Origin: an uncultured Actinomycetota bacterium
GTDB taxonomy: Bacteria > Actinomycetota > Actinomycetes > JAHEKZ01
Assembly: GCA_963718235.1 (NCBI GenBank)
Contig: CAVQYR010000002.1
Coordinates: 480,001-544,000, forward strand
DNA: 64,000 bases
Direction of reading: 5' to 3'
The position numbers were made by a program, and so were the translations under genes. Positions 1 to 64,000 of the stretch are shown piece by piece; position 1 is the first letter of the stretch, and each line of letters opens with the position of its first letter. The notes beneath the pieces are model-generated. The model saw only the letters and a program-made list of their open reading frames with translations. It was not told where the DNA came from and made no database searches.

Positions 1-870
1 CTGGCCAACGTGCAGGGCGGGTCGACCGGACTGCCCGTGCGTGCGCCGGTCAAGCGCGTCCCGCGGCTGCACGTCGCGAAGACGCCGAAGCCCTCAGGTG
101 CGCCGCCGAGCATCGCGGTGCTGGACCAGTGGAAGCGCACGGGCAACGGCTACCAGTACAGCGGCTGGCTCAAATGGCGGTTGGCGCAGGACTGGCGGTT
201 CCCGTACAAGGTGCTCCTGCCCGAGGAGGTCAACACCAAGACGATGCACAAGTACGACGTGCTCGTCGTCGGCAACGTCGACTCCACGCCCGTGTACCGA
301 CGCCTGGGGCACGACGGTCGCAAGGCCGTCTCCGACTGGGTGGATCGCGGCGGGCGGTACGTCGGCTGGCAGGAGGGGGCCTTGCTGGCCTCGGCGCTGG
401 GGATCTCCAAGGTGGGGATGGCCACGCCGAAGACCGAGTCGCCCGGGGCGATGATGCGGATCCGTACGCCGCAGGGGCTGAACGAGATCGAGTGGGACAG
501 CGACTACAACCTCGTCCTGACGCCGGGAACGGCCCGTGTTGTCGGCTCCTTCCCCAAGCGCATGTACGTATCCGGCTTCGCCAAGAGGTACAAGGCGTTG
601 GCCGGCACCGCACTGGAGACGGTCGAGAAGGTCGGTGGCGGAAGCGTGATCGTGTTCGGCTACGAGCCAAACTTCCGCGCGGTCGCCGACGGCTCGGCAG
701 GTCTGCTCAGGCAGGCGATCCTGCGAACGCCAACCGGCTCGGTGCCTTCGACGCCCCGAATGGCGCCCCGCAGGACGCACGAGAGCGTGCGGCCGTCGGT
801 CGTGCTCAACCTTGGCCACACCCGAGCCTGGCGCCTGGCCCATGAGAACGGGGAGGGACCGCCAGCCTGA
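1..870 (+). CDS. C-terminal part of a secreted peptidase-like protein with class I glutamine amidotransferase-like domain (probably M14 zinc carboxypeptidase family); starts before the window
   Basis: Frame open from base 1. 'YDVLVV...WVDRGGRYVGW...GGGSVIVFGYEPNFRA' matches the GATase-like tail of M14 peptidases. Confidence 0.6.
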   Translation: MANVQGGSTGLPVRAPVKRVPRLHVAKTPKPSGAPPSIAVLDQWKRTGNGYQYSGWLKWRLAQDWRFPYKVLLPEEVNTKTMHKYDVLVVGNVDSTPVYRRLGHDGRKAVSDWVDRGGRYVGWQEGALLASALGISKVGMATPKTESPGAMMRIRTPQGLNEIEWDSDYNLVLTPGTARVVGSFPKRMYVSGFAKRYKALAGTALETVEKVGGGSVIVFGYEPNFRAVADGSAGLLRQAILRTPTGSVPSTPRMAPRRTHESVRPSVVLNLGHTRAWRLAHENGEGPPA

Positions 871-1049
871 CCTGGCACTCAGCGCCTGTCGTAGAAGGAG
901 TGCCCCTCCCCATCGCGGAGTGACGTGGTGGCTGCGTTCGTTCTTCTGGGTGAGCGCGACGACGGGTAGTGCGTGTCGGGTGCATGGGTATCGGGCAGTC
1001 CGGCGTTGCAGAGATGGTGGGTTTCGTGCGTCGTCAGTACGCAGCAGTT

Positions 1050-1185
1050 GTCGGGGTGCCGTTGAAGTGCGTCACGGCCTCGCTGTCGATCAACTCCCAG
1101 ATCCGGCCGCTGTCGACCCTGCGCATGAAACGTGCCGCGCACCCACGGCCGTCACAGCCCAGGGCCAGCACCAGCCGTTGCAGTG
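1050..1185 (-). pseudogene. Remnant of an AMP-binding acyl-CoA synthetase gene
   Basis: Manual translation: HCNGWCWPWAVTAVGARHV / frameshift / MRRVDSGRIWELIDSEAVTHFNGTPT. This matches the FHCNGW-x-PW...VTHF-G-PT stretch of acyl-CoA synthetases. Confidence 0.7.
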
Positions 1186-2043
1186 CTAGGCGACGTCGGA
1201 GACCACGGTTGAGGGCGCCACCGCGATCGACTTGCCATCAGCGGCCAGTATCGAACGGGTTCCTGCCGCGGCGGCGGACTCGCCGGCGATGAACGTGCTG
1301 AGCTCAGCGATGGTGCTCATGATCGGCGACGGGAACACGACGGTGGTGTTCTTGTCCACACCGATCTCGACCAGACTCTGCAGGTTGCGCAGTTGGAGGG
1401 CCAGCGGATGGTCGACCATGATGTCCGACGCGTCACCGAGAGCCGCTGCAGCTAGGGACTCGCCCTCCGCATTGATGATCTTTGCTCGCTTCTCGCGCTC
1501 GGCTTCGGCCTGCTTGGCCACGGCCCGTTTCATGCTGTCGGGCAGCTGGATGTCCTTCAGCTCCACCAAGGTCACTTCCACCCCCCACTCGACGGTGGTG
1601 ATGTCGAGGATCTCGCGGATGTCCATGTTGATCCGGTCGGTTTCGGCCAGCGTCTCGTCCAGGGTGTGCTGGCCGACCACCTTGCGCAGCGTCGTCTGGG
1701 CGATCTGGTCAATCGCGGCGAGCACGTTCTCGATCGCGATCACCGACTTCACCGGATCGACTACGTGGTAGTAGGCGACGGCGGAGATGCCAACGCTGAC
1801 GTTGTCGCGCGTGATGATCCCCTGCGACTGGATCGGCATCGTCACGATTCGCAGGGACACCCGGTGCATCACGTCGACAAACGGGATGATTAGCCGCAAC
1901 CCCGGCTCCCGAACGCCATGCAGCCGGCCAAATCGGAGCACCACGCCCCGCTCGTACTGCTTGACGATCTTGATCGAGAGCGCGGCCAGCGCCACGACGA
2001 CCAGCAGGATGACGATGAGAACGACGATCTGCGCGGTGCTCAT
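1186..2043 (-). CDS. SPFH/band 7 (stomatin/slipin) family membrane protein
   Basis: N-terminal TM, '[11 protein letters not shown]', '[16 protein letters not shown]', '[17 protein letters not shown]'; GAGG RBS. Confidence 0.93.
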
Positions 2044-2274
2044 CAGGACCTCCTCGGAGGGATCGCCCTCTCCTAGAGGGTGCGCCCCCGGTGACCCTCA
2101 CGCGAGAGTCATAAGTTCTCAGCGCCTCATTCAGGACGGCGAGGGCCACCAGGGCGTGCACCAGAACGGTCACGGGGGTCGCCTATCGGACGGGCGTCGG
2201 CTCGCTGCTGGGCTGGCTGACGGCGATGAGGACTTCGCAGACAGCGAGGTCGCCGTGTCCCGGTTCAATCGGGG

Positions 2275-2733
2275 TCAGTCACGAGCGAGTTCGGTGAATC
2301 GCCAGTTCTCTTTCTCCACCCGCAGCACCGAGTAGGTGTCGACCTGGGTGATGCCGGGGATCGCGCGGATTGCGTCAAGGACTCGGATCATGTCGTTGTT
2401 GTTGCGGCAGACCAGTTCGGCCATGAGGTCGTAGCCGCCGAGGGTGCGTCCGAGGAAGATGATCTCGGGCAGCTCGCTCATGCGTTCGATGGTGCGGGCC
2501 ATCGCTGGGCCTTGGACGCGCGCAGCCAGGAATGAGTAGGACAGACCCAGAACCTCGGGGTCGACGTCGACGACGAACTTCACGCCGAAGTGGCGGATCA
2601 GGCGATGGATCCGTGCGCGGACGGTCGTGTCGGACACCCCAAGATCTCGGGCCAGTCTGACCAGCGGGGTGCGCGCGTCGTCCTGGAGTGCATCCAGGAT
2701 CCGAAGGTCGATATCGTCGAGGTCTGGGCCCAT
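2275..2733 (-). CDS. Lrp/AsnC family transcriptional regulator
   Basis: 'LDDIDLRILDALQDDAR...LGVSDTTVRARI' HTH and RAM domain 'GGYDL'. Confidence 0.92.
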   Translation of the reverse strand: MGPDLDDIDLRILDALQDDARTPLVRLARDLGVSDTTVRARIHRLIRHFGVKFVVDVDPEVLGLSYSFLAARVQGPAMARTIERMSELPEIIFLGRTLGGYDLMAELVCRNNNDMIRVLDAIRAIPGITQVDTYSVLRVEKENWRFTELARD

Positions 2734-2882
2734 GACACCGAGTATCGCGGAATCTCGGCGTATTGTTGCGGCTATTCGGTGTGGTCGCTTCGGCGGGCCT
2801 GTTTACTCGACGCGAGATGGCACCTACCGTGCTGGAGACGCCAAACCGCACCCGGCCTAGCTGCTGAGAGTGGGTCCACCGA

Positions 2883-4361
2883 ATGGTCGAAGACTTCTCG
2901 CGTCGGGGCTTCCTGAGTCGGGGTGCCGCCGTGGGTGCAGCCGTCGCCGTCGCGCCGACCGCACTCGCCTTCGCCCGGGGCGCCGAGACGGCCGCGGGGC
3001 CGAGGATCGTGATCGTCGGTGCCGGTCTGGCCGGGCTCAGCTGCGCGTACCGGCTCCAGGAGGCGGGCCTCGGGTGCACCGTCTACGAGGCCAACCCCAA
3101 GCGAATCGGCGGCCGCTGCTGGACGGCGCGCGGTTTCAGGTACGGGCAGACCGCCGAGCACGGCGGCGAGTTCATCGACACCCGTCACCGGCGGATCCGC
3201 GCCTTGGCCCGGGGCTTCGGGCTGGAGCTGAACGACCTCTACGGCGAGCCCATCGGGGGCAGCGGCCGCCGGTGGCTGGACGGCGCGCTGCGCGCAGCCC
3301 CGCGTCACCGGTCCGACTGGCAGACCTTCCAGCGTGAGATCTACCGGACTGCGCGACGGATCGGTCGCTGGGACTATCGGAACCCGACACGGGCGGCGCA
3401 GGCCCTGGACGAGATGACCGCCGCGGACTGGGTGGAGGAACACGTTCCGGGTGGCATGGGCGGCGTCGCTGGGGGTCTGATCGGTGTCTGGCTTGCAGGT
3501 GACCTGGGGCTCGACCCCGACAAGCTCAGCGCGATCGGCCTGATCGCCGAGTGGGTCGTCCCCGCTCCAGGTGCCGACTCCCGCTACTCGATCAGAGGGG
3601 GCAACGATCAGCTCGTGACGCGGCTGGCCGACTCGCTCCCGGACGGAACGGTCCGGATGGACGCTCCACTGGAGCGCCTGAGCAAGCGGTCGGACGGTAC
3701 CTACGAGATGCGCTTCGGCGGCATTGCGAAGACGGTGCGGGCCGACCATCTCGTGCTCGCCCTGCCGTTCACGACGCTCCGCGAGGTCGACCTGGGGGGT
3801 GTGGGGTTCTCGCGCAAGCGCCGCGAGTGCATCCAGCGGCTAGGCATGGGTACCAATGCGAAGGTGCTGATGCAGCTCGAGGACCCGCCTCAGCGCTACG
3901 GCCGCTGGAGCGGCGACATGGTCAGTGATGACCCTTATCTGTTCACCTGGGACAGCACGCTGAGCCAGCCGGGGCGCGGCAGCATCATCACCACCTTCCT
4001 GGGCGGCCGCTCGGGCGCTGGGGGGCTCACGGCCACACGAGCCCACGGGCCGAGTCCTGGGACCGTGATCCAAAGCACTTTCCGCGACGTGAGTCGGGGC
4101 GGTGCGACCAGGATTCCGGGCCTCCGGGCCGGCTTCAACGGCACCACCTGGACCGACAAGTGGGTGCTCGACCCCTGGACCAGGGGCTCCTACGCCGCTT
4201 TCCTGCCCGGGCAGTACACCCGCTACTACGGCTACGCGGGCCGGTCGGAGGGCCGGGTTCGTTTCGCCGGCGAGCACACACAGACCGACGCCCAGGGCTA
4301 CCTCGAGGGCGCGGTCGCGTCCGGAGAGAAGGCGGCCGCCTCGATCGTCGCCGAGACCTGA
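2883..4361 (+). CDS. Tat-exported flavin monoamine oxidase family protein
   Basis: SRRGFL twin-arginine signal; GAGLAGL FAD motif; GGRCWT; 'FAGEHT...GYLEGAVASG'. Confidence 0.9.
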   Translation: MVEDFSRRGFLSRGAAVGAAVAVAPTALAFARGAETAAGPRIVIVGAGLAGLSCAYRLQEAGLGCTVYEANPKRIGGRCWTARGFRYGQTAEHGGEFIDTRHRRIRALARGFGLELNDLYGEPIGGSGRRWLDGALRAAPRHRSDWQTFQREIYRTARRIGRWDYRNPTRAAQALDEMTAADWVEEHVPGGMGGVAGGLIGVWLAGDLGLDPDKLSAIGLIAEWVVPAPGADSRYSIRGGNDQLVTRLADSLPDGTVRMDAPLERLSKRSDGTYEMRFGGIAKTVRADHLVLALPFTTLREVDLGGVGFSRKRRECIQRLGMGTNAKVLMQLEDPPQRYGRWSGDMVSDDPYLFTWDSTLSQPGRGSIITTFLGGRSGAGGLTATRAHGPSPGTVIQSTFRDVSRGGATRIPGLRAGFNGTTWTDKWVLDPWTRGSYAAFLPGQYTRYYGYAGRSEGRVRFAGEHTQTDAQGYLEGAVASGEKAAASIVAET

Positions 4362-4431
4362 CAGATCCCGTCCCGTTGGGGCGCGCGTGGTTGGTAGGTT
4401 CGCCCACCCACAACAGCTTCGGAGGACGACC

Positions 4432-6441
4432 ATGCCGCGCGATCCTCGCTTCGACGTTCTCTTCGAGCCGGTTCGGATCGGACCGGTGACGGCCCCGAAC
4501 CGCTTCTACCAGGTTCCCCACTGCACGGGCATGGGCTACCGGCGGCCCCAGACGCTCGCCGCGATGCGCGAGGTGAAGGCTGAGGGCGGGTGGGGCACGG
4601 TGTGCACCGAGTACTGCTCGATCCACCCAACCTCTGACGACGAGCCCTATCCCTCTGCCTCCTTGTGGGACGACCAGGACATCGACCGGCACGCGCTCAT
4701 GGTTGACAAGGTCCACGCCCACGGTGCTCTCGCCGGCGTCGAGCTCTGGCACGGAGGCGCCGCGAGCGCGAACCACTACTCGCGTGAGGCCCCGCTCGGC
4801 CCGGCCAGCGTTCCGGCCGGTGTCTACGACCCGGTTCAGACCCGGGCGATGGACAAGGCCGACATCCGGGAGTTCAAGCGCTGGCACGTCGAGGCGGCCC
4901 GACGGGCGCAGCGAGCAGGGTTCGACATTGTCTATGTCTATGCGGCTCACGGATATCTGATCCGGCAGTTCCTGCTGCCGTCTAACCAGCGTGCCGATGA
5001 GTACGGCGGCTCACTGGAGAACCGGGGCCGACTCCTGCGTGAGCTGATCATGGAGACGAAGGAGGCTATCGGGGACACGTGTGCGGTGGCGGTGCGGTTC
5101 TCCGCGAGCACCGGTGGTCCCGATGACGACCAGGACACGCGGGAGCCCCGGGAGATGTTGGAGAGCATGGCGGATCTGGCGGACCTGTGGGACATCACCG
5201 TGCACGACTACAGCTACGAGATGGGAACCTCGCGGTTCACCCCTGAAGCCGCACTCGAGGCGACGATGTCATGGGTCAAGGGAGCGACGGACAAGCCGGT
5301 CGTCAGCGTGGGGCGCTTCACCTCGCCGGAGACGATGCTGCGGCTCGTGCGTGACGGCGTCATCGACCTCGTGGGGGCGGCCCGCCCGTCGATCGCCGAT
5401 CCGTTCCTGCCCCAGAAGATCTCCGAAGGTCGTGACGACGAGATCCGGGAGTGCATCGGCTGCAACATCTGCTACGCGGGTGACCAGCTGGGCACGCCGA
5501 TCCGTTGTACCCAGAACCCCACGATGGGCGAAGAGTGGCGGAAGGGGTGGCATCCGGAGCGCATCCCGGTCAAGGGATCGGAAGCGAAGATCCTGATCGT
5601 CGGTGGGGGTCCCGCCGGTCTCGAAGCGGCGGTGTCACTCGGCAAGCGAGGCTACGCCATCTCCCTGGCGGAGGCCCGCCGAGTGCTTGGGGGTCGGGTC
5701 ACCCTGGAGGCGTCGTTGCCAGGCCTTGCCCAGTGGGCGCGGGTTCGTGACTGGCGCCTCAACCAGATCGAGAAGCTCGCGAACGTCGATGTCTTCCTGG
5801 ACAGCACGATCGACGAGGAACAGATCCTCGAGTTCGCCCCGGACCGCGTGGTGGTCGCAACCGGCGCCAGGTGGCGCAAGGACGGGCTTGGTCGTTGGCA
5901 TACGTCACCGATACCGGGGTCGGACTCCGCATCGATTCTCACGCCGGACGACGTCATGGCTGGCGCAATACCAGGCGGGCCGGTGGTCGTGTTTGACGAC
6001 GAGCACTACTACATGGGCGGGGTCATCGCCGAAGCCCTGCGACGGGTCGGCCTCGAGGTCACCTTGGTGACTCCCGCGAATGAGGTGTCGACCTGGACGA
6101 CGCACACCGACGAGCAGCATCGCATCCAGGCGAGGATCCTCAGGCTCGGCATCACGGTCGAGACGGGGACCGCCCTGGCCAGTGTCAATGCGGGCTCGGT
6201 GACCCTCGAGTCCATCCATACCGGGGCTGCGCGGGAGGTCGAGGCGGCGAGCGTGGTGATGGTCACCTCCCGTGAGCCCACGGACTCCCTGTACTACGCG
6301 CTGCACGGTCGCATTCCGATCCGCCGCATCGGTGACTGTCTCGCGCCGGGCACGATCGCTACCGCGGTCTACTCGGGACACCGTTACGCGCGCGAGGCCG
6401 ATGCCGCGGTGCCGATCCAGTCATGGTTCTCGCGGGAGTAG
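4432..6441 (+). CDS. Histamine/trimethylamine dehydrogenase family flavin-FeS oxidoreductase
   Basis: ATG 4432 after GGAGG. 'NRFYQVPHC' (covalent FMN Cys), 'YAAHGY', 'CIGCNIC...C' 4Fe-4S motif, 'GGGPAGLEAA'. Confidence 0.9.
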   Translation: MPRDPRFDVLFEPVRIGPVTAPNRFYQVPHCTGMGYRRPQTLAAMREVKAEGGWGTVCTEYCSIHPTSDDEPYPSASLWDDQDIDRHALMVDKVHAHGALAGVELWHGGAASANHYSREAPLGPASVPAGVYDPVQTRAMDKADIREFKRWHVEAARRAQRAGFDIVYVYAAHGYLIRQFLLPSNQRADEYGGSLENRGRLLRELIMETKEAIGDTCAVAVRFSASTGGPDDDQDTREPREMLESMADLADLWDITVHDYSYEMGTSRFTPEAALEATMSWVKGATDKPVVSVGRFTSPETMLRLVRDGVIDLVGAARPSIADPFLPQKISEGRDDEIRECIGCNICYAGDQLGTPIRCTQNPTMGEEWRKGWHPERIPVKGSEAKILIVGGGPAGLEAAVSLGKRGYAISLAEARRVLGGRVTLEASLPGLAQWARVRDWRLNQIEKLANVDVFLDSTIDEEQILEFAPDRVVVATGARWRKDGLGRWHTSPIPGSDSASILTPDDVMAGAIPGGPVVVFDDEHYYMGGVIAEALRRVGLEVTLVTPANEVSTWTTHTDEQHRIQARILRLGITVETGTALASVNAGSVTLESIHTGAAREVEAASVVMVTSREPTDSLYYALHGRIPIRRIGDCLAPGTIATAVYSGHRYAREADAAVPIQSWFSRE

Positions 6442-6592
6442 GACCTGCGCGTTCCGTCGCACGGTCGGACCGCCCGTGCTGCCAACAAGTGGAGGTTACG
6501 GCCGAACGGCGGCAGGCCTGCCGGTCCATGCAGGCCCACCGCGCCCCAGTGGCCGAAGCTTGTCGAGCCTGGCCGATCGAGGGCTCCGACCG

Positions 6593-6985
6593 CTACGCCT
6601 GCGCCTTCTTCGCCATCAATCCCTCAATGACCTTGGCTTGTGCGGCCAGTGCGCCACTGCTGCTGAACTGGATGATCTCGGCCCCTTCCTCTGAGATGAA
6701 GTTGTGCGGAGCCGGCCAGTAGCACACGTCGCCGGCCTTGCACACCTCAGTGGTCCCGTCCTTGTAGATGACACTCATCGAGCCGCTGATGACGTAGGCG
6801 TGGTGAGGAACCCCGCACAGACCGTCCGGCATTGGCGCCAGCAACTGCGTGAAGTCAGTACCTGGCTCAAAGTGGTGGTAGGCGCACTGCATGTCGCCCC
6901 AGACTTCCTGCCAGATCTTGAGGCCCGGGGTGTTCTGGGTGACGAAGTCGTCAACCGGTTCCATATCCGCCAGTTGGCTTCTCAT
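6593..6985 (-). CDS. Cupin domain protein
   Basis: 'LCGVPHHAYVISG...AGDVCYWPAPHN'; AGGAGGAG RBS. Confidence 0.82.
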   Translation of the reverse strand: MRSQLADMEPVDDFVTQNTPGLKIWQEVWGDMQCAYHHFEPGTDFTQLLAPMPDGLCGVPHHAYVISGSMSVIYKDGTTEVCKAGDVCYWPAPHNFISEEGAEIIQFSSSGALAAQAKVIEGLMAKKAQA

Positions 6986-7151
6986 GGTCTTGCTCCTCCT
7001 TGTGCCTCACCCGACCGGCGGTGATGCCGAGTTGTCCGAAACCAGACCCGGTCGCCTGGACCATGCGATGAGCAGCCGACCTTGCTTCCGGTCGCCCAAT
7101 GAGTCGATTATCGAGGGTGGAGCGTCCGTCGGATCGAAGCGCCCATCGGGT

Positions 7152-7163
7152 TCACCCGGGTGA
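7152..7163. promoter_or_regulatory. Palindromic operator TCACCCGGGTGA (copy 1), upstream of the cupin gene
   Basis: Perfect palindrome, extending to TTCACCCGGGTGAA. Minus-strand GATAAT at 7107-7112 lies 39 nt away. Confidence 0.65.
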
Positions 7164-7286
7164 ATGCACACGGATGGGCGAGTTGAATCAACTTCGGCGT
7201 CATGCCGCCCTGCGCCCGTCGGTAGGATCCCTCAGCACTGAGCACGACGTCCGCTCGGCTCGCTGGGATTCCTCATCGAAGGGTTC

Positions 7287-7679
7287 GTGATGTTCAACGA
7301 CAACGGCTCGTTCCTGCTGGCGCTGTTCGAGTTCTTTCTGTTCTTCGCTTGGTTCATGTGTCTGTTCTGGGTCTTCGCGGACATCTTCCGCAGCAAGGAT
7401 CTCGGGGGTGGAGGCAAGACGCTCTGGGTGCTGTTCGTCATCGTGGTCCCCTTGTTGGGCGTGCTCATCTACCTCATCGCCCGTGGGGGCGGCATGCAGG
7501 AGCGACAGCTGGAGCAGACCAAGGAGGCGCAGCAAGCACAGGCCGCCTACATCCAGTCCGTGGCGGGAGCCTCAGGCAGTGCCACCGACCAGATCGCCTC
7601 AGCGAAGGGCTTGCTTGACAGCGGGACCATCACCCAGGCCGAGTTCGACCAGATCAAGGCGAAGGCACTCGCCGGTTGA
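7287..7679 (+). CDS. PLDc N-terminal / SHOCT domain membrane protein
   Basis: 'DIFRSKDLGGGGKTLW...PLLGVLIYLIARG'; C-terminal 'LLDSGTITQAEFDQIKAKAL'. Confidence 0.88.
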   Translation: MMFNDNGSFLLALFEFFLFFAWFMCLFWVFADIFRSKDLGGGGKTLWVLFVIVVPLLGVLIYLIARGGGMQERQLEQTKEAQQAQAAYIQSVAGASGSATDQIASAKGLLDSGTITQAEFDQIKAKALAG

Positions 7680-7777
7680 TCGCTGACTTGCACCTGGGCG
7701 GTGCGTGGGGCACGACCCTGCGGACTCCTCCCTGGTGAGGCTGCAGGCGACGGCACTGGGATCCGGCGAGACGGCGG

Positions 7778-9530
7778 TCAAGAGGTCCCGTCGCGCTCCT
7801 CAGGGGGCTGGGCCGGGTCGATACCCGAGGCCGACTCCTCCTGGATCCCACGCACCGCCAGGTCGACGGTCGGGTAGACGTGCTCTCGGGTGAACGTGGC
7901 GAACAGCCCGTACCGGTGCAGGAGGTCCTCGATCGGTGTACGCATCTCGACGAACACCACGTTGACGCCTCGTGCGTTCAAGTCGTTGTCCAGGTGCTCC
8001 AGCATGTCGGCCGCCGTGACGTCGACGTCGGTGACCGCCGAGAACTCGAGGATGACCCATCGCGGTTCCCGGCTTCGGACGAGCTTTCGGATCTCCTGCC
8101 GGAAGGTGCCCGCGTTCGCGAAGAACAGCGGCGCCTCCCACCGATAGACGACGACTCCGTCGGCTTCCTCAGCCTCCGGGTACTGCTGCGTGCTGTGCCA
8201 GCCATCCAGATCGCGGACCCGGCCCAGAACCTCGCCCTCCGGCCACCAGTTGCGCCGGAAGAACAGCAGGATCGACAGCACCACTGCGATCAGGATTCCC
8301 TCCAGGACGCCGAACAGAATGACGCCGAGGGAGGTGACCAGCGAGACGATGAGCGCGGACCGACGCATGCGGTAGTAGGTGTGAAGGATGCTGATGTTGA
8401 TCAGCGTCAAGGCCGCCGTGATCACAACGGCAGCCAGCGCTGGCTGGGGGAGGTTCTGGAGAAGTGAGGGCAGGAAGAGCAGAAGCACTGCCACGATGCC
8501 CGCACCGGCGAGTCCAGTGACTTGCGACTTCGAGCCCGATTGCTCGGCGACCGCCGTGCGCGAACCGCTCGCCGAGATTGCGAATCCCTGGAACAGACCC
8601 GCGGCGGCGTTGGCCGCGCCCATGCCGATCATCTCCTGGTTGGGGTGGACGGCGTCACCTCGGCGGGCGGCGAAGCTGGTCGATGTGGCGATCGTGTCGG
8701 TCAGGGACACGAGCACGATCCCGAGCGACGCCGCCAACAGTGGACCGATCGTCTCGAGCGACACGGACGGAAAGGCTGCGCTCGGGAGTCCTTGCGGCAG
8801 AGCGCCGACGACGTCGACTCCCTGCTCGGACAGGTCGAGGACTCCTGTCACCACGGTGGCGCCAACTACGGCAACGAGCACCGCGGGGATCTTCGTGGTG
8901 ACACGAGGGAGGATCAGCATGACAGCCAGCGTGGCCAGGCCGATCGCGAGGGCCGTCGTGTTCGTCTGGTCCAGCCCTTCAACGAACAGCTTCACCTCCT
9001 CGACGAACCCGTCAGCGTCGGTCGAGAAGCCAAAGAGCTTGGGCAGCTGGCCGACGATGATCGTGATCGCGAGGCCGTTCATGTAGCCGACCTGCACCTC
9101 CTTGGAGAGCAGGTCCGCAACGAATCCGAGCTTGCCGAGGCCGAGGCCGACCTCGATCGCGCCGACCATCAGTGCCATCATGCCGGCGAGGGCGACGGCC
9201 TCGGCGGGATCGTCGGTGACGAGCAGCGGAACGATGGCGGCGAAGATCAGCGGGGCCACGGACGAGTCGGGACCCAGCACCAGGATGCGCGAAGGGCCGA
9301 AGATCGCGTAGCCCGACGAGGCAGGCGATCGTCGTGTACAGACCGTTGACGGCTGGGACGCCGGCGAGCTCAGCGTAGGCCATACCCTGCGGTACGAGGA
9401 TGGCAGCCAGGACCACTCCGGCGATGAAGTCGTTGCGCAGCCAGGAGCGGCGATAGGACCGGAGCATGCCCACGCCGGGCGCCCATCGCTGGAGGGCTCC
9501 TTGCTTCGTGCTCACCGTCGTTGCGTCCAT
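7778..9530 (-). CDS. SulP family inorganic anion transporter with STAS domain; +1 frameshift at ~9312-9314
   Basis: N-part 'DFIAGVVLAAILVPQGMAYAELAG' (start 9530) joins 'YAIFGPSRILVLGPDSS' if one G of GGG is removed. STAS motifs 'APLFFANA', 'DVDVTA'. Confidence 0.88.
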
Positions 9531-9531
9531 A

Positions 9532-10810
9532 TCAGCTTGACGATAGCGTGCTGGTCCGCTGGAGGTGGCGCCGTACACGTGGCTCGGGCATCTCGACCAA
9601 TTCCGGCAGGTCGTCGGATCCAGAACGGATCTTTGCGCCGTAGCTCGCGGAGAGCGGCCGGGCGGTGAGTCCGTGCAGGAGCACCGACAGGAGGATCGTC
9701 CACGTGGCGACCTCGAACAGCGGTGTCTCGATGGTCGTCCCCTTGAGCTCCTCGAGGGCAATCAAGGAGAAGACGACGGAGGCGAGCCCGCGCGGACCGA
9801 ACCATCCCATGAAGCCGATCGTCAGCGTTCGGAAGCCCGTGCCCAGCAGCGCGACGCCGACGGGAACCATGCGGATCAGGGTCAGGCTGAGTACGGCATA
9901 GACGACCGCGGAGGCATCGAGGTCACCAGCGAGCACCGGCCCCGCGAAGTAAGCGCCGAAGATGACCCAGACCAGGAGCGAGGCGAACAGCGCGACGTCC
10001 TCCGTGAAGGAGATCGCGCCCCGGTTGCCCTCATCGACCGCGCCGAAGGCCAGCCCGGCGACAAACGCGCTCACGAACCCGTTGCCACCAAGCTGGACGG
10101 ACCCGATGTAGGCGACAAAGGCCAGAGCGAGGACGAACAGCTGCCTCGACGTGTGCGACGACCACGCTCGCTTCGTCGCCACCACGAGCACTCTGCCCCC
10201 GAGCGCACCGACCACGACCGCAACGGCTACTGCGATCGCGATCTGCATCGAGCGCATCGACCACAGGCGAGCCGCCTTCCGTCGTGACCTCGCCGACGAC
10301 CGCGGCGAGGAAGACCGTGACGAACGGTGTGGCGATGCCGTCGTTGAGGCCGCTCTCGATGTTGAGTGCCCTTCGGATCCGGACGGGGACCGCCTTGTCC
10401 GTCACGACCGCCATGCCGAGCGCTGCATCCGTCGGGGCCAGCACGGCTGCGATGAGGGCAGCTTCCGCCCACGTCACGCCGGGTACCACCAACATCGCCA
10501 CGAGGGCACCCAGGCCGAGGGTGAGCAGCAGCCCGACGCTCAGCAGCCGCACCGGCAGGCTGGCGTCACCTTTGAGGTCACGGATCGGCACCGTTGTCGC
10601 GTCGGCGAACAGCAGCGCCGCGAGCGTCAGTTCCGTGAAGGTGAGGACGACGTGGCTTCCGCCTTGCACGTGGAGCAGGTCGGCTCCTTCGGGCCCGAGG
10701 GCCAGACCAGCTGCCACGAACACCATCGGGGCGCTGATCCACAGTCGGTCGAGTCGCCGCGAGAAGGCGCCGTAGCCCACGGCCACGACCAACAGGATCA
10801 GCCCGCCCAC
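9532..10810 (-). CDS. Cation:proton antiporter (CPA1/NhaP-like); frameshift at ~10249
   Basis: GTG 10810 after GAGGAG. 'LAPTDAALG...LNIESGLNDG' in the first frame, 'GWFGPRGLASVVF' in the second. Confidence 0.85.
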
Positions 10811-11068
10811 GATTCTCCTCCGGGGAAGCGACTCCAGCGCCGCGCACTTGCGCAGATGCATCTTCGCAGCATGAGAGCCGAGCGCAAGGGACCAAAGGAC
10901 CGGGAACGTCAGCCGATCGTCCCCGATCGTCCGGGGCGTCGATGGAGCCGTGCGTCTGAGCGGGGCGCCGACTCGGTTGCCCCGATGTGACCGAGGCTGC
11001 GACAATCCCACCGGTATGAGGACCGCAGACAGAGCACCCCGTCCGCCGACGACGGGCCGGGTGCCGAG

Positions 11069-13303
11069 GTGACGCTCGTCGACGCGAAGCTCGCGGCGCC
11101 GAGTCTTCAGCGTGACGTGGTCGAGCGGCCAAGGGTCACCCGGGCGCTCGAGCAAGGCGCGCATGCACGGGTGACGCTTCTCGAGGCCCCAGCGGGATAC
11201 GGGAAGTCGACGGCGATCCGTTCGTGGTGCGCGAATCAGGATGCCGGAGTGATGTGGGTGACGCTCGACTCCGGTGACGACGACCCCGTACGAATGTGGT
11301 CCTACATCGCGACCGCCGTCGAGCGGATCCGGCCAGGCGTGGCGCACTCGGTGCTGCAGAGCCTCGAGATCCAGGGAATGGACATCGAGCATGCTGTGGA
11401 CGAGCTTTTGACGCTTTTCGGCCGGTCACGGAGTCCGGCGATCCTGGTCCTCGACGATCTTCATACCGTGACCAGCCACGAGTCACTCGCATCGATCGAC
11501 CGTGCGCTGAGCCATCTGCCCGACAACCTCCGCGTGATCATCGGCACCCGTGTGGATCCACCACTTGCGATCCCGCGGATGCGAGCTGCGCAACAGCTGA
11601 CGGAACTGCGCGCCAGTGATCTGGCATTCGCCGTACCAGAGGCGCACTCTTTGCTTGTCGACCATTTCGGGCTCAACCTGTCGTCGGACCAGACCGCGGC
11701 GCTGGTCGAACGGACGCAGGGCTGGCCCGCCATGCTCGTTCTCACCGGAATCTGGCTGCGCGGTGTCAACGACCCGGAGAGCGCCGTGGCGAGATTCAGC
11801 GGTGCCCAGCAGTTTGTCGCGGACTACCTGAGCACGGAAGTGCTGGCGGCACTCGACGATGAGCGTCGCACGCTACTGCAGCAACTGGCTGTGCTGGGTC
11901 AGTTCACGCCCGCCCTGTGCGACGCCGTGTTGGAGCGCACGGACTCGGAGAAGATGATCGAGGACCTCCGACACTCCGGACTCTTCGTGTCACGGCTCGA
12001 CCAAGGAAGCTGGTACCGCATCCACCCGCTCTTCGCGGAGTACGCAAAGCTCGAGCTTGAAGCGACGGAGCCGGGGGCGGCGACAGTGATTCATCACAAC
12101 GCCTCACGCTGGCTGGCAGAGCGGTGGCCGGTCGACGCAATGGGGCACGCATCGGCAGCGGATGAGCCGGCGTATGTGGCAGAGCTGCTGGCGGAGCACC
12201 ATCTCAGCCTCATCCGAAGCGGGTCCGGTCGCACGCTCCTTCGCTGGGCGGGCACACTGCCCGACGATGTGCTGATCGCGCACCCTGAGGTCGCGGTGGC
12301 GTCAGCGATCGCGACTCTTCTCCTGAGCGCCAGCACGATGGATCGAAACCGCTACTTGGGCCTGGTGGACAGGGCGATCGACAAGGATCTCGCACCGGGA
12401 GACGGTTACGTGGCGTCCGCCGCACTGATCGCGCGCACGCTCGCGCTCGAGGGGGGCGTTACCGACGCGGTGGAGACCGGAAGACGGGCCGTCGGGTTGA
12501 CCCAGGGCATCTTCGACGACCTCTCCGATGGTGCGCTTGCAGCGACTGGTCGCGCGCTCTACTTCGCGGGAGCGGTCGACGAGGCTCGTGACATGGCGCT
12601 GCGGGCCTTGCAGAATCCCGACGCCGCGCGGCGTGCGCCGACGCTGATTCACGCGCACGCCACACTCGCGCTGGTCGCCGTGGAGCAGCGCAGACTCTCG
12701 TCAGCCCGGGGTCACGCCGACACGGCGAAGGACCTGGTTGGTCGGATCGGCACCAGTCGCAGCTGGCTGGGTGCGAACGTCGTTGCGGCCCGAGGCGCGC
12801 TGCTGCTCGCAGAAGGACAGCACGCCGAGGCCTGCCGGCAGCTCGCCACGGCCGAGCACTTCCTGCGCGACGACGTTGCGACCGTGCACCACACCTGGCT
12901 CCTCCTGCTGCTGGCCAGGGCATATGCCGGCCGCGGGCGTCTGGACGAGGCGTCGCAGACGGCGCGGGTCGCCCGTGACGCTCTCGCCGAGCTCCCGGAT
13001 ACCGGCATCCTGCCGGCGCTTGCGGACGCCACGGACCTGGACATCGTGCGAGCGGGCAAGCGTGCCCGCGACGGGGATATGCTCTCCGCGCCCAGCGACG
13101 CGGAAATGGCGGTTCTTCGGCTGATTGCCGAGGACCTCTCGCTCCGGGAGATCGGTGCGCGCTTGTATGTGTCGGAGAATACGGTTCGAACTCACCGGCG
13201 CGCCTTGTACCGCAAGCTCGGCGCACACTCGCGCGAGGAGGTGATCGCGAGGGCGATCGCACTTCAGCTTCTGGGCGAACAGGGGTCGCCGGCCGAGCTC
13301 TGA
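11069..13303 (+). CDS. MalT-like STAND ATPase / LuxR C-terminal transcriptional regulator
   Basis: Walker A 'APAGYGKST', Walker B 'LVLDDLH', 'TQGWPA', 'WYRIHPLFAE'; LuxR HTH 'IGARLYVSENTVRTH...LYRKLG'. Confidence 0.93.
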   Translation: MTLVDAKLAAPSLQRDVVERPRVTRALEQGAHARVTLLEAPAGYGKSTAIRSWCANQDAGVMWVTLDSGDDDPVRMWSYIATAVERIRPGVAHSVLQSLEIQGMDIEHAVDELLTLFGRSRSPAILVLDDLHTVTSHESLASIDRALSHLPDNLRVIIGTRVDPPLAIPRMRAAQQLTELRASDLAFAVPEAHSLLVDHFGLNLSSDQTAALVERTQGWPAMLVLTGIWLRGVNDPESAVARFSGAQQFVADYLSTEVLAALDDERRTLLQQLAVLGQFTPALCDAVLERTDSEKMIEDLRHSGLFVSRLDQGSWYRIHPLFAEYAKLELEATEPGAATVIHHNASRWLAERWPVDAMGHASAADEPAYVAELLAEHHLSLIRSGSGRTLLRWAGTLPDDVLIAHPEVAVASAIATLLLSASTMDRNRYLGLVDRAIDKDLAPGDGYVASAALIARTLALEGGVTDAVETGRRAVGLTQGIFDDLSDGALAATGRALYFAGAVDEARDMALRALQNPDAARRAPTLIHAHATLALVAVEQRRLSSARGHADTAKDLVGRIGTSRSWLGANVVAARGALLLAEGQHAEACRQLATAEHFLRDDVATVHHTWLLLLLARAYAGRGRLDEASQTARVARDALAELPDTGILPALADATDLDIVRAGKRARDGDMLSAPSDAEMAVLRLIAEDLSLREIGARLYVSENTVRTHRRALYRKLGAHSREEVIARAIALQLLGEQGSPAEL

Positions 13304-13454
13304 CAGCGCTCGACCAGGTCGAGAGACCGGCTGCGACTGCACCGAGGGCTCGTGCGCACTGGTCGGAGCGACGACAGCCCTCGGGATAGGCTTTGGGCGA
13401 AGTGCAGTGCGCCCACCCAGAGGAGGGCGCGTCCGACCCCCGAGGAGATTCCAG

Positions 13455-13817
13455 ATGCTTGAGTGGCTCGAGAGGTTCTTCGACAAGCACTTCCTCGGTT
13501 CTGGAACGACGTCGATCAGTCCAGAGGACGAGGTCGCTGAAGCGATCAGGGACGGTGCCATGATCCTCGACGTCCGCCTCGGTTTGGAAGCGAAGCGAGG
13601 GATGGTGCCGGGAGCGAAGAACATCGACCTGCTGGTCCTCGGTCGCCACCTGGACGAGTTGCCGCGGGACCGGACAATCGTGACCTACTGCAAGTCGGGC
13701 GGGCGTGCCGGCAAGGCCCGGGACATCCTTGCTGACAAGGGCTTCACGGTGGTCAACGGTGGGACCTACGACAGGGTCCTGAAGATCGCCCAGAAGAACC
13801 AGCCTTCGGCGGGGTAG
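13455..13817 (+). CDS. Rhodanese-like domain protein
   Basis: 'ILDVR', active-site loop 'YCKSGGRA'; ATG 13455 after GAGGAG. Confidence 0.85.
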   Translation: MLEWLERFFDKHFLGSGTTSISPEDEVAEAIRDGAMILDVRLGLEAKRGMVPGAKNIDLLVLGRHLDELPRDRTIVTYCKSGGRAGKARDILADKGFTVVNGGTYDRVLKIAQKNQPSAG

Positions 13818-13865
13818 GCGCGAAGGTGCGTCCGCGCAACGGCGCTTGAGCCTTTGCGCCCCGAG

Positions 13866-13877
13866 TCACCCGGGTGA
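13866..13877. promoter_or_regulatory. Palindromic operator TCACCCGGGTGA (copy 2)
   Basis: 38 nt upstream of CATCGT (13916-13921), which is 6 nt before ATG 13928. Confidence 0.7.
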
Positions 13878-13927
13878 TTCGCTGCTGGAGCCGAGTCCCG
13901 CACCGGTGAAGATGTCATCGTCAAGTC

Positions 13928-14461
13928 ATGGGCTCATCAAGGCAACCCGCGGAGACGCCGCAGCGAGTGCCAGGCCCAGGCGCCAAGCGTGGGCTGGGCC
14001 GCGCGAACGCCTGGCGGATCATCTCGACCGCCGTAGCCTCGTCGCCCGTGCTCGTCCGGGCCTTGATCCGGCCCACGGTGTCGCGGGCGCTGCGTGAGAA
14101 GTTGATGCTCGAGGTCAGCGCCGTCAATGACTGCCGGTACTGCCAGTGGGGTCACACGTATCTTGCGGTCTCGCAGGGCGTTCCCCTGGAGGAGATCAAC
14201 CAGATCTTCGGCTACCAGAACGAGGCTCTCCGTGCTCGCGACGCGGCCGAGGCGGCGGCGATTCTGTTCGCCCAGCACTACGCGGAGCGCCTCGAGGAGT
14301 ACGACCCGGCCGCGATGGTCGACTTGCGCCAGTACTACTCCCAGGCGCAATGCACCGAGATCCTTGCCTACTTGCGCGCGATCACGCTCGGGAACCTGAC
14401 CGGGAACAGCTTGGATGTGATCGTGGGTCACTGGTCCCCACGGCGCCGGGCACGCCGATAG
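13928..14461 (+). CDS. Carboxymuconolactone decarboxylase / AhpD family protein (CxxC)
   Basis: 'LREKLMLEVSAVNDCRYCQWGH'. Confidence 0.85.
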   Translation: MGSSRQPAETPQRVPGPGAKRGLGRANAWRIISTAVASSPVLVRALIRPTVSRALREKLMLEVSAVNDCRYCQWGHTYLAVSQGVPLEEINQIFGYQNEALRARDAAEAAAILFAQHYAERLEEYDPAAMVDLRQYYSQAQCTEILAYLRAITLGNLTGNSLDVIVGHWSPRRRARR

Positions 14462-14473
14462 TCTGGCTCGGCG

Positions 14474-15274
14474 ATGGCTGCCCCACTTTGGGGCCGTCGG
14501 GGAGGGGAGGCCAAGGTGCCACCAGAGGACACCGAGCGATCGACAGCCGTCGTCCCGCGCCACGACCCGGCGACGCTGCGATGGGGTCCGATGACCGTGA
14601 ACGGGCGCCACTATCCCTTGCTGGGCCAACGGAAGTTCGGTGCCGGCTTGCGGTTGTTCCAGCGGCGACGTGATCTCTGGGCGATCTACCGCCGCCAGCG
14701 GCTTGCGCCCCAGCTGCGGGAAGAGATCATGCTCTCCGCGGCGGGTGCCGACTCAAGCCGCCAGTGCAGCTACGCCCACCGCCAGTGGGCCGAGTCCGTG
14801 GGGGTCACTGAGGGGGAGCTCGCCGCGCTGGAGAACCTCGACTTCACCGCCTTCGACCGGCGTCGATGGGCGGCCTTCGCGTGGGCCCAGGCGTATGCGC
14901 GCAACGACCTTGGCCCGGTTCCTGATGATGTGGAAGCCGTCTTCCGCCACTACTACGACGCCCAGGAGCGGGCAGACATCGAGCTTGCCGCGCGTACGAT
15001 GTACTGGCTCAACGAGACCAGCAACAGCGTCGACGCCCTGCTCTCGCGTTTGCGCCGTGAGCCCCTCCCCGGAAGCACGCTGACCACCGAGATTGTCGCG
15101 TGGCTGCTGTATGCGCTCGTGGCGCCCGTCCTGTTCACCTGGTTGAGCATCCGGCAGGGGTATCGACCCATTCGGATGTTCCGAGGCATGCGTCCCTTCT
15201 TTCGAGAGTTCGAGACGCGTGGGCCCCACACAATCTCAGGGCCAGGCGTGCGGTACAGCGGTCCGATCTCGTAG
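14474..15274 (+). CDS. CMD/AhpD-like protein with SxxC motif and C-terminal hydrophobic segment
   Basis: 'LREEIMLSAAGADSSRQCSYAH' aligns with the upstream paralog. Start may be 14591. Confidence 0.72.
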   Translation: MAAPLWGRRGGEAKVPPEDTERSTAVVPRHDPATLRWGPMTVNGRHYPLLGQRKFGAGLRLFQRRRDLWAIYRRQRLAPQLREEIMLSAAGADSSRQCSYAHRQWAESVGVTEGELAALENLDFTAFDRRRWAAFAWAQAYARNDLGPVPDDVEAVFRHYYDAQERADIELAARTMYWLNETSNSVDALLSRLRREPLPGSTLTTEIVAWLLYALVAPVLFTWLSIRQGYRPIRMFRGMRPFFREFETRGPHTISGPGVRYSGPIS

Positions 15275-15279
15275 GAGGT

Positions 15280-15291
15280 TCACCCGGGTGA
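15280..15291. promoter_or_regulatory. Palindromic operator TCACCCGGGTGA (copy 3)
   Basis: 38 nt upstream of AATGCT (15330-15335), which is 6 nt before ATG 15342; same geometry as copy 2. Confidence 0.7.
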
Positions 15292-15341
15292 GGTGGGTGC
15301 GCAACCTGGCCCATCCGACCGCACGGGGCAATGCTTGCAGC

Positions 15342-15596
15342 ATGGGTGTGAAGACCTATCGCCTGACCGTCGAAGGTGAGCTCAGCGACAGTATGGCGCC
15401 AGCCTTCCCCGGAATGACCCTCACGCGTCGCGACGGAGTCACCACCCTCACCGGCGAGATCGTCGATCAGGCAGGGCTACAAGCAGTGATGCGCCGGCTG
15501 TCCGACCTGGGGCTCACCCTCCTGGAGTCGAAGGCGGTCGGAGGCACCCCGACGCAGCCACCCGCGGCGTCGTCCCCCACCAGCGCAAGCGGGTAG
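15342..15596 (+). CDS. Small conserved hypothetical protein (ACT-like, 'DQAGL' type)
   Basis: 'YRLTVEGELSD...AFPGM...TTLTGEIVDQAGLQAVMRRLSDLGLTLL', a pattern seen next to MalT-like regulators. Confidence 0.78.
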   Translation: MGVKTYRLTVEGELSDSMAPAFPGMTLTRRDGVTTLTGEIVDQAGLQAVMRRLSDLGLTLLESKAVGGTPTQPPAASSPTSASG

Positions 15597-15600
15597 TCAC

Positions 15601-16071
15601 ATGGTCTGGGCGATCCTTCTGCTGCTCGGCATTCCACTGTGGTTCATCGTGGTGGGAATCACGGTCACGGTGCTTCGGAACCGGAATCTGCGGCGTCGGC
15701 AAGGCAACTTCCCGGCTCGGGTTAGGCGACCCGGCAAGACGCGTTGGACTCGCGGAAACGCACTCTGGGTCTCGGACGTGTTCGCGTTCCGCGGCAGCCC
15801 GGCCGCTTGGAGTGAGGACATCGTCCACGTGGTCGGTCTTGCCTCTCGTGAGCCGTCCGACGAGGAGACTCACCGGCTCCGCCGACTGGGGGACCGCCTG
15901 CAGATTGCCACGCTCTCCGTCGCTGACGGCGATCCCTACGAGGTGGCGACTCAGGCCGAGCACAAAGCGGCACTGCACGGACCCTTCAGCGCACAACTGA
16001 CACCGGTCAACGCCGGGCCAACCGCCCCGGGGCTGGCCATCGACACGATCGAAGAGGAGACAAGCACATGA
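15601..16071 (+). CDS. Hypothetical membrane-anchored protein
   Basis: N-terminal TM followed by a basic stretch; coupled to both neighbours. Confidence 0.72.
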   Translation: MVWAILLLLGIPLWFIVVGITVTVLRNRNLRRRQGNFPARVRRPGKTRWTRGNALWVSDVFAFRGSPAAWSEDIVHVVGLASREPSDEETHRLRRLGDRLQIATLSVADGDPYEVATQAEHKAALHGPFSAQLTPVNAGPTAPGLAIDTIEEETST

Positions 16072-16751
16072 AGCTCAAGACTGGTCTGGACGGCACCTCT
16101 CGGATTCACAAGACGGACACGCGCGGCAACCTGTTCTGCGGGTTGGGCGCCTTCGTCGGCATCGGGCCGTTGCAGCGCGCACATGTCTACTCGGCGCCCG
16201 GTATCCCCGTGGACCCTGACGCCCACACGAAGATCGATCCGGTGAAGTTGGCCGTCGAGCTCGAGGTGGACATGTGCGCCGTGAACAGCGGGCGGCACTG
16301 GATGATGGACGAGTTCACCTTGTCTGCCGGCGAGATCCAGGACTTCCACGGTGTCGAGATGGTCTGGGCCGGCGACATGACCGGCGCGGAGATGATCTCC
16401 CAGTTCTCCTCCGCGTACAGCCCCTCCCTGATCTACCGCAACACCGACTGGGTCTGGCACGCGGGCAAGCCCGTGTACCTGCTGCGCGAGCCGAACGGGA
16501 CCGTGTGGGTCCTGCAGGAGTACGGCAACGAGGTCGACGAGACGTTGACGGCCGACAACCTCGAACGGCTGGGTGGCATGTACCAGAACCTGCCCGAGGG
16601 CTGGACCTTCGAGACCAAGATCCTGGACGAGGAGCTCTCGCTCGACACCTCCCGGGCAGGCGGCTGGGCTGCGATCGTGCGTGACGAGTTCGGCTGCACC
16701 TTCCAGGCCTGTGGCTACGGTGCGGACACCAGCGCGAACTTCATCCCCTGA
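16068..16751 (+). CDS. Conserved hypothetical protein
   Basis: ATGA overlap, GAGGAG RBS, GC3-rich codons; 'NSGRHWMMD', 'LPEGWTF'. Confidence 0.78.
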   Translation: MKLKTGLDGTSRIHKTDTRGNLFCGLGAFVGIGPLQRAHVYSAPGIPVDPDAHTKIDPVKLAVELEVDMCAVNSGRHWMMDEFTLSAGEIQDFHGVEMVWAGDMTGAEMISQFSSAYSPSLIYRNTDWVWHAGKPVYLLREPNGTVWVLQEYGNEVDETLTADNLERLGGMYQNLPEGWTFETKILDEELSLDTSRAGGWAAIVRDEFGCTFQACGYGADTSANFIP

Positions 16752-16771
16752 CTCAAGTCCCCAAGGAGGAC

Positions 16772-17338
16772 ATGATGGCCACTCCGACCCATAACGGGCG
16801 CCCGATCGTCGAGCAACGTCAGACCAAGCTGGGGCTCTACGTCACGGCCAAGGAAGCCTACGACATGTGGCAGGAGGACCCTCAAGGCGTCAAGCTCCTC
16901 GACGTTCGCACGCCGGAGGAGTGGGTCTTCACCGGCCACGCGCCAATGGCCGCGTTGATCCCGTTCGCATTTATGGCCTACGTCTGGGACGAGGAGAAGC
17001 AGGGATTCACCTGGTCCCTGAACCCCGACTTCCTCGCTTCGGTCAAAGAGCGGTATAGGCCCGAGGACACGATTCTCGTCACGTGCAGGTCTGGTGGACG
17101 AGGGGCGATGGCGATCAACATGATGACGGCAGCCGGGTACACCAGGGCCTACAACATCCTGGATGGGATGGAGGGCAGCAGGGTCGACGACCTCGACAGC
17201 GTGTTCAACGGTATGCGCCGCAAGAACGGATGGGTCATGTCAGGTCTGCCCTGGACCTACGACCTCGACCCCGAGGTGATGGCGATCCCCGAGCGCGAGG
17301 AAGTGGGAGAGCTTCACCCGGGGAACGCTGAGGACTGA
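16772..17338 (+). CDS. Rhodanese-like sulfurtransferase
   Basis: 'LLDVRTPEEW..TGH', 'NPDF', 'CRSGGR', 'YNILDGMEG', 'GW..SGLPW'. Confidence 0.88.
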   Translation: MMATPTHNGRPIVEQRQTKLGLYVTAKEAYDMWQEDPQGVKLLDVRTPEEWVFTGHAPMAALIPFAFMAYVWDEEKQGFTWSLNPDFLASVKERYRPEDTILVTCRSGGRGAMAINMMTAAGYTRAYNILDGMEGSRVDDLDSVFNGMRRKNGWVMSGLPWTYDLDPEVMAIPEREEVGELHPGNAED

Positions 17339-17429
17339 AGGGCAAGCAGGCATAGGAGGTTCCCCGTCCGATCACTCCGGCGAGGGGACACCTCCGTCGG
17401 CCTCGAGGAGATGTGTCACCACGGACCCG

Positions 17430-18101
17430 ATGAGTTCTGCCACTCGCGCGAGCCTACGGACCCCACGGTCAGCAGGCGTCGCAGGCATCATCTTCTCGGT
17501 GTTGCTCGGCGCCGTGTTCTTGCTGATTCGACTCTCGGTTCCGTCGAGTGAGTCCGCGAGCGGCAGTTGGACGGCAGATCCCGACAGGCGGGAAGCGGTG
17601 TCCCTCGCGCTCAACCTGGTGCCGTTCGCCGGCATCGCCTTCCTCTGGTTCATCGGCGTCATCCGAGACCGGATCGGCGAGTTCGAGGACCGCTTCTTCG
17701 CCACGGTCTTCCTGGGCAGCGGCCTGCTGTTCATCGCCATGGTGTTCGCCGGTGCTGCCGTCGTCGGCGGACTCCTGGGCGACCCGTCGATCAGCGAGGG
17801 CGGTGTGCCGGACCCTGTGCTTTGGGACCATGAGCGACGGGTCACGGTCACTTTGATCAACAGCTATGCGGTCAGGATGGCGGCCATCTTCATCGTCTCG
17901 ACGACGACGATCGGGATGCGTACCGGGATCCTTCCCCGCTGGCTCATCGTAGCCGGGTTCATCGCCGGAGCAGTGCTCCTCGTCGGAGCCAACTTCAGCC
18001 CTTGGTTGAACCTCTTCCTGCCAATCTGGGCTTTGGTGCTGAGCATCGACATCTTGGTCAGAAGCGGCAAGATCGAGCGCACCCTGCCGCTGGAGCGCTG
18101 A
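17430..18101 (+). CDS. Hypothetical multi-pass membrane protein
   Basis: About 6 TM segments; 'PFAGIAFLWFIGVIRDRIGEFEDRFFATVFLGSGLLF'. Confidence 0.8.
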   Translation: MSSATRASLRTPRSAGVAGIIFSVLLGAVFLLIRLSVPSSESASGSWTADPDRREAVSLALNLVPFAGIAFLWFIGVIRDRIGEFEDRFFATVFLGSGLLFIAMVFAGAAVVGGLLGDPSISEGGVPDPVLWDHERRVTVTLINSYAVRMAAIFIVSTTTIGMRTGILPRWLIVAGFIAGAVLLVGANFSPWLNLFLPIWALVLSIDILVRSGKIERTLPLER

Positions 18102-18207
18102 GTCATCGACCACGCGGAGCTCCGATCAGCATGTGGTTCTCCACGGTGTTCGCCGGTGAAGGGGAATTCGGTCGAGTGGTCACGAGAAGATCGGTGAGGG
18201 GAGTTCG

Positions 18208-19626
18208 GTGATGAGTGCACAGGACGCGAATGCGAGGGTCGTCCACCGCTCGCGGGCGGAGCGGGGGGCCGTGGGGAAGGCGGCGCGCAAGCGGGCGCCG
18301 TTGACGGATCACAGCCGGCTCGAGCTGGCTGGGTCACGGGACCCCGTGGGGCTGCTCCTTGGCCAGGCGCGGTCGCGGGTACCGGAGCTGGTGCCGCTGC
18401 GGCACGGCCGGATGTTGGTCTCGCCCTTCACCTTCTACCGAGGGGCGGCGCTGCCGATGGCAGCGGACCTGGCGGCCACTCCTTCGTCTGGGCTACGGGT
18501 GCAGCTGTGCGGTGACGCTCATCTGGCCAACTTCGGGGCATTCGCCTCGCCGGAGCGGCGGCTGGTCTTCGACGTGAACGACTTCGACGAGACCCTGCCC
18601 GGTCCGTTCGAGTGGGACGTCAAACGGCTGGTTGCCAGCCTTGCGGTGGCTGGACGGGCGAACGGTTTCACGGCGAAGGAACGGCGTGCGATCACCCTCG
18701 CCGGGGCGACCGGCTACCGCCAGGCGATTCGCGAGTTCGCCGAGCAGTCAGTGATGGCGGTGTGGTACGCCCACACCGACGTCGAGCAGGAGATCCGGCG
18801 CTTCCGCGCCGAGATCCCGAAAGCCCGGTTCAAGGCAGCCCAGAAGATGCTGGCCAAGGCGCACACCCGCGACAGCATGCAGGCCCTGAGCAAACTGACC
18901 GAGGAGAAGGACGGTCAACGTCGTTTTGTCGTCAACCCACCGCTCATCGTCCCTGTCGAGGACTTGTTCACCGAGTTCGACGCGGACACCATCTACCAGT
19001 TGGTGCACCAGGTGCTCCACGGCTACCAGAGAACACTGCAGTCAGACCGCCGCCACCTTCTCGAGCAGTTCGACCTGAAGCAGGTCGCCCGCAAGGTGGT
19101 CGGGGTCGGCAGCGTGGGTACGCGTGCCTATGCGCTGCTGCTGGAGACTGGCGACGGTATCGAACCGCTCTTCCTCCAGGCCAAGGAGGCGCAGGCCTCG
19201 GTGCTGGCTGACTACTGCGGGCGCAGCCAGTACCGGAACCAGGGCCAGCGGGTCGTGGCGGGGCAGCACCTGATGCAGGCTGCCAGCGACATCTTCCTCG
19301 GTTGGCGCCGGATCGCCGGCGATGACGGGGTGGCCCGGGACTTCTACATCCGCCAACTGCGCGACTGGAAGTTCTCCTTCCCGGTCGAGAAGATGATCCC
19401 CAAGGGAATGGCGATCTATGCCGGTCTCTGCGCCTGGACCCTGGCCCGTGCCCACGCCCGCTCCGGTGACCGGGTGGCGATCGCCGCCTATCTCGGCAAG
19501 TCGACCAAGTTCGACGAGGCGGTCGCCGACTTCGGAGAGCTGTACGCCGACCAGAACGAACGCGACTACGCGGCACTCGCCGACTCGGTCGCCTCCGGTC
19601 GCGCAGAGGCCACAACCGGACTCTGA
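18208..19626 (+). CDS. DUF2252 domain protein (kinase-like)
   Basis: 'RHGRMLVSPFTFYRGAA', 'CGDAHLANFG', 'NDFDE', 'KVVGVGSVGTR', 'FYIRQLRDWK'. Confidence 0.92.
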   Translation: MMSAQDANARVVHRSRAERGAVGKAARKRAPLTDHSRLELAGSRDPVGLLLGQARSRVPELVPLRHGRMLVSPFTFYRGAALPMAADLAATPSSGLRVQLCGDAHLANFGAFASPERRLVFDVNDFDETLPGPFEWDVKRLVASLAVAGRANGFTAKERRAITLAGATGYRQAIREFAEQSVMAVWYAHTDVEQEIRRFRAEIPKARFKAAQKMLAKAHTRDSMQALSKLTEEKDGQRRFVVNPPLIVPVEDLFTEFDADTIYQLVHQVLHGYQRTLQSDRRHLLEQFDLKQVARKVVGVGSVGTRAYALLLETGDGIEPLFLQAKEAQASVLADYCGRSQYRNQGQRVVAGQHLMQAASDIFLGWRRIAGDDGVARDFYIRQLRDWKFSFPVEKMIPKGMAIYAGLCAWTLARAHARSGDRVAIAAYLGKSTKFDEAVADFGELYADQNERDYAALADSVASGRAEATTGL

Positions 19627-19695
19627 CGGACCCACCGAGTCAGAATCAGGTCCTCCCAGACGTCGGGGGACGTCTGGGAGGACCTGACCGACGAG

Positions 19696-19833
19696 CTAGC
19701 GGTCGCGACGGTCCTCGCGTCGGTCGCCACGGTCGTCGCGTCGGTCAGCCCTGCGGTTGTGGCCATGAGCAACGACGGCTGCTCCGCCGACCGCTGCGAT
19801 CCTCCTGCGCCTGCGTCGGTTTGCCATCGGCAT
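19696..19833 (-). CDS. Small Arg/Asp-rich protein (45 aa)
   Basis: ATG 1 nt after the DUF6325 stop, AGGAAGGAG RBS; MPMANRRRRRRIAAVGGAAVVAHGHNRRADRRDDRGDRREDRRDR. Confidence 0.6.
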   Translation of the reverse strand: MPMANRRRRRRIAAVGGAAVVAHGHNRRADRRDDRGDRREDRRDR

Positions 19834-19834
19834 G

Positions 19835-20281
19835 TCAGGCTCCTTCCTCGGCGTCGGCCTCGATTGCCGCCAACACCGCCTGTGTCGGGATCCGTCCGGT
19901 GGCCACGAGCTGGCCGCCGGCCTTACGAACTGCGCTGCCGAACGGTGCGGCCCAGAGGTTCTCCCACACCACGACGGCGGCGGTGCTGCCCGGCTCAATG
20001 GTCTCAGCCAGGTCCAGCACGTCCTGTTCGCTGAGCACCATCGCTAGCTCAGCCTCTGTCATCCGGAGCTCTCCGAGTTCGCTGGGGTCCAGTTCGGAGA
20101 GCTCAACAACGTTCAACGTGCCGTCGGTGTCCTTCTGCAGCACCATCAGGTCGAGCACGCGCACCAGCCCACGGTCGACCAGGTCGACGAGGTGTGGTGC
20201 GATCTCTCCAGTTGGTTGTTTGCCGGGGAACTCGAGCACGAACCAGTCAACCGGTCCGAGTTCGTCGACGTTCATAGCCAT
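19835..20281 (-). CDS. DUF6325 (DUF1269-like) family protein
   Basis: 'LGPVDWFVLEFPG...RVLDL...VVWENLWAAPF..A.R.AGG'. Confidence 0.88.
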   Translation of the reverse strand: MAMNVDELGPVDWFVLEFPGKQPTGEIAPHLVDLVDRGLVRVLDLMVLQKDTDGTLNVVELSELDPSELGELRMTEAELAMVLSEQDVLDLAETIEPGSTAAVVVWENLWAAPFGSAVRKAGGQLVATGRIPTQAVLAAIEADAEEGA

Positions 20282-20374
20282 TCGATCCTCCGATCTGGCG
20301 TACGGTCACCCGTCGCCATTGAGTGGTACCTGTACTGCGGGCCTCAGCGCCCGCACTCTTCCCCTGCCGCACCG

Positions 20375-21253
20375 TCAGAACAGCGTGGGAACGCTGCGGG
20401 GACCGAAGGCGGGCGCTACGTACCCGCGGGGGCGCGGCACGCGTGGCATCGTGATGTCTTCGTGATGGAGCGGCTCGTAAGGGACTTGACTCAGGAGGTG
20501 AGAGATGATGTTGAGCCGACCGCGCTTCTTCACTTCGTTGTTGACGACCCACCAAGGCGCCCAAGCCGTGTCGGTCGCGGCGAACATCGCGTCGCGAGCC
20601 CGGCAGTAGTCGTAGTGGCGACGATAGGACTTCAGGTCCGTCGGCGACAGCTTCCAGACCTTGCGCGGATCCTCGATCCGAGCTTCGAGCCTTCGAGCCT
20701 GCTCATGGACGCTCACGTTGAGCCAGTACTTGATCAGGATGATCCCGTTCTCGACCATCGCCCGTTCAAACGTAGGCGCCCCTTCGAGGAACTTCTGAGT
20801 CTCCTCCGGGGTGCAGTAGCCCATGACCGGTTCGACCCCAGCGCGGTTGTACCAACTGCGGTCGAAGATCGCGACTTCACCGGCCGACGGGAAGTGCGCC
20901 ATGTAGCGCTGGATGTACATCTGTGACTTCTCGCGCTCCGTCGGAGTGGGCAGTGCGATGTGCTTGAAGACCCGGGGGCTCGTGCGTTCGGTGATGCGCC
21001 TGATCGTGCCACCCTTGCCTGCTGAGTCCAGACCCTCGAAGACCACGCAGATTCGGGCGCCCGAGGCCTTGACCCACTCCTGCATGGCTACCAGCTCGCC
21101 CTGCAGGACCCGCATCTCCTTCTCGTACTCGCGGCGCTTCATCTTCTTGCGGCCCGACCCGGCATCCGTCCTAGTCGAAGCGGACGCCGGCAGGACCTCG
21201 TGCGAGCCCGGCGACTCGTGACCGCTCTTGTGCTTCTTGGCCTTCCGTCCCAT
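20375..21253 (-). CDS. ppk2: Polyphosphate kinase 2
   Basis: 'FEGLDSAGKGGTI', 'FDRSWYNRAGVE.VMG', 'WKLSP.D'. Confidence 0.95.
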   Translation of the reverse strand: MGRKAKKHKSGHESPGSHEVLPASASTRTDAGSGRKKMKRREYEKEMRVLQGELVAMQEWVKASGARICVVFEGLDSAGKGGTIRRITERTSPRVFKHIALPTPTEREKSQMYIQRYMAHFPSAGEVAIFDRSWYNRAGVEPVMGYCTPEETQKFLEGAPTFERAMVENGIILIKYWLNVSVHEQARRLEARIEDPRKVWKLSPTDLKSYRRHYDYCRARDAMFAATDTAWAPWWVVNNEVKKRGRLNIISHLLSQVPYEPLHHEDITMPRVPRPRGYVAPAFGPRSVPTLF

Positions 21254-21314
21254 GAGCCACTCCCTGTCCCCGGATCGCCTACTGATCAGCCCGGCTGTCC
21301 GGTTCCCCTCAGGG

Positions 21315-21719
21315 TCAGTTGGGACCCGCGGTGATGTCACGTCCGTGGACGGTGAGGGCCCACATCACGAACACCGAGGTGGTGATGAGGATGACCCCCC
21401 ACACCGGGGCGAAGGGCAGCCAGGCAAAGCCGATGAGCATGCTGATGACAGCCAGGATCACGCCGACCGTGCGCGCCCACACTGCGCCTTGGAACAGGGC
21501 GAGCCCGGCGAAGAACACCACGATGCCGAGCAGGAGATGGATCCAACCCCAGGTGGTGACGCTGAACTGGAACACGTAGTTCTCCGTGGCGACGAACACG
21601 TCGTCCTTGAGGATCCCGGCGAAACCGATGATGGCCCACCACACGCCGAGAACGGTCATCATGACCCCGGCGAACATGGTCCATCCCACGGCCGCACTAC
21701 TGGGCTGTTGCTGGGACAT
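21315..21719 (-). CDS. Small four-TM membrane protein (DUF7144-like)
   Basis: 'GWTMFAGVM...TTWGWIHLLLG...WAR..GV'; AAGGAGGAG RBS. Confidence 0.85.
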   Translation of the reverse strand: MSQQQPSSAAVGWTMFAGVMMTVLGVWWAIIGFAGILKDDVFVATENYVFQFSVTTWGWIHLLLGIVVFFAGLALFQGAVWARTVGVILAVISMLIGFAWLPFAPVWGVILITTSVFVMWALTVHGRDITAGPN

Positions 21720-21834
21720 TGCTCCTCCTTCGTGACGCAGGCATGGCTTGTCGCCACACCCATGCAGGCGACTCCGCTCGCCATCACCGACGCTAGCTGC
21801 ACCAGGTGGTCTCTCGGGGAGGGCTGACCCGGAA

Positions 21835-21846
21835 CCACCCGGGTGA
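21835..21846. promoter_or_regulatory. Near-palindromic operator CCACCCGGGTGA (copy 4)
   Basis: 17/18 identical to copy 3 over CACCCGGGTGAGGTkGGT. Minus-strand TAGCGT at 21790-21795 lies 39 nt away. Confidence 0.62.
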
Positions 21847-21909
21847 GGTTGGTCTCGGCACCCCTGAGGTGTATCGAAATGGGTGGGAGGTGGCCCTAGC
21901 CCATGCTGA

Positions 21910-22578
21910 TCACAGGACGTTCACGGCACGGGCGACCACCAGTGCCAGCAGGGTCAGGGAGATGGCTGACTCCAGCATCAGCCACAGTTTCGACCAGTGT
22001 CGCACTGCCGATACGTCTGCAGGGCTGAATGCGGTGCTCGTGTTGTATGACAGTGCGAGGTAGTCGACGAACTGGGGGTACCAGTCTCGCCGGACCCGCT
22101 CCGCGATGGCTTCCTCGGGGAATCGGAAGGCGGGCGCACTGCTCGTCGCCGGTCTGGCGCGAGCCGCAGGGCCACCGCGGTCGAGGTGCCAGTACCAGAG
22201 CGCAAAGGCGATGACGTTCGTGATCCACACCACAGCACCGACCCGCAGGAGCTGCCCTGGTGTGGTGAAGTCAGCGTTCTGCAAGATCCCAACGACCAGC
22301 CGTATGGTCGACAGTGACGTCGCCATGGTCATCACGGCGATCATGAGCCCCGTGGTGATACGCAGCCATCGGCTGTCTCGATCGATCCGTCCTGGGTCGC
22401 CGATGATCAAGACCACCAGCAGGGTCAGCAACAGCAGGGGATACGCGAATTGGAGGGTCTCGGAGACGCGGAACTGCTGGGGGATGAGGAAGTACAGACC
22501 TCCTGCGACGAGGACCGCAACCGCCATCGGGGTTCGTCGCTCGCCCTTCTGGGGGGCGTCTGCGTCAGGCTGAGTCAT
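21910..22578 (-). CDS. DUF1345 domain membrane protein
   Basis: 'FALWYWHLDRGGP', 'F.FP', 'PQFVDYL..S.NTSTAFSP.D'. Confidence 0.85.
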   Translation of the reverse strand: MTQPDADAPQKGERRTPMAVAVLVAGGLYFLIPQQFRVSETLQFAYPLLLLTLLVVLIIGDPGRIDRDSRWLRITTGLMIAVMTMATSLSTIRLVVGILQNADFTTPGQLLRVGAVVWITNVIAFALWYWHLDRGGPAARARPATSSAPAFRFPEEAIAERVRRDWYPQFVDYLALSYNTSTAFSPADVSAVRHWSKLWLMLESAISLTLLALVVARAVNVL

Positions 22579-22761
22579 GCACGGACTCTACGGACTGGGA
22601 GGTCGCGCTCCAGGGAACCGCCCACTCCAGGCTCCAGGATCCATAGCCCGCGACGCCGCACTGACACACTTCGGGCCAACGACGGCCGACCACCCTCGGC
22701 ACGCGGCATCCCCGCCCACGGCACGTTGCTAGCCTGGGCGGCACCTGGAAGGAGTGGTGAC

Positions 22762-24039
22762 ATGCGCCCACGCTTCACCGCGGTGCTCGCCCTGGTGTTC
22801 CTCTTGGCTGGCATGGCGTTGCTGATCGCCTCGGTGGTTGCCGAGTTCCCCCGCGGGTTGATTGTCGCAGTGCTGCTCGCGCTCGCTGTCCTGTGCGGAT
22901 GGCAGGGGTTGATCCGCCCGGGTCCTTCCCGCTGGGTCCTGTGGATCGCGGCAGTCTTGCTGCTTGTCGGCGCGGTGGCAACGGTGTTGGTCGACGGGAT
23001 CCGAGCGGGTGCGTTGGTAGGCCTGGTGCTTCTGGTGCTGGGTGTGGTGGTGAGCAAGCGGGCCTTTTCGGTCTCCCTCCATCTTCCGCCGGCACCTCGG
23101 CCCATGCGCGCGGTGGTGGTCTACAACGTCAAGTCCGGCGGCGGCAAGGCCCTGAGCAACCACCTGGCCGAGGAGGCGCGTAGGCGGGGGATCACGCCGC
23201 GTGAGTTCGAGCCAGGTGAGGACTGGGAGCAGGTGGTTCGCGACCTGGTGGCTGGAGGAGCGGACGGACTGATGGCGGCCGGAGGGGACGGCACCCAGGC
23301 CCTCGTCGCCACGATCGCCGCGGAGCACGATCTACCGTTCGCCTGCATACCGGCAGGCACCCGCAACCACTTCGCTCTCGACCTGGGGGTGGACCGCGAT
23401 GACGTGGTGGGCGCGCTGGACGCCTTCGTCGACGGCGGGGAGAAGCGGGTGGACTTGGGTGAGGTCGGCGGCCGCGTGTTCGTCAACAACGTGTCGTTCG
23501 GGTTGTATGCCGAGGCGGTGCAGAGACAGGGATATCGCGATGCGAAGATCCGCACCTTGCTCGACACCGTCCCAACGATGATGGGGCCCGGCGATGCCGG
23601 AGGCGGTCATTCGTTGTGCTGGATCGGCCCAGACGGCAGCCCGCAGTCGTCGGCGGCCGTGATCCTGGTGTCCAACAACGTGTACCGGCTGGGCAAGGCG
23701 ATCGGTTCCGGCGCCCGCCCTCACCTGGACGCCGGCGAGCTGGGAGTCGCCGTGATGGGGGCCCCGACCACGAGTGGTCATCGCCAGCCGCTGCAGCAGT
23801 GGACGACGCGGGAGTTCGTCATCGATTCCGACGGTGAGGTTCCGCTCGGGGTCGACGGTGAGGCGCTGATGATGCCAACCCCACTGACCATCCGGATCAG
23901 GCCAGGCGCGCTGCGCGTCCGCATTGCCCCGCAGCACCCCGGTGCCTCTCCGGCGTATGCGCAGCCCACCGGCTTTCGCGACGCGATCCGCCGACTGCTG
24001 CGCATCGCCGCCGGGGCCGACACTGCAGAACTCGGTTAG
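22762..24039 (+). CDS. Diacylglycerol/lipid kinase family protein with N-terminal TMs
   Basis: 'N.KSGGG', 'AGGDGT', 'IPAGTRNHFA', 'VDGE'; ATG after AAGGAG. Confidence 0.9.
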   Translation: MRPRFTAVLALVFLLAGMALLIASVVAEFPRGLIVAVLLALAVLCGWQGLIRPGPSRWVLWIAAVLLLVGAVATVLVDGIRAGALVGLVLLVLGVVVSKRAFSVSLHLPPAPRPMRAVVVYNVKSGGGKALSNHLAEEARRRGITPREFEPGEDWEQVVRDLVAGGADGLMAAGGDGTQALVATIAAEHDLPFACIPAGTRNHFALDLGVDRDDVVGALDAFVDGGEKRVDLGEVGGRVFVNNVSFGLYAEAVQRQGYRDAKIRTLLDTVPTMMGPGDAGGGHSLCWIGPDGSPQSSAAVILVSNNVYRLGKAIGSGARPHLDAGELGVAVMGAPTTSGHRQPLQQWTTREFVIDSDGEVPLGVDGEALMMPTPLTIRIRPGALRVRIAPQHPGASPAYAQPTGFRDAIRRLLRIAAGADTAELG

Positions 24040-24162
24040 GTCCGAGGACTGCTGCTCGGCGACTCACCGAGAAGACGAGCGGGGGGCGTAGGCCGTCCTC
24101 TCCTGCTGACCCGTGCTGCTCGGCTTGACCTAAGGGCGGAAGCGATGCCCCGGGAGTGGGAG

Positions 24163-25287
24163 TCAACATCGGGTGCGTGGCCTGGTTGGAGGCTGGGTTC
24201 CCAGCGCGCGGGAGAGCACAGTGACGCGGTCCCGCGCCCCGGTCTTGGTGAAGATCGACTTGAGGTGGTCCTGGACGGTGTGCTCGGACAGCACCATCCG
24301 GCGTGCCATCGACCGGGTGTCAGCGCCCGTGGCGAGGAGACCGACCAGCTCGCCCTCACGAGGGGTCAGACCGAAGGCCCGCCCGAAGACCTCCAGACGC
24401 TCGGAGGGCGACGTCTCCTCGATCGTCACCACGATGCCGGCTGCTGAGTGCTCGGGTGCAGTCGGTCTCGGCTCGACGGGGGTGAACCTGGCTGCACGAA
24501 GCGTGAGCCAGAAGCCGTCGCGCAGGTGGGTACGGGTCGACGCCGGATGGCCGTCGACGCCGGCCTCGACGGCGAGGAGCTGCGCTGCGACGTTGTACAC
24601 GCTGGCCGGGATCGCGTGCGCTCCCTGTCCGCGCGGAAGCAGGACCTCCAGCCAGTGCTCGGACGCTGCCGTACGACTCGTGATCCGAAGGCTGTCATCC
24701 AGGGTCAAGACGACCGGACCGACACTCTCTCGATGCGGTTTCGCTGCGTCGACGAACGTCCGTGCCTGACACCCACGCAGCGCGGTCGTCAGGGCCGGTG
24801 CGAGGCTCGTGAGCAGCTGCACATCGGAGTCGTCGAACGGCTCTTTGTGATCCGACCGCCACAGGTCGAGGAACCCCCAGCAGCCGAACGGGTCGGAGAA
24901 GACCACCGAGGCCACGTCTTGGATCCCGTGCCGGTCCAACAGGTCGCGCCACTCACTGCGTCGTTCCGGGTCACTCTCGGATGCGGTGCTGAGCAGACCC
25001 ACGGGGGAAGGTCCACGCAACAGAACCGTCCAGCGGTTCTCCGTCGTGGCGTACTTGGCCCGGATGAGCAGGGCCAGCTTTGTGAGGGGGAGACCGGGAA
25101 CGTCGGCGAGCGGCGCGGCGCCAACGGAGGTCACCGGATCGGTCAGCACCCACACGTACCCGTCGAACTCCAAGGCCTCCGCGAGCACCCCGAGAAGAGC
25201 GCCGCGCAGGGCCACGGAGTCAAGCGACTGCCGGGCGAGGTCCTCGATCTGCGCGTGGGCTCGTCGGTGGGCCCAGGTGCTGGTCAC
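24163..25287 (-). CDS. LuxR-family HTH regulator with N-terminal GAF-like region
   Basis: 'GLTPRE..LV.LLATG.DT..MA....LSEHTVQDHLKSIF.K'. Start inferred from TACCCT-N7-GTG. Confidence 0.88.
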   Translation of the reverse strand: MTSTWAHRRAHAQIEDLARQSLDSVALRGALLGVLAEALEFDGYVWVLTDPVTSVGAAPLADVPGLPLTKLALLIRAKYATTENRWTVLLRGPSPVGLLSTASESDPERRSEWRDLLDRHGIQDVASVVFSDPFGCWGFLDLWRSDHKEPFDDSDVQLLTSLAPALTTALRGCQARTFVDAAKPHRESVGPVVLTLDDSLRITSRTAASEHWLEVLLPRGQGAHAIPASVYNVAAQLLAVEAGVDGHPASTRTHLRDGFWLTLRAARFTPVEPRPTAPEHSAAGIVVTIEETSPSERLEVFGRAFGLTPREGELVGLLATGADTRSMARRMVLSEHTVQDHLKSIFTKTGARDRVTVLSRALGTQPPTRPRTRC

Positions 25288-25346
25288 GGAGTCGAGGGTA
25301 CGGGCCACTCGGGACCGCCGGAGGGCTCGATGCGTGCAGGGGGAGC

Positions 25347-25360
25347 CCCAGGAATCTGGG
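25347..25360. promoter_or_regulatory. Inverted repeat CCCAG-GAAT-CTGGG, candidate operator of the adjacent LuxR
   Basis: Lies between the divergent LuxR gene and the small gene at 25432. Confidence 0.45.
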
Positions 25361-25431
25361 ATGTCGTGCACAACGGGCCACCACCTACCGTGGGTGCGTT
25401 CGTGGGACGTACGCGGCGAAGGGAGCGCTCA

Positions 25432-25713
25432 GTGATCACGCTGCGCATCGAGCATGCGATTCACGACTACGACCAGTGGAAGGCGGCGTTCGACGGGTTC
25501 GCGGATGTACGCGCAAATGCTGGCGTGCGCGGTCACGCCATCCGGGGTCCGGTCGAGGACCCGACCTACCTCATGGTCGACCTGGAGTTCGACACTGTCG
25601 AGGATGCAGGCGCGTTCGCCCAGTTCCTGGAGCAGCAGGTCTGGTCCTCGCCGCAGTCCGCGCCCGCGCTGGTCGGCACGCCGCGGACTCGGCTGCTCGA
25701 GCTGCGGAGCTGA
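25432..25713 (+). CDS. Small dimeric alpha-beta barrel-like hypothetical protein
   Basis: 'TLRIEHAIHDYDQWKAAFD...R...GV....I......DP..L.VDLEF'; AAGGGAG RBS. Confidence 0.78.
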   Translation: MITLRIEHAIHDYDQWKAAFDGFADVRANAGVRGHAIRGPVEDPTYLMVDLEFDTVEDAGAFAQFLEQQVWSSPQSAPALVGTPRTRLLELRS

Positions 25714-25743
25714 ATCGTCGGCGGTCCGTTCTACTGTGGCGTC

Positions 25744-26313
25744 ATGACGAACCACGACCCTCCCTGGGAACCGCCCCTTGCGGGCACCGAGCTCGAGCAC
25801 CTCGTCGGTGCTCTCGACCGTCTGCGGGCCACCTTCCGCTGGAAGGCCGGCGGCCTCGACGAGGTGGGCCTGCGCACCCACATCGCCACCACCTCGCTGA
25901 CGCTCGGTGGTCTGCTCAAGCACCTCGCGCTCGTTGAGGACTACATCTTCACGACCAAGCTGACCGGTGGGTCGGTCGGCGCCCCATGGGAGACCACCTA
26001 CCGGTCCGATGTCCCCGACTGGGAGTTCGTGTCCGCGGCCGACGACACCGCCGAGGAGCTCTACGCGCTCTGGGCCGGGGCCGTCGGGCGGTCTCGAGCC
26101 AGGCTCGACGCCGCCCTGGCCGATGGTGGGCTCGACCAGCTCGTCCACGTCACCGCCGACGACGGTCGACAGGCCAGCCTGCGCCGGCTCGTGTGTGACC
26201 TGATCGAGGAGTACGGCCGTCATACGGGGCACGCCGACCTTCTGCGCGAGGCGGTCGACGGTCTCGTCGGTGAGGACCCTCCGGTTGGGTGGAAGATCGC
26301 GGAGGCGCATTGA
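25744..26313 (+). CDS. DinB / DUF664 family protein
   Basis: 'LTLGGLLKHLA.VE', 'LIEEYGRHTGHADLLREAVDG'. Confidence 0.9.
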   Translation: MTNHDPPWEPPLAGTELEHLVGALDRLRATFRWKAGGLDEVGLRTHIATTSLTLGGLLKHLALVEDYIFTTKLTGGSVGAPWETTYRSDVPDWEFVSAADDTAEELYALWAGAVGRSRARLDAALADGGLDQLVHVTADDGRQASLRRLVCDLIEEYGRHTGHADLLREAVDGLVGEDPPVGWKIAEAH

Positions 26314-26358
26314 CCCCTCGAGAGGATGAGCGAGTGGACCGTGTTCCGTGGTCCCCGC

Positions 26359-26658
26359 TCAGATCACCCGCCAGATCTCGTCGTGCACCGATCCTGGGAT
26401 GAAGTTGTCGGAGCTGCTGGCCACGAGTGCGCCGTAGGCGGGGTCGGACATCAGTGCGACGAGCATCGTGTCGAAGTCCGCCAGGCTCTCGTGTCGGGTC
26501 GACCAGCCGATCCGGTTGGGGTTTCCACCGACGGGAACGGCGACCGAGACCTCGGCCCCGTGGGTTGAGGTGATGTACGCCGCGATCTCCTTGGCGAAGG
26601 CCACTGCGCTGGCCACCTTGCCGGGTGCGATCGCGGCGCTGCGGTAGAACGCGATCAT
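26359..26658 (-). CDS. Hypothetical protein (NIPSNAP-like ferredoxin fold possible)
   Basis: AGGAGG RBS; 'FIPGSVHDEIW' C-terminus. Confidence 0.68.
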   Translation of the reverse strand: MIAFYRSAAIAPGKVASAVAFAKEIAAYITSTHGAEVSVAVPVGGNPNRIGWSTRHESLADFDTMLVALMSDPAYGALVASSSDNFIPGSVHDEIWRVI

Positions 26659-26724
26659 GGTTCCTCCTGGGTCGTCGATGGTCGAGTGAGAGCGAGGCGT
26701 CTGCTGACCGGGACCGGCCGCGGA

Positions 26725-27117
26725 CTAGGTCGTTGCCTCTGGTTCTGGCTCGGGTGTGTGGCAGACGGCCTCCACGTTGTTGCCGTCGGGGTCGCGGACG
26801 AAGGCGCCGTAGTAGCCGGGGTGGTACTCCGGCCAGACCCGCGGCTCGTGCAGCACCTCCGCACCGGCCGCAACTGCGGCGTCGAAGAAGGCCCGGACGC
26901 CGGCTCGGTCGGGCGCGGCGAACGCTATGTGCGACTCGCGGAACCCGTCGCCGGAGTCCAGCGCGCTGATCCAGAAGTCGGGCATGGGTGGCACGCCGTA
27001 CCCGATGGCGACGTCGAAGTCCATGACTCGCACGCCGCCCAGCGGGGCGAGCACCGAGTCGTAGAACGACGCGCTCGCCTTGAGGTCGGAACATTGGATT
27101 CCCAGATGATCCAGCAT
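26725..27117 (-). CDS. VOC/glyoxalase family protein
   Basis: 'MLDHLGI...FYD.VLAPLG', 'HIAF.A', 'YYGAFVRDPDGNNVEAVCH'. Confidence 0.92.
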   Translation of the reverse strand: MLDHLGIQCSDLKASASFYDSVLAPLGGVRVMDFDVAIGYGVPPMPDFWISALDSGDGFRESHIAFAAPDRAGVRAFFDAAVAAGAEVLHEPRVWPEYHPGYYGAFVRDPDGNNVEAVCHTPEPEPEATT

Positions 27118-27195
27118 GTGCTGAGTGTGGCACGCGACACGTGGTCCGAACAGTGGGCGACTCGACGGCCGCCACCGTCACGGTGAGCGCGCCGT

Positions 27196-28167
27196 TCAGA
27201 GGGTGATGACGACCTTGCCGCGCGCGTGGCCCTCCTCGACGTACCGGATGGCCTTGGGGGCCTCGCTCAGCGGGTAGCTCCGGTCGATGACGGGGGCGAT
27301 CTTCCCGGACTCGACCAGCTCCTTCAGGACCAAGAGGTCCTCGTGGTTCTCCGAGCAGATGAACGTGCGCAGCTTCTGGCTCACGAACAGCGACACCAGT
27401 GACGCGCGGAGCTGACGGTCGTAGCCGCCGATCCAGCGTCCACCGGTCTCGCCGCCGACGATCACCAGCGTGCCCTTGGCCGTGAGAGCGCGTCGCAGCC
27501 GTGACAACGGGGAGTTGCCGCCGATGTCGATGATCACGTCGTAGCGGGCGTCGCTGTCGGCGAAGTCGTCACGGGTGTAGTCGATGACCTGGTCGGCGCC
27601 GATGGAGCGGACGAGGTCGACCTTGGTCGTGCTGCACACGCCGGTGACCTGGGCGCCGTACGCCTTCGCGAGCTGCACGGCGTACGTCCCGACCCCGCCG
27701 GACGCACCGATGACCAGCACCCGCTGTCCTGGCCGCACCTTGGCCTGGTCGCGCACCGCCTGAAGGGCGGTAAGTCCGGAGATGGCGACGACACCGGCCT
27801 GCTCGAAGGTGAGGTTCGCCGGTTTCGGCGCCAGCTTGCTCTCGAGAGCCCGGGCGTACTCGGCGAAGGTTCCCTTACCGATGCCGAACACCTCGTCACC
27901 GGGCTGGAACCGGGTGACGCCCGCGCCCACCGCCACCACGACGCCGGCGAGGTCCATGCCAGGCACCGGGTTCTTCGGTGCGCGCAGCCCGTAGCCGGCC
28001 AGGCGGACCGGGTAGGGGAGACCGGTCGTCAGGTGCAGCACGCCCCGGTCGACCCCGGCGGCGTGGACCTGGACCAGCACCTCGTCGTCGGCGATCTGGG
28101 GTCGGTCGATGTCGGCCGGCCGAAGCACGTCGGCCGAGCCATAGGTGTCCTGAACGATGGCCTGCAT
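27196..28167 (-). CDS. NAD(P)-dependent MDR oxidoreductase (zinc-independent, quinone reductase-like)
   Basis: 'GASGGVGTYAVQLAK', 'GHARGKVVI'. Confidence 0.92.
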   Translation of the reverse strand: MQAIVQDTYGSADVLRPADIDRPQIADDEVLVQVHAAGVDRGVLHLTTGLPYPVRLAGYGLRAPKNPVPGMDLAGVVVAVGAGVTRFQPGDEVFGIGKGTFAEYARALESKLAPKPANLTFEQAGVVAISGLTALQAVRDQAKVRPGQRVLVIGASGGVGTYAVQLAKAYGAQVTGVCSTTKVDLVRSIGADQVIDYTRDDFADSDARYDVIIDIGGNSPLSRLRRALTAKGTLVIVGGETGGRWIGGYDRQLRASLVSLFVSQKLRTFICSENHEDLLVLKELVESGKIAPVIDRSYPLSEAPKAIRYVEEGHARGKVVITL

Positions 28168-28211
28168 GGGCTGCTCCTTGCTCGGGCCGGGCTAGCCGGC
28201 TGGTCCGCGCA

Positions 28212-28284
28212 CTTACGCTGTACGCTTACGTCGTAAGTTACACGCGATGAGCCTCTCTGTCCAGTCCGGTGCTTACGTTGTATG
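28212..28284. promoter_or_regulatory. Three CTTACG-NN-GTANG boxes, candidate TetR operators
   Basis: CTTACGCTGTACG 28212-28224, CTTACGTCGTAAG 28225-28237 and CTTACGTTGTATG 28272-28284 in the divergent promoter region. Confidence 0.72.
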
Positions 28285-28307
28285 TTCGTCGCCCACGAGG
28301 AGGACCG

Positions 28308-28970
28308 ATGCCCAGCGAACCAGCCGTGACGGCCGAGCCCCGGGCTCGCCTGAGCCGGGAGCGGGTGCTGCGCGCCGCCATCGCCTTGGCCGACCAGAGC
28401 GGGATCGAGGCGCTGACCATGCGCGGGCTCGGCCGTGACCTCGGCGTGGAGGCGATGTCGCTGTACAACCACGTGGCCAACAAGGACGACCTGCTCGACG
28501 GCATGGTCGACCTCGTGCTGGGCGACATCGACGTCCCGCCGACCGGCACCCACTGGAAGACGGCGATGCGTCAGCGTGCGATCTCAGCCCACGAGGTGCT
28601 GCTCGCCCACCCGTGGGCGGCGCTGCAGATCATGTCGCGGTACAACATCGGCCCCGGCATGACCCGTTACCTCGACGCGACGCTCGGCCGACTGCGCGAA
28701 GGCGGCTTCTCGGTCGACGGGGCACTCGATGCCTGGAACGCCTTGGACAGCCACCTGTACGGGTTCACCCTGCAGGAGCTGAACCTGCCGTTCGAGGCCG
28801 AGGACGCACCCAAGGTCTCAGCCGACGTGCTCGCCCAGCTGTCAGCCGAGCAGTTCCCCCATGTCGCCGAGGTCATCGGCCAGATCATGCAGACCGGACG
28901 CCGCGAGGAGTTCACGTTCGGGCTGGACCTGATCCTCGACGGCCTCGAGCTGACCCTCGACCGCCCCTGA
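28308..28970 (+). CDS. TetR/AcrR family regulator with TetR C-terminal domain
   Basis: 'LSRERVL.AA..LAD..G...LTMR.LG..LGVEAMSLYNHV.NKDDLL'; 'FTFGLDLILDGL'. Confidence 0.94.
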   Translation: MPSEPAVTAEPRARLSRERVLRAAIALADQSGIEALTMRGLGRDLGVEAMSLYNHVANKDDLLDGMVDLVLGDIDVPPTGTHWKTAMRQRAISAHEVLLAHPWAALQIMSRYNIGPGMTRYLDATLGRLREGGFSVDGALDAWNALDSHLYGFTLQELNLPFEAEDAPKVSADVLAQLSAEQFPHVAEVIGQIMQTGRREEFTFGLDLILDGLELTLDRP

Positions 28971-28974
28971 CCAC

Positions 28975-30006
28975 TCACGGCGCAAGATCCCCCACTCTGG
29001 GTGGGACGCCAGTGCCGAACCGCAGCTCGGTGACCGAGGTGTAGGTCTGGCCCGGGCGCAGGACCGCCGAGCCCAGCTCCGGACGGTTGGGGGTGTCGGG
29101 GAACAGCTGGGTCTCGAGGCACACCGCGCCGTGGGGCTGGAACGGGGCCCCGAGGCCGTTGCCGGTGTAGACCTGCAGCCCGGCCTGGTCGGTGAGCACA
29201 GCCATCCAGCGGCCCGAGACCGGGCTGTCGAGGACGGCCGCGCCGCGCAGCTCACCGACAGCGCCCCGCAGGGCGTAGCAGTGGTCCAACCCCGGTGGGA
29301 GCGCGGCGATGACCGGGCCGAGTCTGGTGCGGGCGCGCAGGTCGAACGGCGTGCCTTCGACCGTCGTCGGCGGCCCGGTGGGAATGCAGGCGTCATCAAC
29401 CGGGAGCACGGCGTCAGCGGCCAGGGCGAGATGGTGGTCGGACACGGTCGGTGACCCGTCGAGGTTCCAGTAGCCGTGGTTCGTCACGTTCAGCACGGTC
29501 GGCGCATCGGTCTCTCCGCGGTAGGTGATCCGCAGCCGGTCTCCGGACAGCTCGTAGGTCGCGGTCACGGTGACCGTGCCCGGAAACCCCTGGTCACCCG
29601 CGGGGCTTCTCAGGGCCATCGTCACCTGGCCGCCGTCGTCGGTGCTGGTGGCCTCGGTCACGCCCCACAGCCGCCGGCCGAAGCCGTCGGGTCCGCCGTG
29701 CAGCTGGTTCGCCCCCTCGTTGGGGGTCACCCTCACCTCTCGACCGTCCAGGGGGAAGCACGCGTTGGCGATGCGGTTGGCGTACCGACCGACAGACGCG
29801 CCGAGGTAGGGGTTTCGCTTGCGGTCCTCGTAGCCGGTGAGCGTGGGCAGGCTCAGGTGCACCGGGCCGATCCGTCCCAGCCCGTCCGGGCACTCCAGTG
29901 AGACGATCGCCGCACCCAGCGTCATCAGGCGCAGCCGGATCACCGGACTGGCCACCTCCACGACCTCGACCACGACGACCTCCGTTGCGCTCAGGGACCA
30001 CTGCAC
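28975..30006 (-). CDS. galM: Aldose 1-epimerase (galactose mutarotase)
   Basis: 'GASVGRYANRIA', 'LHGG', 'N.TNHGYWNL', 'CLETQ.FPD.PN'. Start uncertain. Confidence 0.9.
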   Translation of the reverse strand: MQWSLSATEVVVVEVVEVASPVIRLRLMTLGAAIVSLECPDGLGRIGPVHLSLPTLTGYEDRKRNPYLGASVGRYANRIANACFPLDGREVRVTPNEGANQLHGGPDGFGRRLWGVTEATSTDDGGQVTMALRSPAGDQGFPGTVTVTATYELSGDRLRITYRGETDAPTVLNVTNHGYWNLDGSPTVSDHHLALAADAVLPVDDACIPTGPPTTVEGTPFDLRARTRLGPVIAALPPGLDHCYALRGAVGELRGAAVLDSPVSGRWMAVLTDQAGLQVYTGNGLGAPFQPHGAVCLETQLFPDTPNRPELGSAVLRPGQTYTSVTELRFGTGVPPRVGDLAP

Positions 30007-30094
30007 GCGTGACTCGCGTGCGGACCCATGGTCCCAGCAGGGCACGCGCGCACTACCGTGTGCGCCACCAAGCACCCTCAGGCAGGAGCCGCTC

Positions 30095-31705
30095 GTGAAG
30101 CGCTGGTGGCCGCTCGTCGCGCTGGCGATGGCCCAGTTCGTGATGGTCCTCGACCAGTCGGTCATGAACGTCTCGATCAGCACGCTCGTGGCGGACTTCG
30201 ACACCACGGTCACCACGATTCAGTCGGTGATCACCCTGTACTGCCTGACCATGGCCATGTTCATGCTCACCGGCGGCAAGATCGGCGACATCATCGGACG
30301 CCGAAGGGCCTTTGCGGTCGGCCTGGTCATCTACGGCTGCGGGTCGGCCCTGACCGCTGTAGCGCCCACCGTCGCCGTCCTCACCTTGGGCTGGTCGATC
30401 CTCGAGGGCATCGGTGCCGCGCTCGTGATGCCGGCTCTGGTTGCGCTGATCGCGGGCAACTACGAGGGCAAGGAGCGCAACATCGCCTATGCCGTGATCG
30501 GCGGCGTGGCCGGGGCCGGCATCGCCATCGGCCCCATCCTTGGCGGCTGGGCGACCACTGAGCTGTCGTGGCGGATCGTGTTCGTTGGTGAGGTCGTCCT
30601 GGTGCTCGTCATCTTGGCGATGACCCGGCTCATCGGCGACGCGGTGCGGCCCGGGGACAAGCCCAGGCTCGACTTTGTGGGCACGGTCCTGTCGGCCAGC
30701 GGCCTGGGCCTGATCGTGCTGGGCGTCCTGCAGTCGAGCACGTGGGGATGGGTGCAGCCCAAGGACTCTCCCATCGAGCCGTTGGGCTTCTCCCTGACCG
30801 TGTTCGTGATCACCTCCGGCGCCCTGCTGATCTGGGCCTTCGTCGCGTGGCAGCGACACCGCGAGGAGATCGGCACCGACCCGCTGGTGCACCTGAGCCT
30901 GATGAGAATCCCACCCCTGCGCGCCGGACTGATCGGGCTGTTGAGCCAGAACCTCATCCTGATGGGGGTCTTCTTCACCGTCCCCCTGTACCTGCAGCTG
31001 GTGCTCGGCTACGACGCGCTGGACACCGGGATCAAGATGCTCCCGGTCTCCATCACCATGTTCATCGCCTCTGCCGTCGGCGCTCGTCTGGCCGGCAGGT
31101 ACTCGGTGCGCGGCGTCGTCCGCACGGGTCTGTGGGTCACCCTGTTCTCCATCCTGATCCTCCTGGCGACGGTTCAGCCCGACCTCGCTGACGTTGCCTT
31201 CGCCCTCTCGATGGGTGGCCTTGGCGTCGGAATGGGGCTGCTGGCCTCCCAGCTGGGCAAGGTCGTACAGGCGTCCGTCGACGCCTCTGGACGCGGCGAG
31301 GCCGGTGGCCTGCAGTTCACCGGCCAACAGCTCGGGTCGTCCCTAGGTGTCGCTCTCATCGGTGCGGTCGTGCTCTCCGGTCTGACCAGTGCCTTCGTGG
31401 CCAACATCCAGGACAGCCCGGAGATCAGCCCGCAGGTCACCGAGCAGCTCACGGTGGCGTTGGAGGGCGGCATCGACTTCGTCTCCTCAGACCAGATCGC
31501 CGCCGCGGCGCAGGACGCGGGCCTGGACGACGTCACAACCGCAGCACTCGTCGAGGACTACGAGGCTGCCCAGCTGCGCGCGCTCAAGGCCGGCCTGCTC
31601 GGCGCGGCCCTGCTGGCGCTGATCTCGATCCCGTTCACCCGTGAGCTGCCGCACGCGGGCTCGTCCTCCGAGGGGAAGCCGGCCGACTCGCTTTCCGTCA
31701 GCTGA
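30095..31705 (+). CDS. MFS transporter (DHA2/EmrB-like, 14 TM)
   Basis: 'AQFVMVLDQSVMNVSI', 'GGKIGDIIGRRR'; GTG after AGGAG. Confidence 0.92.
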   Translation: MKRWWPLVALAMAQFVMVLDQSVMNVSISTLVADFDTTVTTIQSVITLYCLTMAMFMLTGGKIGDIIGRRRAFAVGLVIYGCGSALTAVAPTVAVLTLGWSILEGIGAALVMPALVALIAGNYEGKERNIAYAVIGGVAGAGIAIGPILGGWATTELSWRIVFVGEVVLVLVILAMTRLIGDAVRPGDKPRLDFVGTVLSASGLGLIVLGVLQSSTWGWVQPKDSPIEPLGFSLTVFVITSGALLIWAFVAWQRHREEIGTDPLVHLSLMRIPPLRAGLIGLLSQNLILMGVFFTVPLYLQLVLGYDALDTGIKMLPVSITMFIASAVGARLAGRYSVRGVVRTGLWVTLFSILILLATVQPDLADVAFALSMGGLGVGMGLLASQLGKVVQASVDASGRGEAGGLQFTGQQLGSSLGVALIGAVVLSGLTSAFVANIQDSPEISPQVTEQLTVALEGGIDFVSSDQIAAAAQDAGLDDVTTAALVEDYEAAQLRALKAGLLGAALLALISIPFTRELPHAGSSSEGKPADSLSVS

Positions 31706-33663
31706 ACAACTTCTCGCGGGCTTCTTCTCGCTGCTCGATGGCCTTCGAGACCGCCGCGAGCTGCTCGTCGGTGGCGTCAAGGGCGAAGACCTCGCGGATG
31801 AACGCCGGCAGGTCGGGACGGTAGTCATGGGCCCAGGCCCGGAAGGCGCCGGGGATCTGGGCGTTCTTCATGTCGATCGCGGTCTGGAAGAACGAGGTGA
31901 CCGGCCGCCACCGCATGGACGCCGGGATGCCGCGCGGGCTGGCCCCGGGAACCTCCTGCTGCCGTGGTCGGTCCGGGCCGAGCCAGGCGGGGCGACGCGC
32001 GAACAGACTCGTCCCGAACTTCGTCACGCCATCGTTGTCGTGGCTGAGCAGCACATAGCGCAGGGCCGCCCGACGCTCGGGCGCCAGGGCCTCGATCTGG
32101 CCGAAGTCGTTGACCACAGCCAGCACTTCGGGGTCGACGTCGACCCGGCTCTGGTCCTGGACCTGGTGTGACCACTCGCTGCCGTGGGGAGTGCCGATCC
32201 ACAGCGCGCGGTCGATGCCGAGCGCCTCCGGTCCGAGCGTTCCCCAGTTCAGCAGCGCGTCCTGGCTGGTCCAGGCGCCCAGGCTCTCTCCGAACAGCAC
32301 GACCTTGGGTCGCTCTTCGGGCGGCAGGTCGCGCACTCGACGAAGGATCGACAGCCACAGCAGGCGGTTCTGCTCGCGCGCGCCCGGCACCTTGCCCAAC
32401 GACAGCGGCGAAGGTCGTTTGGAGTACTGCAGCGTGACGCTGGCCATGTCGCCGCGGCGTGAAGTACTGCGCGGCGGCGATGGCGCAGTAGTTGACGTAC
32501 CCGGTGCCGGTGGGGGAGACCAGCATCAGCAGGGACCGGCTCCAGGCGTCTGTGCGGTCGAGCTCGGCCAGAGCGAGCTGAACCCGGTCGGTCGCGCTGG
32601 GCGCACTGTCCAGCCCGACGTAGACCTGGATGGGCGTCGCCGTGGCCGGCTCGCCCATCACGGTCGGGATCGACAGGTCCAGGTCGACGCCCTCCGGACG
32701 CTCGGCGGGAGGGACCGGGGCGGGGCGCACGTACGTGAATGCGTGCCGACGTCCCTCGCGGCCCATCGTGTCCCAGGCGACGAGGCTCGCAGTGCTGCCG
32801 CTGATTTCCGAGGTGACGAAGCGCTGCGCGTCCGGGCCGCTGAGACCCTCGCCGAACGTCGTGGTCCCCTGCTCGATCCGTTCCATGCCCTGGGCCCACA
32901 GCACCCGCAGGCCTGCCGCGCAGGCGCCGAGAATCGCACTGTGCCCGGCGAGCTGCCAGAAGACGGGGCTCCCGGGCAACCGGGAGGCGGCCAAGGAGCT
33001 GAGATCACGGGCGAGCTTGCCCTCGCCGACGGCAAGCCCGCCGAGCACGGCCACCACGCCGGTGGCGGCAGCGACGCCCAGCAGTGGGTTCGCTCCCATC
33101 GGCCCGGGGTCGGGCTCGTCGGCGTCGCCGGACTGGCGCAGCGTCTCGACGACGGCCGCTGTGGCCAGGCCGGCGGGAACGGCCAGCGGAATCCGGGCGA
33201 GCCGACCGCCGAGCCCCAGTCGTCGGTCCACCGCGCTGGAGCCGGCGGTCGCAACCGCCAGGATGCCGGCACCGACTCCGGTCGTCCCCGCCCGCCAGGC
33301 TCCCTGCCGGGCCATGGACCGTCGAAGCGACTCGTCGTGCTTGGTGGGCATCAGGCGCATCGTGGCCACACCGACCGGCACCGCGGCCAGGTCGGCGACC
33401 AGGACCCCGAGACCGGCCCGTGTCTCGTCGGACACCGACGCGGGCAGGGGCAGACGTGGTGCGATGACCGACCCGAGGTACTGCAAGCCGTCCTGCGTGA
33501 CGACGGTCATCAGGTAGGTGGCACCGACGCTCAGCCCGGTGATGATGCCCTGGTCCGACCAGGTGCGCTTCGACAGCGACCGGGCGAACGTCCCGGGAGT
33601 CATGGCCGCAGCAACGACCAGTCCGACCTGTTGGCTGCTCCCGACGTGCGGCATCGTGTCCAT
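31698..33663 (-). CDS. Membrane alpha/beta-hydrolase (Abhydrolase_9-like); +1 frameshift at ~32456
   Basis: 'MGREGR', 'IQVYVGL', 'PTGTGYVN' in one frame; 'QYS.RPS', 'FGESLGA' in the next. Removing one base restores QYFTRGDMASV. Confidence 0.82.
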
Positions 33664-33803
33664 GCCGAGCACGGTACCGAATCGGGGCAGGCAGGCAGAA
33701 GTCCCCGTACCGTCGTGCCGGCCAAGCCCTGGAAGGTCGGCGCGACGCTGTAGCGTGGCCGAACCGCAGGGGCCCGTGCCGTTTCGTCGTCCAGGAGTCC
33801 GCC

Positions 33804-35193
33804 GTGAGCATGTACAAGGTCGTCAACCCCGCCACCGGGGCCACCGAGAGTGAGTTCCCTACCGCCACCGACGCCGAGATCGCTGGAGTGCTCGAGCGCA
33901 CGGCTGCTGCTTTCGGCCCTTGGAGCAGTACGCCAGTGGACGCGCGCGCCGCGGTGCTCCTGCGGGTCGCCGACCTCTATGCGGAGCGGGCCGATGCCCT
34001 GGCGGCGCTGATCACCCGCGAGATGGGCAAGACCACGGCCGAGGCGCTGGACGAGGTCGAGTTCTCCGTCGACATCTACCGGTACTACGCCAACCAGGGG
34101 CCGAGCCTGCTGGCTGACCAGCCGCTGGACTCGGACTCAGGAGGCGAGGCCTGGGTGCGCAAGGCCCCGGTGGGGCCGCTGCTGGGGATCATGCCGTGGA
34201 ACTACCCGTACTACCAGGTGGCCCGGTTCGCCGGCCCCCAACCTGATGGTCGGGAACACGATCGTGCTCAAGCACGCGCCGCAGTGCCCTGAGTCCGCTC
34301 TTGCCATGGAGCAGATCTTCCGTGACGCCGGCCTGGTCGAGGACGCCTACATCAACGTGTTCGCCACGAACGAGCAGGTGGCGGACATGATCGCCGACCC
34401 GAGGGTCCGCGGCGTGTCGGTGACCGGCAGCGAACGCGCCGGCACTGCGGTCGCGGCCTTGGCTGGGCAGAACCTCAAGAAGGTGGTGCTCGAGCTCGGT
34501 GGTTCGGATGCGTTCATCGTCCTGGACACTCCGGACGTTCCCAGTGTCGTCGAGGCGGCCGTAGGGGCACGGATGGAGAACGCCGGCCAGGCGTGCAACG
34601 CCTCCAAGCGTTTCATCGTGGCCGATGCCCTCTACGACGACTTCGTCGAGCAGTTCACGAAGGCGATGGCAGCCCAGATCACCGGTGACCCCACCGATCC
34701 CACCACCACCTACGGGCCACTCGTGTCCGAGCAGGCTCTGCAGGGTCTGCTCGGCCAGGTCGAGGACGCAGCCTCGAAGGGCGCGAAGGTGCACACCGGC
34801 GGTGCCCGGTTGGACCGGCCCGGTGCCTTCCTCGAGCCGACCGTGCTGACCGACGTGACGCCGGAGATGCGCGCCTACCGAGAAGAGCTCTTCGGGCCGG
34901 TCGCCGTGGTCTACCGCATCAGCGATGTCGACGAGGCGGTCGCGCTGGCCAACGACACTCCTTACGGCCTGGGTGGCGTCGTCTACAGCACCGACCAAGA
35001 GGTCGCACTGGACGTCGCGAACCGGCTGGACACAGGAATGGTGTGGATCAACGAGCCGCAAGGCGGCGGGCCCGAGCTGCCCTTCGGTGGCACGAAGCGC
35101 TCCGGCGTCGGCCGCGAGCTGGGCCCGGCGGGGATCGACGAGTTCGTCAACCGCAAGCTCATCCACGTGCCCGGCGCTCGGGCCGATGCCTAG
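33804..35193 (+). CDS. NAD(P)-dependent succinate-semialdehyde dehydrogenase family; +1 frameshift in C5 run 34235-34239
   Basis: 'IMPWNYPYYQVARFAGP' joins 'NLMVGNTIVLKHA'; 'LELGGSD', 'NAGQAC', 'EELFGP'. Confidence 0.9.
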
Positions 35194-35194
35194 C

Positions 35195-36538
35195 TCACGA
35201 CCCGACGATCAGCGGCCCCCCGTGGCAGCGCTTCCACTTGCGACCTGAGCCGCAGGTGCACGGGTCGTTGCGCTTTCGTTTCGCGTCCTCGGTGGCGTAG
35301 AGCGCCATGATGTCCGCGGGGGAGCGTTTGCGGGCGAGCAACTCACCCATGATGCGCATCGGCCGGTCGACGTGGTGGAAGAACGTCTTGAACCCGGGGC
35401 ACAGGTAGTTGAGGCCGGGTTCGCCGTCCGGTGTTGTCGTGAACCGGTCCTTCGGGCAGCCACCGTGGCAGGCGAAACGGACGTCGCACTCCCGGCAGAA
35501 CCGGGGGAGGGAGTCGCGCTTGTCGAGTCCGAACTGTCGCTGACGCGGTGAGGAGACGAGATCGAGCATATGGTGCTCGGTGATGTTGCCCAGCAGGTAG
35601 CCAGGCTCCACGAAGTGGTCGCAGGAGTACAGGTCGCCGGTGTGTTCCAGGGCCAGGGCCAGGCCGCACGTCTCGCTGTGGATGCACAGCCCGGGCGGCT
35701 CACCCACCCAGTTGCCCAAGGCAACGTCGAACATCTGCACGTACACCGAGCCGACGTCGCGGCGAACCCACTCCTCGAAGACGTCGACGAGGAAGCGTCC
35801 GTACTGCTCGCCCCCCACCGACCGGTCAGTGACGACGTCGCCGTCCTGCACGTACAGCGGCCGGTCGCGCCATGACGACCACGTCGCTGACTCCCCGGCG
35901 GCCCCCTCAGCCACACGCTCGACGATGGGGATGAACTGCATGTACCGGGCGTCACACTCGTCGCGCAGGAACCGGTACACCTCCCGGCCCCGGTCGCCGT
36001 TCGCGGCGTGAATCGTGGTCAGAGCGTTCCACTCGACCCCGGCGTCGCGAAGGAATCCCAGTCCCCGCATCACCTGGTCGAAGGACCCCTTGCCGCCCTT
36101 GTTGACCCGGTAGGTGTCGTGCATGTGGCGTGGCCCGTCGATGGAGATGCCGACCAGGAAGTCGTGCTCCAGGAAGAAGGCCGCCCACTCCTCGTCGAGC
36201 AGCGTCCCGTTGGTCTGGATCGTGTAGGCCGCCCGCTGTCCGGGCTTCAGGTAACGCTCAGCCAGCTCGACCGAGCGCCGGAAGAAGTCGACCCCCATCA
36301 TCGTCGGCTCACCGCCCTGCCAGGCGATGGCGACCTCGGGCACCTGCCCGTGCGCCTCGATGAGCTGGCGCAGGTAGGTCTCGAGCAGCTCGTCGGCCAT
36401 CCGGAACCGGCTGCCGGGGTACAGCATCTCCTTGGACAGGAAGAAGCAGTAGGAGCAGTCCAGGTTGCAGACAGCGCCGGTGGGCTTCGCGAGCAGGTGG
36501 AAGGCCCGTGGAACTTCCGGGCCGGTCGACGGGATCAA
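35195..36538 (-). CDS. Anaerobic sulfatase maturase (radical SAM/SPASM) with C-terminal SEC-C motif
   Basis: 'AKPTG..CNLDCSYC', 'WQGGEP', SPASM cysteines 'C..CDH...C..C.....C.GGCPK', 'RNDPCTCGSGRKWKRCHG'. Confidence 0.93.
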   Translation of the reverse strand: MIPSTGPEVPRAFHLLAKPTGAVCNLDCSYCFFLSKEMLYPGSRFRMADELLETYLRQLIEAHGQVPEVAIAWQGGEPTMMGVDFFRRSVELAERYLKPGQRAAYTIQTNGTLLDEEWAAFFLEHDFLVGISIDGPRHMHDTYRVNKGGKGSFDQVMRGLGFLRDAGVEWNALTTIHAANGDRGREVYRFLRDECDARYMQFIPIVERVAEGAAGESATWSSWRDRPLYVQDGDVVTDRSVGGEQYGRFLVDVFEEWVRRDVGSVYVQMFDVALGNWVGEPPGLCIHSETCGLALALEHTGDLYSCDHFVEPGYLLGNITEHHMLDLVSSPRQRQFGLDKRDSLPRFCRECDVRFACHGGCPKDRFTTTPDGEPGLNYLCPGFKTFFHHVDRPMRIMGELLARKRSPADIMALYATEDAKRKRNDPCTCGSGRKWKRCHGGPLIVGS

Positions 36539-36558
36539 GAGTGGTGGTTGACCGACGG

Positions 36559-37446
36559 TCAGGTCACGGATGCAGCGAAGATGCTGCTGATCGAGGCGTC
36601 GAGCACCGCGTCGAACTCAGCCTCCGTCTGCTGTGCGGTCAGACCCTCGGTGAGGGCGCGGGAGAAACTCGCAACCACGCCGCGGTTCCTGGCCAGGCGG
36701 GTGTTGGCGTCGTCGCGGGTGTAGCCGCCGGACAGCGCCACCACTCGCAGCACGTTCGGGTGCTTGACCAGGTCGGTGTAGAACCCGTCCTGGTCGGGGA
36801 GGGTGAGCTTCAGCATGACGTGCTGGTCGGCGTCGAGTCGGCCCAGCTCGGCGAGGATCGCGGCCTTCAGCAGGTCCTCGGCAGCGGCCTTCTGCGGGCT
36901 GTGGATGTCGACCTCGGGCTCGATGATGGGCACGAGTCCGGCGCCGAGGATCTGCCGCCCGATCGTGAACTGCTGGCCCACCACGGCGTCGACGCCCGCG
37001 GCGTTGGCCAGCTTGATGACCGAGCGCATCTTCGTGCCGAACACCCCGTGCGTGGTGGCCCTCGCGAGAAGGGCGTCGAGGTCGGGGATCGGCTTCATCA
37101 CCTGCGCACCGTCGACCTCGTCGGCCAGGCCCTTGTCGACCTTCAGGAAGGGCACGACGTTCTTGTCCTGCCACAGGTACTCAGCCGATCCCTTGCCCTC
37201 GATCTGGCGGTCCATGGTCATCTCGAAGAGGATCGCGCCGAGGATCCGCTCGCCGGTGAATGCCGGGCTGGTGATGATCCGACTGCGCATCTCGTGGATC
37301 CGGTCGAACATCTCCGCGTCGTTGGAGTAGGCGGTCTCGTCCAGGCCGTAGAGCTTCAGGGCCTTGGGGGTGCTGCCACCGCTCTGGTCGAGTGCGGCGA
37401 TGAACCCGCGGCCACTCCTGACCTTGTCGAACTGCTCGTCGTTCAC
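36559..37446 (-). CDS. fda: Fructose-bisphosphate aldolase class I (bacterial type)
   Basis: 'GFIAALDQSGGSTPKAL', 'FLKVDKGL', 'FGTKMRSVI', 'PIIEPEV', 'ALSGGY', 'ASFSRAL'. Confidence 0.95.
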   Translation of the reverse strand: MNDEQFDKVRSGRGFIAALDQSGGSTPKALKLYGLDETAYSNDAEMFDRIHEMRSRIITSPAFTGERILGAILFEMTMDRQIEGKGSAEYLWQDKNVVPFLKVDKGLADEVDGAQVMKPIPDLDALLARATTHGVFGTKMRSVIKLANAAGVDAVVGQQFTIGRQILGAGLVPIIEPEVDIHSPQKAAAEDLLKAAILAELGRLDADQHVMLKLTLPDQDGFYTDLVKHPNVLRVVALSGGYTRDDANTRLARNRGVVASFSRALTEGLTAQQTEAEFDAVLDASISSIFAASVT

Positions 37447-37608
37447 GTGTGGTCCCTTTCGCGTCGAGGTGCCTGGCGCCGGCTCGTCCGGGAACTGCGG
37501 TGCCGCTGTGCGACCCGATCCCGCCCCCTATGCCTACCACTCGGCGCGCATGGTTCCCAGGGCCGGTCGCCCCGGCGAAGCGCCGGAGACCGGGCGTGCG
37601 CCCTCCAC

Positions 37609-38586
37609 TCAGCCGGTCGCCCCCACCTCGCTGACGGCGGCGGCGGGCGCGAGCTTGTCCAGGGGGACGTCCTTCTCGGCGATCCCGGCCGCCAGCGAGG
37701 CCGCGCCGTAGGCGGCCATGCACTGCAGGTAGAGGACGAGCAGGATGCCGATCGGCGCCGCCAGTGCTCCGTACTGGGGCTTGTCGACCGAGAAGGCGAC
37801 GATGAAGGCCATGAAGTACTTCAGGAGCTCGATCAGCACCGCCCCGACCAGCGCGCCGATCAGTCGCGGCCGACGGTCCGGCCGGATCCCGCCCAGGTGC
37901 CCCAGCAGCAGGTAGAGGATGAGGACGTCGACGGCGAGGGCCAGCGCGATGGTCACGGCGACGAGCACGAAGCGGCCAATCGTGGAGTCCAGCCCGAGGT
38001 CGTCGAGGATGGGTCCGGCGTAGCTGGCCACCATCGTGGTCGCCGCGTACGAGACGGCGACCAGAGGAAGGAAGACCAGCATCCAGCCGAGCAGGCGCGC
38101 CCGTGCCTTGGCGAAGCTCCTCGGGTCCGGTGCGGCACCGTAGATCTGGTGCAGCGAGCCGCTGGCGGCGACCATCGCCCCGCCGCCGGCCCAGAGCAGG
38201 GCCAGCAGGCCCACCACCGACGTCGTCCGCCCGACCGCTTTCAGCTTCTGCGGGTCGATGCCGTCCTCACCGACCACGCCCGGGAAGGCGTTCTGCAGCG
38301 CGTCGGTCAGATGGCTTGCCATCTGGTCGGCACCAAGGATCGCCACCAGGCCGTAGCCGAAGGCCACGATCGAGAACATCGCGAGAAACAGGTAGTACGT
38401 GGTCCCGGCGGCCAGCAGCCCAGCCTTGGCGTAGGTGAACCGCTGCATCGCGCGGTAGCCGACACCGACTGCATCGCTTGCGGCGCCCTCCTTCTCGTCG
38501 ATGTTCTTGACTGCTTCCGGGGTCTCCTTGGGAGGTGGGTCGATCAGCTCGCCAGGGATCGGCGGAGGGACGGCGATTGCGCCCAT
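37609..38586 (-). CDS. YihY/virulence factor BrkB family membrane protein
   Basis: 'LLAAG.TYY.FLA.F', 'YGALAAPIGILL.LY'; multi-TM. Confidence 0.88.
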   Translation of the reverse strand: MGAIAVPPPIPGELIDPPPKETPEAVKNIDEKEGAASDAVGVGYRAMQRFTYAKAGLLAAGTTYYLFLAMFSIVAFGYGLVAILGADQMASHLTDALQNAFPGVVGEDGIDPQKLKAVGRTTSVVGLLALLWAGGGAMVAASGSLHQIYGAAPDPRSFAKARARLLGWMLVFLPLVAVSYAATTMVASYAGPILDDLGLDSTIGRFVLVAVTIALALAVDVLILYLLLGHLGGIRPDRRPRLIGALVGAVLIELLKYFMAFIVAFSVDKPQYGALAAPIGILLVLYLQCMAAYGAASLAAGIAEKDVPLDKLAPAAAVSEVGATG

Positions 38587-38948
38587 AGTTCTGCTCCCGT
38601 GTCCAGTGTTCGGCGCCGATGCCCAGCGCCTGAGTCTAGGGATCGGAAGTGTTCCACAGCCCTCTTCGGGGCGTCAGCGGGGACGCGATGAGCGTCGGCC
38701 CCCACGTTGGCGGCGGCCGCGAGACCTCGTCCACATGTTGCGGCGCTGCTGAGGCAGCGCTAGTTTCCGATCGCGCATTCGATCACCTGCTGCGCGGACG
38801 CGTGACACGACCCTGCACGTGTCGTCCAGCAAGCGATGACGAACTTCGCTTTCTGTTGTCCCCTGTCGCGGGCAGGAGCGCCGTTGGTGATCCTGCTCCG
38901 GTTGGGGATCTGCCCAGTACGTTCCGACGAGCACGGAGGTTCATCGAT

Positions 38949-39110
38949 ATGAGCGACATGTTCAACAAGGCGAAGGACGCGCTGACCGGCGGCGGCAACG
39001 AGGCCGACTCGGCGGTCGACCAGGCTGCCGACGCGGTCAAGGAGAAGACCCCTGACCAGGTCGACACGGCGGTCGAGCAGGTCGCCGACAAGGCCAAGGA
39101 CGCGATCTAA
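38949..39110 (+). CDS. Small acidic Ala-rich protein (Rv0909-like / CsbD-like)
   Basis: GGAGG RBS; MSDMFNKAKDAL...VDQAADAVKEKT...ADKAKDAI. Confidence 0.72.
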   Translation: MSDMFNKAKDALTGGGNEADSAVDQAADAVKEKTPDQVDTAVEQVADKAKDAI

Positions 39111-39130
39111 CCGAGTCCCTGCGCGTCATC

Positions 39131-39174
39131 GCGTGACGCCGGGGCCAGCTACGGTCTCGGCTCCGGCGTCACGC
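39131..39174 (+). terminator. GC-rich hairpin, putative terminator
   Basis: GCGTGACGCCGG (39131-39142) and CCGGCGTCACGC (39163-39174) form a perfect 12-bp inverted repeat just after a stop codon; no U-tract. Confidence 0.55.
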
Positions 39175-39218
39175 TCGCGAACCAAGCCCCCAAGAACTCG
39201 ACCACACACCCAGGAGAA

Positions 39219-39506
39219 GTGATGCTCGGAGCCATCATCGTCGGATTCATCGCCGGAACAATCGGTAGGTTCCTGATCCCCGACGCCTTCAACAACGTCG
39301 AGGGCGTGAAGTCGTGGATCCTGTCTACGCTCCTCGGCCTCGCGGGGGCGTTCCTCGGATGGCTGATCTTCGCCAAAGGCCTCGGCTGGGGTGACGACGA
39401 CATCTTCGATCTCGGCTCGATCTTCGGCGCGATCATCGGGGTCATCATCCTGCTTCCGATCGTTGGGTTCATCGCCAAGCGCGCCAACAAGGGCAAGGCC
39501 GCCTGA
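39219..39506 (+). CDS. GlsB/YeaQ/YmgE family stress-response membrane protein
   Basis: 'IIVGFIAG.IGR.L.P', 'LLGLAGAFLG', 'GAIIGVIILL'. Confidence 0.85.
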   Translation: MMLGAIIVGFIAGTIGRFLIPDAFNNVEGVKSWILSTLLGLAGAFLGWLIFAKGLGWGDDDIFDLGSIFGAIIGVIILLPIVGFIAKRANKGKAA

Positions 39507-39541
39507 CCAGTCCGTCGTCCACCGCGTGAGGGGAGTGCTCC

Positions 39542-40282
39542 ATGCCCACGGTCCAGCGAACGCTCGAGCTTGACCCGGCGATCCAGGCGGTCGAGGTCAA
39601 GATCACCGCGCAGATGAAGGACGAAACGATGGTGCGCAAGGCCCTCGAACGCAGTGGGGAGGAGCCGGAGCACCGCCAGGTCTACTTCTACGACACCTCC
39701 GACCTGGCCCTGTTCGACGCCGGTGTCGTCCTGCGCGCCCGCAAGGTCTCAGGTGACACCGACGACTCCACCGTCAAGCTGCGGCCGGTGGACCCGACCA
39801 CCTTGTCGGAGGCGTGGAAGCAGACCGAGGGCTTCGAGGTCGAGCTCGACGGCGTGGGTGACTCCACGATCTGTTCGGCCAAGCTGTCGGCCGAGCAGGC
39901 CGGGGGTGAGATCGACGCGGTTGCCGCCGGTGACCGGGAGATCCGCAAGCTCTTCTCGGCCGAGCAGGAGCGGCTGGTCGTGGAGCACGCTCCGACCAGC
40001 ATCACCTGGCAGGACCTGCAGATCCTGGGACCGGTCGAGGTGCGCAAGTGGAAGATCGACCCGAAGGGCTTCGGTGAGGACGTCGTCGCCGAGGAGTGGA
40101 CGCTGCCCGACGGTTCGGACCTGATCGAGCTGTCGATCAAGATCGAGCCGGAACGGGCCAACGACGCCTCGGAGACCTTCATGGGCTTCCTGGAGGACAA
40201 CGGCTTCACCACCGAGGGCGACCAGCAGACCAAGACCCGGGCGACCTTGACCTACTTCACCGGGGGCGCAGGCTTCTCCTGA
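39542..40282 (+). CDS. CYTH-like (triphosphate tunnel metalloenzyme) protein
   Basis: 'VEVK', 'VYFYDT.DL.L...GVVLRAR', 'DSTVKLRP', 'IELSIK', 'QQTKT'. Confidence 0.75.
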   Translation: MPTVQRTLELDPAIQAVEVKITAQMKDETMVRKALERSGEEPEHRQVYFYDTSDLALFDAGVVLRARKVSGDTDDSTVKLRPVDPTTLSEAWKQTEGFEVELDGVGDSTICSAKLSAEQAGGEIDAVAAGDREIRKLFSAEQERLVVEHAPTSITWQDLQILGPVEVRKWKIDPKGFGEDVVAEEWTLPDGSDLIELSIKIEPERANDASETFMGFLEDNGFTTEGDQQTKTRATLTYFTGGAGFS

Positions 40283-40324
40283 CCGGGGTAGGTCCAGGTG
40301 TGCCTGGGTCGTTGTCCACCAGGC

Positions 40325-42322
40325 TCATCCGGGGGCAGGCGTCGCCCCCATGGCCTCGACCGCCGGCTCCAGGAACTGGCTCTCGTACAGCTCGTAGTAG
40401 AACCCACCACGAGCGATCAGCTCGGCGTGGGTGCCCTGCTCGACGATCTGTCCGCGGTCCATCACCACGATCGTGTTCGCGTCTCGGATCGTCGAGAGCC
40501 GGTGCGCGATCACGAAGCTGGTCCGACCGGCCCGCAGTCGGGCGAGGGCCCGTTGGATCAGCACCTCGGTCCGGGTGTCCACCGAGCTGGTCGCCTCGTC
40601 GAGGATCAGGATCGCCGGATCGGCCAGGAAGGCTCGAGCGATCGTGAGCAGCTGCTTCTCACCCGCAGACAGGTTCGACGCCTCGTCGTCGAGCACGGTG
40701 TCGTACCCGTCCGGGAGCGTGTGCACGAAGTGCTCGACGTTCGCCGCCCTTGCCGCCTCCTGGATCTGGGCGTCGGAGGCCCCCTCGGCCCCGTAGGCGA
40801 TGTTCTCGCGGATGGTTCCGCCGAACAGCCATGTGTCCTGCAACACCATGCCGAAGGTGCGCCTGAGGTCGTCGCGGGACATGGACCGGGTGTCCACGCC
40901 GTCCAGCTCGATCGTGCCGGCGTCGATCTCGTAGAACCTCATGAGCAGGTTGACCAACGTCGTCTTGCCCGCACCGGTCGGCCCCACGATCGCGACGGTC
41001 TCGCCGGGCCTGACGCGCAGCTGGAGGTCCTCGATCAGCGGAGTCTGCTTCTCGTAGCGGAACGAGACCGCGGTGAGGTCGATCCGTCCGGAGGGGTCGG
41101 GCACGACCTGCGCCTCGGCCGGGTCGGGCTCCTCCTCCTCGGCGTCGAGCAGCTCGAAGACGCGCTCGGCGCTGGCGACGCCGGACTGCATGAGGTTCAC
41201 CACACTGGCGATCTGCGTGATCGGCATCGTGAACTGGCGTGAGTACTGGATGAACGCCTGCACGTCGCCCAGGGGCATCGACCCGGAAGCCACCTGGAGT
41301 CCGCCGATGACACAGATCGCGACGTAGTTCAGGTTGCCGACGAAAGCCATCGTTGGCTGGATGATCCCCGAGATGAACTGGGCGCGGTAGCTCGACTGGT
41401 ACATCTGCTCGTTGAGCTGGTCGAAGTCGTCGACGGCACGCTCGCGGTGTCCGAACACCTGGACGAGGTCGTGGCCGGTGTACATCTCCTCGACGTGACC
41501 GTTGAGCCGGCCGGTCCACTCCCACTGTGCGACGAAGTGCGTGCGAGACCGTCGGGCGATCAGCAGCGTGAGCGCGAGGGACAAGGGCACGACGAGCAAT
41601 GAGATCACCGCGAGCAGCGGTGAGATCCAGAACATCATGACGAGGACCCCGACCACGGTGAGCACTGAGGTCACGAGCTGGGTGAGCACCTGCTGCAGAG
41701 TCGTGGAGACGTTGTCGATGTCGTTGGTCACCCGACTCAGCAGGTCCCCACGGGCGTGGGTGTCGAAGTATCGCAAGGGCAAACGGCCGAGCTTCAGCTC
41801 GACGTCTTGGCGCAGTGCGAAGACGACCCGTTGGGTCACCCCCGCCATCACGTACCCCTGCCCCCAGAGGAACAGCGAGCTGACCAGGTACACGGCGGCC
41901 ACCAGGACGAGCAGCCGGCCGAGGGCCGCGAAGTCGACGCCGGAGCCGGGCACCACCGTCATCCCGCTGACCAGGTCGGCCAGCTGACCCTGGCCGGCGG
42001 CGCGCAGGGCGTCCTCAGCCTGCTGCTGGGTGAGACCGGAGGGCAGCTGCTGACCGATCACCCCGGCGAAGATCATCGTGGTGGCGTTGCCCAGCAGCTT
42101 CGGCCCGAGCACGGCCAGGCTCACGCTGACCACAGCCATGCCGAGCACGCCGACGAGGGCGATCCGCTCGGGTCGCAGCCGATGGGCCAGGCGGCGCAGC
42201 GTGCCGGCGAAGTCCTTGGACTTCTCCGGAACGACCATCAACCCGGCCATGGGTCCACCACGACCCGGGCCGCCCCCGCCCGGACCTGGTCCACCAGGTG
42301 GGCCGGGGCGGGTGGCGCTCAT
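40325..42322 (-). CDS. ABC exporter subunit (TMD+NBD, consensus half of a heterodimer)
   Basis: 'GPTGAGKTT', 'LSAGEKQ', 'LILDEATSSVD', 'IAHRLST'. Confidence 0.95.
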   Translation of the reverse strand: MSATRPGPPGGPGPGGGGPGRGGPMAGLMVVPEKSKDFAGTLRRLAHRLRPERIALVGVLGMAVVSVSLAVLGPKLLGNATTMIFAGVIGQQLPSGLTQQQAEDALRAAGQGQLADLVSGMTVVPGSGVDFAALGRLLVLVAAVYLVSSLFLWGQGYVMAGVTQRVVFALRQDVELKLGRLPLRYFDTHARGDLLSRVTNDIDNVSTTLQQVLTQLVTSVLTVVGVLVMMFWISPLLAVISLLVVPLSLALTLLIARRSRTHFVAQWEWTGRLNGHVEEMYTGHDLVQVFGHRERAVDDFDQLNEQMYQSSYRAQFISGIIQPTMAFVGNLNYVAICVIGGLQVASGSMPLGDVQAFIQYSRQFTMPITQIASVVNLMQSGVASAERVFELLDAEEEEPDPAEAQVVPDPSGRIDLTAVSFRYEKQTPLIEDLQLRVRPGETVAIVGPTGAGKTTLVNLLMRFYEIDAGTIELDGVDTRSMSRDDLRRTFGMVLQDTWLFGGTIRENIAYGAEGASDAQIQEAARAANVEHFVHTLPDGYDTVLDDEASNLSAGEKQLLTIARAFLADPAILILDEATSSVDTRTEVLIQRALARLRAGRTSFVIAHRLSTIRDANTIVVMDRGQIVEQGTHAELIARGGFYYELYESQFLEPAVEAMGATPAPG

Positions 42323-44055
42323 GCCGCCTCCTCCGCGGAGATCTGCGACAGGACGATCTCCTGGTACGTCCGGCAGGACTCCATGAGGTCGGCGTGGCGC
42401 CCGACACCGACGAGACGACCGGCGTCCAGGACGACGATCCGGTCGGCGTGCATGATCGTGCTGACCCGCTGCGCCACGATCAGCACGGCGGCATCACGGG
42501 TCTCCGGGCGCAACGCCGTCCGAAGGCGGGCATCGGTCGTGAAGTCCAGGGCGGAGAAGCTGTCGTCGAAGAGGTACACCTCGGGGCGACGCACCAGGGC
42601 TCGGGCGATGGTGAGCCGCTGGCGTTGGCCACCGGAGACGTTGGACCCACCCTGGTCGATGGGGGCGTCGAGACCCTCGGCGAGCTCTCGGACGAACGGG
42701 GCCGCCTGCGCGACCTCCAGCGCATGCCAGAGCTCGTCGTCGGTGGCGTCAGGCCGACCGAAGCGCAGGTTGCTCGCAATCGTTCCCGTGAAGAGGAAGG
42801 ACCGTTGCGGGACCAGCCCGATCCGCGCCCAGAGATCGTCCCGGGCCAGGTCGCGGACGTCGGTACCGTCCAGCAGGACGGCGCCGGCAGTGACGTCGAA
42901 GAGCCGGGGCACCAGGCTGGCCAGGGTCGTCTTGCCGGATCCGGTGGACCCCACCACCGCAGTTGTCTCCCCTGGGCCGATCGTGAAGGAGATGTCCTGC
43001 AGCACCGGCTCGGTCGCCCCGGGGTAGCGGAACTCGACGTCACGGAACTCCAGGGTCCCGGGCCGCACCTCGCGACTGGTCAGGCTCGCGACCTCGGGGT
43101 CGATCAGCGTGGGAGTGACGTCGAGCACCGTGCGGATGCGCTCCGCCGACGCCGCGGCCCGCGGCACCATGACGAACATCATGGTCGCCATCAGGACCGA
43201 CATGAGGATCTGAATCATGTAGCTGAGGAAGGCCGTCAGGTTGCCGATGGGCATGAGTCCGGCGTCGACCCGCAGGCCCCCGAACCAGATGACCGCGACG
43301 CCGGACAGGTTCATGATCAGCATGAGCGAGGGCATCATCAGCGCGAACAGGCGGTTCACGGACAGGGTCGTCGCCGTCAGGTCGGTGTTGGCGTCGTCGA
43401 AGCGACGTTCCTCGGCGGCCGTCTTGACGAAGGCCCGGATCACCCGGATGCCGGTCAGCTGCTCACGGAGCACCTGGTTGACCCGGTCGATCTTGACCTG
43501 CATCACGCGGAACATCGGCAGGGCCCGGGACAGCAACAGTCCGATCACGAGCGCCATCACGGGAACGACCACGACGATCAGCCACGAGAGGGCGACGTCC
43601 TCGCGCAGCGCCATGACGATGCCGCCGATGCAGGTGATCGGTGCGGAGAGCATCACCGTGAGTCCCATGAGGACGAGCATCTGCACCTGTTGGACGTCGT
43701 TGGTGTTCCGTGTGATGAGCGTTGGTGCCCCGAAGTGGTTGACGTCCTGCCGAGAGAACGTCTCGACGGTCGAGAACAGCGAGCCTCGGACGTCGCGGCC
43801 GAATGCCATCGAGGTTCTCGCGCTGTAGTAGGTGGCGATGACCGCCGTGATGGCGACGACGAGCGAGACGGCGAGCATCCAGCCACCGACCCGGAGGATG
43901 TACCCCGCATCACCTCGGGCAACTCCGTTGTTGATGATGTCTGCATTGAGGGCGGGCAGGTACAGGTTCCCGAGCGCCTGCACCAGCAACAGCACGGCGA
44001 CCACGACGAGTGGCCGTCGGTAGGGGCTCAGGAACTGCTGCAGCAGGGCGACCAT
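42319..44055 (-). CDS. ABC exporter subunit (TMD+NBD, degenerate half, TM287-like)
   Basis: 'GSTGSGKTT', 'VSGGQRQR', 'LFDDSFSALD' (D for catalytic E), 'VAQR' (Q for switch H). Confidence 0.95.
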   Translation of the reverse strand: MVALLQQFLSPYRRPLVVVAVLLLVQALGNLYLPALNADIINNGVARGDAGYILRVGGWMLAVSLVVAITAVIATYYSARTSMAFGRDVRGSLFSTVETFSRQDVNHFGAPTLITRNTNDVQQVQMLVLMGLTVMLSAPITCIGGIVMALREDVALSWLIVVVVPVMALVIGLLLSRALPMFRVMQVKIDRVNQVLREQLTGIRVIRAFVKTAAEERRFDDANTDLTATTLSVNRLFALMMPSLMLIMNLSGVAVIWFGGLRVDAGLMPIGNLTAFLSYMIQILMSVLMATMMFVMVPRAAASAERIRTVLDVTPTLIDPEVASLTSREVRPGTLEFRDVEFRYPGATEPVLQDISFTIGPGETTAVVGSTGSGKTTLASLVPRLFDVTAGAVLLDGTDVRDLARDDLWARIGLVPQRSFLFTGTIASNLRFGRPDATDDELWHALEVAQAAPFVRELAEGLDAPIDQGGSNVSGGQRQRLTIARALVRRPEVYLFDDSFSALDFTTDARLRTALRPETRDAAVLIVAQRVSTIMHADRIVVLDAGRLVGVGRHADLMESCRTYQEIVLSQISAEEAA

Positions 44056-44065
44056 CGGCTCGCTC

Positions 44066-45334
44066 TCAGGTGGTGGTGGCGAGGTGCCAGGTCGCTCCGT
44101 CGGGAGTGTCGCGCACCTCGACGCCCGCCGCGGTCAGCCGGTCACGCACCAGGTCAGAGGTCGCGAAGTCCTTGGCGGCCCGCGCGTGTGCTCGAACCTC
44201 GAGCAGGACCTCGACGAACGGCCCGACGACGTCACGTGGGTCGCGAGCGCCCTCGACAGCGACCTCACCGAGCCGGACGACCATGGCCCGCAGGACTCGT
44301 CGCGCGTACTCGTCATCGCCTTGCTGGGTGTCGGCCGCCCAGTCACGCAGGGCCTGCTCCAGGTCGAGCACCGAGGTAACGGCACCGTCGACGTGTCGAT
44401 CCTCCAGCGCGGTGTCGAATGCCGCTCTCGCGTCGTCGGCGACGGTGCGCAGTGAGACGACGCGCTCGACGCCGGGCTCAGCCGACTCCGGACTGTCAGT
44501 AGGGATCCCGACGGCCGGCGCGTCGAACGAGCTGGCACCAGCTCCTTCTCCGCGCAGCATGGCGCTCACCTCGGCCAGGGCCAGCACCGCGCCGTCGGTG
44601 AATCGTCGAGACGCCCCCCGAGACCGAACGGTCATCGCTCCCGCACCGACGACCTCGGCGGTGCCTGCGACGAGGTCGAGGAGGACCGCGGTGTGCTCGT
44701 CGATGCCGAGGACGCCGGTGCCCTCGGGGAGAGCCGCCTCGAGCACCTCGAGCCGCCGCTCGCCCAGGTAGCAGAACCGGGTGTCGTAGTGGCCGCCCTC
44801 GTTGTTGTCGAAGTGAGGGATGACGGCGGCTGGGAGCCCGGCCAGGGTCCCGAGCAGGTCGATGCCGTCGAGCCAGTAGGGGTCATCACCGGCCTTGTAG
44901 ATCTCGTACACCGGGATCGCATGCGCTCCGGCGAGCACGGCAGCCGCGCTGCCCAGGCAGACCGTGCCGCCGCGGGTGACGACGTCGGCGAGCGCCTCGG
45001 GGATCGGCGTCGCGGCCCACTGACGCAACGCGTAGCTGGGGCTCCCCGGACCGGCGAACGCCCAGCTCGCCGAGTGCAGCAGGGCCAGGGCCCGCTCCTG
45101 GTCGACGGTGGCGCCGTCGCGGCGCCGCCAGGAGGCCACCTTCACCTCGCGTCCCACGCTGTCGGCGAAGTAGGCCAGGGTCTTCTCGACCAGGTCGTCG
45201 GCATTGGCCTGGAACCCGAAGGGTGTGTCCAGCAGGACGGCGGACCCGGGGCCGGACTCGGCGAGCACACGTCGGTGCACGCGCACCATCGTGGGAGCGG
45301 TCTCCCCTGAGCCCATGAGCACCAGATGACTCAC
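44066..45334 (-). CDS. Peptidase S51/cyanophycinase-like domain fused to a cysteinyl-tRNA synthetase-type C-terminal domain
   Basis: N-part 'GSGE', 'AGPGSP', 'GSAAA', 'IPHFD', 'GIDEHT'; C-part 'R..ARAAKDFATSD.VRDRL..AGVEVRDTPDGATW'. Confidence 0.8.
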   Translation of the reverse strand: MSHLVLMGSGETAPTMVRVHRRVLAESGPGSAVLLDTPFGFQANADDLVEKTLAYFADSVGREVKVASWRRRDGATVDQERALALLHSASWAFAGPGSPSYALRQWAATPIPEALADVVTRGGTVCLGSAAAVLAGAHAIPVYEIYKAGDDPYWLDGIDLLGTLAGLPAAVIPHFDNNEGGHYDTRFCYLGERRLEVLEAALPEGTGVLGIDEHTAVLLDLVAGTAEVVGAGAMTVRSRGASRRFTDGAVLALAEVSAMLRGEGAGASSFDAPAVGIPTDSPESAEPGVERVVSLRTVADDARAAFDTALEDRHVDGAVTSVLDLEQALRDWAADTQQGDDEYARRVLRAMVVRLGEVAVEGARDPRDVVGPFVEVLLEVRAHARAAKDFATSDLVRDRLTAAGVEVRDTPDGATWHLATTT

Positions 45335-46219
45335 TCCTTGCTCCCCTCTTCTTCGGCGCGGACGGCGAGCGCCAGCAAGTCCGACGCGCACCGGTCCGGC
45401 TGCTGTGCGTGCAGATCGTGGTGCGCACCGACGTACCACGATGCCTCGGCACCGGCGATTGCCGCCAGCGCCTCGCTCACTGGGGTCGGTGTCGAGGGTG
45501 CTTCGTCAACCGCCGCCATCAGGGTGACCGGAACGGTCACCTGTGAGTACAGCGGCCGCGGGTCGTCAGCCCACAACGAGTGGACGATGCTGCGGTGGTG
45601 CTCCCGCGACAGGTGCGGACGCACCGTCCCGTCGGGTCGATCGGCGAAGTTCGCCAGCGCAGCCGCACGACCCTCTTCGGGCCAGTCGGGGTGCCAGCTG
45701 CTCGACTGAGCCTCGAGCTCGGCCCGGGTCAAGTGGTCGAACCTCGGTGGTGCGAGCGCGGCCCAGCACTCCTCGAAGGTGGGATAGCGGTCGGCGAGAT
45801 GGATCCAGCCGCCGTCGACGAGGCCGAGGGCCGCCACGCCACCATGCTCGACCGCCTGGGTGAGAACGACGTTCCCGCCCCAGGACTGACCGGCCACGAC
45901 GGGGAGCCGGTCGTTGTCCCAGCCCAGCTGCGGCACACAGCGCGGCGAGGTCGGTGGCCGCCGTCGACGTGTCGTAGCCGTCCTCGGTCACCTCGGAGCG
46001 ACCGTGGCCGCGCTGGTCGACGGCTGCCACCGGGTGTCCGGCCGCCGCGAGGCGCCACGCGACGCCGTCCCACAGGCGGGCGTTGCTCGCCAGCCCGTGC
46101 ACGAGCAGGAACGGACGACCCGGTCCGTCGGCTCGTCTCACCGCCAGGCGCGGCCCACCGGGCAGGTCGACCCACTCGTCGTGCAGCCGTGGCCGGTCGG
46201 CTGAGGCGAACGTGCTCAT
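45331..46219 (-). CDS. Alpha/beta fold hydrolase; +1 frameshift at ~45932
   Basis: 'LVHGLAS', 'DQRGHGRS' in one frame; 'GQSWGG' nucleophile elbow and 'AHHDLH' in the next. Confidence 0.85.
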
Positions 46220-47178
46220 GTGCTCGGCGCCGCGCGGGCGATGTCGTCGAGGACCACGGCCACGTCCGCGGTCACCGACAGCGGCAGTACCCATGCCGGC
46301 TGTCCTGAGGCTGCCGCGGAGACCGAGTCGACCATGAGCCGATAGGCGTCGCACGGGGCGAACGCCTCCTCCCGGGCCGCACCTGCCTCGATCACACGCA
46401 GAAACGAGGGCTCTCTCCAGCTGGTGAACGCCGGGTCGGCGAGCTCGACGGTCAGGTCAGGTGCCTCGACCCGAAGGACCTGCGACTCCGGTTGCTCGAT
46501 CGACGCCTCGATCCTGGCCCGGCTGTCGCCCGCGTCCAGGACCGCAGCGGTGGTGAGATCGACCCCGGTCGGTCCGACATGTCGGGTGACGTCATGCACC
46601 TGGACCGTGGACGTGCCGAGGGCCCAGAGCGCCGCGCCCACCAGGTAGGGGCCGACGTCCAGCAACGCGCCGCCCCCGCTCGCGGGGTCGAGCCGGTAGT
46701 TGTCGCGGGGCACCCCGGCGAACGTGAACTGGGTCTGGACCGCGCGCGGCCCGGAGGACTCACTGACGAGCTGCTGTGCTCGTCGGGTTCGGGGGTGCCA
46801 GTGGTTCCAGGTGGCCTCGACCAGGAGGCGGTCCGCCGTGGCGGCGGCGCGGGCCATGACGTCGACCTCGTCGGCGGTGCGTCCCAGTGGCTTCTCGCAC
46901 AGCACGTGCTTTCCGGCTTCGAGGGCAGCGACCACCCACCGGAGGTGGTCACTGTTGCGCAGTGACACGTAGACCACATCCACGTCGTCAGCGGCGCAGA
47001 CCGCGTCGTACGAACCGGCCGTGCGCCGAGGCTCGAGCGACTCCGCCCGCCGTTCATCGCTCGAGCCGACCACTTGGAGCACCGCTGAGTCGGCGGCGTG
47101 GACAGCTGGAGCCAGTGCTTGCGACGCCACGAACCCGGCCCCGACGAACCCCCAGCGGACGACAGGAGCCTTGGTCAC
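46216..47178 (-). CDS. Gfo/Idh/MocA family oxidoreductase
   Basis: 'VGAGFVA', 'GKHVLCEKP', 'GGALLDVGPY'. Confidence 0.92.
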   Translation of the reverse strand: MTKAPVVRWGFVGAGFVASQALAPAVHAADSAVLQVVGSSDERRAESLEPRRTAGSYDAVCAADDVDVVYVSLRNSDHLRWVVAALEAGKHVLCEKPLGRTADEVDVMARAAATADRLLVEATWNHWHPRTRRAQQLVSESSGPRAVQTQFTFAGVPRDNYRLDPASGGGALLDVGPYLVGAALWALGTSTVQVHDVTRHVGPTGVDLTTAAVLDAGDSRARIEASIEQPESQVLRVEAPDLTVELADPAFTSWREPSFLRVIEAGAAREEAFAPCDAYRLMVDSVSAAASGQPAWVLPLSVTADVAVVLDDIARAAPST

Positions 47179-48845
47179 AGTGGCGCCACGGGCCGGCCGT
47201 CGTCGGCGGCCGAGTGTCGGGCGGCCTCCATCACGGCCAGGACCCGCCGCGACTGGGCGCCGGTGACGGTCATCGGCAGTCCGAGACGCACCCGGTCGGC
47301 AACCTCACGGTGGAAGGCGTAGGGCTCAGCGCTGGGCATGGCGAGCCGGGTGACACTGCCATCGGCGGCGTACTGGTCGAGCGTGGGCGGTGAGTCCGCC
47401 GGCGCCAGGATGTCCTCGGTGAGGGTGCCGATGTCGCTGCGGGACACCACCTTCTCGGTACGCCACTGCCCGACGACCGCCCCGAGCGTGCCCAGCACGT
47501 ACCAGCGCGGCTTGAGCGCAGCGGCCAGGTCGGAGTGGACGAACTCGGCCTCGGCGCCTCCGTCGAACCGGATGGTCACTCGAGAGTGGTCGGCGTTGGT
47601 GACGTCGTACCAGCGTCGCTTGTGGGTAGCCGCGGTGACGTAGTCGACCTCGGTGGGGACGAGGTCGAGGATCTGGTCGAGGACGTGCGACCCCCAGTCG
47701 TAGAAGGCGCCACCGGAGACCTCCTCGTCGGAGTGCCAGAGGTTGCAGGGGTGGCCGTACCCGCCGATGAAGGTCTCGATCTGGAACAGGTCGCCCAGGG
47801 CGCCGGACCGCACGAGTCGTCGGATCGCCAGATGGTCAGGGTCGTAGCGACGGTTCTGGTACACCACGGCCAGGAGGCCAGCCGCGTCGGCTTCGGCGAG
47901 GACCTCGTCGGCCTCACTCGTCCGGATCGCGAAGGGCTTCTCGACCACGACGTGCTTGCCCGCACGCAGTGCCTTCAACGCCCACGGTGCGTGAGTGCTC
48001 GGCGGGGTCGAGATCACCACGAGGTCGACGTCGTCGCGCTCGAGCAGCTCGTCGGCCGATCGGGTCGTGCTGACCCCCGGCGCCGCTGTCGCCGCAGCCG
48101 TCAGCCGGTCCGGGGAGGTGTCGCAGACCGCGGCCAGGCTCAGGCCGTGCACCGCGCGCACCGCGCGACTGTGCTCGTGTCCGATGGCGCCGTAGCCGAG
48201 CAGCCCGACACCAACCGTGGCCGCCTCGGGCACGCCGCACATGAGCTGGAGCAGCTGGGCGAGGGCACGGGTCGCACCTGCGCCGCCGACCGCCCCCGGT
48301 GACGTGCCGAGCGTCCACGCCGCCGTGGCCGTTGCCGGGCGCCAGGTCAGCACCGGTTGTTCGACCAGTCCGATCCGCGCGGTGAGCAGCACCCGGACGT
48401 CGTCGGCGGACTTGTCGACCTGAACCAGGCGGTCGGTCACATGGTCGTGCTGGCCGACGTGGTCGTCCTCGTGGTGCTGGTGACCCGCCGGGTGCAGCGT
48501 GCCCGGAGCGTCGTGGCCGGCTCTGACCCGTACGTCGTGCACCGGCGTGGTGTCGCCGACGAGAAGCCCCGCCGCCTCACCCAGAACTCGGTCCGGGTCG
48601 GCCCGAGTGAGCGTTGGGCCGGCCAGGACGACCCTGAGGTCGGTGTCGGTGAGGGCGCTGACCAGAGCAGGGGAGAGCGCTCGGTCGGCCCACACGACCA
48701 CGGCATCGGCCGCGCTCAGCTCGCGGTCCGAGCCCGGCGCGCCCACGTCGACCAGTCCGGACGACGTCAGGCGGTCGCGCAGGGCGGCCACCTCGGCAGC
48801 CAGCTCCGGGTGGGACAGGTCGACGACCCAGGCGATGCGCAGCAC
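47175..48845 (-). CDS. Gfo/Idh/MocA oxidoreductase with N-terminal ThuA/GATase-like extension
   Basis: 'LGYGAIG', 'GKHVVVEKP', 'YQNRRYD', 'GGAFYDWGSH'; ~200 aa N-terminal extension. Start from TACTGT-N6-GTG. Confidence 0.85.
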   Translation of the reverse strand: MLRIAWVVDLSHPELAAEVAALRDRLTSSGLVDVGAPGSDRELSAADAVVVWADRALSPALVSALTDTDLRVVLAGPTLTRADPDRVLGEAAGLLVGDTTPVHDVRVRAGHDAPGTLHPAGHQHHEDDHVGQHDHVTDRLVQVDKSADDVRVLLTARIGLVEQPVLTWRPATATAAWTLGTSPGAVGGAGATRALAQLLQLMCGVPEAATVGVGLLGYGAIGHEHSRAVRAVHGLSLAAVCDTSPDRLTAAATAAPGVSTTRSADELLERDDVDLVVISTPPSTHAPWALKALRAGKHVVVEKPFAIRTSEADEVLAEADAAGLLAVVYQNRRYDPDHLAIRRLVRSGALGDLFQIETFIGGYGHPCNLWHSDEEVSGGAFYDWGSHVLDQILDLVPTEVDYVTAATHKRRWYDVTNADHSRVTIRFDGGAEAEFVHSDLAAALKPRWYVLGTLGAVVGQWRTEKVVSRSDIGTLTEDILAPADSPPTLDQYAADGSVTRLAMPSAEPYAFHREVADRVRLGLPMTVTGAQSRRVLAVMEAARHSAADDGRPVAPL

Positions 48846-49024
48846 CTGGCGACAGTAGAGGAATCTGCCGAGCGCTGCCGCCCAGCCCTCCTCGCACCCC
48901 TCGGGGCCGACCCGTTCTCGTACCCCGATACCGAAAGAAGGGCGCCGGCTCGGGCGCGCCGTGGCCCGGACGGTCGGCGGCCGCACCGCGCTCGAAGCTG
49001 GACCCGTCCCTATACTCCGGCGTC

Positions 49025-49651
49025 GTGCCCACCACGCCCGCGGCCCCCCGTCGGGGCCGGCCGCCCAGGCACAAGCGCGCCGACATCTTGGACGCGGCCT
49101 CCGAGGTGCTGGTCTTCCGCGGTTACGAGAGCACCCGGTACAGCGACGTCGCCGAGGCCAGTGGTGTCCCCGTCGGGAGCCTGCAGCACTACTTCCCGAC
49201 GATCGAGGTCTTGCGACGCGATGCCCTGCGCCACAAGGTTCGGGCCGAGCTGACCGCCCTGGCAACGGAGCTCGCTCAGATCGACGACCCGTGGGCGCGG
49301 ATTCGTCACATCATCGTGTCCTCGGTGTCCCTGGAACCCGCGCGTCGCCGCGGTGGCTGGGTCCTGTGGCTCGAGTACTGGCGGGCGGCGGCCCACGACC
49401 CCGAGCTGGCCGACGACACCCACGAGGTGGACGCCGCCTGGCTGGACCTCGCGGCGCAGTGTGTCGACGACGGCGTCCGATCGGGGCTCTTCCGGCTCGA
49501 CGGTACGCCACACGAGGCGGCGGTGGAGCTGCACGCCCTGCTCGACGGGCTCGGGGTGGGGCTGGCCGTGGAGCACCCGCCCGAACAGGCCGCCGAGGCG
49601 ATCGCTCTGGTGGAGCGCGCCGCGCGGCGGATGCTGTTCTCCACGCGCTGA
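49025..49651 (+). CDS. TetR family regulator (BetI-like C-terminus)
   Basis: 'ILDAA..V...RGY..T...DVA..SGV..GSL.HYF', 'LWLEYW'. Confidence 0.9.
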   Translation: MPTTPAAPRRGRPPRHKRADILDAASEVLVFRGYESTRYSDVAEASGVPVGSLQHYFPTIEVLRRDALRHKVRAELTALATELAQIDDPWARIRHIIVSSVSLEPARRRGGWVLWLEYWRAAAHDPELADDTHEVDAAWLDLAAQCVDDGVRSGLFRLDGTPHEAAVELHALLDGLGVGLAVEHPPEQAAEAIALVERAARRMLFSTR

Positions 49652-49787
49652 CCGACGGCCGGTCACCCACCGTTGCGCCTGACGGGTGGTGGGGTCTTGA
49701 CGGGGACGCCGCCCGGGGTCATCATTCCTATACCCATATGGCGCTATGAGAATGACTCGGGTCGTTCCCACGAGAGGAGCATCAGCC

Positions 49788-51164
49788 ATGACGCTGAACC
49801 GTCGGGACTTCATCAAGGTGGCCGGGGCGGCCGCCGCGGTCGTTGCCTGCTCCCCGGCCACCCGGGCCGTGGCAGCGACCAGGCAGCGGGTGCTGGTGGT
49901 CGGCGCGGGCATGGCCGGAATGGCGGCGGCGCGACAGCTGGTCGACGCCGGACACACGGTGACGGTGCTCGAGGCGCGCAACCGCCTCGGCGGCCGGATC
50001 CACACGAGCAACGCGTGGGCCGACGCACCGATCGACCTCGGCGCCTCGTGGATCCACGAGACGCAGGGCAACCCGCTCACCTCGCTGGCGAGCCAGGCGG
50101 GGGCGCGCACGGTCACCACCGACTACGCCAGCTTCGCCACCTACGACGCGAGCCTGGGCAAGATCACGACCGGCTCCGGTTCGGCTTACGCGTCCATGCA
50201 GGCCAAGTTCGACAGCGCCGTCAAGGCCGGCTACAACACCAACAAGGACACCGCGCTGCGTACGGCTCTGGAGAGCAGCCTCAAGCTGAGCACGCTGACC
50301 GAGCCGAACAAGCGGTTGGCCAACCACTTCATCGTGAGCCTGGCCGACGACGAGTACGCCGGCGACTCCGCCGAGCTGTCCAGCTGGTACTGGGACAGCA
50401 TGGGCGGCTACTCGGGTCTCGACGCCGTTCTGCCCGACGGATACGTCGCGCTGGTGAACCACCTGGCCACCGGGATCAACGTCCAGCTGAACCGCACCGT
50501 CACGGCCATCTCCCACACGTCGACGGGCGTCACGGTGACCACGTCCGGCGGCACCTTCACCGGCGACCGCGTGATCGTGACCGTACCGCTGGGTGTCCTC
50601 AAGAAGAACGCGATCACCTTCAGCCCCGCCCTGTCCTCCACCAAGACGACCGCGATCAGCAAGCTCGGGATGGGCACGGGGACCCTGAGCAAGGTGTTCC
50701 TGCGCTTCCCGAGCGTCTTCTGGGACAACGTCGACTGGATCGAGTACGTCGCGTCGACGGCCGACCGGGGCCGGTTCCACCAGTGGCTCAACGTCGCCCG
50801 GGTGTCCGGGGGCAAACCGATCCTGCTGGGCTTCCTCGGTGGGTTCTACGCCCAGTCGGCCGAGGCGATGACCGACCAGCAGATCGTCGACGCCGCCATG
50901 GGCCCCCTGCGCACGATGTACGGCGCGAGCATCCCCAACCCGGTCGCATGGCAGATCCCGCGATGGAGCACCGACCCGTTCTCCTACGGGTCGTACTCCT
51001 TCAACAAGCTGAACTCGACGCCGAGCATGCGCAACAACCTGGCGGCCGACGTCAGCAAGCGGGTCTTCTTCGCTGGTGAGGCCACCCACAAGACGCTGTT
51101 CGCCACGGTGCACGGCGCGTACCTGTCCGGACAGCGCGCGGCCACCGAGATCATGAACGCCTGA
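49788..51164 (+). CDS. Tat-exported flavin amine oxidase (polyamine oxidase/LSD1-like)
   Basis: NRRDFI signal; 'GAGMAG', 'EARNRLGGR', 'DLGASWIH', 'FAGEAT....[10 protein letters not shown]'. Confidence 0.92.
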
Positions 51165-51214
51165 GCGAGCCGAGAGGCGGGCTCCTTCGCCGCCCAGATG
51201 GCTACAGTGAGGCC

Positions 51215-52219
51215 GTGTCGGTCCGGTGGTCCCTGCTCGCCTCGACGGTCGCGCTCGCCGTGGTCTCGAGCGTCGCCGTGGTCGACGCACCGACAGCCAA
51301 CAGTCGGGCGTTGCCGGCGGGTTCGACGCAGTCCACGCCGGGGTGGGCGCTGGACCGGATCGACCAGCGACGTCTCCCGCTGAACGGCACCTACCGGTCC
51401 AGGGCGAACGGGTCGGGGGTGACGGCCTATGTGGTCGACTGCGGCGCGCAGGTCGGCAACCCCGCGTTCGGTGGCCGCGGCCGACGCGGCCCCAACCTCG
51501 CCGGGGGCACCTGGGGCGACTGCACCGACTCGTTCGCGGTCGGACATGCGACCTTCGTCGCCGGGATCATCGGGGGTGCCGTGACCGGCGTGGCGAAGGC
51601 TGTGCGTGTGGTGTCGGTGAGGGCGCTCAACGGTGGAGAGGGCGTCGGCGCCCCGCCGACTCGGGTCCAGGCGCAGCGGGTCGTCGACGCGATCGACTGG
51701 GTGATCAAGGACGCGGCCAGACACCCCGGTCCAGCCGTGGTGAACCTCTCGCTGGGATTCCCGGAGCGATTCATCGGTGTGAGCCGTGCGCTGCAACGGC
51801 TGGAGCGCGCTCACATCACGGCGGCCGTGGCGGCTGGAAACGAGTCCGGAGACGCGTGCCAGCACACCCCTGCCCGGGTCCCCACCGCGCTCACCGTGGG
51901 CGCAGTGAACCGCCACGACCGGCGGTGGAGCGGATCGAACAGCGGGCCCTGCGTCGACCTCTTCGCGCCCGGGGTCGGCGTGCGCTCGGTCCTGCGCGGC
52001 GGTGGCGTGTTCACGTATCGCGGCTCGGGGGCGACGTCGTGGGCCACGCCGTACGTGACCGGCGCCGTGGCCCTGTACCTGTCCACTCACCCCCGGGCGC
52101 ACCCACCAGCAGTCCGTCGCTGGGTCCTGACCGGCTCGACAAGGGGACTGCTCAGCGGACTCCCGACCGGCACGCCCAACCGCCTGCTGTACGCGTTCGC
52201 CCCACTGCGCCGAGCCTGA
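51215..52219 (+). CDS. Secreted S8 subtilisin/proteinase K-like serine protease
   Basis: Signal peptide, 'WALDRIDQR', triad D(CG), H(AT), S(WATP), oxyanion 'AAGN'. Confidence 0.88.
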   Translation: MSVRWSLLASTVALAVVSSVAVVDAPTANSRALPAGSTQSTPGWALDRIDQRRLPLNGTYRSRANGSGVTAYVVDCGAQVGNPAFGGRGRRGPNLAGGTWGDCTDSFAVGHATFVAGIIGGAVTGVAKAVRVVSVRALNGGEGVGAPPTRVQAQRVVDAIDWVIKDAARHPGPAVVNLSLGFPERFIGVSRALQRLERAHITAAVAAGNESGDACQHTPARVPTALTVGAVNRHDRRWSGSNSGPCVDLFAPGVGVRSVLRGGGVFTYRGSGATSWATPYVTGAVALYLSTHPRAHPPAVRRWVLTGSTRGLLSGLPTGTPNRLLYAFAPLRRA

Positions 52220-52258
52220 GCCCCACGCCGGCCGTGCTCCCGACCAGGGGCGGGACCG

Positions 52259-52726
52259 TCATTGCAGGGGGATCCCCGTGTCGTCGCCCTCGGCGCGTGC
52301 TCCGTAGATACGGCGCTGCGCCGCGTCGATGGCCACGTCGTTGATGCTCGCCTCACGACGGGACATGTAGCCCCGTTCGTCGAACTCCCAGTTCTCGTTG
52401 CCATAGGACCGGAACCACTGTCCGGCAGCGTCGTGCCACTCGTACTGGAAGCGCACGGCGATCCGGTTGTCGCTGAACGCCCATAGTTCCTTGCGCAGCA
52501 CATAGTCGAGCTCGCGCTCCCACTTGCGCTGCAGGAACGACACGATCGCTGCGTGGCCCTGGAGGAACTCGTCGCGGTTGCGCCACTGCGAGTCGGGGCT
52601 GTACGCGCCGGCCACGCGCTCGGGGTCCCGGCTGTTCCAAGCGGTCTCAGCCATCAACACCTTGGTACGTGCGGACTGCTCGTCGAACGGCGGCAGTGGG
52701 GCGCGGGGGGTGGGGGCGGTCGACAT
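52259..52726 (-). CDS. DUF1348 / NTF2-like protein
   Basis: '[12 protein letters not shown]', 'WRNR', '[10 protein letters not shown]', 'RREASIND'. Confidence 0.93.
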
Positions 52727-52903
52727 GCGGCCTCCATAGGTGGGGGAACGGCAGGGTCAATCTAGGCCTCACCAGCTGTTGCCCGCCTGCGTCCGATAGA
52801 CCAGCTGCGCCACGACGCGCCGGACCCCTCGTCGCCTCCTGGGCGCCCTTTGCTGTGAAGATGGCGGGCAGCAGATGACGGCCTCACCGTTTGGCGACCA
52901 GGA

Positions 52904-55336
52904 GTGACGATGTCGACCTCAGCGCACCAGTTGGCGTGGACCTCCGGCCGAACCCGGGTCAGCCTGGTCGTGGGGCTGCTCGCCACCACGAGCGTCCTCC
53001 TCGGTGTGCCTCAGCTGGCAGGGGCCGCCGCGGCGGACCGAGCCGTCCCTGCTCCCACTCCGAGCTACCAGGTGACGATCGTGGCGCGCACCTGCGACTC
53101 GTTCGCCTCGATCATGGCCAACCGGGCCCGGAACAACATCCAGGAGAGCCTGCAGGACCTCGGCCCCGACACGCTCTACTCCAGTGGTCAGCCGGTGAGT
53201 CCCAGGGTCGAGGACGTCAACGCCACCACCCAGGTGGCCGGCTGCGACCCGCTGGCCGGGTGGAGGTTCCAGCTGGGCACGGGGATCGCCGGCAAGTCGG
53301 ACTTCCTCAGCCAGGTCAGCAACCCGTACGCACCTCCGCCCGGACCGACCACTGCGTCGGTGCCCGAGCTGGATCCACAGGGTCAGCCAACCGGCCGCAC
53401 CGTCCAGGGCGCGCGCACCATCACGTTGACCTCGGCCCAGGCCCAGCTCGCCCAGCAGTCGAGCCGGTTGTGGATCCAGGGCGGCGTGGTGGGAGACCCC
53501 CTGCTGGACAACCCGCCGTCCCCCTTCGACCCGCCGCAGGCGTTCGGCGCCCTGCGCTGCGCGGTCGACAACCTCAACGGCGACAACGTCGAGTGGATCG
53601 GCTTCCCGAGCGGGGCCACCCACGTGTTCTGCTACTACTTCGCAGTCAGCCCTCCGCCTGAGGCGGCGACCATCCGCGTCGTCAAGCAGCTTCCGGGCTC
53701 CGAGGCGCCGGTCAACCGCACCTTCGGGTTCGCCGGCAACGTCAGCTACGTGCCGGGGCCGACCGGAGACCCCAACGACAACCCCTTCGGTGTCCCCGTC
53801 AACGGCCGGACCGGGTCGGTCGACTTCGTCCGGGCTGCCGACACGTCGGCCCCATGGACGTTGTACGAGCAGGAGGACCCCGACTGGGCGCTGACCAACG
53901 CAGACTGCCGGTCCCGAGACGGCACCAGCACGATCACGCCACCCGGAACGGTGCAACAGGGCCCGGCGGGGAGGTTCGCCGTCACCCTCGGCGCGGGCGA
54001 CCTGGTCACGTGCACCTTCACCAACGTGCGCGACATCGCCGGCCTCGCGATCGAGAAGGTCACCGAGGAGGGCACGGGCACGTTCGACTTCCGGGCCAGC
54101 AGCCCGAGCGGTCTGAACACGGCCTCGGCGTCGGTCACCACTCTCCAGCCGGGAGACCCGGTCCGCGCGCTGGAGATCACCGGCGCCTCGGGCACCTTCA
54201 CTGCCCAGGAGGACCTGCCCTCGGGCGTGGCCGCCGGCGCGTGGACGATCAGCCGGGTGTCGTGCAACGGCACCGACCTCTCACCGACTCCGGTCGTCGG
54301 CCAGCCAGCAAGCGGCACGATCGCCCCGGGGGCGAACGTCTTGTGCACCGTCTACAACAGCCCGCAAGGGTCGATCACCGTCCGCAAGACCTCCGAGGGA
54401 GGCACTGGAACGTTCTCCTTCGTCATCGTCCCCCTGGGGGGCTTCCCCCTCGACGGAACGGGCGGCAACGTCGGTCTGAGCGCGACGACGAACCAGCAGG
54501 GTGTGCGTGTCCCTGCAACGCCCACGGACGGGTCCAACACCGGCCTGCCCTTCCAGCGCTACGCCGTCGTCGAGCTCGCACCGCCCAGCGAGCCGAGCGG
54601 GACGTGGCGGCTCACCGAGGCCACGTGTGACGCGTCGGACAGCACGTCGGTGCGCTCGGCCGGCCTCATCGGTGCCGCCTTCACCCTCTCGCCGGCGGAT
54701 CCGACAGTGACCTGCGACTTCACCGACGAGCTGGTGCCAGCCGCCGCGCTCCAGGTGGTGAAGACCGTGTCCGGCGACGCCTCGGCCCGAACGGGTGAGG
54801 TGCTGGTCTCGGTCCAGTGCAACGACGCGACGACGGCATCCCTGGTCGGACCTGCAGGGCGGCCCGGCCCGTTCTCGTTGCCTCAGCGCCTCGTCTTCAC
54901 CGACTTCCTGTGGAACGCCCAGGACGAGCCGACGCTGTCGTGTCGCGTCCGGGAGGCCGAGACCGGAGTCGCCGACGGGGCGACCGTCGCCACCGAGTGG
55001 ACGGTCGTGACCGACGGGGTCCCGGCTCCGCCGACGTCCGGCGAGTCGGTCCGGGTCGACCCGACACCGGGACAGGTGGTCACGGTGCGGGTCGAGAACA
55101 CCTACCAGAGCGCCTCGGGGCCGACGCCGACACCGACCCCGTCGGGGACCGACGGCGGTGGAACGGGCGGGGCCGCCGGCGGAGGGGCGGGCGGTCCCCT
55201 TCCGGTCACGGGCCTGTCCGGCGCGCTGGCCCTCACCCTCGGGGCCGGCCTGGTGCTGCTCGTGCTGGGCGGGATCGCGCTGATCGTGTCCTACGGTCGT
55301 GGCCGCCGGACGGCGGAGCGCCCTCAGTCTTCGTAA
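52904..55336 (+). CDS. Sortase-anchored surface protein with repeated Ig/prealbumin-like domains
   Basis: Signal peptide; repeats ending 'VTCTFTN', 'LCTVYN', 'VTCDFTD'; PT/G linker; LPVTG followed by TM and basic tail. Confidence 0.82.
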   Translation: MTMSTSAHQLAWTSGRTRVSLVVGLLATTSVLLGVPQLAGAAAADRAVPAPTPSYQVTIVARTCDSFASIMANRARNNIQESLQDLGPDTLYSSGQPVSPRVEDVNATTQVAGCDPLAGWRFQLGTGIAGKSDFLSQVSNPYAPPPGPTTASVPELDPQGQPTGRTVQGARTITLTSAQAQLAQQSSRLWIQGGVVGDPLLDNPPSPFDPPQAFGALRCAVDNLNGDNVEWIGFPSGATHVFCYYFAVSPPPEAATIRVVKQLPGSEAPVNRTFGFAGNVSYVPGPTGDPNDNPFGVPVNGRTGSVDFVRAADTSAPWTLYEQEDPDWALTNADCRSRDGTSTITPPGTVQQGPAGRFAVTLGAGDLVTCTFTNVRDIAGLAIEKVTEEGTGTFDFRASSPSGLNTASASVTTLQPGDPVRALEITGASGTFTAQEDLPSGVAAGAWTISRVSCNGTDLSPTPVVGQPASGTIAPGANVLCTVYNSPQGSITVRKTSEGGTGTFSFVIVPLGGFPLDGTGGNVGLSATTNQQGVRVPATPTDGSNTGLPFQRYAVVELAPPSEPSGTWRLTEATCDASDSTSVRSAGLIGAAFTLSPADPTVTCDFTDELVPAAALQVVKTVSGDASARTGEVLVSVQCNDATTASLVGPAGRPGPFSLPQRLVFTDFLWNAQDEPTLSCRVREAETGVADGATVATEWTVVTDGVPAPPTSGESVRVDPTPGQVVTVRVENTYQSASGPTPTPTPSGTDGGGTGGAAGGGAGGPLPVTGLSGALALTLGAGLVLLVLGGIALIVSYGRGRRTAERPQSS

Positions 55337-55406
55337 CCCGGTACCCCGAGGGGCTGGCGGTGCCGCGCGGGCGCGGCCATGCTGTCAGCGTCGAGAGGGG
55401 CTCCGG

Positions 55407-57296
55407 ATGGGTGTCGAGTCCGATCAGGTGACCGGTTCCGCGCCGACGAGCACGCGTCCGGGTCCGACGCTGGACCCTCTCGTGATGACCCCGGAGGAGA
55501 TGCGTCGGACCGGCTACGCCGTCGTGGACGCCATGGTGGGGTGGGCCGACCAGCCGGACCCGGTCATTCGACGGGCCGACCCCGAGTCCATGCAGGCATG
55601 CCTGCACACGGCGTGCCCCGAGGTCGGCGTCGGCATGGACGACGTCCTGGAGCGGCTGTGCCACGACGTGCTTCCCTTCGCGAGCAAGGTCGGTCACCCG
55701 GGCTACTTCGCCTACATCCCCGGCTCGACGACCTGGCCGTCGGCACTGGCGGAGTTCATGGCCAACGTCACCAACGTCTACTGCGGCTCGTGGATGGAGG
55801 CGGCCGGACCGAGCCAGCTGGAGCTCACGGTGCTCGACTGGTTCCGGGACTGGCTCGGGATGCCGCCGGAAAGCGACGGCGTCCTCGTGTCGGGCGGGTC
55901 GGCGTCCAACCTGACCGCGTTGGCTGCTGCCCGCGAGCTCCGGCTCGGTCCGATGAGCAAGCACGCGGTCATCTACTGCGCCGACCAGGCGCACTCGTCG
56001 GTGGGGCGTGCGGCGCGGGTGCTCGGTTTCCGTCCCGACCAGGTGCACGTCATACCCTCCGACGACCGCTTTCGGCTGCGACCTGAGGCGTTGCGGGCGG
56101 CGATCGAGTTCGACCTGGCCGGTGGGCGTCAGCCGTTGGTCGTGTGCGCTGCGGCCGGGTCGACCAACACCGGAAGCGTCGACCCCATGCACGAGATCGC
56201 TGACCTGTGCGCCGAGCTGGGCGTGTGGATGCACGTCGACGCGGCCTACGGCGGCTTCGCCGCCCTGACCGAGCGTGGTGCAGCAGCACTGGACGGGATC
56301 GAGCGCGCCGACTCGGTCACGCTCGACCCGCACAAGTGGCTGTTCCAGCCAATGGAGTGTGGTGCCTTGCTGGTCCGCGAGCACGGGGCACTGGAGAAGG
56401 CGTTCGGGGTCCTTCCGGACTACCTCGCCGATGCCGACGCCCACGGCACCGAGGTGAACTTCAGCGACCGCGGGCTCCAGCTGACCCGCAATGCGAGGGC
56501 GCTGAAGGTGTGGGCGTCCCTCTCGGCGTTCGGGGTGTCGGCGTTCCGCAGCGTCGTCGACCGGAGCCTCGACCTGGTCGGGGTAGCCCAGCAGTGCATC
56601 GAGTCGGACCCCGACCTCGAGCTGATGAACCCCGCAAGCCTGGGCATCGTGTGCTTCCGGCGCAGGGTGGACGGACTGAGCGAGGCCCAGACGGCGCGGG
56701 TGAACCTGTGGCTGGCGGGCGAGCTGGAGGCAACCGGTCGGGCGATGGTCTCCTCCACCCGTCTGCACGGTCGATTCGCCCTGCGGATGTGCGTGCTGAA
56801 CCACCTCACCCAGGAGGAGGACGTCCGCTGGACCCTCGACTACCTCGCGCGCACCCCGATCCCGTCCCGGCTCTTGGTCGACGACGTCGATGGTTCAGCC
56901 GGCTGGGCCGCGCTGCCCCTGCTGTCCCTCCTGACCGAGGAGGGAGTGGACTTCCTGGTGAACCACTCCTTCCGGCGTACGTTCTCGGCGGGGTCGACGA
57001 TCGTGTCGCAGTGGGCCACCGACCGTGACTTCTACGTGGTGCTCGACGGCAAGGTCGCGGTGAGCGTGGACGGCGAGCTCGTGCGGACCCTCGAGCAGGG
57101 GGACTTCTTCGGCGAGATCGCCGCATCGGACTGGGGAAGCGGCTACGGCTACGTGCGGCTGGCCGACGTCCGGGCCGAGTCCGAGGCCGACCTGATGCTT
57201 GTACCTGCGGAGGCACTGGCCAAGCTGATGGGTTCCGAGCCCGCCTTCCGCGAACGTGTCCTCACTGCTCGCTCCGACCGGCTCGCGCAGATGTGA
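55407..57296 (+). CDS. Group II PLP-dependent (aromatic amino acid-type) decarboxylase fused to a C-terminal cyclic nucleotide-binding domain
   Basis: 'HPGYFAY', 'SGGS.SNL', 'HSSV', 'HVDAAYGG', 'DPHKW'; C-terminal 'FYVVLDG.V.V...L.QGDFFGEIA...R.ADV.A'. Confidence 0.9.
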   Translation: MGVESDQVTGSAPTSTRPGPTLDPLVMTPEEMRRTGYAVVDAMVGWADQPDPVIRRADPESMQACLHTACPEVGVGMDDVLERLCHDVLPFASKVGHPGYFAYIPGSTTWPSALAEFMANVTNVYCGSWMEAAGPSQLELTVLDWFRDWLGMPPESDGVLVSGGSASNLTALAAARELRLGPMSKHAVIYCADQAHSSVGRAARVLGFRPDQVHVIPSDDRFRLRPEALRAAIEFDLAGGRQPLVVCAAAGSTNTGSVDPMHEIADLCAELGVWMHVDAAYGGFAALTERGAAALDGIERADSVTLDPHKWLFQPMECGALLVREHGALEKAFGVLPDYLADADAHGTEVNFSDRGLQLTRNARALKVWASLSAFGVSAFRSVVDRSLDLVGVAQQCIESDPDLELMNPASLGIVCFRRRVDGLSEAQTARVNLWLAGELEATGRAMVSSTRLHGRFALRMCVLNHLTQEEDVRWTLDYLARTPIPSRLLVDDVDGSAGWAALPLLSLLTEEGVDFLVNHSFRRTFSAGSTIVSQWATDRDFYVVLDGKVAVSVDGELVRTLEQGDFFGEIAASDWGSGYGYVRLADVRAESEADLMLVPAEALAKLMGSEPAFRERVLTARSDRLAQM

Positions 57297-57327
57297 GGAC
57301 CTGGAGCAACCAGGGGACGAGAGGCAC

Positions 57328-57972
57328 ATGAGATTCCGCGACCGACGGGACGCCGGGCGTCAGCTCGCGGCGTCCCTCGCCTGGGTCCGACCGGAGCATC
57401 CGGTCGTGCTCGGTCTCCTGCGCGGGGGCGTACCCGTCGCCTTCGAGGTGGCTCGAGGGCTCGGGGCTCCGCTGGACGTGGTGATCGTTCGGAAGGTCGG
57501 GGTGCCCGGCCAGCCGGAGCTGGCGATGGGTGCGGTCGGCGAGGAGGATGCGCGGGTCCGCAACGCGTCGGTGATCCACGACGCCGGCGTGACCGTGACC
57601 CAGCTGGAGGCGGCCGAACGTGAAGCGGAGGCGCAGGTGAGGATCCGCGCCGGAGCCGTGCGCCGAGTCAAGCCACGCATCCCGCTGAAGGGGCGCACGG
57701 TGGTCATCGTCGACGACGGGGTGGCCACGGGGTCGACGGCACGCGCGGCGTGCCAGGTGGTTCGGACCGAGGGGGCAGGGCGTGTCGTCCTCGCCGTGCC
57801 GGTCGCCCCCGCCGAGACGGTCGTTGCGCTTCGGGAGGTGGCCGACGAGGTGGTGTGTCTCGACGTGCCGAGTCCCTTCTACTCCGTCGGTCAGTTCTAC
57901 GACGACTTCACCCAGGTCGAGGACGACGCCGTGATCGCCTGCTTGCGCGAGGTCGACCCGACCGAGGCGTAG
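57328..57972 (+). CDS. Phosphoribosyltransferase family protein
   Basis: 'FRDRRDAGRQLA', 'RGGVPVA', 'IVDDGVATGST'. Confidence 0.93.
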   Translation: MRFRDRRDAGRQLAASLAWVRPEHPVVLGLLRGGVPVAFEVARGLGAPLDVVIVRKVGVPGQPELAMGAVGEEDARVRNASVIHDAGVTVTQLEAAEREAEAQVRIRAGAVRRVKPRIPLKGRTVVIVDDGVATGSTARAACQVVRTEGAGRVVLAVPVAPAETVVALREVADEVVCLDVPSPFYSVGQFYDDFTQVEDDAVIACLREVDPTEA

Positions 57973-57986
57973 TGCTGGGCTTCGGC

Positions 57987-58583
57987 TCAGCGGGAGTCGA
58001 ACCAGGCTGGGAATCCATGGAGGTCGTCCAGGATCACGTCGGGGCTCACCTCCTCCAGAGACTCGCGGCTCACTCCTCCGGTGAGGACCACCACCGAGAC
58101 GGCATCGGCCGCGCGCGCGGCCGCCACGTCGGCCCAGTGGTCCCCGACGTACACGTCGGCCTGCCACTCGCGCAGGGCGATCGCCTTGTCGACCCCCCAC
58201 AGGTCCCCGACGAGGGCGTCGGTCGCCAGCCGGGACGCCGTCATCGTGACCTCGGCCAGTGGCTGGTGCTTCGCCGTGACCACCACGACTCGACCGCCGC
58301 TGGCCTGGACCGCAGCGATGGCCCGGCGCGCGCCGGGCATCGCGGTGGCCATGGCGGCACCGAACTTCGCCATGTGGACGCGGAACCGGCGAACGGCGTC
58401 ATCGACGTCTTCGTCACCGAAGGCGTCGAGCAGTGCGTCGCGAACCGGAGGTCCGAGCTGCTGAACGATCGCGTCGGCGTCGATCGTGCGCCCGGTCTCG
58501 TCGGCCAGCGCGTCCAGACTGGCCCGGATGCCGGCGCGGGAGTCGACGAGGGTCATGTCCAGGTCGAACCCGACGGTCAACAC
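57987..58583 (-). CDS. HAD family hydrolase
   Basis: 'FDLDMTLVDS', 'VTAK', 'YVGDH..D'. Confidence 0.92.
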   Translation of the reverse strand: MLTVGFDLDMTLVDSRAGIRASLDALADETGRTIDADAIVQQLGPPVRDALLDAFGDEDVDDAVRRFRVHMAKFGAAMATAMPGARRAIAAVQASGGRVVVVTAKHQPLAEVTMTASRLATDALVGDLWGVDKAIALREWQADVYVGDHWADVAAARAADAVSVVVLTGGVSRESLEEVSPDVILDDLHGFPAWFDSR

Positions 58584-58610
58584 AGCGCCAGCCTAATGAG
58601 CGGTCGTCGG

Positions 58611-59075
58611 CTACCGGGTCGACGGGGGAGCCGGGACGGCGCGACCGAGAGCCTGGCCGGACAGGCTCGTCGCGATGGAACGGGCCCAGCGCCGCACGTC
58701 CGCGTCCCCCTCGTCCTCCGTGGAGAACGTCGCATGGTCGCGGGCCCGCAGACGCAGCATCGCCTGCACGGCCCCACGCACCGGAACGTCGGACAGCGCC
58801 TCGCCTGCGGGCACCGAGCTGAAGAGCCAGACCGGGCGCCGGAGCAGAGCCACCGCGTGGCGACGGGCGAACCGGCGGGCGTCGTCGTGCCAGTGGGACG
58901 CGAACACCGCGCCACCCAGCACGACGGCGTCGTACCCGTCGACGAGGTGGATCTCGAGGGCAGGTGCGACGTCGACGACGAAGTGGTGGCGGCGCAGCTC
59001 GTCGGCGACGACCTCGGCGACGTGCCGCGTACCGCCGTTCGACGTGCCGTACGTCACCAGGACCCGATGGCTCAC
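58611..59075 (-). CDS. Flavodoxin domain protein (HemG-like)
   Basis: 'VLVTYGTSNGGT..VAE', 'YDAVVLGGAV', 'PVWLFSS'. Confidence 0.8.
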   Translation of the reverse strand: MSHRVLVTYGTSNGGTRHVAEVVADELRRHHFVVDVAPALEIHLVDGYDAVVLGGAVFASHWHDDARRFARRHAVALLRRPVWLFSSVPAGEALSDVPVRGAVQAMLRLRARDHATFSTEDEGDADVRRWARSIATSLSGQALGRAVPAPPSTR

Positions 59076-59168
59076 CCGGCACCTCCCCTCGCTGACAACC
59101 GGATCTCTCGATGTCAGCACGCCCGCTGCGGCGGCGATACGGTCCAAAGACCCGAAGCGGGGCTCAGG

Positions 59169-61394
59169 TCACCCCGGGTCGGGGTCGAACCGACGGAGGC
59201 GAAGGCTGTTGGTGACCACGAAGACGCTGGAGAAGGCCATGGCGGCCCCCGCGATCAGCGGGTTGAGCAGACCCGCGGCGGCCAGCGGGATCGCCGCCAC
59301 GTTGTAGGCGAAGGCCCAGAACAGGTTGCCCTTGATCGTGGCCAGGACCCGCCGCGAGAGCTGGATGGCCTGCGGCACGGCCTGGAGGTCACCGCGGACG
59401 AGGGTCAGATCGCTGGCCTCGATCGCCACATCGGTCCCGGTACCCATCGAGATCCCGAGGTCGGCCTGGGCGAGCCCGGCAGCGTCATTGACCCCGTCAC
59501 CCACCATCGCCACGACCCGGCCCTGCTCCTGCAGCTCGCGGACGGCAGCGACCTTGCCTGCCGGGAGCACATCGGCGATGACGGTGTCGATCCCGACCTC
59601 CTGGGCGACACTGGCCGCGGCCCGGCGGTTGTCCCCGGTGAGCAGGACCGGGCGAAGCCCCATCTCCTTGAGCTGGGCCACCGCTGCGGCACTGGTCGGT
59701 TTCACCGTGTCGGCCACGACGAGCAGCCCGAGCACGACGCCGTCACCGCCGACCGCGACGACGGTGCGTCCGGCCGCCTCGGCCCGCTCGTACTGCGCGG
59801 CCAGGGCGGCCGGCAGACCCAGCGCCCAGGACTCCCGAAGCCACGACGGGCGCCCCGCGGCGACGGCTCGTCCGGCAACGACCCCCTGCACGCCCAGGCC
59901 CGCGACGCCGGCGAAGTCGCTGACCTCGGGAAGTGGCCCTACCCGGTCCTCGGCGGCAGCAGCGATCGCTCGTCCGACCGGATGCTCCGAGGCATGCTCG
60001 ACCGCACCCGCAAGGAGCAGCAGGTCATCCAGGCCCGTACCGTCAGCCGGGACGACGTCTACGAGACGCATTCGGCCCTCGGTCACCGTTCCGGTCTTGT
60101 CGAGGACGACGGTGTCGACCCGCCGGGTCGACTCGAGCATCTCCGGTCCCTTGATCAGGATCCCGAGCTGAGCGCCGCGACCGGTGCCGACCAGTAGTGC
60201 CGTCGGCGTGGCCAGGCCCAGGGCGCACGGGCACGCGATGATCAAGACCGCGACGGCCGCGCTGAACGCCATCGTGGCGCTCTCGCCCTGGAGCAGCCAG
60301 AAGAGCAGCGTCGCCAGTGAGATCGCGATGACGATCGGGACGAACACCGCGGACACCCGGTCCGCCAGACGCTGGACCGGGGCCTTGCCGCTCTGAGCCT
60401 GGGTCACCAGGCGAGCCATGGCCGCGAGCTGGGTGTCCTCACCCACCCGGGTCGCCTCGACAACCAGCCGCCCGCCGACGTTGACGCACCCGCCGACGAC
60501 GGGTTCGGAAGGCCCGACCTCGACGGGCACGCTCTCGCCGGTGAGCATCGAGGCGTCGACCGCCGACGTGCCGTCGCGCACCACGCCGTCCGTGGCGATC
60601 TTCTCTCCCGGTCGGACCACGAAGCGGTTGCCCACGGCGAGCTGTTCGATGGGCACGCGCACCTCGTGCCCATCGCGCACCAGGGTGACGTCCTTCGCAC
60701 CGAGGCGCAGCAACGCATGCAGGGCAGCACCGGACCGTCGCTTGGCACGGGCCTCGAGATAGCGACCGGTGAGGACGAAGACGGTCACCCCGGCGGCAAC
60801 CTCGAGATAGAGCTCGTCGGTGCTGCCCCGGCTGGCATCGGTGTGGAACGACATCGTCATGCCGGAGTCACCGGCGTCACCGAAGAACAACGAGTACAGC
60901 GACCAGCCGAACGCAGCAAGCACGCCCACGCTGATCAGGGTGTCCATCGTGGTGGTGCCGTGCCGCAGGTTGGTCCATGCAGCACGGTGAAAGGGCCAGG
61001 CACCCCACACCACGACAGGCGCGCTGAGGGTCAGGGCCAGCCACTGCCAGTTGCGGAACTGCAGGGCGGGAACCATCGACAAGACCACGACCGGGACGGT
61101 CAGGATCAGGCAGATCTGCAGGCGCTGCCGCAACGATCGGGTCGGGTCGTCCAGGTCGCTACCGGGAGCTTCGTCGGGCGAGGGGACGGGGAGCTGCGCG
61201 TGGTACCCGAGCGCCGCCACCGTGTCGAGAAGGTCGTCAGGGCTCACCGCGCTGTCGAAGGTCACGAACGCCTGCTCGGTGGCGTAGTTGACGTTTGCTG
61301 ACACGCCGTCCATCCGGTTGAGCTTCTTCTCGATCCGGGAGGCGCACGACGCGCACGTCATCCCCGTGATCTCCAGCTCCACCGAGCGGCTCAT
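59169..61394 (-). CDS. copA: Copper-type P1B heavy-metal translocating ATPase
   Basis: 'GMTCASC', 'TGES', 'CPC', 'DKTGT', 'SEHP', 'GDGVND', 'YN', 'MAFSS'. Confidence 0.93.
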   Translation of the reverse strand: MSRSVELEITGMTCASCASRIEKKLNRMDGVSANVNYATEQAFVTFDSAVSPDDLLDTVAALGYHAQLPVPSPDEAPGSDLDDPTRSLRQRLQICLILTVPVVVLSMVPALQFRNWQWLALTLSAPVVVWGAWPFHRAAWTNLRHGTTTMDTLISVGVLAAFGWSLYSLFFGDAGDSGMTMSFHTDASRGSTDELYLEVAAGVTVFVLTGRYLEARAKRRSGAALHALLRLGAKDVTLVRDGHEVRVPIEQLAVGNRFVVRPGEKIATDGVVRDGTSAVDASMLTGESVPVEVGPSEPVVGGCVNVGGRLVVEATRVGEDTQLAAMARLVTQAQSGKAPVQRLADRVSAVFVPIVIAISLATLLFWLLQGESATMAFSAAVAVLIIACPCALGLATPTALLVGTGRGAQLGILIKGPEMLESTRRVDTVVLDKTGTVTEGRMRLVDVVPADGTGLDDLLLLAGAVEHASEHPVGRAIAAAAEDRVGPLPEVSDFAGVAGLGVQGVVAGRAVAAGRPSWLRESWALGLPAALAAQYERAEAAGRTVVAVGGDGVVLGLLVVADTVKPTSAAAVAQLKEMGLRPVLLTGDNRRAAASVAQEVGIDTVIADVLPAGKVAAVRELQEQGRVVAMVGDGVNDAAGLAQADLGISMGTGTDVAIEASDLTLVRGDLQAVPQAIQLSRRVLATIKGNLFWAFAYNVAAIPLAAAGLLNPLIAGAAMAFSSVFVVTNSLRLRRFDPDPG

Positions 61395-61396
61395 GC

Positions 61397-61621
61397 TCAG
61401 TCCGCCAGCTCGTACCCGGCCTCGTCGACGGCCGCCGCGACCGCGGCCCGATCGAGCGGGCTGGTGCTCACGACGACGACCCGCCCGGACTCGAGCTCCA
61501 CGGTGACCGAGTCGACGTCACCGAGCGCGGTCAGCTCATCGGTCACCGCATGGACGCAGTGACCACAGGTCATCCCGTTGACGTGGTACTCGGTGGACAC
61601 CGTGGCGTGCTGATCGGACAT
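61397..61621 (-). CDS. copZ: Copper chaperone (HMA domain)
   Basis: 'GMTCGHC', 'EAGY'; AAGGAG RBS. Confidence 0.9.
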   Translation of the reverse strand: MSDQHATVSTEYHVNGMTCGHCVHAVTDELTALGDVDSVTVELESGRVVVVSTSPLDRAAVAAAVDEAGYELAD

Positions 61622-61658
61622 GTCGCTCCTTCGTCGAAGAGCGAGTGGACCTGAACCC

Positions 61659-62045
61659 TCAGGTGCCGCCGCTCGTGGGTGCCCAAGCACGAACGATGTC
61701 ACGCATGGAGATGATTCCCACGACGTCGGCGTCCTGGATCACCACGAGGTGGCGGAAACCCCCTCGGCGCATCGTCTCAGCCGCCTCCTCCAGGGTCCAC
61801 GAGGGGTCGGCGTACGCCGCCTCGTAGGTCAGGTGCTCACCGGACTTGGCCTGGTCGACGTCGAGGCCGGCGGCGATGGCCCGGACGACGTCACGCTCGG
61901 TCAGGATGCCCGGTCCGTGCGCGTCGGTGTCGATCACCACCACTGAGCCGACGCTTCGGTCGGCCATGAATCGACTGGCGTCCCGAAGGGAGTGGGTCGG
62001 CCCCACGCTGACGACCTGGTCGGACATCGTGTCGCGGACCAGCAC
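61659..62045 (-). CDS. CBS domain protein
   Basis: 'GILTERD', 'FRHL.V', 'GIISMRDI'. Confidence 0.9.
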   Translation of the reverse strand: MLVRDTMSDQVVSVGPTHSLRDASRFMADRSVGSVVVIDTDAHGPGILTERDVVRAIAAGLDVDQAKSGEHLTYEAAYADPSWTLEEAAETMRRGGFRHLVVIQDADVVGIISMRDIVRAWAPTSGGT

Positions 62046-62194
62046 GGCCCACCGCCTCTCGTTCGACCCGGCCCTCGGGTCGGCTGCGGGGCCCGCGAGT
62101 CACAGGTTCGTGGGCGGCGCCCTGCAGCCCTGAGCCTGTCCCGTCGGCGCGTCGGAGGCAAGGGGTTGCCCTCGACCGGTGGCCGGGGAGACTG

Positions 62195-62983
62195 GTGCAC
62201 ACTGGCCGGGTGGAGCGACAGGCAGTCCTGGTCATGGCGGTGCTGGGCTGGATCACCGTCACGTTGTTCGTCGACGCGACCGCTTCGCCTGCGACACAGG
62301 TGTTCCTCGGCGTGACGACGTGGCTGCTGCTCCTGGGGCTGCTCACCGCCGAGTCCTCCCTGGTCCGGGTCCAGGTCGCGGTCGTCGTCGCCTTCGCCAC
62401 GGTGGTGGAGTACACGTTCTCGCAGGGACTGGAGGTGTACGTCTACCGACTGGAGCACGTGCCGTCGTACGTGCCCCCGGGCCACGGTCTGGTGTACCTG
62501 GGTGCCCTGGCGTTCGCCCGGATCGGCTGGGCCCAGCGTCACGAGGGGTGGCTGTTGGTCGTAGCGGTCACGGCCGTCGCCGGCTATGCGCTCTTCGGGC
62601 TGTCACCGTGGGCGCCGCGTCCGGATGCCCTGGGCGCGTTCTGGGCCGTATGCCTGGTGGCCTTCATGATGTGGGGGCGCTCGCGCCTGGTGTACGTCGG
62701 CGCCTTCGTGGTCGTCACCTATCTCGAGCTCGTCGGCACCACCTGGGGCAACTGGACCTGGGGAACCCACGACCCGACCGGCTGGGTGACCATCGGCAAC
62801 CCGCCGAGCGGGGCGGCCGGCGGCTACGGGTGGTTCGACCTGGCGGCCCTGGTGGCCGCGCCCCTCCTGCTGAGACAGTGGTACGCGGTCTCAGCCCGCG
62901 TCCGCGGGATCCAGCAGCCCGAGTACCTCGCGGTGCAGCAGACCGTTGGTGCTCAAGGCGTTGCCGCCGACCAGCGGGTCTGA
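62195..62983 (+). CDS. Hypothetical membrane protein
   Basis: Multi-TM; 'YVYRL..VP.YVPPGHG', 'YLEL.GT..GNW.W', 'NPPS'. Start may be 62210. Confidence 0.8.
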   Translation: MHTGRVERQAVLVMAVLGWITVTLFVDATASPATQVFLGVTTWLLLLGLLTAESSLVRVQVAVVVAFATVVEYTFSQGLEVYVYRLEHVPSYVPPGHGLVYLGALAFARIGWAQRHEGWLLVVAVTAVAGYALFGLSPWAPRPDALGAFWAVCLVAFMMWGRSRLVYVGAFVVVTYLELVGTTWGNWTWGTHDPTGWVTIGNPPSGAAGGYGWFDLAALVAAPLLLRQWYAVSARVRGIQQPEYLAVQQTVGAQGVAADQRV

Positions 62984-63709
62984 CCCGTCCAGGGCGCTGA
63001 TCCGCCCGCCTGCCTCCTCGACGATCGGCACGAGGGCCGCCATGTCCCAGGTACCGAGCTGCGGTTCGACCGCCACGTCGATGGCTCCCTCGGCGACGAG
63101 CATGTGCGACCAGAAGTCGCCGTAGGCGCGGCTACGCCAGGACCGGTCGAGGAGCCTGTGGAATCCCGCCGCCGAGCCGGTGGCGGCCCACGCGGGGTCG
63201 GTGATCTCGGAGAACGACACCGAGGCGTCCTCGACGTGGGACACCGCTGAAACGCGCAGGGGGCGCGCGTCGCTGAGCCTGTGACCGGTCCACGCCCCGT
63301 GCCCGCGGGCCGCCCACCACCGAAGGCCCAGGGCGGGTGCGGAGACGACGCCCACCACGACCTCGTCGTCGTGCACCAGGCCGATCAGGCTGGCCCACAC
63401 CGGAACGCCGCGCACGTAGTTCTTCGTGCCGTCGATCGGGTCGAGCACCCACTGCCGGCTCGCGTCACCCGTCACGCCGAACTCCTCGCCGAGAACGGAG
63501 TCGGTCGGGCGCTCGCGGCTCAGCGTCTCTCGCAGCGCCTCCTCGGCGGCGCGGTCGGCGTCACTGACCGGCGTGAGGTCCGGCTTGGTGTCGATCACGA
63601 GGTCGAGCGCACGGAACCGGTTCACGGTGATCGCGTCGGCCTCGTCGGCCAGGCGGAAGGCGAGCTGCAGGTCCTCGCCGAGGTCGGTCTGGCTCCCCTT
63701 GGTGGTCAT
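62891..63709 (-). CDS. hisN: Histidinol-phosphatase (inositol monophosphatase family)
   Basis: 'KPDLTPVSDAD', 'DPIDGTKNYVRGVPVW', 'RAYGDFWS', 'WDMAAL'. Confidence 0.92.
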   Translation of the reverse strand: MTTKGSQTDLGEDLQLAFRLADEADAITVNRFRALDLVIDTKPDLTPVSDADRAAEEALRETLSRERPTDSVLGEEFGVTGDASRQWVLDPIDGTKNYVRGVPVWASLIGLVHDDEVVVGVVSAPALGLRWWAARGHGAWTGHRLSDARPLRVSAVSHVEDASVSFSEITDPAWAATGSAAGFHRLLDRSWRSRAYGDFWSHMLVAEGAIDVAVEPQLGTWDMAALVPIVEEAGGRISALDGSDPLVGGNALSTNGLLHREVLGLLDPADAG

Positions 63710-63836
63710 GCGTTCACGCTACCGCCGCCGGATCGGGTCGGGGTGGCCGAGCGTTTCGCTAAGGGTCGGGTAAGGCCGGGCCAACGCCGCGTGTTGACGT
63801 TGGAGACAGGAGAACGAGCGGGGTTGACTGGTGGCC

Positions 63837-64000
63837 ATGCCTGACAATGTCTTCGGAATCCCCGTCCACCCCCTGGTCGTGCACGCTGTCGTGGTTCTGA
63901 TTCCTCTTGCCTCGCTCGGTGTGATCGCAATCGCGTTCGTGCCGAAGTGGCGCCAGCGGTTCGGTGGGCTCGTGGCCCTCGTCACCCTTGCAGCTGTCGC
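63837..64000 (+). CDS. DUF2231-like membrane protein, N-terminal part (runs off the window)
   Basis: Manual translation MPDNVFGIPVHPLVVHAVVVLIPL... shows the HP..VH motif. Confidence 0.75.
   Translation, partial: MPDNVFGIPVHPLVVHAVVVLIPLASLGVIAIAFVPKWRQRFGGLVALVTLAAV

Follow-up and report, generated by a model that had tools for sequence, protein, structure and literature searches.

A decarboxylase with a C-terminal cyclic-nucleotide-binding domain

The window analysed here, a contiguous stretch of 64,000 nucleotides from an uncultured Actinomycetota bacterium, carries on its forward strand a gene (positions 55407..57296) that encodes a group II pyridoxal phosphate (PLP) decarboxylase with a cyclic-nucleotide-binding (CNB) domain at its C terminus; all features given below lie on this strand. 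The single open reading frame runs uninterrupted for 629 amino acids from an ATG at 55407 to a stop codon at 57294-57296, and its first residue stands at the position equivalent to the start of the closest homologue (P0002) in the alignment. A purine-rich stretch that reads as a ribosome-binding site, GAGAGGGG, is located at 55393..55400, 6 nt before the ATG. Codon bias is uniform along the frame, with a GC3 of 0.88 that resembles the genuine genes of the window. Scanning positions 55000-58200 revealed neither a sigma-70-like promoter nor an intrinsic terminator.

Both domains score above their Pfam cut-offs within this one frame. Pyridoxal_deC (PF00282) matches residues 59-418 (55581..56660; E = 5.2e-75, 252.9 bits against a cut-off of 27, profile positions 1-373 of 375), a catalytic region also matched by 4obu in the PDB sequence search and by Foldseek. 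It is followed by the C-terminal small domain of the decarboxylase (residues 419-485; 56661..56861), which the 4obu match covers to residue 480 and the NCBIfam diaminobutyrate decarboxylase profile covers as part of residues 69-480. A linker (residues 486-505; 56862..56921) that varies in length among relatives (family alignment columns 497-560) and has low pLDDT at residues 491-500 leads into the sensor domain, in which cNMP_binding (PF00027) matches residues 524-609 (56976..57233; E = 4.8e-12, 46.1 bits against a cut-off of 27.5, profile positions 2-87 of 89); helices on both sides extend the domain to approximately residues 497-629. The full-length AlphaFold model has a mean pLDDT of 78.5. 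This layout bears out the initial annotation, which had described a complete group II decarboxylase followed in frame by a cNMP-binding domain, and the motifs that it quoted were located at residues 276-283 (HVDAAYGG), 307-311 (DPHKW) and 565-588 (GDFFGEIAASDWGSGYGYVRLADV).

The fusion is conserved in several phyla

Searching for the domain architecture, as the initial annotation had proposed, we found PF00282 and PF00027 together in 118 of the 120 best homologues listed. Homologues with 50-79% identity have the same architecture, several of them on contigs of more than 500 kb. At the level of genome loci, where presence of the CNB domain was judged by tblastn coverage, the match reaches residue 599 or beyond in 55 of the best 80 loci (hereafter, fused loci), L050 and L054 among them, and these are spread over Actinomycetota, Chloroflexota and Dormibacterota. 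By the same measure L052 and L065, which profile searches had flagged as CNB-bearing, do not count as fused. The decarboxylase-CNB combination is present in many soil bacteria. It is also rare, occurring in 3 of 40 relatives and, within the phylum, in 3 of the 400 genomes sampled, suggesting an accessory function. A quick tree of the catalytic domain, with its outgroup on very long branches, scatters the sequences that lack a CNB domain over at least three positions among the fused ones. A literature search returned no published description of the architecture. One apparently longer protein, a 1298-aa frame in G035, has no Pfam domain in its first ~650 residues and was set aside as a spurious upstream extension.

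This breadth bears directly on the concern, raised together with the initial annotation, that the fusion is an assembly artefact, and on the related one that gene calling had joined two separate genes. Public contigs on the gene are fragmentary, and none of them runs from the catalytic through the sensor domain. Against this stand the single unbroken frame with its even codon bias, the recurrence of the architecture in the listed homologues, which come from many independent assemblies, and in the 55 fused loci, and a 151-nt contig of another study, nearly identical in sequence, that covers 56869-57019, that is, from the linker into the sensor domain. We regard the chance of an artefact as negligible: conservation of the architecture refutes a chance or assembly origin of the fusion for practical purposes. 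A contig from an RNA library spans 56930-57198 with one letter different, which is not proof of transcription.

The catalytic domain and its candidate substrates

The catalytic domain is complete. Its motifs are DQAHSS (55983..56000), containing H196; HVDAAYGG (56232..56255), containing D278; and DPHKW (56325..56339), containing K310 (56334-56336), which lines up with the HKW motif in every solved group II enzyme of the alignments. All three residues are invariant in 30 aligned family members. Going by the fold type, we take H196 to be the histidine that stacks on the cofactor ring and K310 to be the Schiff-base lysine, with the role of D278 assigned in the same way.

The closest solved chain in the PDB sequence search is the tryptophan decarboxylase of Ruminococcus gnavus (4obu/4obv; E = 2.2e-78 for 4obu), for which Foldseek gave E = 7e-33 and a TMt of 0.73. 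With this enzyme and with 7xin, 6eew, 6liu and 1js3, the protein shares the group II PLP fold and the three motifs. Aromatic L-amino-acid decarboxylase chains as a group matched over residues ~25-480 with E values from 2.2e-78 to 3.5e-56, TMt values of 0.67-0.73 and identities of 27-33%. Unlike the protein studied here, these chains have no CNB domain, and nothing in them aligned past query residue 483. More generally, the matched decarboxylase chains are 373-634 residues long and aligned within query residues 10-483, the one exception in length being 6ebn_A, which has 1013 residues and matched only residues 184-286. The solved chains thus agree with the earlier statement that characterised DOPA, Trp and Tyr decarboxylases lack such a domain.

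Cues to the substrate diverge, and the amino acid could be aromatic or basic. The PDB ranking points to an aromatic substrate. No NCBIfam equivalog attains the score required of it, with diaminobutyrate decarboxylase ranking first (268.3 bits against a cut-off of 900), ahead of PanP (143.4 against 606), MfnA (103.8 against 299) and histidine decarboxylase (71.8 against 305). Locally, the active-site segment WMEAAGPS is nearer to the WDQSAGGT of the lysine decarboxylase DfoJ than to the W..SSPA.TELE of aromatic enzymes, and G106, G127 and E131, the last of which is invariant in the family, stand where aromatic enzymes differ. This segment, together with an agmatinase gene that recurs as a neighbour in 10 of the 55 fused loci (equivalog score 182.6 bits against a cut-off of 174.3, from one representative per family), points to a basic substrate. 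The initial annotation had proposed biogenic-amine synthesis; the aromatic sense of that term is not established, given the absence of an equivalog at cut-off, the DfoJ-like segment and the agmatinase neighbour.

The product might even not be a classical biogenic amine, if the enzyme is an aldehyde synthase that couples decarboxylation to oxidative deamination or acts on a basic amino acid. In group II decarboxylases, a tyrosine of the mobile catalytic loop protonates the carbanion, and plant enzymes in which this tyrosine is replaced by phenylalanine are aldehyde synthases. F352 (56460..56462) aligns to the loop tyrosine of plant tyrosine decarboxylase (6liu/8x0o), and the position holds phenylalanine in at least 90% of the 30 family members and leucine in the rest. 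The best NCBIfam model, the DfoJ-like segment with the invariant E131 and the agmatinase neighbour would all fit a basic substrate, and Gemmatimonadota orthologues without the CNB domain lie near paaA/C-like and paaD-like genes. However, the aligned tyrosine is also missing in 4obu and 7xin (the R. gnavus tryptophan decarboxylase and a Pseudomonas DOPA decarboxylase, both entered as decarboxylases), alignments of the loop are uncertain, with pLDDT below 50 in the model, aromatic decarboxylases top both the sequence and the fold matches, and each family of context genes was identified through a single representative. We consider this alternative chemistry unlikely. It concerns only what the enzyme makes and is compatible with every reading of the sensor domain.

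The sensor domain has an extended phosphate-binding cassette

Modelled separately, the CNB domain reached a pLDDT of 86.1, and the model shows a CNB fold. Its best matches in a fold search were 5k8s, 4muv, 3pna and 2q0a (probability 1.00, TMq 0.67-0.76), and its nearest folds are the ligand-bound (cAMP or cGMP) domains of PKA-R, PKG, HCN channels and MlotiK1 (TMq 0.73-0.76, r.m.s.d. 2.2-2.6 Å). The protein ends 20 residues past the Pfam match, Pfam detected no helix-turn-helix family of the kind that follows the CNB domain in CRP/FNR transcription factors, and the NCBIfam CRP model scored 25.7 bits, below its cut-off of 266.

In known CNB domains, Gly-Glu and Arg-x-Ala of the phosphate-binding cassette hold the ribose 2'-OH and the cyclic phosphate. 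The cassette of the present protein, GDFFGEIAASDWGSGYGYVRLADV (residues 565-588; 57099..57170), keeps these residues in common with PKA-R, PKG, HCN channels and MlotiK1, but unlike theirs has five extra residues, an invariant Trp-Gly among them, inserted after the cassette helix and before the Arg. The spacing from Glu to Arg is 13 residues, compared with the canonical 8 found in nine other recognisable GE...R cassettes of the same genome (read by eye from translations) and in the cassettes of the partner transporters described below, making this cassette 5 residues longer than that of any solved or canonical CNB domain compared. Sequence alignments to PKG end at the Gly-Glu, and in the full-length AlphaFold model the cassette has a pLDDT below 50. 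The initial annotation was right both that G-E and R are kept and that there is a short aromatic insertion: across 49 aligned domains, G569, E570, A572, A573, W576, G577, R584 and A586 are invariant and the insertion is present in all 49. The motif is repeated in 44 of the 44 distinct cassette strings listed, and G569, E570, R584 and A586 are invariant also in the 30 aligned family members. By contrast with these fixed positions, the residue following the cassette Arg is variable (L, T, S, I or A) and so offers no cue for base selectivity.

We searched 1.84 billion representatives with a profile of the domain. The 18 single-domain high scorers examined among the best 150 matches all had an insertion-type cassette, and most of them also had decarboxylase C-terminal sequence; four show no decarboxylase part (P0184, P0224, P0248 and P0260) and may represent stand-alone domains, parts of split genes or truncated gene calls. 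Among the best 150 matches, such a cassette occurred in no further fused architecture; it was seen only with this decarboxylase family or without a visible partner.

A transporter with its own CNB domain is a frequent neighbour

Of the 55 fused loci, 32 have a major facilitator superfamily (MFS) transporter gene next to the decarboxylase gene, and all but one of these 32 transporters (31) bear a CNB domain of their own with a canonical cassette, FGEIALLxxxPRTATV. The pairing, a new observation of this analysis, occurs in three different gene orders. One of the loci with this gene pair (L009) belongs to a culturable Mycolicibacterium strain. The transporter is H+-antiporter-like, and its CNB domain is matched by the NCBIfam Pat model. 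In L043, L044 and L056, decarboxylase and MFS neighbour both lack a CNB domain; L065 has a CNB-bearing MFS gene next to a decarboxylase without one. The copy in the window has no adjacent transporter or cyclase gene, and two MFS-CNB genes lie at distant sites elsewhere in the source genome, which yielded 12 cyclase-domain and 13 CNB matches. A class III cyclase (cyclase-AAA) gene stands beside the decarboxylase in 4 of the 55 fused loci.

Further neighbours in the window were considered but are not treated as parts of the system. A phosphoribosyltransferase-domain gene (57328..57972; Pfam Pribosyltran, E = 4.7e-18) starts 31 nt past the stop codon and is possibly co-transcribed with the decarboxylase gene; it is present at only four loci (that of the window, L005, L018 and L093) and missing in the two closest relatives (G001 and G005). 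Farther off, 4-6 kb upstream and beyond three unrelated genes, are a TetR gene and the gene of a flavin amine oxidase that has a TAT signal, and we drew no link to them.

A candidate switch on amine production

As far as sequence can tell, the fusion suggests a second messenger that acts directly as a switch on amine production. Conservation of the fusion makes a regulatory link between the two domains a fair inference, and to this extent the allosteric control put forward by the initial annotation stands alongside its account of the domain layout and of the cassette; with the cassette altered, the ligand could be cAMP, cGMP or another compound. Indirect support comes from the invariant Gly-Glu and Arg-x-Ala, from the ligand-bound domains that the model resembles most, from the CNB domain that the neighbouring transporter usually has and from the class III cyclase genes at 4 of the 55 fused loci. 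Our preferred reading, which we hold with about as much belief as doubt, is that the CNB domain is a built-in allosteric cyclic-nucleotide switch of the decarboxylase, probably responding to cAMP. The domain would bind a 3',5'-cyclic nucleotide, and cAMP is the most likely one because genes for class III cyclases and for canonical CNB proteins are numerous in the genome. The conserved Trp-Gly insertion may form an extra lid over the base, and binding would shift the C-terminal helices and the whole CNB domain relative to the catalytic dimer, altering activity. By analogy with mycobacterial Pat and plant glutamate decarboxylase, our guess for the direction is activation through relief of autoinhibition. 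Given the MFS-CNB neighbour in more than half of the related loci, the usual role of the family would be signal-gated amine synthesis and export.

A predicted complex of the decarboxylase domain with the CNB domain scored 0.49 (runs 0.54, 0.01 and 0.49), compared with 0.00 for the best control; at least 10% of contacts are common to the runs, with a partner pLDDT of at least 77. Among 157 solved complexes, 116 reach the mark set for such scores, as do 2 of 215 mismatched pairs, and at scores of 0.60 or below only 18 of the 157 solved complexes passed, together with both passing mismatches. The prediction thus lends weak support to a contact between the two domains.

Two other readings of the sensor domain have to be weighed against the cyclic-nucleotide switch. 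The domain could sense something other than cAMP or cGMP, such as a cyclic nucleotide of the pyrimidine or 2',3' type or a compound that the enzyme itself consumes or makes, with the Trp-bearing extended cassette as the adaptation. Many bacterial domains of this fold bind other ligands, as in CooA, FNR and PrfA. The 13-residue spacing, which sets this cassette apart from the others of its genome and from those of the MFS partners, the invariance of the inserted Trp-Gly and the restriction of the insertion, among the best 150 matches, to this enzyme family or to domains without a visible partner would all fit such an adaptation, and the canonical cassette in the partner transporter would allow two different signals. 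Yet invariance of the Glu and the Arg-x-Ala that contact ribose and cyclic phosphate would be unexpected if no cyclic phosphate were bound, and the folds matched are those of true cNMP binders, not of sensors of the CooA or FNR type; we rate a different ligand as rather less likely than the switch, though a serious contender. The same invariance argues for a bound ligand of some kind and thereby weighs on a further proposal, that the domain is no ligand switch at all and serves in assembly or docking, for example by binding the transporter's CNB domain and thereby bringing amine synthesis to the exporter. Adjacency of the two CNB-bearing genes in 31 of the 55 fused loci, and the three loci in which both genes lack the domain, are what docking would predict. 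However, 23 of the 55 fused loci have no MFS neighbour, the window copy is in the same position, and L065 pairs a CNB-bearing transporter with a decarboxylase that has no domain to dock; we consider docking improbable.

Returning to the cyclic-nucleotide switch, the frequent pairing raises a broader, tentative possibility: decarboxylase-CNB and MFS-CNB may constitute an undescribed two-gene module in which a second messenger gates amine synthesis and export, and the Trp-insertion CNB subtype may differ in ligand preference from the canonical cassette of the transporter, such that two signals are integrated in one pathway.

Discussion

To our knowledge, few of the studied bacterial systems have CNB domains directly on metabolic enzymes, the mycobacterial acetyltransferase being the textbook case. 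That enzyme, Pat or KATmt (CNB plus GNAT), which works by cAMP-relieved autoinhibition, is likewise an actinomycetotal protein with a covalently attached CNB domain. Its sensor is N-terminal, its cassette is canonical and its catalytic part is an acetyltransferase, whereas the present protein is a PLP decarboxylase whose C-terminal sensor has an insertion in its cassette. Precedents for a C-terminal extension that gates a PLP decarboxylase, and for one directly bound by a nucleotide alarmone, come from other decarboxylases, of group II or related to it: plant glutamate decarboxylase has a C-terminal calmodulin-binding autoinhibitory tail, Escherichia coli GadB has a C-terminal plug and E. coli LdcI is inhibited by ppGpp. 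None of the three, as far as we know, uses a CNB domain or a cyclic nucleotide. For the transporter, a 2023 review notes that MFS proteins are found fused to CNB domains and calls UspA fusions uncharacterised (PMC10710835); the fusions have the same architecture as the usual neighbour here, and the review's passage on them, in its concluding remarks, mentions no paired decarboxylase.

If the switch is real, a PLP decarboxylase under direct second-messenger control would represent a new class of cAMP effector. The conserved insertion in the cassette would offer a defined, mutable feature for learning how CNB domains tune their choice of ligand, and the paired CNB-bearing exporter would provide a ready system for post-translational control of a whole pathway. 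In soil Actinomycetota and Chloroflexota, the output of amines or polyamines would then be tied to cAMP signalling. Since decarboxylation takes up a proton and gives off CO2, the balance of pH or CO2 might be linked to it as well.

A decarboxylase and a cyclic-nucleotide-binding domain in one frame

A single open frame in the window runs on the plus strand from an ATG at 55407 to a stop at 57296, and its 629 residues combine Pyridoxal_deC (residues 59–418; Pfam, E = 5.2e-75) with a C-terminal cNMP_binding domain (residues 524–609; Pfam, 46.1 bits, cut-off 27.5). The initial annotation had read this gene as a group II PLP decarboxylase followed in frame by a cyclic-nucleotide-binding (CNB) domain, hereafter the sensor, and the protein belongs to both families by every sequence and fold test. 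HVDAAYGG (residues 276–283), DPHKW (residues 307–311) and the phosphate-binding cassette of the sensor (residues 565–588), all quoted there, are present. An alternative longer reading is possible from GTG 55299. Because GAGAGGGG lies upstream of ATG 55407 at a spacing of 6 nt and the closest homologue starts at the equivalent residue, the gene coordinates 55407–57296 are right.

The fusion is genuine, as the search for its domain architecture called for by that annotation confirmed. PF00282 and PF00027 occur together in 118 of the 120 best proteins listed in our homology search (50–79% identity), several of them on contigs of 0.5–3.5 Mb; the exceptions among these 120 are P0023 (coverage 87%) and the 438-aa P0026. 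We also scanned relatives, using one genome per species and patterns that catch sensor-less forms too. Among the best 80 of at least 597 relatives, 55 loci matched through residue 599 or beyond; these fused loci come from Mycobacteriales, Solirubrobacterales, Gaiellales, Acidimicrobiales, Streptosporangiaceae, Chloroflexota and Dormibacterota. At the remaining 25, mostly Gemmatimonadota and including a few truncated by contig ends, the match stops at about residues 480–498. Public contigs that match the gene are too short to bridge both domains: one from another study, 151 nt long and near-identical, spans 56869–57019, from the linker into the sensor, and one from an RNA library matches 56930–57198. 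An assembly artefact as the source of the fusion is ruled out by conservation, not by reads.

Despite this wide occurrence the fusion is sparsely distributed, being found at full length with this query in 3 of 40 relatives (genomes G001, G005 and G035, with G033 among the negatives) and in 3 of 400 genomes sampled evenly across the phylum. In a quick catalytic-domain tree, in which the root is unsure and two rows were mislabelled, sensor-less rows occupy at least three separate positions among the fused rows, and the Chloroflexota and Dormibacterota fusions cluster (SH-aLRT 92) inside actinobacterial diversity. The sensor appears to have been gained or lost several times, and the gene seems to have moved between phyla.

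Catalytic domain and substrate

The catalytic domain is a complete decarboxylase, in which H196, D278 and K310 are invariant (30 aligned members). Its closest solved chain is the R. gnavus tryptophan decarboxylase (4obu, E = 2.2e-78), followed by the Pseudomonas DOPA decarboxylase (7xin, E = 6e-75); plant tryptophan and tyrosine decarboxylases are also among the closest, and the lysine decarboxylase DfoJ and a diaminobutyrate decarboxylase stand lower down the list. Ranking by fold with the full-length model (pLDDT 78.5) gave the same order as ranking by sequence. No NCBIfam equivalog came near its own cut-off, the best being the diaminobutyrate decarboxylase RhbB at 268 bits versus 900.

Two local features count against taking an aromatic substrate, or plain decarboxylation, for granted. 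The segment WMEAAGPS, with its invariant E131, is closer to WDQSAGGT of DfoJ than to W..SSPA.TELE of the aromatic and histidine enzymes. F352 (56460–56462) occupies the position aligned to the Tyr in the catalytic loop of plant tyrosine decarboxylase; across the family this position is F, or L in three sequences, but 4obu and 7xin have no Tyr there either.

The sensor and its cassette

A model of residues 480–629, built on 49 aligned domains, reached pLDDT 86.1 and predicts a true CNB fold. It lies nearest the cAMP- or cGMP-bound domains of PKA-R, MlotiK1, HCN2/4 and PKG (TMq 0.73–0.76, rmsd 2.2–2.6 Å); CRP/FNR-type regulators are not its nearest fold matches, and Pfam and NCBIfam profiles found no DNA-binding domain in the fusion protein.

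A cassette that keeps G-E and R around a short aromatic insertion, as initially described, was borne out across the family, where Gly-Glu, Arg-x-Ala and Trp-Gly are invariant in the motif GE[LI]AAx[DE]WGxx[FY]xxxRxA; the residues that contact the nucleotide in known CNB domains are thereby kept throughout. The Glu-to-Arg distance is 13 residues, which is not the canonical length. The genome of the window has 12 cyclase-domain and 13 CNB-domain matches; of the latter, nine besides the fusion's own show a Glu-to-Arg distance of 8 residues. Three of the 13 (G000:C1:1064937–1065188 and C1:782354–783130) read GWS... in place of GE...R and probably do not bind nucleotides; two of these three share one 662-aa frame in tandem. 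The insertion is modelled at pLDDT <50 in the full-length protein versus about 75 in the domain model.

When the sensor profile was searched against 1.84 billion representative proteins, multi-CNB proteins topped the list, and all 18 single-domain high scorers fetched had the insertion-type cassette. Most of these 18 also carry decarboxylase C-terminal sequence and are therefore pieces of the same fusion. No decarboxylase part is visible in four proteins (P0184, P0224, P0248 and P0260), which may represent stand-alone domains, genes that are split or gene calls that were cut short. The list contained no second fused architecture bearing this cassette, and within it the insertion looks confined to the decarboxylase family or to proteins with no visible partner.

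Gene neighbourhoods

To survey neighbours, genes were called with a crude GC3-based caller and clustered by all-against-all BLAST, and one representative of each family was compared with Pfam; because the loci are mutually related, the counts do not stand for independent events. Related fusions most often adjoin an MFS transporter (about 550 aa) that weakly resembles TIGR00900 H+ antiporters and has a C-terminal CNB domain with a canonical FGEIALLxxxPRTATV cassette (8 residues from Glu to Arg). This transporter lies next to the decarboxylase at 32 of the 55 fused loci (L001–L064, for example L013:7944–9596), with its own CNB domain at 31 of these 32; at L009 it carries a tandem pair of CNB domains. 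The MFS neighbour also occurs at 4 of the 25 sensor-less loci, without CNB at L043, L044 and L056 and with CNB kept at L065. The MFS gene lies upstream or downstream on the same strand, or divergently, and these three gene orders argue for a maintained linkage. The window's genome has two MFS–CNB genes elsewhere (30–38% identity to the MFS neighbours).

An agmatinase equivalog lies near the fusion at 10 of 55 loci (L007, L008, L012, L025, L026, L028, L032, L034, L038 and L060; L034 representative, TIGR01230, 182.6 bits, cut-off 174.3) and gives a hint of guanidino or polyamine metabolism. A cyclase-AAA gene is present at 4 of 55. At L091:10341–10871 (G001, same genus), a 176-aa frame just downstream of the fusion matches no more than the final portion of a class III cyclase domain and is possibly a gene remnant. 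Genes like paaA/C and paaD (FeS_assembly_P), as in phenylacetate catabolism, lie a few genes from sensor-less Gemmatimonadota orthologues (L067, L068, L069, L075, L077 and L080).

In the window, the gene of an 810-aa sortase-type surface protein (52904–55336) stops 70 nt upstream of the fusion gene; the protein combines SpaA-like prealbumin-fold repeats with an LPVTG sortase motif and a membrane anchor at its C-terminus. The gene that follows 31 nt downstream (57328–57972) encodes a phosphoribosyltransferase domain and falls in no named family; this adjacency is found at four loci only, of differing lineages (the window, L005, L018 and L093). Beyond it, on the opposite strand, lie HAD, flavodoxin-like and copper-ATPase genes; the copper-type P-type ATPase with an HMA domain (59169–61394, minus) and a small tandem-CBS protein (61659–62045, minus) are ordinary. 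A TetR-family regulator and, after it, a flavin amine oxidase that bears a twin-arginine signal (49025–51164) lie 4–6 kb upstream of the decarboxylase, and the oxidase could consume an amine.

A proposed switch

The predicted complex of catalytic and sensor domains scored 0.49 (runs 0.54, 0.01 and 0.49; best control 0.00), in a range (≤0.60) where only 18 of 157 solved complexes passed, plus both passing mismatches; overall, 116 of 157 solved complexes and 2 of 215 mismatched pairs reached the mark. The runs share at least 10% of contacts, with partner pLDDT at least 77, and weakly suggest a defined interface. We propose, by analogy, that the fusion works like other CNB-switched enzymes. The sensor would bind a cyclic nucleotide, probably cAMP, with the Trp-bearing insertion capping the base, and binding would reposition it against the catalytic dimer. 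Our guess is that activation comes by relief of autoinhibition, for which the mycobacterial acetyltransferase Pat and plant glutamate decarboxylase are analogues.

Literature searches found no paper on the decarboxylase–CNB architecture, and databases label the homologues as generic PLP enzymes or aromatic decarboxylases; MFS–CNB fusions are mentioned in a 2023 review (PMC10710835). The fusion is of note because it is widespread and testable, has a distinctive cassette and is partnered by a transporter.
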